From contig JAEOTZ010000032.1 of the NCBI GenBank assembly GCA_016839585.1, forward strand, positions 1-21,742: a stretch of 21,742 bases of DNA. The letters run 5' to 3'. The DNA is from Promethearchaeota archaeon (GTDB lineage: Archaea; Asgardarchaeota; Lokiarchaeia; Sigyniarchaeales; SOKP01). This document shows positions 1 to 21,742 of the stretch, piece after piece (positions within the stretch are counted from its first letter, which is position 1; every line of letters starts with the position of its first letter). A model generated the notes under the pieces. That model ran no database searches and was not told where the DNA came from. It saw nothing but the letters and a program-made list of their open reading frames with translations. The position numbers and the translations under genes were made by a program.

Positions 1-573
<573 letters not shown>

Positions 574-596
574 TATAATATTATATAAGAACACTA

Positions 597-612
597 TATT
601 TAAATTTTTTTT
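597..612 (-). promoter_or_regulatory. Putative rRNA promoter (A-rich BRE + TATA box TTTAAATA)
   Basis: Minus strand reads AAAAAAAA-TTTAAATA about 25 nt upstream of where the structured leader begins (~573). Confidence 0.55.
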
Positions 613-717
613 GTTTTTCTGAGGAAAATATAATTGTTCTTAATAAATTTTCGTACTTTAAAAATCTCTTTTAAAATAGAAGTATATCATTTTAAAAAAT
701 TGTACTTGGAATTTAAA

Positions 718-1719
718 ATGCACCTAAAAGAAAAAATAGGAATCCATTTAGACCAAATTAAACAATTAAAAGGAGTTGAAAATGCAGTATTGACTCAGAG
801 GGATGGTAATCCAATTCAATCTACTGGAGTTTGGTTCTCTAAAGATGAAATTTTTAATGTCAGTTCTGCAACCAGTGCAATTTTTAATGTTGGAATACAT
901 CTACATCCAAATGATTTAAAATATATTTTAATTGAAGGTAAAAAAGCGAAAATTTTAATCGCACCATTAAATAGTCCTTTGCACCATTCTTTAAATAGAA
1001 TTTTAGAACAGCAAGGTATTTTAGATGACAATCATGAATTTTTTATAGCAATTACAGCTCAACCTAACGTTAATTTAGGGGGTATATTTTTACAAACGAG
1101 TGAATGTTTGAAAAAAATTAAGACAACTTTAATAACTTCCGGAGAATCATTCAAACCACCCTTAATTCAGTTTACAAATCAGAAAATTCAAAATATAATC
1201 GAAGGATTCAATGTTAAAGAAAATGAAGAATTTAATTTGAGAGTATCATCATTTTCTTTAAGTTTTTCAGAAAATATATCAATTGAACTAAGAAAAATTT
1301 TAAATAATTTTTCATTAACAATTCCAGATTTAAAATATGCCTTTATTACGATTGAAGGTGGTTTTATTGCTTCTAAAATATTAAAAAAATTTGATGTTAA
1401 TAAAGAAAAGTTAGATAACATTTCAGCAATGAGTTATTCGCTCTTTCAAACAGCTAACAGATGTGCATGGTTATTAAAAAAAATGCAAGCCGAGAATATT
1501 TTGCTTGATTGTGAAAATACTTTTCAGTTTATTAATGGATTAGGAAAAGCAATATTTAGTACTGAAATTGGAAAAGTACGCCAAAAATTGGGGCTTATAA
1601 GGTTAATACTTCCACAATTCTCAAAAAAGATTAATACACTTATTAAGCAAGCATCTGAAATTCAAGATCACAGAACTTTTGATATTAAAAGATTATTGGG
1701 AGAATTAATAATTAAATAA
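718..1719 (+). CDS. Tandem (double) Roadblock/LC7 (MglB/LAMTOR-like) domain protein
   Basis: Two Roadblock patterns: 'LDQIKQLKGVENAVLTQRDGNPIQS..VSSATSAIF..YILIEGKKAKILIAPL..FIAITAQPNVNLGGI' and 'IPDLKYAFITIEGGFIAS..ISAMSYSL..ILLDCEN..KLGLIRL'. ATG at 718 preferred over the TTG at 634. Confidence 0.85.
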   Translation: MHLKEKIGIHLDQIKQLKGVENAVLTQRDGNPIQSTGVWFSKDEIFNVSSATSAIFNVGIHLHPNDLKYILIEGKKAKILIAPLNSPLHHSLNRILEQQGILDDNHEFFIAITAQPNVNLGGIFLQTSECLKKIKTTLITSGESFKPPLIQFTNQKIQNIIEGFNVKENEEFNLRVSSFSLSFSENISIELRKILNNFSLTIPDLKYAFITIEGGFIASKILKKFDVNKEKLDNISAMSYSLFQTANRCAWLLKKMQAENILLDCENTFQFINGLGKAIFSTEIGKVRQKLGLIRLILPQFSKKINTLIKQASEIQDHRTFDIKRLLGELIIK

Positions 1720-1732
1720 TGTAGGTGGAAGC

Positions 1733-2629
1733 ATGAATTTTTTTGAATTTTTAGATAAACTTAAAAAAAATGATAATTCCTTAATTTTATATTGCCTTCT
1801 CGATAGAATTCCAATCATAGTGTTAGGAGAAGATTCAGAGCAAGTTGATCAATTTCTAATCGATTTATCTGAACTTATTCATTTTAGAAAAGAATATGTG
1901 TTTTATACAGACTTTATTTCAAACAATGAATACAATAATTTAGTTTTAAACGAAAATATCGATTTTAATTCTCAAAGAAGTCATATTAGATGTCCTTGCA
2001 ATGTAGCTAGAAAAGCACTAAGTCAAATTGAAGATATTAATTCTTGGCTTATTGGAATGGAACTTCCTGACCAAAAAGATCATTTTAATTATTTAAAAAA
2101 CTTAATTATAAAAAAAGCGATTAAGGTCTTATTTATAATGATCTCAGCTAATAATATTTCAATTGAAGTAGAAGGAATTGATCTCAAATTAATTGATTTA
2201 ACACTAGAACAAAAAATTTTCAGAAAAATTTCTCAAGATACAGAAAAATCTATTGCTAAAATGAAGAGAGTCTTATCCGAAAAAATTCAAGTGAATCATC
2301 TTGATAAAGATCTAATGAAGACTTTATTAGATTTTGAAGTAGAGAAAAACGAATTGAAAAAAAATATTGTTAAAGCTGAAATTCAAAATTTTTATTCAGG
2401 CTCAAAAAGAGCTTTCTTCATATTATCAAGATTATCATTATTAAATAATGTAGAAATTAATACAAATATAGGAAGTAAAACACTTTTAGAAACAATTGAT
2501 TACGAAGAAGCACCTATAAACCGAATAATATCATTTATTGCGAAGGAATGGGAGGCCAATTTTTCTATCTTAATAGAAAATGGTAAAAAAGCATTTATGG
2601 GAGATAAAATAGTTTCACTATGGGGTTGA
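1733..2629 (+). CDS. Conserved hypothetical protein, cDENN-like (SMCR8/folliculin-type) N-terminal region
   Basis: 298-aa ORF with a GGTGG SD-like motif. 'LILYCLLDRIPIIVLGEDSEQVDQFLIDLSELI..SWLIGM' resembles the cDENN core as I recall it from SMCR8/FLCN. Fold assignment is by eye only. Confidence 0.55.
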   Translation: MNFFEFLDKLKKNDNSLILYCLLDRIPIIVLGEDSEQVDQFLIDLSELIHFRKEYVFYTDFISNNEYNNLVLNENIDFNSQRSHIRCPCNVARKALSQIEDINSWLIGMELPDQKDHFNYLKNLIIKKAIKVLFIMISANNISIEVEGIDLKLIDLTLEQKIFRKISQDTEKSIAKMKRVLSEKIQVNHLDKDLMKTLLDFEVEKNELKKNIVKAEIQNFYSGSKRAFFILSRLSLLNNVEINTNIGSKTLLETIDYEEAPINRIISFIAKEWEANFSILIENGKKAFMGDKIVSLWG

Positions 2630-2636
2630 ATCTAAT

Positions 2637-3230
2637 ATGATTTATGATTTTGAAAATAAAACCTTACAGGTTAAAATAGTATATTATGGACCGGCCATGT
2701 CAGGAAAAACAACATCGATTAAACATCTCTTTTCTTATTTTAATAAAGAAGATATGTTAGAGTCTATTGATAATTCTGTAGGGAGGACCTTATTTTTTGA
2801 TTTTGGTGTTTTACAATTCAAGGGGACTGAATGGGGATTGAAATGTTTAATATATTCTGCCACAGGTCAAGATTTTTATGCAAGTACTCGCCCAGCTACT
2901 TTAAATGGAGTAGATGGTATAATATTTGTAGTTGACTCACAATTGGAATATTTAGAACATAATTTATGCTCTTGGAACGAATTAAAAACACTGTTTGGAG
3001 AAGAAATATATAATATCCCTATAGTAATTGCCTTAAATAAATGCGATTTAGATAATATAAAAAAATTAAAGGAACTTGATTTTGTCTCGCATATTAATTA
3101 TGATAGATTCAAAAATCTATCGCTTAAAAAAACAATAGCAATTAAAGGAGAAGGAATAATAGCGTCGTTTTTCCAATTAATTAGATTTATTTTCCCTCAA
3201 CTAAATTTAAAAATCAGTGTTATTAATTGA
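2637..3230 (+). CDS. MglA-family small GTPase
   Basis: KIVYYGPAMSGKTT (G1), GRTLFFDF (G2 with intrinsic Arg), SATGQ (G3), GVDGIIFVVDSQ and NKCD (G4), all MglA signature motifs. Confidence 0.92.
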   Translation: MIYDFENKTLQVKIVYYGPAMSGKTTSIKHLFSYFNKEDMLESIDNSVGRTLFFDFGVLQFKGTEWGLKCLIYSATGQDFYASTRPATLNGVDGIIFVVDSQLEYLEHNLCSWNELKTLFGEEIYNIPIVIALNKCDLDNIKKLKELDFVSHINYDRFKNLSLKKTIAIKGEGIIASFFQLIRFIFPQLNLKISVIN

Positions 3231-3233
3231 TTT

Positions 3234-3431
3234 TTAGTCTTTTTTTTTTTTATTCTTTTGATACATATTTTTAGATATTCTTTTTATGTATCCTTGCATA
3301 TAAAATTGTTTTAATAAATTTCTTACTTTACGTACTTGCGAGGCATCAATTCCCAAAACACTCATTAATTGAAATATTGAAAATTGTATTGGTAAATTAT
3401 CCTTAATATTATTATATAATCCCATTTCCAT
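3234..3431 (-). CDS. Small winged-helix (wHTH) protein
   Basis: 65 aa. 'FSIFQLMSVLGI..VRNLLKQFYMQGYIKRISKNMY' follows an HTH-plus-wing pattern. Confidence 0.6.
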   Translation of the reverse strand: MEMGLYNNIKDNLPIQFSIFQLMSVLGIDASQVRKVRNLLKQFYMQGYIKRISKNMYQKNKKKKD

Positions 3432-3491
3432 TTTATTGTAGTCTTTTTTCAGTTATTATATAAAAATGAATAAATATTTTTATAAATTGTT

Positions 3492-3603
3492 ATTCGATTA
3501 AGGTTTGTATAATCCTCAAAGTAACTATAACTTATCATTCCTACTTATTGTAGATCATCCTTGTCTAGTTTCTATCATCGAATTTTTATAACCTTAATCC
3601 AAT
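3492..3603 (-). ncRNA. Dual-guide box C/D sRNA within a BHB-containing precursor stem
   Basis: Minus strand: outer stem, BHB, box C AUGAUAG (3578-3572), guide, D' AUGA (3558-3555), UCUAC/GUAGG hairpin, C' AUGAUAA (3538-3532), guide, D UUGA (3519-3516). Both K-turn geometries are intact. Guides are complementary to LSU H69 (AGUAACUAUAACU) and to a CCUUGUC segment like the one downstream of H69. Confidence 0.8.
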
Positions 3604-3620
3604 TTTTCTAATTTTTTAAA

Positions 3621-3636
3621 TTTTTAAATTTTTTTC
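3621..3636 (-). promoter_or_regulatory. Putative promoter (BRE + TTTAAAAA) for the C/D RNA precursor
   Basis: Minus strand GAAAAAAA-TTTAAAAA ends ~20-25 nt upstream of the 5' stem arm. The same TTTAAAAA box precedes the tRNA. Confidence 0.45.
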
Positions 3637-3699
3637 AAAAAAGAGTAAAAAAAACCTTATAAAATAATTATCGGTAATTTTCAATCTAGTAAAATCAAT

Positions 3700-4386
3700 T
3701 TAAATATCTTGAAAATCCTTAAAATTATTGCCTATTGGAGCCTCTCCATCTCCATATATTTGATATAATCCTGTTCTTCTAGCACATTCTGAAAAACTAC
3801 GATATATATTTTTCCTTTGGTCATATAATGCACATGATTTATAAATGATGGGATTCCAAATATATAGCTCATGATCAGGTTCATACCAGAGTTTTTCATC
3901 TTTCATTACTTGCTTAAAATCTTCTTCTCCAATCACTTCTTTAAGATCTTGCTTATTTAACATGATTATAAGAGGAATTTCTTTAATTAACTTTCCTCTT
4001 GTTACATTTTTTAGCTCTTTCAATGATTCTATATTATCTTCGAAAAAGTGGGTTTGTGAATCAACAGTAAATATAACTCCATCAGTACCTTTAAATATTT
4101 TTTTTCTTAATGGGGAAAATCTTCTTTGACCTGCCACAGTATACACGTGATAAAATACTTTTCCTCTGCTTTTCTGTTTTGTAGATTGAAAAATCCCTCT
4201 ATCAAAATAAAGTGTGGATCCACTTGCCATAGAAATTTTAGTTAAATGACCCGTTGGTTCAATATCTTTTTCATCTTCTTTTGTTAATCTATAAAGCGTA
4301 TCTACAATTGTTGTCTTTCCTGAGCCAGCCATTCCCCAATAGAGTATCTTTATATATACTTTATGATCTGCTGTAAATCGAACCAT
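3700..4386 (-). CDS. MglA-like small GTPase (second paralogue)
   Basis: KILYWGMAGSGKTT, GSTLYFDRG, VYTVAGQ, FKGTDGVIFTVDSQ, NKQD and SCA motifs. AGGAG SD upstream. Confidence 0.92.
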   Translation of the reverse strand: MVRFTADHKVYIKILYWGMAGSGKTTIVDTLYRLTKEDEKDIEPTGHLTKISMASGSTLYFDRGIFQSTKQKSRGKVFYHVYTVAGQRRFSPLRKKIFKGTDGVIFTVDSQTHFFEDNIESLKELKNVTRGKLIKEIPLIIMLNKQDLKEVIGEEDFKQVMKDEKLWYEPDHELYIWNPIIYKSCALYDQRKNIYRSFSECARRTGLYQIYGDGEAPIGNNFKDFQDI

Positions 4387-4613
4387 TGAAAATCTCCTTT
4401 AGAAATTTAAATTTAAAGGAATTTAACCGTTCATTTGAATAATAGTTAAGAAAATTATGTGATTTATGAAACGTTCTTTAAATTTATATTAAATTATATT
4501 ATTTAGTATTATAATAATTTAAGTATTTATAATTCCTTTTTGATATTTTAATTTTTTGTTTAAATCAAATATTCATATTTTAAGAGTAATTTTATCAACA
4601 CAAATAAGATGCT

Positions 4614-4850
4614 TTAAATTTTTACAGTAATCTCACCCAACCTCCTCTTATAATTACGCCATAATAATAATTGATTAAATTTTTCTTCAGTATCTCCTTT
4701 TCTTATAATTAAATTAATGATGTCAGAATACATAATTTCTCTCTTCTCCTTTAAATTCTGTTTTATACGATTAAGAATTTCGTTCAATAAAGCAAAATTT
4801 TCTTTAGGGAAATTCTTTATTTCTTCAATATTCTTTTGATTTAAAGTCAT
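4614..4850 (-). CDS. Hypothetical protein (78 aa, helical)
   Basis: ATG-started ORF with host-like composition; no family recognised. Confidence 0.55.
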   Translation of the reverse strand: MTLNQKNIEEIKNFPKENFALLNEILNRIKQNLKEKREIMYSDIINLIIRKGDTEEKFNQLLLWRNYKRRLGEITVKI

Positions 4851-5093
4851 TTTATTTATTCCTTATATAAATTTTATCAAAAATAGCATTTTTTCTTTTT
4901 AATTATTATATCTCTAAATAAAATTTTATAAATTACCCATTTTTTATTTCTTATCATCTCTCCCTCTCCCTCCAGAGTATTATTTTTCACTGTAAAGTAA
5001 AACCATTTCACTTGAAATAATAATTGTTTCAAAAAATCAAGTTAAATTACTTTTAAATTTGTTATATTAAAAATAAGATCTTTCAGTCTTAAA

Positions 5094-6110
5094 ATGAAAG
5101 AATTAAAAAATCAATTTATTAATTATGAAGAATGTCCAGAATGTGGGGGAGATATAGTCCTTAATAGCTTTGAACAAATTTGCAATGAGTGTGGGTTGGT
5201 AATTAATAGGTTTTTTAGAGAGTCCTCTTACATTTTTGATAATAATATAAAAAAACTCAATAATTTAAGCAAACAATACGTAGCTTTAGGAGAACGAACA
5301 GATTTTATAGGGGGTTTAGGGTCATTTATAGATTATGAAAATTCTAAATATTTAAAGGATAAATCAGGTAAACTTTTACCTCCAAATGAACAAAAATTAT
5401 ATAGAAGATTAAAAAAAAATTATTCTCAATTTTTAAGGATTAAAAACCATGAAACTGAATATAGAGTTTTTAATATTTTAAACAAAATTTCGCTATATCT
5501 AAATTTTAATAAAAATATTCGTAATAGTGCTGCTTATTATTACAAAAAAATCTTAAAGCAAGAAGAAAAAGTTATTAATAATATTTCTTTAATAGCTTTT
5601 TGTGTTTTTTATGCTGCAAGAAAAGAAAACCAAAACGCTCCAATTACTATTAACGAAATATCGGAAGCTTTTCAAAATTTTGGACATAGAGTCAACCCAA
5701 GATTAATTCTGAGGGATGGTTTAAAATATAAAAAACATTTGAATACCGACTCTGCACCTCATAAGAGCGAAGATTATCTTATTAGGTTAATAGATGAAGT
5801 GATTAATCACAATGATTTAGAGAATAGAATGGTTAAAAAGGGAGTTTTATGGTTTAAGAAAGAATATCAAAGTAATTTAACGATAAAATGTCGCGAAATA
5901 TTGAAACAGTTATCCTATTGGACACGTGGGGGTAGAAATCCATTTATTTTAACTGGGGCGGTAATATATTTAGCAGATAAATTAATAGCTAAAGAAAAGA
6001 AACAGAAATCAATTTTAACACAAAAAATGATATCAGAAGCCACCAAAATTGCTGAATATTCTATTCGAGACCATTATGTAAATTTATTGAAACCTCAATT
6101 TATTAAATGA
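5094..6110 (+). CDS. Transcription factor B (TFB/TFIIB) family protein, divergent
   Basis: N-terminal Zn ribbon CPECGG..CNECGLVI, two cyclin-like repeats, GRNP motif and C-terminal HTH 'TQKMISEATKIAEYSIRDHY'. Confidence 0.88.
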   Translation: MKELKNQFINYEECPECGGDIVLNSFEQICNECGLVINRFFRESSYIFDNNIKKLNNLSKQYVALGERTDFIGGLGSFIDYENSKYLKDKSGKLLPPNEQKLYRRLKKNYSQFLRIKNHETEYRVFNILNKISLYLNFNKNIRNSAAYYYKKILKQEEKVINNISLIAFCVFYAARKENQNAPITINEISEAFQNFGHRVNPRLILRDGLKYKKHLNTDSAPHKSEDYLIRLIDEVINHNDLENRMVKKGVLWFKKEYQSNLTIKCREILKQLSYWTRGGRNPFILTGAVIYLADKLIAKEKKQKSILTQKMISEATKIAEYSIRDHYVNLLKPQFIK

Positions 6111-6442
6111 TCCATATATCTTATTCTTCATTTCGCAACGATTAAATTTCTAAAAGAGATACGTACATTATGAAAAAAGTATTAAAAATTTTGAAATTAA
6201 AATGGTTTAATCAATATATTTTTCATCTTTTCAAATGAAATGATTATAAATTTAATTCAAATTAACTTTAGATTATTCGATAAATAACAATTATATTTTT
6301 TAGGATTCTTTTTATAAATAGTAGATAAAATAATTAACTACAAAGATAGATTTATTTCCAGGCAAAATATAGTCGTATAATATCATAAAGATCAAATTGC
6401 ATTAAATTTTTTAAATAATTAGATTTTATTACAATTAGAAGA

Positions 6443-6450
6443 TTTAAAAA
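6443..6450 (+). promoter_or_regulatory. TATA box of tRNA-Glu
   Basis: TTTAAAAA ending 26 nt upstream of tRNA G1, preceded by purine-rich AGAAGA. Confidence 0.5.
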
Positions 6451-6476
6451 TATGAATAAAAATATAATAATTTTAT

Positions 6477-6588
6477 GCTTCTGTAGTGTAGTCCGGTCAA
6501 TCTTATCTTTCTTTTTGAAAAAGTGGATTAGGACCAGGCATATGAGGCTCTCATCCTCACGACCCGGGTTCGAATCCCGGCAGAAGCA
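6477..6588 (+). tRNA. tRNA-Glu(CUC) with a 37-nt non-canonical intron at position 21/22 (6501-6537); CCA not encoded
   Basis: Acceptor GCTTCTG/CAGAAGC plus discriminator A. Anticodon arm TGAGG-CT[CTC]AT-CCTCA. T arm CCGGG-TTCGAAT-CCCGG. Removing 6501-6537 restores the D arm GTGT-AGTCCGGTCAA-GCAT. Intron junction has a central helix GGTC/GACC. Confidence 0.93.
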
Positions 6589-6719
6589 ATTTAAATATTT
6601 AGTATTAAAGTATCCTCTATTCTAATTTAATGTAAGTAGCGAATCACAGAAATAGATCAATAATCATTGAGATTTAAAGTGGTTTTCATTACAGGTAAAT
6701 CGAAAAATAATATTAGAGA

Positions 6720-7127
6720 TTAGATATCTAAATTAGAAAATTTATTCAAAATATCATAAAAATCCAATAATAGTTTTACATATCTTTCAATCATATCAAT
6801 TTGAGTTTCTTTTTTTAATTTTTTAGAAAATAAATCGATTTTTTCTATAATTACTTGTTTTAAAAAAATTACAGCATCATTATGTTCTCGAACTGCATTT
6901 TTTTCTTTAATAATATTCTTGTCAATATTTGCTTTAGTTTTTGAATTTATTTGATGAGATTTACTTTCTATGATTAAAACTTCTCTATTGCAAGTGGGAC
7001 AATAAGTTTCCCCATTTCTTCTTTGAAATATTGGATTATTACAAATTGGACATGCCATATTTAACATTTTATGCCCAGATCTAAGAAGATCTGCCATTTT
7101 TGAAATGTTATTTGGAATTTTTATCAC
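6720..7127 (-). CDS. UPF0148 / autoantigen p27 (SSSCA1-like) Zn-ribbon protein
   Basis: 'MADLLRSGHKMLNMACPICNNPIF..GETYCPTC' is the family signature; helical C-terminus. Confidence 0.85.
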   Translation of the reverse strand: MIKIPNNISKMADLLRSGHKMLNMACPICNNPIFQRRNGETYCPTCNREVLIIESKSHQINSKTKANIDKNIIKEKNAVREHNDAVIFLKQVIIEKIDLFSKKLKKETQIDMIERYVKLLLDFYDILNKFSNLDI

Positions 7128-7180
7128 TAATAATTTTTAATTAATTTTTTAGATTTAGAAAATAATTTTGATCGAACGAA

Positions 7181-7375
7181 TTATTCTTTATTTCTGAACC
7201 TTAACAATTTTACAATATATCCAGAGATTCTGTTTCTTAAATGCTTGGAATCTATTTCAAGATATTTATCTAATAATTTTTTATTTTCTTCAAAATCGGT
7301 AGTAAATACATTCGGATATTTGTTTATCAATTCCTTTGAAACATTTTTTATTAAAATTGTTCTAACTTTTCCCAT
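7181..7375 (-). CDS. rps17e: 30S ribosomal protein S17e (eS17)
   Basis: MGKVRT..IK..ELINKYP..FTTDFEENKK..SKHLRNRISGYI. Start placed at the MGKVR ATG. Confidence 0.96.
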   Translation of the reverse strand: MGKVRTILIKNVSKELINKYPNVFTTDFEENKKLLDKYLEIDSKHLRNRISGYIVKLLRFRNKE

Positions 7376-7480
7376 ATACACACTTAAGTATTATTTTTCT
7401 TTTTTTAATATAAAATATTCGTTAAAATAAATTTTTTTCTAAATGTTTGTCTTTTTATATCTCTAATTAGATTTAAATTT

Positions 7481-8704
7481 GTGAAGAAAATAAAATTATT
7501 AATAATTTTAATATTAATTCCTATTGGCCTTTTTATGATGACTAATTTTGCTAAAGCCTCTAATTGTAGTCTAAATCTTTTGAAAACTGATAAAGATATT
7601 TACTATATTAATGAAAATATTAGAATTAATGCCTCTTGGGATTTAAATTATAATAGTGATATTGAATATGCATATGTACAAATTCAAATTTTTGATATTT
7701 TCGATATTATCCTTTGGAATTCCTCAAAATATGATAAGACTGGTACTTATGAAGATAATTGGACAATTATTATTGAGAACTTGAATTTGGAGTTTTCAAA
7801 TTATTCTAATTTAATATTTATAAAATTATTTTATTATTATTTTCAAGAGGATATTGGAATTCCTCAAGGGGAATTTTTAGAAACGATAGAAATTACAATT
7901 ATTAAAAGAGAAGCATCATGTGAATTAATTGGATTTAGAGATCATATGAGAATAGGTGAAAATCTTTCATTCAATGTAAGGTTTTTTGATTCCTCATCAG
8001 ATAATAGCTCAAATTTAATTAATCAAGAAATTTTATTCAAAATAATTTCAAATAATTCGTTATTATATCAGAAAAATTTTACTGCAAACCAAACAGGGAT
8101 GATTGAAATTTTTATCTCATCAATAAGCCATTTAAGATTTGGGCGTAATATACTAATTTTTAAAATATTAAATACCAAAATTTATAATAATACAGAGTTT
8201 ATGTATGAAATTTTACTAGAGAAGAAGTTATTGTTCATAGATGTTATTGAATTTAAAGAGATTTTAAACCGCAAGGAGAATCTAGAGATAAAACTATTGT
8301 TTTATTATTTTTCTAATAATACCATTGAGCCTCTTAATGATACCAATATAATTATGAAAATTTTTTGCAACAACAACTTAACCTTCATGAATGAATATAA
8401 AACGGATAAAAATGGAATCCTGTCTATAAATGTCACTCAAGAATCTTTTAATTCTGAAAAAAAAAGTGAGGATTTGATAATTAAAATAATTTTCAATGGA
8501 AATTATTTTTTTGAAAATAAAAGCGTGTCTTTAAACTTAAAAATAAATAGTAGTGTTAATTCAAAAAGGGGGATTTATTCTCAATTAAGTGTTTATTCCC
8601 TTTCAATAATATTAGTCATTATATCTATAATTATATCTCTAATTTTTAAAAATATTAAGAAGAATAGAGAAAATATTTTAACAGAAATTACTTTTAGGTA
8701 TTGA
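7481..8704 (+). CDS. Secreted, C-terminally membrane-anchored surface protein with beta-rich (Ig-like) repeats
   Basis: Signal peptide MKKIKLLIILILIPIG..AKA, 'TDKDIYYINE' and repeated 'ANQTG/TDKNG' motifs, many N-x-S/T sequons, and a C-terminal TM helix followed by a basic tail. Confidence 0.7.
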   Translation: MKKIKLLIILILIPIGLFMMTNFAKASNCSLNLLKTDKDIYYINENIRINASWDLNYNSDIEYAYVQIQIFDIFDIILWNSSKYDKTGTYEDNWTIIIENLNLEFSNYSNLIFIKLFYYYFQEDIGIPQGEFLETIEITIIKREASCELIGFRDHMRIGENLSFNVRFFDSSSDNSSNLINQEILFKIISNNSLLYQKNFTANQTGMIEIFISSISHLRFGRNILIFKILNTKIYNNTEFMYEILLEKKLLFIDVIEFKEILNRKENLEIKLLFYYFSNNTIEPLNDTNIIMKIFCNNNLTFMNEYKTDKNGILSINVTQESFNSEKKSEDLIIKIIFNGNYFFENKSVSLNLKINSSVNSKRGIYSQLSVYSLSIILVIISIIISLIFKNIKKNRENILTEITFRY

Positions 8705-8989
8705 AATTAAATTATTATATAGTTTTTAGAGGTTAATCTTAAAATAATGAAAGTTACAATTTAACTTTTTGATTGTCGGAATCGACAAAAAACACTAAAT
8801 CTTCATATTGCCATTTTTTGATAATAAGAACTTTTCTGAAGAGACAGATGATTCACGAGAAATAATTAAGTGGAACTCTCAACAAATAAATAATTAAAAT
8901 TTTATTATGAAAAATTATTACTCTGTATTTTATTATAAGCAACAGTTTTCTTAAATTTATATAATTTTTATTGATTGTATTTTATGATA

Positions 8990-10189
8990 ATGGATTATTT
9001 TGAAGAATTATTGAAAAAACCTTCAATCTTTAAGGATGAAAGTAAACTAGATATTAATTTTATACCAGATGAATTACCACATAGGGAAAAAGAGTTATCT
9101 TTATTATCTCAACTTTTTTTAACGTTAATTACTAATCCAAATTCAATATCAAGAAAAATCTTAATAACAGGGAAAACAGGGATAGGAAAAACAGTAACGG
9201 TAAAATTATTTGGAGATATTTTAAAAAAAGCATCAAGAAAAAGGAATATTTCTATTAAATATGTTCATATTAATTGTAGAAAAGAAAGAAGCGGTTATAA
9301 AGTCTTAATAAAGATCATTCGTTCAATCCATAAACACTTTCCACAAAGAGGATATTCACCACAGGATTTATTAGAAATCGTTATTGAGTACTTAAATAAA
9401 TACGATTTACATCTTTTAATTGTATTAGATGAATTAAGTTATCTTATAAATAAAGGCGAAGATTTAATTTATTCTTTAACTCGGATAAATGATGATTCTA
9501 TGAATTCTCAACAAAGATTATCTATTATTGGAATAGTAAGAGATATCTCATGCTTAAATAATCTAGATTCCAGTACATTGAGCACACTGCAAAGGAATAT
9601 CATAAATTTTGATGAATATTCCAGGGAGCAAATTTTTAACATTATAAAATTCAGAGCAGATTTAAGTTTAAACCAAAATGCTCTTTCAGACGATTTGATC
9701 GAGATGATATCAGAGATTCTTTTTAAGAATGGTGATATTAGATATGGATTAAATATTTTATGGAGAGCTGCTAAAATCGCAGAAAGCCAAAGTCTAAAAT
9801 ATATTAATGCCGAATGTATTAGAGCAGGAAACCAAAATCTAGTACCTTACTCAACCCAAGATATTTTAAAATATATGGCTTCACCAAAATTAATTTTTTT
9901 ATTGGCAATAATTAAAAGTTTAAAAGTGAGTGAGAAGACCCAGATCTCTTTTTTGGATATTTCAAAAATATATAATATAGTTTGTGAAAATACAAGATTA
10001 AAGCCGCGTTCATATTCACAATTATGGAATTACCTTCAAGAATTTCATAGAGAGAATCTCATTTTAATAAAAGTAAAGAGTGAGAATATAAAAGGGAGAA
10101 AGACATTTATTAAAATTCCTAATATTGAATTATCGAAATTTGAAAAGATTATTTTAAATATATTAAGTCATAGAGGCTTGAAAATTTGA
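8990..10189 (+). CDS. cdc6: Cdc6/Orc1 replication initiator
   Basis: FIPDELPHREKE, Walker A GKTGIGKT, HINC, Walker B IVLDE, GDIR sensor 2 and C-terminal wHTH. Start is 8990 or 8984. Confidence 0.95.
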   Translation: MDYFEELLKKPSIFKDESKLDINFIPDELPHREKELSLLSQLFLTLITNPNSISRKILITGKTGIGKTVTVKLFGDILKKASRKRNISIKYVHINCRKERSGYKVLIKIIRSIHKHFPQRGYSPQDLLEIVIEYLNKYDLHLLIVLDELSYLINKGEDLIYSLTRINDDSMNSQQRLSIIGIVRDISCLNNLDSSTLSTLQRNIINFDEYSREQIFNIIKFRADLSLNQNALSDDLIEMISEILFKNGDIRYGLNILWRAAKIAESQSLKYINAECIRAGNQNLVPYSTQDILKYMASPKLIFLLAIIKSLKVSEKTQISFLDISKIYNIVCENTRLKPRSYSQLWNYLQEFHRENLILIKVKSENIKGRKTFIKIPNIELSKFEKIILNILSHRGLKI

Positions 10190-10479
10190 TAGTTAATAAA
10201 TCAAAAGAAAAGTATCTTATTGAGGAGCTTTTAGGTTCAAAAGCTAGAGTCAAGATTTTAAAAGTATTAGCCATACATAAAGAATTGACTATATCCTTAA
10301 TTATTAATAAGACCAAATTAAATTATAATAATGTTTTAAAACATCTTACTTATCTTAAAGCAGTAAATTTAATTGATGAAAAAAAATTTGGACGAATCAA
10401 AATATTTAGATACAAAATTGAAAATATTAAGGCTAGAAGTTTAAAAAAATTAATAGAAATTTGGGAAGGAAATTTCTGA
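10186..10479 (+). CDS. ArsR-like winged-helix DNA-binding protein
   Basis: 'LLGSKARVKILKVL..ELTISLII.KTKLNY..VLKHL..L..V.LI.EKKFGRIKIFR'. TTG start overlaps the cdc6 stop (TTGA). Confidence 0.82.
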   Translation: MIVNKSKEKYLIEELLGSKARVKILKVLAIHKELTISLIINKTKLNYNNVLKHLTYLKAVNLIDEKKFGRIKIFRYKIENIKARSLKKLIEIWEGNF

Positions 10480-10483
10480 TCCT

Positions 10484-11152
10484 ATGAATTTCTTAATATT
10501 GATTTTTAATTTTTGGTTTATAAGTGTAATACTATTTTTTTGTGTTTATCTTGATTTGAAATCCAGAAAAATTCCTAATAGTTTGTTTAAATATCTCTTT
10601 ATTATTTGTATAATTTTAAATTTTATTGAATTTATTTTTTGTTTTGAAGATATTATAAGAGTTATTGTTTTGAAATTTCTTTTTCTATTTATCATTCTTT
10701 CTTTATCATTTTTATTATTCTTTTTACACATTATTGGAGGAGCCGATGGGAAACTTTTTATGTTAATCTTTTTTGTACATCCTGTCAAATTTTTAACTTT
10801 TTATTTCATAACTTCTTTCCTTTTATTATTCTCCTTATTGATTCTTTTAATTTTTATGATAAACTTCGCAAACAATATTAATTTTAGAAATAATGATTCA
10901 TTTGAAATTTTTTTTAATACTAATTACAAATTCTCAAGTTTTAAGAGAAGTTTTATTAAAACATTCTTTAAATTTTTGAATTTTTCAGAATTAGAGTATT
11001 ATAATGAAGATAAACATCTTGTTAAATCTCTCATCTTAATTTACAATAGTGCAAGAAGAAGAATACAAATTCTAGTTCAGTATAGACCTCCTCTTATTTT
11101 TATCAGCTTAATATCTTATTTTCCTGTTTTATTTATACTGGTTTATTTTTAA
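10484..11152 (+). CDS. A24 prepilin/prearchaellin peptidase (PibD/FlaK-like)
   Basis: Catalytic motifs 'YLDLKSRKIPN' and 'IIGGADGKL' (GxxD type); multiple TM segments. Confidence 0.88.
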   Translation: MNFLILIFNFWFISVILFFCVYLDLKSRKIPNSLFKYLFIICIILNFIEFIFCFEDIIRVIVLKFLFLFIILSLSFLLFFLHIIGGADGKLFMLIFFVHPVKFLTFYFITSFLLLFSLLILLIFMINFANNINFRNNDSFEIFFNTNYKFSSFKRSFIKTFFKFLNFSELEYYNEDKHLVKSLILIYNSARRRIQILVQYRPPLIFISLISYFPVLFILVYF

Positions 11153-11306
11153 AATTACTATAATAAGATTAAAAAAAATCTCGTAATTTGATTTATATTT
11201 AATTTATAGAATTTAAAATTTAGTGCTTTAAGAAATAAAATTTTATATTTGAGAATTTTTATTAAATTAATGAAGCTTAATTATTTTATAATGTGAAAAA
11301 TAAGAG

Positions 11307-11699
11307 ATGGAGATTGAAAAAACAAGAGAAACTTCTTGGAAAATTCAGTTAAAAAACAAGGATCAAAACATAGAAATAACTTCAGTAGAAATTAGTGGCG
11401 AAGTTAGGATTATTAGGCTTGCTCTTCTAAATAAAGATAAATCAATAAGAGTTGAAATGAAGAAAGAAGAGTTTTTTAATTTACTCTCTTTAATATCTGC
11501 CTTTAAAGATGTTGTAATTGGAGAAGATTCATTTGTTATGGGAGAGGATTTAAATTTAATTGAGAGTGGAACACAACAAGCTCATGATCTTGCCACGGAA
11601 AACGAAGATATCTATCTAATTAATTCTGAAACTTTGGAGAAAAATCTTGAGAAAGAGGATACAGAAGAGTTAAACCCTGAAGAATGGGATCCTTGGTAA
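11307..11699 (+). CDS. Hypothetical protein with acidic, Trp-ending tail
   Basis: 130 aa. Beta-strand-rich N-terminus and a helix, then an acidic tail ending EELNPEEWDPW. Confidence 0.7.
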   Translation: MEIEKTRETSWKIQLKNKDQNIEITSVEISGEVRIIRLALLNKDKSIRVEMKKEEFFNLLSLISAFKDVVIGEDSFVMGEDLNLIESGTQQAHDLATENEDIYLINSETLEKNLEKEDTEELNPEEWDPW

Positions 11700-11708
11700 A
11701 TATCTTAC

Positions 11709-12197
11709 TCATTGGATTCTTTCAATCTTATATTCACAATAATCTAAATTCAAATTTTCAAGACAACATTCATTTTCAGAAACGATTACCCTATATAGAG
11801 CAAATTCTCCAAAACCAGTTAATAAACCTGTTATAAAATAACAAAAGTATTTTGATTTATTTTCTAACTCTGATGATATATTATGATAAAGACGTATAAT
11901 GATCAAATCTTCAGAAACAAGTTTAGCACTCAATCGCCCCCACCCATGATTACTTAAAATGTTACAAAAATGATTTACTAAATCTTCTAAAGATTTTGGT
12001 TTTAGATTTTCATCCCAATTTTGTATAAATGTCCAACCTGTTTTTTTACCAAGCCAAACTAATAAAGATTTTACACCCTCACCATAAATTGATGAAAGAA
12101 TGTCAATTATTTGTGGAGGAAAAAAAACAAAACGATCATTAAATAATTCGTATTTGCCCTTATTATATTTTAAACCTTTCAATTTCAAAGTTCTCAT
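11709..12197 (-). CDS. V4R-domain protein (Bet3/TRAPPC3-related fold)
   Basis: 'LVWLGKKTG', 'HGWGRL', 'FCYFITGLLTGF' and 'VSENECC..DYCEYKI' are V4R motifs. Confidence 0.85.
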   Translation of the reverse strand: MRTLKLKGLKYNKGKYELFNDRFVFFPPQIIDILSSIYGEGVKSLLVWLGKKTGWTFIQNWDENLKPKSLEDLVNHFCNILSNHGWGRLSAKLVSEDLIIIRLYHNISSELENKSKYFCYFITGLLTGFGEFALYRVIVSENECCLENLNLDYCEYKIERIQ

Positions 12198-12326
12198 AAT
12201 AATTATCAGCTTTTTCTCTTATTTAATATTTTCTAACTTAATCTAATGAATATTAAGATTCAATATTTCTAGTGATTATATAAATCTAAGATCTTTAAAT
12301 AATTCTATATAGAATTAATAAAGAAG

Positions 12327-12626
12327 ATGTTAGAATTCAATTTAACATTATTTGAGATTTTACTATTCTTAAGTATTTTTTTTTTAATGTTTATATATTC
12401 TGTGATATCAGCTGATTTATTAATTACGTTATTATCTTTTCTATTATATTTAATTCTTCTAATTCCATTATACTCTTTACTAGAAAAGCTAGAGAATTTA
12501 ACATATATAAGCAACTTAAATAATATCTTTTTTGTCAGGTTTGTTTTCTTTTGTTCGACATTAATTAATATTTTTATTGGAATATGCTTATTTGTAGAGT
12601 TAGTATATCTCTTTTTTTTTGCTTAG
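12327..12626 (+). CDS. Small integral membrane protein (about 3 TM)
   Basis: 99 aa, highly hydrophobic, fills the gap between neighbouring genes. Confidence 0.6.
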   Translation: MLEFNLTLFEILLFLSIFFLMFIYSVISADLLITLLSFLLYLILLIPLYSLLEKLENLTYISNLNNIFFVRFVFFCSTLINIFIGICLFVELVYLFFFA

Positions 12627-12648
12627 CATAAACAACTTTAAGTTTTCT

Positions 12649-14175
12649 CTATATAAAATTCAATACATTCAATAATGAGATTAAAAAAGTTAAAATGAAT
12701 ATTATGTTCGCAACAATCACAATAAAAAACCTCTTATTGTGATTAATAATTTTTAAAAAGTAATAAGAAGTAATTGAAATTATTGATAGTAATGAGAGGA
12801 ATATAATGATTATATCTTTGAAATATACTATATTAAAAAGAATATTTAATGAAAAATTATTACTTAATTGAATATTTTTATTTAACAAAACAAAAAGAGG
12901 GAACATGCCCCCTATAACCCCGGTGACGAGTGGTAGGAGAAATAGGAAAAAAAACACTTTAAATTTTTCTCCTTTTATTATTATTTCTAATTTTGTTTCA
13001 AGTTTTTGATGTTTTGATAAAACAGCCAAGATGTCAAATATTTTTTCAGAAGAAAAAAAAGCATTTTGTTCAACAAATTTTTCAATAGCCTCTAAAATTA
13101 TTTTGAAACGTATTGAATTCAATTCAAATTTTAAATTATTTATCATTTCTCGGAATGAACAAGAAATATTTAGAAGCAATGAAATTTGATTCTTTAAAGG
13201 GACTTCTATCAAATCATAGAGTTTTCTATTTTGGGAATAAGATTTAAGAAAAGCATATTCAGGTGATATATTCCTTCTTAAATTATTAGCAAAGCTTTTT
13301 AAAAATAGAAGAAATTCATGAATTTTTTTTTTTTCTATTTTTGAATATTCCCCTATCAAACCTATTAAGAAATTATTTTGTTTTATAAACTTTTTAAATA
13401 ATGAATTTAATATGAATAAGAAGAGAGGTATGGAAAGGATTGTAAAAATTAGATTAATCAGTTGGAATGATAAAAGAAAACATAATCCTATTGGAAAAAA
13501 CAATCCTATAAAAAAGATTATACTTAATTTTGATTCGATATCTCTTAAATATATCTTAAAGTTTCTTTCTAATGTATTGTCTTTAAAATCCACAAATCCA
13601 GATTCATTATTAAAATTGGAGGTTAATAAATCTTTTAAATATCTATTAAAATCTTCAGAAGGTGTTAGAATGTTCATAAGCACTTTTTCTGGGAGCTCAC
13701 CTTCATGAGTTCTTCTTAAAATTTCTTTAAAATTATCTGAAATTGGAAGATTATAATTTTTTATTAATTTTATGAAATTTATGCAATAATCAGAATTTTT
13801 CTTTAATGATTTTTGAATCAGTGAAAAGTCTATTTTAATTAGATAGAGCATTGCATTAATTATTGATTCATTTTTTTGTATTTCATTCAAGAGATAAACG
13901 CTAAACTTATAAGATAAAATTAAAGAGAAAAGAAATGAATAAAAGAAAATGATTAAAATATGAAAAAATGAGAAGATAGCAGAGAAAATAACGAAAAAAC
14001 TAAGTGAGATTAAAAATATTATAAAACTAGCTTTATAAATATCATCTTCACTAATATCATAATAATTATTATAAATACTTTTATACCTATCATTTAATTC
14101 CTTAAATTTTAATTTGGGAATATGAAATTTATGAAATCTCCTACAAAAATAAAGATAACTCTCCATGAAATTCAT
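12649..14175 (-). CDS. TadB/TadC/ArlJ-like membrane platform protein (T2SS F-like)
   Basis: Two cytoplasmic domains ('FKEILRRTHEGELPEKVL', 'FANNLRRNISPEYAF') alternate with TM pairs. Downstream of a secretion ATPase. Confidence 0.75.
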   Translation of the reverse strand: MNFMESYLYFCRRFHKFHIPKLKFKELNDRYKSIYNNYYDISEDDIYKASFIIFLISLSFFVIFSAIFSFFHILIIFFYSFLFSLILSYKFSVYLLNEIQKNESIINAMLYLIKIDFSLIQKSLKKNSDYCINFIKLIKNYNLPISDNFKEILRRTHEGELPEKVLMNILTPSEDFNRYLKDLLTSNFNNESGFVDFKDNTLERNFKIYLRDIESKLSIIFFIGLFFPIGLCFLLSFQLINLIFTILSIPLFLFILNSLFKKFIKQNNFLIGLIGEYSKIEKKKIHEFLLFLKSFANNLRRNISPEYAFLKSYSQNRKLYDLIEVPLKNQISLLLNISCSFREMINNLKFELNSIRFKIILEAIEKFVEQNAFFSSEKIFDILAVLSKHQKLETKLEIIIKGEKFKVFFFLFLLPLVTGVIGGMFPLFVLLNKNIQLSNNFSLNILFNIVYFKDIIIIFLSLLSIISITSYYFLKIINHNKRFFIVIVANIIFILTFLISLLNVLNFI

Positions 14176-14187
14176 ATTAGAAATACC

Positions 14188-14610
14188 TTAATAATAATCA
14201 ATTAATTGGACTTTTATTAGATGCAATACGAAAGAAACATTCAAGAGGTATGTTTTAGGGAGAATATCATGAAAAACATTGTAGATAAAACTTTCATTGT
14301 AGAATATAATTATATATTGCGGTTCATCTCTAATAATAAAATCATATTTAGCATATTGATTATATAAAGTTATATTCAGATTGGATGGATATTCGATGGA
14401 TTTAAGAAAATCTTCTTCTGGGTTATCAATAACATGAAGAATGGCTTGATCCATCTCATTGATAAAGGATATATAATTTTCTATGTCATTTTTTTCATTA
14501 TTATTAAATTTGGATATTGCTTCTAAAAATGGACTAATTAGAGAAAAGAAAATTAATAAAGTTAAAATTCCATAACCTATAATTAATCCCTTTTCTAATA
14601 AGTTTGTCAT
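14188..14610 (-). CDS. Putative type IV pilin-like protein
   Basis: N-terminal 'MTNLLEKG-LIIGYGILTLLIFFSLI' hydrophobic helix followed by a beta-rich domain. Located between the ATPase and platform genes. Confidence 0.5.
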   Translation of the reverse strand: MTNLLEKGLIIGYGILTLLIFFSLISPFLEAISKFNNNEKNDIENYISFINEMDQAILHVIDNPEEDFLKSIEYPSNLNITLYNQYAKYDFIIRDEPQYIIIFYNESFIYNVFHDILPKTYLLNVSFVLHLIKVQLIDYY

Positions 14611-14626
14611 GTAATTTAATTTAAAT

Positions 14627-16810
14627 TTAAAAATTTAAACCTCGATTCTTTTTCCAGTTATTCCAAAAATTCTCAAGTATGTCATATGATTGAAAAGAAT
14701 TATAAGAGATTCTATGGAAGAAGTTGATTAATTTATAATTATCAACCTTATTAATTTTGGAGATAAATGTGAAAATATCATTATATATTTTGATTATAAA
14801 TGAGAAATTTTCTCTATTTAAATCTTCATATCTTCTCAATTCATTAATTATTTTGGTTTCGAAAAGAGGATTTAATAAATTCCATTTTTTTGATTCCGGA
14901 TTATATTGGAATATATTGTTGTATAGCTTTTCTATCTTTAGGTTATCGCCAATTTCAGAAATCGCGATGATTTTTCTTTGATTGCCATCTTTTTTCATTA
15001 AAATAATAAGATCTAAATCATTTAAACATGATTTATTAATTTTAAAATGATGTACAAATCGGTTAATTAAAGAATCTATATTATTAGAATGGATTGTTTG
15101 AAAACCCCTTAATCCAGCAGCAAGACAATGAAACATCGCCTCTGCCTCTTCTTTAGTCAATATTTCACCTAAGTATATCATATCTGGTGTTCGGTGTAAG
15201 AGTGTTTTTATCTGACTACTTTTGGAATAATTCTCTTTTAATAAAGAATCATAAGAATCAACTTTATATTTTAACTGATGTTTCCCGAAATTAAATTGAT
15301 TTAAAGATTCCACTATATTTTCAACATAGATCTTTCTAAATTCTTTAGGAGTTAATAAATCTAATGCATTAATCAATGTTGTTTTTCCAGTATCAGTTTC
15401 ACCGGTAACAGTTATGTTTCTTCTTCGCAAAATATTAAAATATAAGAAAGTAGCCATTAATGGGTTTAGAGTTCCATTTTTTAATAAATCTTGAATATTA
15501 AGAATATTTTTATTCAATTTTCTTATGTCTAACGCAAAGTTATTCAATTGAATAGGTTCAATATCTAACGCAAATCTACAATAGAAAAATTTGTTTTTTA
15601 AAACAAGTTTTATACTAGGTTTCATAAAATCCAGTCTTTGACCACTATAGAGTCTTAATAATGTTTTTATCCTTTCTATCTCTCTTATATTAAATTTTAT
15701 ATTTGTTCGACATCGCCCATATTTTTGATGATTAATATAAATTTCATCGTGAGGAGAATCTAAGAATATTTCTTCAATAAGATCATCTATTAATAAAGGA
15801 AAGATTTTTTCTAAATTTAATCGTTTTAGAGCTGAAATAAAGGCAATCTTATTATTATCAATTTTAGAAAATCGATACTTTTCATTAAGAATTTTTAAAG
15901 ATTCTCGTTTATATATATTTATTAAATTTTCTAAGGGGATAATTTGATCAAAGTTGACAATATTTAAGCTATTTGATATATCTTGAATAATTTTTTTAAT
16001 ATAATCCTCTTCTGATCTTGAATGGTAATTATAATGGACTAAATATTTATTTTCAGCCTCAAATGAAATATTAGAAATGTAAACCTGATAAAGATTATTT
16101 TTTCCAATCATATAAGTTTTAATTACTTCCTCCTGTTTTAACAGAGTGGGGAGCCTAAATTCTTGATCTTTTGCATGTAGTTGGAAGGATTTAGAAAATA
16201 AATTCTTATAAAAATTGAAACTGCCTTGAGATTTATCGCTTTCATATTTAAACTTATTGAGCAATTTAATAATTTTTAAGTGATTTAAGATTTCAGCAAT
16301 AGATTTTTCTAAGCTTTTTAAATAATTAACACAATTTAAGCAAAAATTATTAAAAATTTTATTTTCTCCTAAAAAAGAAATTCTTTTCAAGTGGGTATTA
16401 TATACTAGAACTGGGTCATAGAACTCGAAATCATGTATTTTAACTAATGAAAAATAATCTGGAAAATTTTTACATTTAAATTCTTGATAAATACATCTCT
16501 TTTTCCTAACATTTTCAATTTTTTGATTTATTCTTTTAATCTTATTTAATTTTTTGAAATAATCCAGAATTAAATCATATTGTTCAGGTTCAATTAAGAT
16601 TTCATTTTTCGAAATTAAAATACGATTAAACTTGTTATTTTTGTTGATAAAGATATTAAGTAATAAACAGTAAATACATGTTTTATTCTTATAGAACTTT
16701 TTTTCTTTTTCAGAACATTTTTTACAATCAATAATTAAGAAATTCTCTTTTTTACCTGCTAAATTTTCTTTTTTTTGAAAAATGACTCTTTTTTTTAGAT
16801 TTATTACCAT
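14627..16810 (-). CDS. Type II/IV secretion ATPase (TadA/CpaF/ArlI/VirB11 family) with Cys-rich N-terminus
   Basis: 'PLLIDDLIEEI', 'LDIRK', Walker A GETDTGKTT, 'RTPDMIYLGE' Walker B and 'TIHS' His box. Confidence 0.9.
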   Translation of the reverse strand: MVINLKKRVIFQKKENLAGKKENFLIIDCKKCSEKEKKFYKNKTCIYCLLLNIFINKNNKFNRILISKNEILIEPEQYDLILDYFKKLNKIKRINQKIENVRKKRCIYQEFKCKNFPDYFSLVKIHDFEFYDPVLVYNTHLKRISFLGENKIFNNFCLNCVNYLKSLEKSIAEILNHLKIIKLLNKFKYESDKSQGSFNFYKNLFSKSFQLHAKDQEFRLPTLLKQEEVIKTYMIGKNNLYQVYISNISFEAENKYLVHYNYHSRSEEDYIKKIIQDISNSLNIVNFDQIIPLENLINIYKRESLKILNEKYRFSKIDNNKIAFISALKRLNLEKIFPLLIDDLIEEIFLDSPHDEIYINHQKYGRCRTNIKFNIREIERIKTLLRLYSGQRLDFMKPSIKLVLKNKFFYCRFALDIEPIQLNNFALDIRKLNKNILNIQDLLKNGTLNPLMATFLYFNILRRRNITVTGETDTGKTTLINALDLLTPKEFRKIYVENIVESLNQFNFGKHQLKYKVDSYDSLLKENYSKSSQIKTLLHRTPDMIYLGEILTKEEAEAMFHCLAAGLRGFQTIHSNNIDSLINRFVHHFKINKSCLNDLDLIILMKKDGNQRKIIAISEIGDNLKIEKLYNNIFQYNPESKKWNLLNPLFETKIINELRRYEDLNRENFSFIIKIYNDIFTFISKINKVDNYKLINFFHRISYNSFQSYDILENFWNNWKKNRGLNF

Positions 16811-16942
16811 TTAAAATTCTTTTAAAATGAAAAAATTTAAATAACACTATTTTAGTTATTCGCAGAAGTTTCTTGATTAGTTCTTAAATGAAAAAATTTA
16901 TTTATTTTAAAAAATTCATATCCAAAAGTTAAGTGATTATTT

Positions 16943-17962
16943 ATGGGTCATCGTAAAAAGCACGCCCCCAGACATGGGTCATTAGCATACCTTCCTAGAA
17001 AAAGGGCTTTACAAATAAAGGGTAGAGTAAGACATTGGTTAGATAATTCAGAAAATATTAATTTTCTTGGATTTGCTGGTTTCAAAGCAGGAATGACTCA
17101 TATAACATATATTCAAGATCAAAGAAATAGTCCTTACTATGGAAAGGAATTAATGAAACCTGTAACAGTTATAGAGGTTCCACCTCTAATCCTAATAGGG
17201 ATTAGAATATATAATAAAGATGAATATGGAAAATATATTAGTGGTGAAATATTCACTAATGATTTTAATAATTTCTTAACGCGAAAAATTAATATCCCAA
17301 ACACTGAAGGATATAATTTGAAGAAGATCAAAAAAGAGATATTAGCAAACTTAAATGAAACTAGTGATATCAGAGGTATCTTTCAAACGCAACCTTATAA
17401 AACCTCTTTACCGAGGAAGAAACCAGATATTATTGAAATCAAAGTAAACTCACTAAAAAAACCAGAAGAGGAGTTTAATTTCGCTTTACAAAATCTAGGT
17501 AAAGAAATTAGAGCTCGAGAAGTTTTGGAAGAAGGAGAATTGATTGATGTAATTGGTGTAACTAAAGGAAAAGGTTTCCAGGGTCCTGTAAAGAGATTTG
17601 GAGTTAAAATCTTAACAAGAAAAAATAGTAAAATAAGAAGAGCTGTAGCTTGTATCGGTCCTTGGCACCCAAGTAGAGTACTTTATACTGTACCTCGTGC
17701 TGGACAATTAGGATTTCATCAGAGGACTGAATATCATAAAAGAATTATGCTGATAGGTGAAAATGAGGAGGAAATTAATCCAAAGGGAGGGTTTATCCGA
17801 TATGGAAAGATACAAGGAGATTATTTATTAATGTTAGGATCCATTCCTGGATCAAAGAAAAGGTTAATCAGAATAAGAAAAACAATCAGACCATTAAGAT
17901 CATTCATTCTTCAACCTCCAGAAATTACTTTTATTAGCCGTGAAAGTCACCAAAGGAAGTAA
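16943..17962 (+). CDS. rpl3: 50S ribosomal protein L3 (uL3)
   Basis: APRHGSLAYLPRKR, FAGFKAGMTH, TKGKGFQGPVKRFG, PRAGQLGFHQRTE. Confidence 0.98.
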   Translation: MGHRKKHAPRHGSLAYLPRKRALQIKGRVRHWLDNSENINFLGFAGFKAGMTHITYIQDQRNSPYYGKELMKPVTVIEVPPLILIGIRIYNKDEYGKYISGEIFTNDFNNFLTRKINIPNTEGYNLKKIKKEILANLNETSDIRGIFQTQPYKTSLPRKKPDIIEIKVNSLKKPEEEFNFALQNLGKEIRAREVLEEGELIDVIGVTKGKGFQGPVKRFGVKILTRKNSKIRRAVACIGPWHPSRVLYTVPRAGQLGFHQRTEYHKRIMLIGENEEEINPKGGFIRYGKIQGDYLLMLGSIPGSKKRLIRIRKTIRPLRSFILQPPEITFISRESHQRK

Positions 17963-17984
17963 AATCTAAATATAATGTGATTTT

Positions 17985-18773
17985 ATGGACAAAATTAATA
18001 TATATAATTTAGATGGAAAAAAAAAAGGACTGGTTGATAAACCACAAATATTTAATATTAAACCAAGAAAAGATCTTATTCAAAAAGCAATAGAAATCTC
18101 TCAAAGTAGAAAAAAACAAATTCAAGGAAGAAATAAAAAAGCAGGATTAAAAAATACTGCAGAAAGTTGGGGGACTGGCCATGGGCTATCTAGAGCTCCA
18201 AGAATAAAAGGATCTGGGTTTACTACTGCTAGACATGTAGGAAGAGTTCCATTTGCTGTAGGTGGGAGACGTACACATCCGATTAAAACCGAGAAAAATC
18301 TTAAAAAAAAGATAAACAAAAAGACAAATAAATTATCTATAATGTCTGCTATTTCTGCTTCTGGATATAAATCATGGGTTAAAGAAAGAGGTCATGTAAT
18401 AGATAATGTTCCTGAAATTCCATTGGTTATTGATGACAAAATACAATCAATTAAAAAAACAGCCAAAGCTTACTCAATTTTATGCAGTTTGGGATTAGAA
18501 GAAGAACTGGTTAAGAATAAAAATAGTAAAAAGATTCGAGCAGGAAAAGGAAAAAGAAGAGGACGCAAGTACAAAAAGAAAAGAGGAATATTACTCGTCA
18601 TTAAGGATGATTTTGGAATAATTAAAGCTTCAAAAAATATTCCCGGGATAGAGATAATAAAAATTGAAAACATATCAATCGATGATCTGGCACCCGGAGG
18701 TTCATCAGGACGATTGTTATTATGGACTCAATCTGCTTTTTCTGAGTTGAATCACTATGAGGTGCCAATTTAA
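17985..18773 (+). CDS. rpl4: 50S ribosomal protein L4 (uL4)
   Basis: TAESWGTGHGLSRAPRIKG, GGRRTHP, IRAGKGKRRGRKY, LAPGG..GRL..WT. Confidence 0.98.
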   Translation: MDKINIYNLDGKKKGLVDKPQIFNIKPRKDLIQKAIEISQSRKKQIQGRNKKAGLKNTAESWGTGHGLSRAPRIKGSGFTTARHVGRVPFAVGGRRTHPIKTEKNLKKKINKKTNKLSIMSAISASGYKSWVKERGHVIDNVPEIPLVIDDKIQSIKKTAKAYSILCSLGLEEELVKNKNSKKIRAGKGKRRGRKYKKKRGILLVIKDDFGIIKASKNIPGIEIIKIENISIDDLAPGGSSGRLLLWTQSAFSELNHYEVPI

Positions 18774-18774
18774 T

Positions 18775-19038
18775 ATGGAGAGATTTTATAAAATTATTAA
18801 AAGACCTTTAATTACAGAAAAAACATTTGATTTAATTGAAAAAGAAAATAAGTTAGTTTTTATTGTTGACCGATTATCAAATAAAAACCAGATAAAAAAA
18901 GCTTTTGAAAAAATTCATAATGTGAGGGTAATTAAAGTTAATACAATGATCACTACTCAAGGAGAAAAAAAAGCGTTTATTAAACTTCATCCTGATAACT
19001 CTGCTCAAGATATTGCAATTGACTTAGGAATTTTCTAG
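18775..19038 (+). CDS. rpl23: 50S ribosomal protein L23 (uL23)
   Basis: IIKRPLITEK..ENKLVFIVD..NKNQIK..KVNTMIT..GEKKAFIKL. GAGGTG SD at 18759-18764 supports the ATG at 18775. Confidence 0.97.
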   Translation: MERFYKIIKRPLITEKTFDLIEKENKLVFIVDRLSNKNQIKKAFEKIHNVRVIKVNTMITTQGEKKAFIKLHPDNSAQDIAIDLGIF

Positions 19039-20157
19039 ATAAGAACTATTTTTAAGTGTTTTAAAATTAAAGGTTGAGAATTCATCGTGATGCATTATCT
19101 TAATTTTCTTTAATAGTTTAATCTCTTTAATTTCTAATAATTTATCATATTCTTTCTCATTTAATATTAAAATGTAGATAAAGTATTTAGAATGATAGTG
19201 TTCAATTATTTTCCTTATTAAATTAGAATCCAACAGAGTTAATACTAAAAATATACACCATTGTTCGATAAATATTAAATGTTTACTTAATCTTTTAAAT
19301 TCAATTTGATTATTTAATAAATTCAGTTCAAATTTGCTATTAAATGACATAAGCTCTGAAAGGGTATTTTGATCTTCAGACAAAAATAGATCTTTTAAAT
19401 CTTCTAATAAGTAAAAATTATCAGAGATTCCCAATCTCCATAAAAACTTGAAAAGATCTTTTATATTTATTTTTAACTTTTCCAATAAGGCTATATTAAA
19501 AAAAAGATTTACATTTTTTTCAATGCTATTTAAATCTTCATATAATTTACTCTCTTCTACAAAATAGGACAGAATTTTTATATTATCACTAAAATCTACT
19601 TTAATATGAAAAATCAAAAAACCGCTTCGATTATAATTATTAATTATATTTAGAAAACAATAGATAAAAGAAGTTTTCTCGTCAATTCTTTCCAAATTTA
19701 TTCTATAGAAATCCAACCTTCTAGGATTCTTATTATCCTTAATTAGAATCGTGTCTGAATTTTTCGATATATGTATATTAGATTCAAAACCATTTAGAAG
19801 TATAGCTAAAAATTCTTTTTCTAAATCGTTATTTCTTAAAAATTTAATTAAAATCCCATCTTTATTTAATGTTTCATAAACAATATTAAACGATTTTGTA
19901 ATCCTATCTTTTTCAATATCCTCAAAATTTATTACCACTATCTTTTTATTATTATCTCTAGTATTCAATTGTATTGAGAAATATTTTATATACTTCTCAA
20001 TTAGAAATTTACTCAAAATTGAAATTAATGGATAAAACTTTTTCACTTCAATGAAAGTAAACGCTATAAATTTTTTAGGATTGATTAAATTTTTATAAAA
20101 AATTAAATGTTCATCAACTAAATATGATAATAATCCATATTTACCTTTTTTACCCAT
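19024..20157 (-). CDS. Hypothetical protein (377 aa)
   Basis: Long ORF, alpha/beta pattern, no recognised motif; overlaps the rpl23 3' end by 15 nt. Confidence 0.7.
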   Translation of the reverse strand: MGKKGKYGLLSYLVDEHLIFYKNLINPKKFIAFTFIEVKKFYPLISILSKFLIEKYIKYFSIQLNTRDNNKKIVVINFEDIEKDRITKSFNIVYETLNKDGILIKFLRNNDLEKEFLAILLNGFESNIHISKNSDTILIKDNKNPRRLDFYRINLERIDEKTSFIYCFLNIINNYNRSGFLIFHIKVDFSDNIKILSYFVEESKLYEDLNSIEKNVNLFFNIALLEKLKINIKDLFKFLWRLGISDNFYLLEDLKDLFLSEDQNTLSELMSFNSKFELNLLNNQIEFKRLSKHLIFIEQWCIFLVLTLLDSNLIRKIIEHYHSKYFIYILILNEKEYDKLLEIKEIKLLKKIKIMHHDEFSTFNFKTLKNSSYLENS

Positions 20158-20248
20158 CTCGTAAATTATTTTAGCATAAATTATATAAACATAGACATTT
20201 TGTTAAAATCAATATCAATTTTACTATAAATTAAATTATAATCTATTT

Positions 20249-21523
20249 ATGGTTATAAAATTGCTAGAATCTATTAAAGCATTTTTAACTAGTTTAAATC
20301 CAGATATCATAGTTCAAGCACCATCCAGAATTAATTTAATTAATCCATTAGATGCTGTAGAGGGAGATTTCTGGATGCCTTCTGTAGCAATTAATGGAGA
20401 AAACGATCCTTTATCTGCTTTTCTTTATATCAAGAAAATTAACAATGAAAGTAGAGTGAAGTTGTTTAATATAAGAAAAAAACATCAAAATTATGATTTT
20501 GAGATAATAAAAGAAGAAATCCTTCCTAAGAATAGGAATGATATTAAAAAAAAGAGCTCTGGAGAACTTAAATTAATATATGCAAGTATTAATAAATTTC
20601 TTGAAATGAATTCATGTTTTAACTATAAGTTTTTAAATTCCAATATTGAAATTGGTTTTTTTACAACTATACCTAAACAAAGTGGATTGGGAGGGAGTAC
20701 AGCAATAATAATAGCAATAATCTATGGTCTCGCTAAATATTTCAATTTATATAATAATTTAACAAAGTTAAGAGAGAATGAATTTCCTATCAATAAAGAT
20801 ACGATTGCTGAAATGGCCACAAAAATAGAAGATGAAGATTTGCAGATCACAGCTGGTTATTCTGATAGATATGTAATAAGCAGGGGAGGTTTATGTTTTT
20901 GTTCCTATTATGGTAAGTTAAATCATAAAAAACTTTCAATGGAACCTTTAGCAGTGTATGATAGAATCGATAAGGTATATAAGATAAATGATTTGCCCAT
21001 AATTGTTTGCTTCTCTGGTGTATTTCACAAAAGCGGCGATGTACATGCAAGATTAAGGAAACTTTATCTAAAAAAAGATCCTAGAACCATAAATGGATAT
21101 TTTAAATTAGCGGAAATATCTTGGAAATCGCGATTTGCTATAATGAAACAAGATTGGAAATTATTAGGCAAATATTTCAAAGAAAATACTGAAATAATGA
21201 ATCAAATAATGAAAAATGCGGGTTTTGAATATGGGATTGGATTAGCAAATAATATTTTAATAAGAGTTATTGAAGAAAACCCAGAAGTGTATGCTGCTAA
21301 ATTAACTGGAGCAGGAGGTGGTGGCTCAGTTTTTGCCTTAGTTAATCCTGATAAAAAGCAAGAAATTTTAAACTATTGGGAAAAAAAAGTATATGAAATC
21401 ATTGAAAATAATGATATTTTTTCTTCTGTTTTTCCAAATTTCCCATCTAATATTAGATTTAAGCTTAAAAATGCGAAGTTCTATAAAATCATAATTGATA
21501 GAGATGGTGTGAAAAGATTATAA
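20249..21523 (+). CDS. GHMP-family sugar kinase (HddA/fucokinase/glucuronokinase-like)
   Basis: Motif I APSRINL, motif II IPKQSGLGGS, motif III AKLTGAGGGGS. Confidence 0.88.
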   Translation: MVIKLLESIKAFLTSLNPDIIVQAPSRINLINPLDAVEGDFWMPSVAINGENDPLSAFLYIKKINNESRVKLFNIRKKHQNYDFEIIKEEILPKNRNDIKKKSSGELKLIYASINKFLEMNSCFNYKFLNSNIEIGFFTTIPKQSGLGGSTAIIIAIIYGLAKYFNLYNNLTKLRENEFPINKDTIAEMATKIEDEDLQITAGYSDRYVISRGGLCFCSYYGKLNHKKLSMEPLAVYDRIDKVYKINDLPIIVCFSGVFHKSGDVHARLRKLYLKKDPRTINGYFKLAEISWKSRFAIMKQDWKLLGKYFKENTEIMNQIMKNAGFEYGIGLANNILIRVIEENPEVYAAKLTGAGGGGSVFALVNPDKKQEILNYWEKKVYEIIENNDIFSSVFPNFPSNIRFKLKNAKFYKIIIDRDGVKRL

Positions 21524-21568
21524 TCTATTAAAAATAAATTATATTTAGATAAATACTGCAGAGTTATT

Positions 21569-21742
21569 ATGAGCAAATTCGATAGATACCAAAAAAAAGC
21601 TGAAGAATATGTTTATCCACATAAACATTGTAAAAAATGTGGTCAAATGATAAATGAGGGTATTTCCTATTGTCCTGAATGTTATCAAGAGATGAAGAAT
21701 AAGAAAAGGAAGAAAAGATTTTGGAGGAAAAAAACCCCTAAA
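21569..21742 (+). CDS. DUF2116-like Zn-ribbon protein (partial, runs off the window)
   Basis: My translation, absent from the ORF track: MSKFDRYQKKAEEYVYPHKHCKKCGQMINEGISYCPECYQEMKNKKRKKRFWRKKTPK. Contains the PHKHCxxCG..CxxC signature. Confidence 0.75.
   Translation, partial: MSKFDRYQKKAEEYVYPHKHCKKCGQMINEGISYCPECYQEMKNKKRKKRFWRKKTPK

Follow-up and report, generated by a model that had tools for sequence, protein, structure and literature searches.

In eukaryotes, DENN domains govern much of membrane traffic and of mTORC1 signaling, and their origin was long held to be eukaryote-specific. An Asgard operon carrying a DENN-domain gene was predicted in a 2020 preprint, which reportedly appeared later in Nature (2021). 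Liu et al. (bioRxiv 10.1101/2020.10.19.343400, Fig. [quoted passage not shown] Among the systems that resemble this operon, MglA-MglB (Myxococcus xanthus, Thermus thermophilus) follows a GAP mechanism with a 2:1 MglB:MglA ratio, in which MglA uses its own Arg53 and Gln82 (PMC6785124), and the MglB dimer is similar to the one that the uDENN domains of C9orf72-SMCR8 form (PMC8336837). Asgard GTPases have been reported to rarely adjoin their regulators (PMC10933270); a matched GTPase/regulator set in Asgards is therefore one of the few places to test the ancestral job of cDENN/dDENN. The operon bears on the origin of eukaryotic GTPase regulators, and its three small proteins suffice for testing.

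Here, we analyzed a 21,742-nt stretch of DNA (hereafter, the window) from a Promethearchaeota archaeon (Lokiarchaeia; Sigyniarchaeales; SOKP01), corresponding to positions 1–21,742 of the forward strand of contig JAEOTZ010000032.1 (assembly GCA_016839585.1), which contains the following features:

718..1719, (+) strand: tandem Roadblock/LC7 protein, 333 aa (ORF, Pfam, AF2, structure search)
1733..2629, (+) strand: predicted stand-alone DENN core, 298 aa (ORF, AF2, structure search)
2637..3230, (+) strand: small GTPase assigned to the MglA family, 197 aa (ORF, phmmer against the PDB)
3700..4386, (−) strand: second MglA-like GTPase, 228 aa, convergent to the operon (MglA, E = 1e-19)
1..368, (−) strand: 5′ end of a 16S rRNA gene (Rfam RF01959, E = 5e-90)

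The first three genes are co-oriented, with gaps of 13 nt (Roadblock-DENN) and 7 nt (DENN-GTPase), exactly as the initial annotation had described. The Roadblock gene was taken to start at ATG 718; the upstream TTG at 634 chosen by the ORF caller is unused in homologs (333 aa). This is almost surely the operon of Liu et al., because its DENN gene, present in a single copy, is the sole DENN gene found in the genome. The operon is, then, already known from a prediction in print in 2020, and we found no bench test of it in the literature. Both descriptions share the three components as adjacent co-oriented genes, the broad Asgard conservation and the FLCN/Ragulator analogy, while two labels are refined here: the GTPase belongs to the MglA family instead of being Rab-like, and the Roadblock protein is an MglB-like fusion of two domains, not a LAMTOR1-like protein.

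Conserved gene linkage across Asgard genomes, which had been put forward as a check on the proposed module, was indeed found. Specifically, the three genes were linked in all 31 close loci, and their order was kept in 40 of 40 distant loci from nine Asgard families, including Loki, Hel, Thor and Baldr members, with gaps that were mostly under 25 nt or overlapping. The one exception to linkage that we saw is a genome in which the DENN gene lies away from the other two (L055). Linkage of this extent is far beyond chance. Two closed Lokiarchaeal genomes, of 4.3 and 6.0 Mb, also carry the operon intact (loci L128 and L131). The tandem Roadblock gene was present in 168 of 301 genomes, across which its family-level distribution matched that of the DENN gene. 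In 20 of the 30 families sampled, amounting to 118 of the 300 genomes, we did not find the operon; one of these is a Heimdallarchaeota family. The claim of conservation in "most Asgard" therefore needs a caveat. This Heimdallarchaeota family has longer DENN proteins with ~150–200 extra N-terminal residues, which are probably longin-fused.

The AF2 model of the 298-aa protein (pLDDT 90.9, pTM 0.87) consists of a cDENN alpha/beta sandwich (residues ~1–150) and a helical dDENN region (~155–298). In the VIA structure search, the top match was the FLCN C-terminal domain (Z = 13.9, rmsd 3.5 Å, 187 of 199 residues aligned), followed by DENND10 (Z = 12.0), SMCR8 (11.7), DENND1A (11.5) and C9orf72 (11.3); six of the seven top rows were DENN proteins, covering residues 1 to ~280 and both subdomains. 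The aligned segments comprised SMCR8 708–913, DENND1A 170–372 and FLCN from 346, and the cDENN of SMCR8 spans residues 701–869 (PMC8336837). Since the alignment starts at the cDENN start, the protein is, as modeled, a longin-less cDENN+dDENN core, which upholds the earlier view that it is DENN-like and that an N-terminal longin is absent. The sequence motifs cited for that view were also located, with WLIGM at residues 105–109; LILYCLL, said to open the protein, also occurs, beginning at residue 17 instead of residue 1.

In the comparison with FLCN, SMCR8 and DENND1 structures that the initial annotation had suggested, VIA ranked FLCN-C, SMCR8 and DENND1A high. Foldseek on the PDB returned nothing at E ≤ 0.001, with DENND1B ranking 5th and 7th, FLCN 24th, and DENND1A/1B reaching a probability of 0.98–0.99 but an E-value of only ~1e-2. 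Pfam and PDB phmmer searches with the window's DENN copy revealed no DENN similarity, and an Atlas shape search with the model returned only its own family cluster and P-loop NTPases. The ESM Atlas feature neighbors included C9orf72-like, Folliculin_C, SMCR8_C, SPA and DENND11 proteins, and those with an assigned family were all DENN-type. The Folliculin_C Pfam model matched 3 of 75 DENN homologs (best E = 5e-4, a value not shown to reach the cut-off), and the DENN-family profile picked up proteins that independently match the Folliculin, Folliculin_C, DENN and C9orf72 models weakly. Orthologs were 290–310 aa long, and no longer fused forms (542–2000 aa) came up when searched for, a negative that carries little weight. 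Against the PDB, the family profile matched ferritin helices only, which we rejected as compositional. A 376-aa ORF (L118) behind another Roadblock-MglA pair in the same genome matched the profile weakly and was dropped (E ≥ 0.03 against family members).

The 333-aa protein comprises a first Roadblock domain (RB1, ~1–141) with a lineage-specific helical insertion (~87–105), a linker (~142–181), a second domain (RB2, ~182–314) and a short C-terminal helix (~323–331). A tandem Roadblock, as first annotated, was confirmed by the Pfam Robl_LC7 match (E = 2e-6, first domain only), the two-domain topology of the AF2 model (pLDDT 81, pTM 0.80) and the VIA search, in which RB2 best matched MglB 3t1r (Z = 17.4, rmsd 1.7 over 130 residues) and RB1 matched a Thor Roadblock (7f8m, Z = 12.4) and 8fw5_G (Z = 14.0). 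A Roadblock profile matched an MK-D1 Roadblock (E = 2e-9) and Myxococcus MglB (E = 6e-4), and homologs showed weak Pfam matches to MAPKK1_Int (LAMTOR3; 11 of 50) and LAMTOR5 (4 of 50). BLASTP gave no alignment between RB1 and RB2, implying that the duplication is old or that the halves are of separate origin. In helix 2, small residues are conserved in RB1 (E44 and A54 being invariant), and RB2 carries Asp/Gln244 and Arg/Lys248 where MglB has small residues, so the RB2-GTPase contact may differ. The locus shares with MglA-MglB a Roadblock partner gene upstream in the operon and a C-terminal helix after the Roadblock domain; it differs in fusing two unlike Roadblocks in one chain, whereas MglB is a homodimer, in the DENN-core gene between the Roadblock and GTPase genes, and in its archaeal host.

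Against the PDB, the operon GTPase matched MglA (E = 4e-25) well ahead of Arf1 (1.6e-6) and Rab11 (6.5e-6). It has an intact P-loop, a switch I with intrinsic Arg50/Thr51, an xxTGQ motif with Gln78 (without the DxxG Asp) and NKxD; K24, R50, T51, D55, Q78, N134, K135 and D137 are invariant in 45 operon GTPase copies. The protein is a GTPase domain only, without the Rag C-terminal Roadblock domain; it had no Gtr1_RagA Pfam match at E ≤ 1, and no lipidation signal was seen. On sequence grounds, it is MglA-family and not Rag, Rab or Arf, in keeping with its original MglA-like label, and has the intrinsic Arg finger and Gln of MglA. In a tree built without bacterial MglA, the operon GTPases separated from Ras-like Asgard GTPases (100/100); the tree did not recover them as a single clade, its deep forks being open and an unlinked paralog on C47 falling among them. 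The convergent neighbor forms a separate branch and has Ser in place of the switch-I Arg, an Arg-less motif found in 28 of 28 copies. It adjoins the operon in 28 of 31 close loci and lies within ~4 kb in only 5 of 40 distant loci, all from the window's own family, making it a neighbor in close relatives only and not a core operon part.

We lean, with modest confidence, toward a three-component switch of the MglA/MglB type, in which the fused Roadblock pair would be the GAP platform and the DENN core would dock as a modulator. The two Roadblock domains would come together within one chain as an asymmetric counterpart of the MglB dimer, a pairing suggested only by the pTM of 0.80. This pair would sit across the switch regions of the GTPase and accelerate hydrolysis by orienting Arg50 and Gln78; as the GTPase has its own catalytic Arg, an arginine-finger GAP mechanism of the FLCN/SMCR8 type is not needed. 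The DENN core would dock on the Roadblock protein, rebuilding in trans the fused longin+DENN arrangement of FLCN-FNIP and C9orf72-SMCR8, and would serve as modulator or scaffold, in localization or the recruitment of partners and perhaps in nucleotide exchange, instead of contributing a catalytic arginine. Were an arginine supplied in trans after all, R248 of RB2 and R52, R82 and R226 of the DENN core would be candidates. By analogy with MglA, the most likely type of output would be the spatial regulation of a process tied to membranes or the cytoskeleton. Four or more additional MglA-like GTPases and about 14 additional Roadblock proteins are encoded in the same genome; the real substrate might therefore be a different one.

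In a three-chain prediction run without Mg, in which the DENN chain and not Roadblock-GTPase was scored, DENN as partner reached 0.56 compared with 0.00 for the best control; runs agreed in at least 92% of contacts, and the partner pLDDT was 81. In calibration, 58 of 80 solved pairs and 2 of 110 mismatched pairs reached the mark, but only 7 of the 80 solved pairs, and both of the mismatches, reached it with a score of 0.60 or under. Replacing the Roadblock chain with an unrelated chain, with DENN and GTPase kept, gave 0.00, which is not evidence against DENN-GTPase binding. The prediction weakly supports docking of the DENN core on the Roadblock protein, its previously proposed partner, the signal being lost without the Roadblock chain; the score might reflect resemblance to longin-DENN structures that are already solved.

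The locus resembles FLCN-FNIP and C9orf72-SMCR8(-WDR41) in the cDENN+dDENN fold (Z = 13.9 for FLCN, 11.7 for SMCR8 and 11.3 for C9orf72) and, as modeled, in a paired Roadblock/longin-type platform beside a small GTPase. It differs in having one DENN core gene instead of two paralogs, no fused longin, no need for a longin arginine finger, and a putative target of the MglA type rather than Rag, Arf or Rab. With the eukaryotic tripartite DENN module, the protein shares cDENN and dDENN, without uDENN (longin) in the chain. More tentatively, the Roadblock protein and the longin-less DENN may assemble stably to regulate an MglA-type GTPase and represent a surviving unfused stage between MglA/MglB and eukaryotic longin-DENN GAP/GEF complexes. 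This stage would persist in Loki/Hel/Thor/Baldr-type Asgards, with fused longin-DENN taking its place in Heimdallarchaeia. If true, it would be the first demonstrated case of a DENN domain acting on a GTPase other than Rab, Arf or Rag. The split operon form may have preceded the fused Heimdall/eukaryotic form or may simply parallel it.

A rather unlikely alternative, proposed by Liu et al., is that Roadblock and DENN proteins form a composite DENN-type GEF (compare DENND1-Rab35) for the operon GTPase or for Rab/Rag-like GTPases elsewhere. The fold matches to the DENND1A/1B GEF domains, the contact of all three DENN-module parts with Rab35 (PMC3521125) and many conserved, surface-type charged residues of the DENN core (R25, R52, D60, E74, R82, E159, R226) fit this idea, as does the GEF side activity of MglB via its C-terminal helix (PMC6785124), the Roadblock protein also ending in a short helix. 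However, confidence in that helix is low (pLDDT <50) and its amphipathicity is moderate at best, the top fold match, FLCN-C, comes from a complex known as a GAP, and a fold match is no proof of function.

Slightly less probable is a role of the DENN protein as GTP-state effector or independent scaffold of an MglA/MglB-like pair, without regulating the nucleotide cycle. It is common for an operon to carry outputs alongside regulators, and the GTPase and fused Roadblocks already have all MglA/MglB parts for GAP (possibly GEF) action. Yet eukaryotic cDENN/dDENN always travel with a longin (PMC3521125), which fits Roadblock pairing, and the complex signal depends on the Roadblock chain.

That the operon directly gave rise to the Ragulator-Rag-FLCN nutrient-sensing module, or does the same job, seems improbable, even with FLCN-C as top fold match, the LAMTOR3 and LAMTOR5 Pfam matches and the head-to-head position with an rRNA gene in the window's family. 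Here the GTPase is an MglA and not a GTPase-Roadblock fusion, MglB and archaeal Roadblocks (Z = 17.4–15.0) outrank LAMTOR2/3 (14.0), the rRNA adjacency is established for close relatives only, and the Heimdallarchaeota family searched, in which the operon was not found, has longer DENN proteins that are better FLCN/SMCR8-ancestor candidates (PMC12290439). Roadblock pairing as a GTPase scaffold may be common to both, but Ragulator is built from five subunits, with lipid-anchored LAMTOR1 wrapping two Roadblock heterodimers, and binds Rags, whereas the operon has one two-domain chain and no LAMTOR1-type lipidated anchor was seen. Of the "primitive Ragulator/FLCN-SMCR8/GTPase module" initially annotated, the longin-less DENN fold, tandem Roadblock, MglA-like GTPase and conserved operon stand; the likeness to Ragulator/Rag/FLCN is an analogy only, given a GTPase that is not Rag, Rab or Arf and holds the catalytic Arg itself.

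Finally, a degenerate P-loop ATPase (GspE/PilT/VirB11-like) sharing only alpha/beta topology with DENN is highly implausible, since, despite VIA matches to GspE/FlaI ATPases (Z = 11.6 and 10.2) and Foldseek and Atlas shape searches full of P-loop NTPases, Walker A GxxxxGK(T/S) is absent (Gly alone kept in 30 of 41 copies, with no conserved Lys or Thr/Ser), cDENN is known as a minimal P-loop topology without nucleotide residues (PMC3521125), and the VIA ranking, profile matches and language-model neighbors described above point to DENN.

Upstream of the operon, and regarded as context rather than as part of it, the 16S rRNA gene is divergent (head-to-head) across a 349-bp intergenic region, an arrangement that, established for close relatives alone, is common to 24 of 31 close loci.

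The window is the opening 21.7 kb of contig C15, from a genome totaling 3.45 Mb, and close homologs of its genes are labeled Promethearchaeota or Lokiarchaeota. As proposed in the initial annotation, the ORF coordinates delimit three co-oriented genes, separated by 13 and 7 nt:

718-1719 (+): first gene, Roadblock protein, ORF of 333 aa
1733-2629 (+): middle gene, DENN core, ORF of 298 aa
2637-3230 (+): third gene, MglA-family GTPase, ORF of 197 aa

The first gene was taken to start at ATG 718, not TTG 634, because homolog comparison gave homologs of 333 aa. The motif said to open the middle protein is present but starts at residue 17. A 16S rRNA gene (within window 1-717) lies head-to-head with the operon, 349 bp apart, in 24 of 31 close loci, and a divergent or shared promoter is possible; this adjacency is established for close loci, and coding genes often lie upstream in distant families.

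The operon is real, well conserved and biologically interesting, and its parts and linkage are shown; it is already known, having been predicted by Liu et al. (bioRxiv 10.1101/2020.10.19.343400). Synteny across Asgard genomes, suggested earlier as a check, held: the order Roadblock-DENN-GTPase is kept in 31/31 close loci (a few partial or cut by contig ends) and in 40/40 loci picked from nine families, with named carriers among Lokiarchaeota, Helarchaeota, Thorarchaeota and Baldrarchaeia members. Of 301 genomes in the phylum, 172 gave a match to the DENN profile and 168 to the tandem-Roadblock profile, and both sets fall in the same ten families. In the 20 other families (118 genomes) the profile search did not find the tandem Roadblock gene, which we do not word as "absent": related genomes are not independent samples, most of the genomes are incomplete, and operon-bearing lineages supplied the sequences behind the profiles. 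One locus (L055, G135:C139) has the DENN gene without both neighbors, the tandem Roadblock gene being on another contig. A Helarchaeota genome (G237; L066, L067) and a Lokiarchaeal genome (G302; L125, L132) each have two complete, diverged operon copies. A further copy (L028), 66-80% identical to that of the window, lies in a Patescibacteria-labeled bin, on what is probably a mis-binned Lokiarchaeal contig.

Pfam and PDB sequence searches returned no DENN match for the window copy of the middle protein. Its language-model feature neighbors were archaeal clusters first, one with 12% C9orf72-like members, followed by eukaryotic clusters with Folliculin_C/SMCR8_C, SPA, Avl9, DENND11 and Njmu-R1. 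The AlphaFold2 model, built with 75 homologs, was confident (pLDDT 90.9, pTM 0.87), and comparison with 48,161 solved chains gave the following matches:

Folliculin C-terminal domain: Z 13.9, rmsd 3.5, 187/199 aligned (best match)
FLCN in lysosomal complex: Z 13.7
DENND10: Z 12.0
SMCR8: Z 11.7
GspE ATPase: Z 11.6
DENND1A: Z 11.5
C9orf72: Z 11.3

The DENN alignments run from model residue 1 to about 280, starting where cDENN starts (SMCR8 708; SMCR8 has cDENN at 701-869 and dDENN at 870-916; PMC8336837), so the middle protein is read as cDENN plus dDENN without the N-terminal longin, as the initial annotation held. Foldseek by itself was not decisive for this fold, and the folliculin domain leads GspE by about 2 Z units; the DENN call therefore combines alignment coverage, the six places that DENN proteins take among the seven best rows, the feature neighbors and weak Folliculin_C matches in 3/75 homologs.

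Although Pfam detects one Roadblock domain in the first protein, its predicted structure (pLDDT 81, pTM 0.80) bears out the expected two, with a linker between and then a short low-confidence helix. The second domain matched Thermus MglB (Z 17.4, rmsd 1.7), while the first matched Thorarchaeota Roadblocks and the Ragulator-like chain 8fw5_G (Z 12-14); by sequence, the family profile recovers Asgard Roadblocks and Myxococcus MglB. Among close relatives, this gene has the highest identity of the three (80-98% vs 66-96% for the DENN gene). The best solved relatives of the third protein were MglA (E 4e-25), with Arf1 and Rab11 far behind (about 1e-6); the protein is neither Rag nor Rab. Residues K24, R50, T51, D55, Q78 and NKxD are invariant in 45 operon copies, and R50/T51/D55/Q78 align with Arg53/Thr54/Asp58/Gln82, which MglA supplies itself and the MglB dimer positions (PMC6785124).

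A three-chain prediction with GTP, with DENN as the scored partner, reached 0.56 vs 0.00 for the best control, which is weak support. In calibration, 58/80 solved complexes and 2/110 mismatches reached the mark, but among those scoring 0.60 or under were only 7 of the 80 and both of the mismatches; the score thus shifts the odds of DENN binding little. The runs agree in ≥92% of contacts (DENN partner pLDDT 81), and the score disappears when the Roadblock chain is replaced. This prediction is compatible with the proposed Roadblock partner of the DENN core, although resemblance to longin-DENN structures already solved may account for the score.

On balance, we lean toward an MglA/MglB-type switch, in which the GTPase brings its own arginine finger and the fused Roadblock pair would serve it as a GAP platform. 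The DENN core would dock on that platform to act as a modulator or scaffold, recreating in trans an assembly for which FLCN-FNIP and C9orf72-SMCR8 use fused chains; we infer this binding and these activities. The MglB dimer is structurally like the uDENN dimer of C9orf72-SMCR8 (PMC8336837). Two readings that partly overlap with this one are less probable: a composite GEF formed by Roadblock and DENN is tentative, and the DENN protein as effector slightly more doubtful. A true Ragulator-Rag-FLCN equivalent is improbable. A degenerate ATPase, to which the GspE match points, is very unlikely: no Walker A Lys or Thr was found in the equivalent loop, and since the topology of cDENN is a minimal P-loop one that lacks the nucleotide residues (PMC3521125), matches to P-loop ATPases are to be expected.

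Weak DENN matches in other families (L102-L109) are proteins of 326-397 aa, up to three per Heimdall genome and one labeled Heimdallarchaeota, whose DENN-like part begins at residue 158-214; some match Folliculin, Folliculin_C, DENN or C9orf72 faintly. Judging from ~150-200 extra N-terminal residues, these are likely longin-DENN fusions like those described by Liu et al. and in PMC12290439. Among the papers searched, no other joins Asgard, DENN domain and operon, and no experimental follow-up was found. To Liu et al. we add refined labels: MglA replaces Rab for the GTPase, and an MglB-like protein of two domains replaces LAMTOR1. Further additions are structural confirmation, from fold comparison of the predicted model, of the longin-less DENN core, a lineage pattern seemingly complementary to the fused forms of Heimdall genomes, and a weakly predicted interaction that depends on the Roadblock chain. 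One 356-aa protein of a Heimdallarchaeota-family genome (L106:1123-2193, −) matches the DENN profile weakly at 188-231 and ends in a 4Fe-4S dicluster domain (E 6e-8); it is possibly a DENN-ferredoxin fusion.

Other features of the window, several read from translations or by inspection, are:

3700-4386 (−): second MglA-like GTPase, convergent with the operon
5094-6110, 8975-10189 and 16943-19038: ordinary genes, TFIIB-like; Cdc6/Orc1-like; ribosomal proteins L3, L4 and L23 (inspection)
10484-11152: prepilin-peptidase-like ORF near the membrane/pilin cluster (translation)
11709-12197 (−): 162-aa ORF, V4R/TRAPP-fold-like, weak DUF2507 match (E 0.017)
12649-16810 (−): multi-pass membrane protein, short pilin-like ORF and 727-aa ORF (translations)
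20249-21523: GHMP-kinase-like ORF (inspection)

By its translation, the 727-aa ORF has a Walker A motif and resembles a type II/IV secretion ATPase. The second GTPase, seen next to the operon only within the window's family, has Ser for the switch-I Arg in 28/28 copies, is 86-98% identical among close relatives (higher than the operon GTPase) and has a 79%-identical paralog on contig C77; it is a candidate slow or pseudo-GTPase, or a target needing a trans arginine. The window's genome also holds a paralog of the operon GTPase that is not linked to the operon (L117:3300-3893, contig C47; 49% identical) and that falls within the operon copies in the tree. A Roadblock gene and an MglA-like gene form a separate pair in this genome (L118:2846-4089, contig C87).

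Follow-up and report, generated by a model that had tools for sequence, protein, structure and literature searches.

The window, meaning the whole stretch of DNA analysed in the current work (21,742 nt), carries on its minus strand, between positions 3599 and 3496, a 9-bp outer stem followed by a 4-bp helix between two 3-nt bulges (a bulge-helix-bulge, or BHB, arrangement) and by a 4-bp inner stem which closes a box C/D RNA. The features of this locus, in the 5' to 3' order of the minus strand, and those of the neighbouring genes are as follows:

3613..3628, minus: pair of TATA-like boxes which overlap (TTTAAAAA), lying 21 and 29 nt before G3599; judged from sequence, a candidate archaeal promoter for the guide RNA gene
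3591..3599, minus: 5' strand of the outer stem (GAUUAAGGU), the '5' exon' arm, perfectly paired with 3504-3496
3587..3590, minus: 5' strand of the central 4-bp helix (UAUA)
3584..3586, minus: 5' bulge (AAA), predicted EndA cut between 3585 and 3584
3580..3583, minus: 5' strand of the inner helix (AUUC), paired with GGAU at 3515-3512; in the terminal C/D kink-turn, this is the canonical stem
3572..3578, minus: box C, variant AUGAUAG, placed by alignment
3559..3571, minus: D' guide (AAACUAGACAAGG), 13-nt spacer
3555..3558, minus: box D' (AUGA), invariant in 28 of 28 congeners, with the hairpin stem directly after it
3540..3554, minus: hairpin UCUAC-AAUAA-GUAGG, which separates D' from C' and acts as the canonical stem in the internal kink-turn
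3532..3538, minus: box C' (AUGAUAA)
3520..3531, minus: D guide (GUUAUAGUUACU), 12-nt spacer
3516..3519, minus: box D, variant UUGA
3512..3515, minus: 3' strand of the inner helix (GGAU)
3508..3511, minus: 3' strand of the central 4-bp helix (UAUA)
3505..3507, minus: 3' bulge (CAA), predicted EndA cut between 3506 and 3505
3496..3504, minus: 3' strand of the outer stem (ACCUUAAUC), the '3' exon' arm
3506..3584, minus: predicted excised RNA of 79 nt, possibly circular, as derived from the BHB geometry
3462..3466, minus: T5 run about 30 nt past the stem, possible archaeal terminator by its sequence
634-1719, plus: Roadblock/LC7 protein
2637-3230, plus: Arf/Ras-like GTPase
3700-4386, minus: second Arf-like GTPase

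All coordinates given in the original prediction proved to be correct, including those of the two BHB strands, GGU-UAUA-[AAA]-AUUC (3593-3580) and GGAU-UAUA-[CAA]-ACC (3515-3502), and of the 9-bp outer stem (3599-3591 with 3504-3496). The candidate TATA box that had been noted corresponds to the TATA-like boxes listed above, and similar boxes, being TTTATAAT- or TAAATAAT-like, are located approximately 23-28 nt upstream of the outer stem in orthologues. Past the T5 run, the next feature is a conserved TATA-like box which probably serves the downstream 65-aa ORF. A scan for sigma-70 promoters and intrinsic terminators was discounted, such signals being inapplicable to archaea.

The RNA gene is surrounded by a cluster of eukaryote-like signalling genes (634-4386 of the window), a setting in keeping with an Asgard origin. 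ARAGORN found no tRNA in the window and Rfam found neither tRNA nor rRNA in the flanks of the element, which agrees with the previous statement that these flanks are not tRNA or rRNA halves and sets the locus apart from tRNA and rRNA introns. The only Rfam match in the window is the 5' end of a 16S rRNA gene at 1-368 (minus); this gene is located about 3.1 kb from the guide RNA gene, which is upstream, with opposite-strand genes between the two. In many congeners the guide gene is located 3.2-3.8 kb from a contig end, which suggests that synteny with the rRNA gene is conserved and that contigs break there.

Box C/D boxes, guides and predicted 23S rRNA targets

A complete C-D'-C'-D RNA had been described inside the BHB, and such an RNA was indeed retrieved, its boxes being variants rather than textbook sequences. 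The box register was fixed by an alignment of 28 congeners, in which the nucleotide preceding AUGA is variable (G, A or U), so that box C reads AUGAUAG. The terminal kink-turn consists of the stem AUUC/GGAU, the loop G3579-A3578-U3577, the sheared G-A/A-G pairs, which involve G3576/A3575, a U-U pair, and an A-U pair replacing the usual G-C. This last pair is formed by position 6 (A) of box C and position 1 (U) of box D, where textbook boxes have G-C, and it covaries (A-U in 41 sequences, G-C or C-G in 3), so that the variant boxes are compensated; in lineages with box C AUGAUGA, box D is CUGA. The internal unit is composed of D' (AUGA) and C' (AUGAUAA), with spacers of 13 and 12 nt and a covarying hairpin in which each of the five pairs has changed on both sides and the paired share of cells is 94%. 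No curated Rfam C/D family matched the RNA at gathering or E-value thresholds, the best being sR58 with 12.1 bits versus a cut-off of 55; since archaeal guide families are lineage-specific, this missing match is no argument against membership of the C/D class. Fibrillarin is encoded in the genome (260.7 bits). The identity of the RNA as a dual-guide box C/D RNA is settled in silico.

The 23S rRNA of the assembly itself stops at model position 1319, and the target sequences were therefore taken from relatives, namely the congeners G001, G030 and G064, 23S rRNA being absent from five congeners checked. In a first search, a helix 69 pattern with a bacterial-type flank gave no match. The D guide pairs at 12 of 12 positions with the loop of 23S helix 69 (AGUAACUAUAAC, found in all three congeners and also in four genomes from the order and class), and its core UUAUAGUUAC is kept across the class. 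The D' guide forms 11 bp, one of them G-U, with helix 71 (CCUUGUCUGGU) of the three congeners. By the fifth-nucleotide rule, the predicted site of the D guide is the second A of GUAAC and that of the D' guide the G of CCUUG, 32 nt apart, so that each guide combines rRNA complementarity with a fifth nucleotide opposite a plausible methylation site.

In yeast, psi2258 and psi2260 are the counterparts of E. coli positions 1915 and 1917, and Am2256 precedes psi2258 by two nucleotides (PMC2794176); the D-guide site is therefore that of A1913 in E. coli and of Am2256 in yeast (snR63). Yeast Gm2288 (snR75) is located 32 nt beyond Am2256 (PMC5199042); the D'-guide site is the equivalent of this nucleotide and of E. 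coli G1945, the spacing being the same as in yeast. Helices 68, 69 and 71 are known hotspots of archaeal methylation (PMC4644070). Based on the guide pairing, methylation is predicted at both 23S sites, and since both match yeast methylated positions at a functional centre of the ribosome, they may predate eukaryotes as guide-directed sites. In yeast, Am2256 (helix 69) and Gm2288 are served by two separate snoRNAs, snR63 and snR75 (PMC2794176, PMC5199042), as opposed to the single archaeal dual guide described here, and common ancestry of these RNAs is not implied.

In one subclade (L013, L018, L022, L019 and L027) the D' guide has three mismatches to an unchanged helix 71 target, the D guide is perfect and the outer stem is also weaker; G030 likewise has three D' guide mismatches with the target unchanged. 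One of the two guide functions, that of D', thus seems to be decaying in this subclade.

Genome-wide scans were performed in order to place the locus among other candidates. A dual-unit scan returned 222 candidates versus 44 in the control; when such dual guides were compared to rRNA, the window locus ranked first and was the sole one with both guides matching (11 and 12 bp). A half-unit scan at a minimum of 11 bp returned 51 versus 21 in the control. A scan for a BHB combined with a kink-turn gave 17 matches under strict settings versus 6 in reversed sequence, and 31 versus 11 in the control under looser settings, with rRNA-complementary guides being retrieved at the window locus only. Most matches of the BHB and dual-guide scans fall in coding sequence, and the strict, loose and half-unit scans retrieved no other convincing BHB-framed or dual-guide C/D RNA in this genome, with the limit that divergent guides would escape them. 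A chance origin of the BHB-framed guide is unlikely. The combined BHB and kink-turn scan also retrieved two near-identical A/U-rich copies of 114 nt (G000 C5:92657-92770, minus, and C12:37927-38040, plus), in which no rRNA-complementary guides were found.

The bulge-helix-bulge frame and its conservation

A 116-nt stretch encompassing the element folds with -24 kcal/mol, which is better than 200 of 200 shuffled sequences (z = -3.9); in the minimum-free-energy fold, the outer and inner stems are formed and the four A-U pairs of the central UAUA/UAUA helix are open. In the window copy, both bulges can slide within A-runs, which generates four arrangements with 17 bp in total each (two 3-4-3, one 3-3-3 and one 3-5-3), and the hBHBh' motif with two 3-nt bulges on opposite strands, a 4-bp helix and flanking helices is present as one of these four registers. 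In an alternative register the 5' cut is placed 1 nt downstream, with a product of 77 nt (3583-3507). The description of the motif as a 'perfect' or textbook BHB is therefore too strong with regard to its uniqueness, the bulges not being held in a single register, while the geometry itself is present, conserved and covarying.

By means of BLAST, 27 congeners matched the element, the similarity beginning and ending at the outer stem. A covariance model based on the congener sequences, the use of which had been suggested as a check of BHB conservation, retrieved full-length matches in 94 of the 151 genomes of the order, i.e. in 92 of 131 genomes of the home family (11 of 13 sampled genera there, 12 genera order-wide) and in 1 of 14 genomes of a second family; a search with the D-guide pattern retrieved further orthologues in other families. 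In an alignment of 49 sequences, double-sided changes are seen at 18 of 19 pairs, and 93% of cells are paired, a proportion which drops to 81% with shuffled sequences and to 25-48% once the pairing partners are slid; as the alignment was fitted to the covariance model, these values are biased somewhat towards the structure. The central helix is 100% paired in 28 congeners, with one variable pair (G-U in 21, A-U in 4 and G-C in 3), and 97.9% paired in the 49 sequences, where all four pairs have changed on both sides somewhere; 95% of the cells of the inner helix are paired, with compatible changes. The third nucleotide of the bulge varies freely among congeners. The outer stem covaries across orthologues, being rebuilt with different sequences, and in most species it continues through an internal loop into a GGAGUU/AACUCC extension. 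In one congener (L095, G063:C77:38504-38811) the element occurs twice, side by side, with scores of 69 and 53 bits; the central helix of the stronger copy is UCUA/UAGA, and the other copy apparently lacks the 5' part.

To evaluate the geometry in relatives, a strict arrangement was defined as an inner helix of at least 3 bp adjacent to the kink-turn, a bulge, a helix, a second bulge and an outer helix of at least 3 bp. Under this definition a 3-4-3 arrangement is possible in 37 of 56 orthologues, while A/U-rich members also allow 3-3-3, 3-5-3 or a second 3-4-3 register at the same pair count. In G042, which belongs to another family, the BHB reads AAC-CUUG-[AAA]-GGGAC / GUCCC-CAAG-[UAA]-GUU (outer strands UCCACAAUAAC on the 5' side and GUUAUUGUGGA on the 3' side), and 3-4-3 is the sole solution. 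In G057, from a third family, it reads GUC-CCCU-[AAU]-CUC / GAG-GGGG-[AAA]-GAC (outer strands CAAAAGUC and GACUUUUG, respectively), and within the home family UCUA/UAGA and CUAG/UUAG central helices also occur. Three lineages therefore have the same geometry and A-rich bulges with no helix sequence in common, which is hard to explain unless the shape is selected, and the comparison indicates that the BHB geometry of the frame of this guide is under selection.

The motif is not present in every orthologue. In genus g19, textbook AUGAUGA/CUGA boxes are enclosed by a plain stem that bears a 1-nt bulge. The stem of G055 (g8) is plain and 9 bp long, and that of G053 (g12) has a 2x1 internal loop; in addition, some members of g22 and g23 have a 2-nt 3' bulge under maximal pairing, and a few members have a mismatch in the central helix. 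Most members of the home family retain the 3-4-3 geometry, and the BHB is lost in g19, g8 and g12; because orthologues without it occur in at least three genera, the BHB is dispensable for the guide.

These plain-stem orthologues, which retain the guide, can be taken to suggest that the flanking stem is a structural clamp which would join boxes C and D and block exonucleases, with the ends being generated by trimming and no EndA being involved; the BHB-like shape would then be a tolerated by-product of an A/U-rich stem. The sliding of the bulges, with helix lengths of 3 to 6 bp being equally possible in many sequences, fits such a clamp, as does the literature model in which archaeal C/D sRNAs are matured by protein protection and trimming (PMC7994747). 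A clamp, however, could do without a 3-nt bulge in either strand, placed on the 3' side of a short helix, yet this arrangement is kept with compensatory changes. A clamp also leaves unexplained why the geometry recurs in three lineages whose sequences are unrelated, including one where 3-4-3 is the only register, and why other bulge sizes are rare (2-4-2 in 2 of 56 and 4-4-4 in 1 of 56 orthologues). We therefore consider the clamp unlikely, though deserving of some weight, and excision by EndA the best explanation of the conserved frame.

Proposed maturation and comparison with known systems

The genome encodes two tRNA_int_endo (EndA) paralogues, each in an ORF of 208 aa (domains at G000 C2:77426-77650 and G000 C39:1832-2080), and one RtcB. 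Two EndA paralogues are indicative of the heteromeric type of endonuclease, which is tolerant of relaxed motifs, and their presence here suggests a heteromeric enzyme of broad specificity. As a control from the same genome, the tRNA-Leu(CAA) gene was used, which has a canonical BHB with A-rich bulges, GCCGGA-CUCA-[AGA]-UC / GA-UGAG-[AAA]-UCCGGU; a clean BHB was available from this tRNA only, the intron calls of ARAGORN being too imprecise to serve as controls. A cut after the second bulge nucleotide reproduces the canonical 37/38 intron site in tRNA-Leu(CAA), and the same rule at the sRNA locus predicts the 79-nt product 3584-3506, or the 77-nt product in the alternative register.

In the proposed mechanism, a small dedicated transcription unit would generate a precursor whose ends are paired in a long stem, with the BHB placed directly outside the terminal stem of the dual-guide C/D RNA. 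The archaeal splicing endonuclease would then cut both bulges and release an RNA of 77-79 nt, which RtcB would probably circularise, the two short arms being by-products. Next, the guide RNA would assemble with L7Ae, Nop5 and fibrillarin, and the resulting RNP would direct 2'-O-methylation at two 23S rRNA positions, the A in the loop of helix 69 (A1913/Am2256) and the G in helix 71 (G1945/Gm2288). The predicted junction of the circle joins 3506 to 3584, i.e. ...GGAUUAUACA to AAUUCGAUGA..., or 3507 to 3583 in the alternative register. Taken as a whole, this reading, with a dedicated gene, release by EndA at the BHB, a circle made by RtcB and a guide for 23S methylation, is held by us to be fairly probable. 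The previous designation of the locus as a 'host transcript' is overstated, its 'exons' being only the two arms of the processing stem; no exon sequence is present beyond these arms.

With regard to RNA data, the locus is present in nineteen DNA-type runs (marine sediments and cold seeps) and in one RNA run. The latter contains a single 205-nt contig of a relative (depth 2.4) which covers 3501-3598, ends at 3598 and extends 107 nt past the 3' arm without a junction; it may represent precursor RNA or DNA carry-over.

If EndA cuts the BHB, the functional guide might nevertheless be linear, either because no ligation takes place or because a short-lived circle is reopened as in archaeal pre-rRNAs. 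Circular pre-16S and pre-23S intermediates are, according to work cited in PMC9014305, later linearised, and in other archaea linear C/D RNAs are found alongside circular ones (PMC7994747). On the other hand, RtcB normally ligates both products of EndA, and the excised RNA would be expected to close with a 4-bp stem and a 7-nt loop in which no obvious reopening site is seen. A linear functional guide is thus deemed improbable, and circularisation by RtcB likely.

A further route to a circle is known from Thermococcus kodakarensis, where C/D circles depend on the ATP-dependent ligase Rnl, knockout of which represses their formation, and where circles of rRNA and of the tRNA-Trp intron result from BHB cleavage and RtcB (PMC9014305). 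The present genome has one RNA_ligase-domain match, and owing to this gene it is conceivable that a circle, if formed, is made by an Rnl-type ligase after trimming and independently of the BHB, as in Thermococcales. The match, however, is weak (31.9 bits) and located in a 590-aa ORF of unknown type, and the Rnl route leaves the conserved BHB geometry unexplained, so that we consider it very improbable at this locus.

Excision by EndA followed by circularisation has precedents in archaea. The euryarchaeal pre-tRNA-Trp intron (Haloferax, Pyrococcus; Clouet d'Orval 2001, as cited in PMC7994747) has, like the present locus, a dual-guide C/D RNA between the BHB bulges, which EndA and RtcB release and circularise in the manner proposed here. 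Unlike that intron, the locus contains no tRNA, its 'exons' are stem arms only and its targets are in 23S rRNA rather than in the host RNA. Archaeal 16S and 23S processing stems and the permuted SRP RNA of Thermoproteus, which is matured via a leader-trailer BHB (PMC4731332), also have a leader/trailer stem with a BHB; there the wanted product is the excised and circularised middle, the flanks being discarded, which is the logic proposed here. They differ from the locus in their cargo, which is here a guide of about 79 nt from its own small gene; since this gene is not permuted, circularisation is not needed to restore its order, unlike in the permuted SRP RNA. Two congeners were also searched strictly for a BHB in their 16S processing stem, over 250 nt on each side, with no convincing result.

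Stand-alone guides, as here, are also found as circular C/D sRNAs in Pyrococcus, Thermococcus, Sulfolobus and Nanoarchaeum (Starostina 2004; Danan 2012; PMC3491384; PMC9014305). Unlike the locus described here, the ends of C/D sRNAs are usually without a canonical BHB (PMC7994747), and the junctions of the Rnl-dependent Thermococcus circles vary by a few nucleotides. A literature search for Asgard C/D sRNAs retrieved nothing specific. BHB elements near many C/D sRNAs are reportedly described by Berkemer et al. 2015 (Genomics Comput Biol 1:e18).

The original prediction had also proposed an Asgard parallel of eukaryotic intron-encoded snoRNAs. In such snoRNAs with non-coding hosts, the excised part is the useful one and no function is known for the joined flanks, which is a similar logic; their release, however, involves spliceosomal introns, debranching and exonuclease trimming, with enzymes and signals unrelated to those of the locus. 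To our knowledge, archaea lack a spliceosome. The parallel was therefore overstated: the likeness to eukaryotic snoRNA host genes is one of analogy only, and archaeal rRNA processing stems, the tRNA-Trp intron and the permuted SRP RNA are the closer parallels. The locus thus extends known BHB-dependent maturation and is not a new kind of system, and the claim is modest in that BHB-based release of non-tRNA RNAs was already known and the motif is dispensable in sister genera.

The ends and the circularity of archaeal C/D guides are only partly understood, the sole genetically defined route being that of the Thermococcus Rnl ligase. The locus offers a clean Asgard test case with a conserved and covarying BHB, a stand-alone cargo, both candidate enzymes encoded in the genome and exactly predictable junctions. 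We see an even balance for the wider proposition that in this Asgard family EndA and RtcB constitute the regular maturation route of a free-standing C/D guide, as an 'intron without exons' with a circular product. If true, this would provide a defined mechanism of C/D RNA circularisation outside the Rnl route and would widen the substrate set of EndA in the closest archaeal relatives of eukaryotes.

Two further observations concern other RNA genes. In the congener G064, the 16S and 23S genes are about 50 kb apart on the same contig, which indicates that its rRNA genes are unlinked, and its 23S gene (L118, G064:C35:93000-100000) has an insertion of approximately 770 nt (~1584-2358) near reference position 2720, absent from G030, which may be an rRNA intron. 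Within the window, a tRNA-like gene at 6476-6589 (plus) was overlooked by ARAGORN under default settings, and a different tRNA was called there when introns were allowed; a tRNA match to Rfam at 6522-6580 (24.9 bits) covers model positions 9-63 only, and the anticodon loop CUCUCAU contains the anticodon CUC (Glu). This gene probably encodes a tRNA interrupted, towards its 5' part, by a non-canonical intron.

Follow-up and report, generated by a model that had tools for sequence, protein, structure and literature searches.

Does the intergenic gap between two Arf-family GTPase genes of a Loki-type Asgard archaeon contain a guide RNA for the ribosome, and if so, which rRNA nucleotides would it select and how would it relate to the snoRNAs that act at the same sites in eukaryotes? 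The window, by which we mean the whole stretch of 21,742 nt analysed here (contig JAEOTZ010000032.1 of assembly GCA_016839585.1) and to which all positions refer, carries this locus on its minus strand, ~3.2 kb from the 5' end of the 16S gene. No paper describing Asgard C/D sRNAs was found in a literature search on the subject. We found that the best overall explanation is a real, conserved sRNA gene with two guides targeting helices 69 and 71 (H69 and H71) of the large subunit (LSU) rRNA, a reading to which we give a probability of about 0.8 and in which we infer expression, RNP assembly and methylation.

The plus strand, read directly, has AGTAACTATAACT at 3520-3532 and CCTTGTCTAGTT at 3559-3570. 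The initial annotation had read these two segments as the complements of two guides, and this was confirmed, with C/D boxes correctly placed on the minus strand: TCAA at 3516-3519 of the plus strand gives box D (UUGA) and TCAT at 3555-3558 gives box D' (AUGA). Judged by its sequence, the minus strand at 3511-3584 is a box C/D sRNA core of ~74 nt that was previously unannotated, whose elements follow from 5' to 3' the order stem I, C, D' guide, D', hairpin linker, C', D guide, D and stem I. The features, including the outer flanks, are as follows.

3590-3600, minus strand: outer flanking helix, 5' strand GGAUUAAGGUU, complementary to 3495-3505 over 10 bp
3580-3584, minus strand: terminal stem I, 5' strand AAUUC, pairing with GGAUU at 3511-3515
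3572-3578, minus strand: box C, AUGAUAG, a variant of the genus consensus AUGAAAA; core A-U-G-A-N-A (near-)invariant in 46 sequences
3559-3571, minus strand: D' guide AAACUAGACAAGG, 13 nt, N+5 being C at 3563; pairs with same-genus 23S and covaries with H71
3555-3558, minus strand: box D', AUGA; UGA invariant in 46/46 aligned members, first base A or U
3539-3554, minus strand: D'-C' linker hairpin UCUAC-AAUAA-GUAGG(A), 16 nt, paired and covarying
3532-3538, minus strand: box C', AUGAUAA; AUGA core invariant
3520-3531, minus strand: D guide GUUAUAGUUACU, 12 nt, N+5 being U at 3524; 12/12 Watson-Crick with H69, UUAUAGUUAC invariant in all homologs
3516-3519, minus strand: box D, UUGA; invariant in Loki-type members, CUGA in other Asgard lineages
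3511-3515, minus strand: terminal stem I, 3' strand GGAUU, partner of AAUUC
3495-3505, minus strand: outer flanking helix, 3' strand AACCUUAAUCG, partner of 3590-3600

Archaeal box C/D RNAs follow the consensus RUGAUGA for box C and CUGA for box D, which form a k-turn with tandem sheared G.A pairs. The terminal boxes of the window RNA fit this consensus at 5/7 (C, AUGAUAG) and 3/4 positions (D, UUGA), and their GA is invariant among 46 members. Box C has drifted well away from RUGAUGA, being AUGAUAG here and AUGAAAA in most congeners. Another register for this box, UCGAUGA, was rejected: the congeners have G, A, U or C at its G3 but keep A-U-G-A-N-A. Both internal boxes, C' and D', were found, shut by a covarying hairpin, and the guide spacers measure 13 nt (C to D') and 12 nt (C' to D), the archaeal C/D expectation being ~12 nt. 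The drift of box C and the 13-nt D' spacer speak against the reading adopted here. Beyond the usual terminal stem, the outer 10-bp helix (3495-3505/3590-3600) surrounds the entire sRNA, and the flanking stretches of complementarity fold to 3495-3600. In congeners the flanks pair as GGUU/AACC plus a distal GGAGUU/AACUCC helix, and flank pairing is also predicted by RNAalifold; this outer helix could be a processing or stabilising stem.

Regarding the targets, the 23S gene lies outside the window, as the initial annotation had pointed out, and the assembly also lacks the 23S beyond LSU model position 1319, with neither target sequence anywhere in it. The sole 23S fragment of this genome (G000:C76) covers LSU model pieces 16-662, 673-930 and 937-1319 and ends at the contig end, and the 16S and 23S genes of the source MAG are both incomplete. 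A 23S with H69/H71 was also sought in the close relatives G041 and G044, whose sRNA is given as identical, and was absent from both. The sequencing runs that contain the window are all of marine-sediment DNA. Pairing was tested on the same-genus 23S from G001, G042 and G064 instead of the organism's own. These read ...CGGGAGUAACUAUAACUCUCUUAAGGUAGCCAAAUGCCUUGUCUGGUAAGUUCAGACG, with GGGAGUAACUAUAACUCUC as the H69 part and GCCUUGUCUGGUAAG as the H71 part.

Against AGUAACUAUAAC of H69, the D guide forms 12/12 Watson-Crick pairs in same-genus and same-order 23S, or 13 nt counting the last A of box C' with (U). Its N+5 falls on the second A of GUAAC in a U:A pair, equivalent to E. coli A1913. The D' guide forms 11 bp with CCUUGUCUGGU, made up of 8 Watson-Crick pairs, a G.U and 2 more Watson-Crick pairs, and its N+5 falls in a C:G pair on the G of CCUUG, equivalent to E. 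coli G1945 and 32 nt downstream of A1913. The E. coli numbers were taken from that species' row in the alignment of Dennis 2015. Both guides therefore pair with same-genus 23S over at least 9-10 bp and have a Watson-Crick pair at N+5, and the earlier assignments of A1913 to D+5 (3524) and of G1945 to D'+5 (3563) were borne out. The initial annotation had also placed the two targets about 30 nt apart in the 23S: the spacing (32 nt) and the H69 sequence stood, but the H71 target that it expected, CCTTGTCTAG, did not, since the genus reads CCTTGTCTGG, ending in ...CTGG. This difference accounts for the G.U in the D' duplex and for its length of no more than 11 bp. A metagenome contig, L115, does carry a 23S with CCTTGTCTAG, but it is only 82-87% identical to the same-genus 23S and could not be tied to the source species. 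When both guides were scanned over the 6.5 kb LSU and 4.5 kb SSU regions of G064, the top matches were H69 and H71, 32 nt apart. Under the dual-guide model the organism's own 23S would be expected to read CCUUGUCU(A/G)GU plus AGUAACUAUAAC. Of the two sites, the one of the D guide is the more secure.

Whether H71 is truly a target can be judged from distant relatives. Among 185,579 prokaryotic species scanned for RNAs that carry the two guides together, 80 Asgard species records came up, under the labels Promethearchaeota/-eia, Heimdall-, Hod-, Hermod-, Thor-, Jord-, Frey-, Borr- and Atabey-, along with 2 bacterial chance matches. The pattern used required the Asgard/euryarchaeal H69 sequence and was blind to crenarchaeal versions; the Asgard-restricted distribution that the scan suggests is ruled out by IHOsR91 of Ignicoccus, a crenarchaeon. 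In the distant Asgard families the two-guide layout is kept and the D' guide follows the H71 sequence of its own lineage. The Heimdall/Hod-type family has CCUUGUCAGGU in the H71 region of its 23S and AACCUGACAAGG as D' guide (a perfect 11-mer), and the Atabey type pairs CCUUGUCGGAC with GUCCGACAAGU. The H71 region reads CCUUGCCGG both in the Jord/Frey type, where the D' guide is AAACCGGCAAGA, and in the Borr type, where it is UAACUGGCAAGG. This covariation across families is what argues most strongly for H71 as a true target.

Nevertheless, a second explanation has to be weighed, in which only the D guide works, on A1913, and the D' guide is relaxed or decaying, being idle or serving as a transient folding aid for H71 with no methyl transfer. 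Within the genus the D' sequences vary and the D guide is invariant: about 10 of the 28 species have 1-3 mismatches in the D' guide, G042 and G064 show three against their own known 23S, and in G044 the mismatch is at N+5 itself. The G.U of the window duplex and its end at 11 bp point in the same direction. Moreover, a sister family with GUCGUAUAAG in H71 keeps the H69 D guide and has an unrelated D' element, the H71 guide being lost entirely. As D' is degraded in congeners and lost in the sister family while D is invariant, H69 represents the constrained function, and the H71 site appears to be ancestral yet dispensable. On the other hand, the full 11-bp duplex with its Watson-Crick pair at N+5 is intact in the window and in 18/28 species of the genus, and the guide tracks the changes of H71 over several Asgard lineages and in Ignicoccus, which requires selection on pairing. 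We consider it unlikely that the D' guide is without methylation function, though with enough of a case to be kept in mind, and retain the dual-guide reading.

How do these sites relate to those of eukaryotes? Two nucleotides downstream of yeast Am2256 (snR63), a residue of the H69 loop, is Psi2258, the counterpart of E. coli 1915 (PMC2794176), and A2256 thus corresponds to A1913. Yeast Gm2288 (snR75) is 32 nt beyond Am2256 (PMC5199042, PMC8817022), a spacing that matches the 32 nt between the targets of the window guides. The proposal of the initial annotation that the two sites are those of Am2256 and Gm2288 is hence in agreement with both numbering and spacing. The equivalents of the A site are human 28S Am3739 (U46) and Dictyostelium Am2522, and those of the G site are Dictyostelium Gm2554 (CD14) and Arabidopsis Gm2278 (AtU15), the G site not being listed as methylated in human (PMC8817022). 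The same source assigns AtU15 a second site as well, the equivalent of yeast Am2281 (snR13).

It could be thought, as the initial annotation did, that the dual guide shared by Ignicoccus and the Asgard archaea is the direct ancestor of the separate snR63/U46 and snR75/AtU15-type snoRNAs, split after eukaryogenesis. Both predicted sites coincide with eukaryotic methylations, and an RNA widespread in Asgard archaea and present in a crenarchaeon could predate eukaryotes in the archaeal ancestor. If true, it would be one of very few guide RNAs whose descent can be followed from archaea into eukaryotes. However, the comparison with the Rfam models for snR63/SNORD46 and snR75, put forward by the initial annotation, did not turn out in its favour, as no snoRNA match was obtained at E<=10. 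H68, H69 and H71 are archaeal methylation hotspots (Dennis et al. 2015, BMC Genomics 16:632, PMC4644070), H69 and H71 being targets of numerous unrelated sRNAs, and the exact positions of 2'-O-methylation tend to be labile and are seldom conserved between archaeal lineages (Lui et al. 2018), which makes independent acquisition plausible. Furthermore, different groups of eukaryotes use different snoRNAs for the G site, which is missing from the human list, and the signal in a guide of ~12 nt is too small for a proof of descent. We therefore rate direct ancestry as quite improbable; convergence on a hotspot is a plausible origin of the shared sites, and the RNA by itself shows no special link between Asgard archaea and eukaryotes.

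The sRNA itself is supported by its conservation and structure. With a 91-nt query, the locus was recovered from 28 genomes of the genus, at 84-100% identity. Little or nothing changes across their alignment in boxes D', C' and D, in the D guide or in the stem; the variable parts are the loop of the linker, nucleotide 1 of the guide and the flanking sequence. A wider alignment comprises 46 Loki-type members, and pairing statistics were taken from 45 distinct family members. In the linker hairpin 99% of the cells are paired and 4/5 pairs have changes on both sides, and the hairpin would close the C'/D' motif as a true k-turn stem; in stem I, 4/5 pairs are kept among the 45 distinct members. Position 6 of box C (A) can pair with position 1 of box D (U), and the two change together, being A-U in Loki-type members and G-C in the Heimdall/Hod type (AUGAUGA/CUGA), a compensatory exchange within the k-turn's non-canonical stem. 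The motif 'TGA-N3-6-TTATAGTTAC-NN-TGA' occurs in 134/400 genomes of the phylum against 12 for a reversed control pattern, an 11-fold excess. This excess, the conservation in 28 genomes and the paired top rRNA matches 32 nt apart are the reasons why we regard the locus as more than chance. When 3300-3800 was searched by cmscan with all 4227 Rfam families at E<=10, a 12-bit match to sR58, put down to chance, was all that came up, and at gathering thresholds Rfam gave no match at the sRNA locus. That the boxes and the rRNA complementarity are fortuitous in AT-rich intergenic DNA, with no functional RNA behind them, is a view to which the 29% GC of the genome, the degenerate box C and the lack of an Rfam match lend themselves, but which we dismiss as hardly credible in the face of the phylum-wide conservation with its 11-fold excess over the reversed pattern, the compensatory changes in two structural elements and the covariation of guide and target.

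Two further observations concern copies of the guide motifs. Three other genomic copies of GTAACTATAACTC (on C4, C67 and C89) lie inside open reading frames and were taken as coding coincidences. In another genome of the genus (G063:C77:38581-38688), two H69 D-guide motifs lie 86 nt apart on one strand, in the contexts TGATAAG and TGAGATC, which suggests a tandem duplication of the sRNA gene.

The proteins that a C/D RNP requires have homologs in the genome, where the fibrillarin (PF01269, 260.7 bits) and Nop5 (PF01798, 209.1 bits) genes are adjacent on C52 and L7Ae-family homologs (PF01248) are found on C50 and C61. By analogy with characterised archaeal sRNPs, L7Ae would bind the terminal C/D k-turn and the hairpin-closed C'/D' k-turn, and Nop5 and fibrillarin would then assemble on the L7Ae-bound k-turns. 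The D guide would pair over 12-13 nt with the loop and 3' strand of H69, and fibrillarin would place a 2'-O-methyl group on the adenosine that corresponds to A1913 (yeast A2256), which faces the fifth guide position counted upstream from box D, while the D' guide would pair over 11 bp, one of them G.U, with the strand entering H71 and direct methylation to the guanosine equal to G1945 (yeast G2288). Both sites are situated in the region of intersubunit bridge B2a, and gripping both segments may also aid the folding of this region.

The genomic surroundings were also considered. The genes at 634-1719 (+), 2637-3230 (+), 3700-4386 (-) and 5094-6110 (+) encode a Roadblock/LC7 protein, two Arf-family small GTPases and a TFIIB-repeat protein, and genes of these kinds are typical Asgard 'eukaryotic signature' genes. 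The sRNA is directly downstream of the gene for a 228-aa GTPase, on the same strand, and the 5' end of the 16S runs off the window at 1-368 (-). The distance from the sRNA to a contig end is 3.0-3.8 kb in many relatives; in G064 the sRNA is 3.2 kb upstream of a complete 16S, with the 23S ~52 kb away. This arrangement indicates that the sRNA is in conserved synteny with an unlinked 16S gene.

The related 23S on L115 (Ga0209427_10057887) contains, at ~1750-3220 (+), an insertion of ~1.5 kb that separates H69 from the AAGGUAGCC segment. The insertion lies close to E. coli 1927/1928, between the two sites that the guides target. It includes a 450-aa ORF with a weak, sub-threshold LAGLIDADG match and is probably an rRNA intron with a homing endonuclease. 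The Asgard contigs L010, L011, L052, L093 and L094 break in or right beside the H69-H71 stretch. As a side possibility, the two guides may clamp the exons around a 23S intron insertion site, which is seen in at least one related metagenomic 23S.

A two-site guide present across many Asgard lineages and in a crenarchaeon constitutes an unusually stable piece of the ribosome-modification programme, in particular as both guide sites are methylated in yeast, plants and Dictyostelium whereas exact sites are usually labile among archaea. The two nucleotides offer a concrete pair of positions to check in the first methylation maps of Asgard ribosomes. The RNA can also usefully seed the annotation of C/D sRNAs in AT-rich genomes of the Loki type, in which standard searches fail on the drifted boxes (AUGAAAA/UUGA).

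Among known systems, the eukaryotic snoRNAs share the target nucleotides with the window RNA. Yeast snR63 and human U46 (SNORD46) act on the same H69 loop A as its D guide and have no detectable similarity to it (no Rfam match at E<=10). In the case of snR75, AtU15 and CD14, the nucleotide shared is that of the D' guide, the G in CCU(U/C)GUC lying 32 nt 3' of the H69 A; they are snoRNAs apart from the H69 guide and likewise have no detectable sequence relationship to the window RNA.

The closest counterpart is archaeal. IHOsR91 of Ignicoccus hospitalis was found by RNA-seq and is catalogued in Additional file 1 of PMC4644070. Its guides stand in the same order as those of the window RNA, the D' guide UAACUCGGCAAGC before box D' and the D guide AUCAGAGUUACG before CUGA, and N+5 selects the same nucleotides, G1945 and A1913. 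The D' guides of both RNAs even share a U opposite G1949 and a mismatch three positions on. Unlike those of the window RNA, the boxes of IHOsR91 are canonical (AUGAUGA, CUGA); its linker is short and lacks a conserved hairpin, and its guides are GC-rich and fitted to the crenarchaeal H69 (CUCUGAC) and H71 (GCCGGG). It belongs to another phylum, and the likeness is confined to the boxes, the guides and the wobble/mismatch pattern of D', with linker and flanks being different. Sac-sR113 of Sulfolobus acidocaldarius (PMC4644070) has a D guide (CUCAGAGUUACU) followed by CUGA for the same H69 adenosine, but its D' guide (CAUAAAAUAGC) is unrelated to H71, so that a single site is shared. Guides for two nearby sites are common in archaea, as ~45% of Pyrobaculum sRNAs target two sites less than 100 nt apart (Lui et al. 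2018). In this sense, the dual guide is not Asgard-specific and was already catalogued in Ignicoccus, there without comment on its eukaryotic equivalence; its dual-site design is ordinary, and it is the depth of its conservation that is notable.
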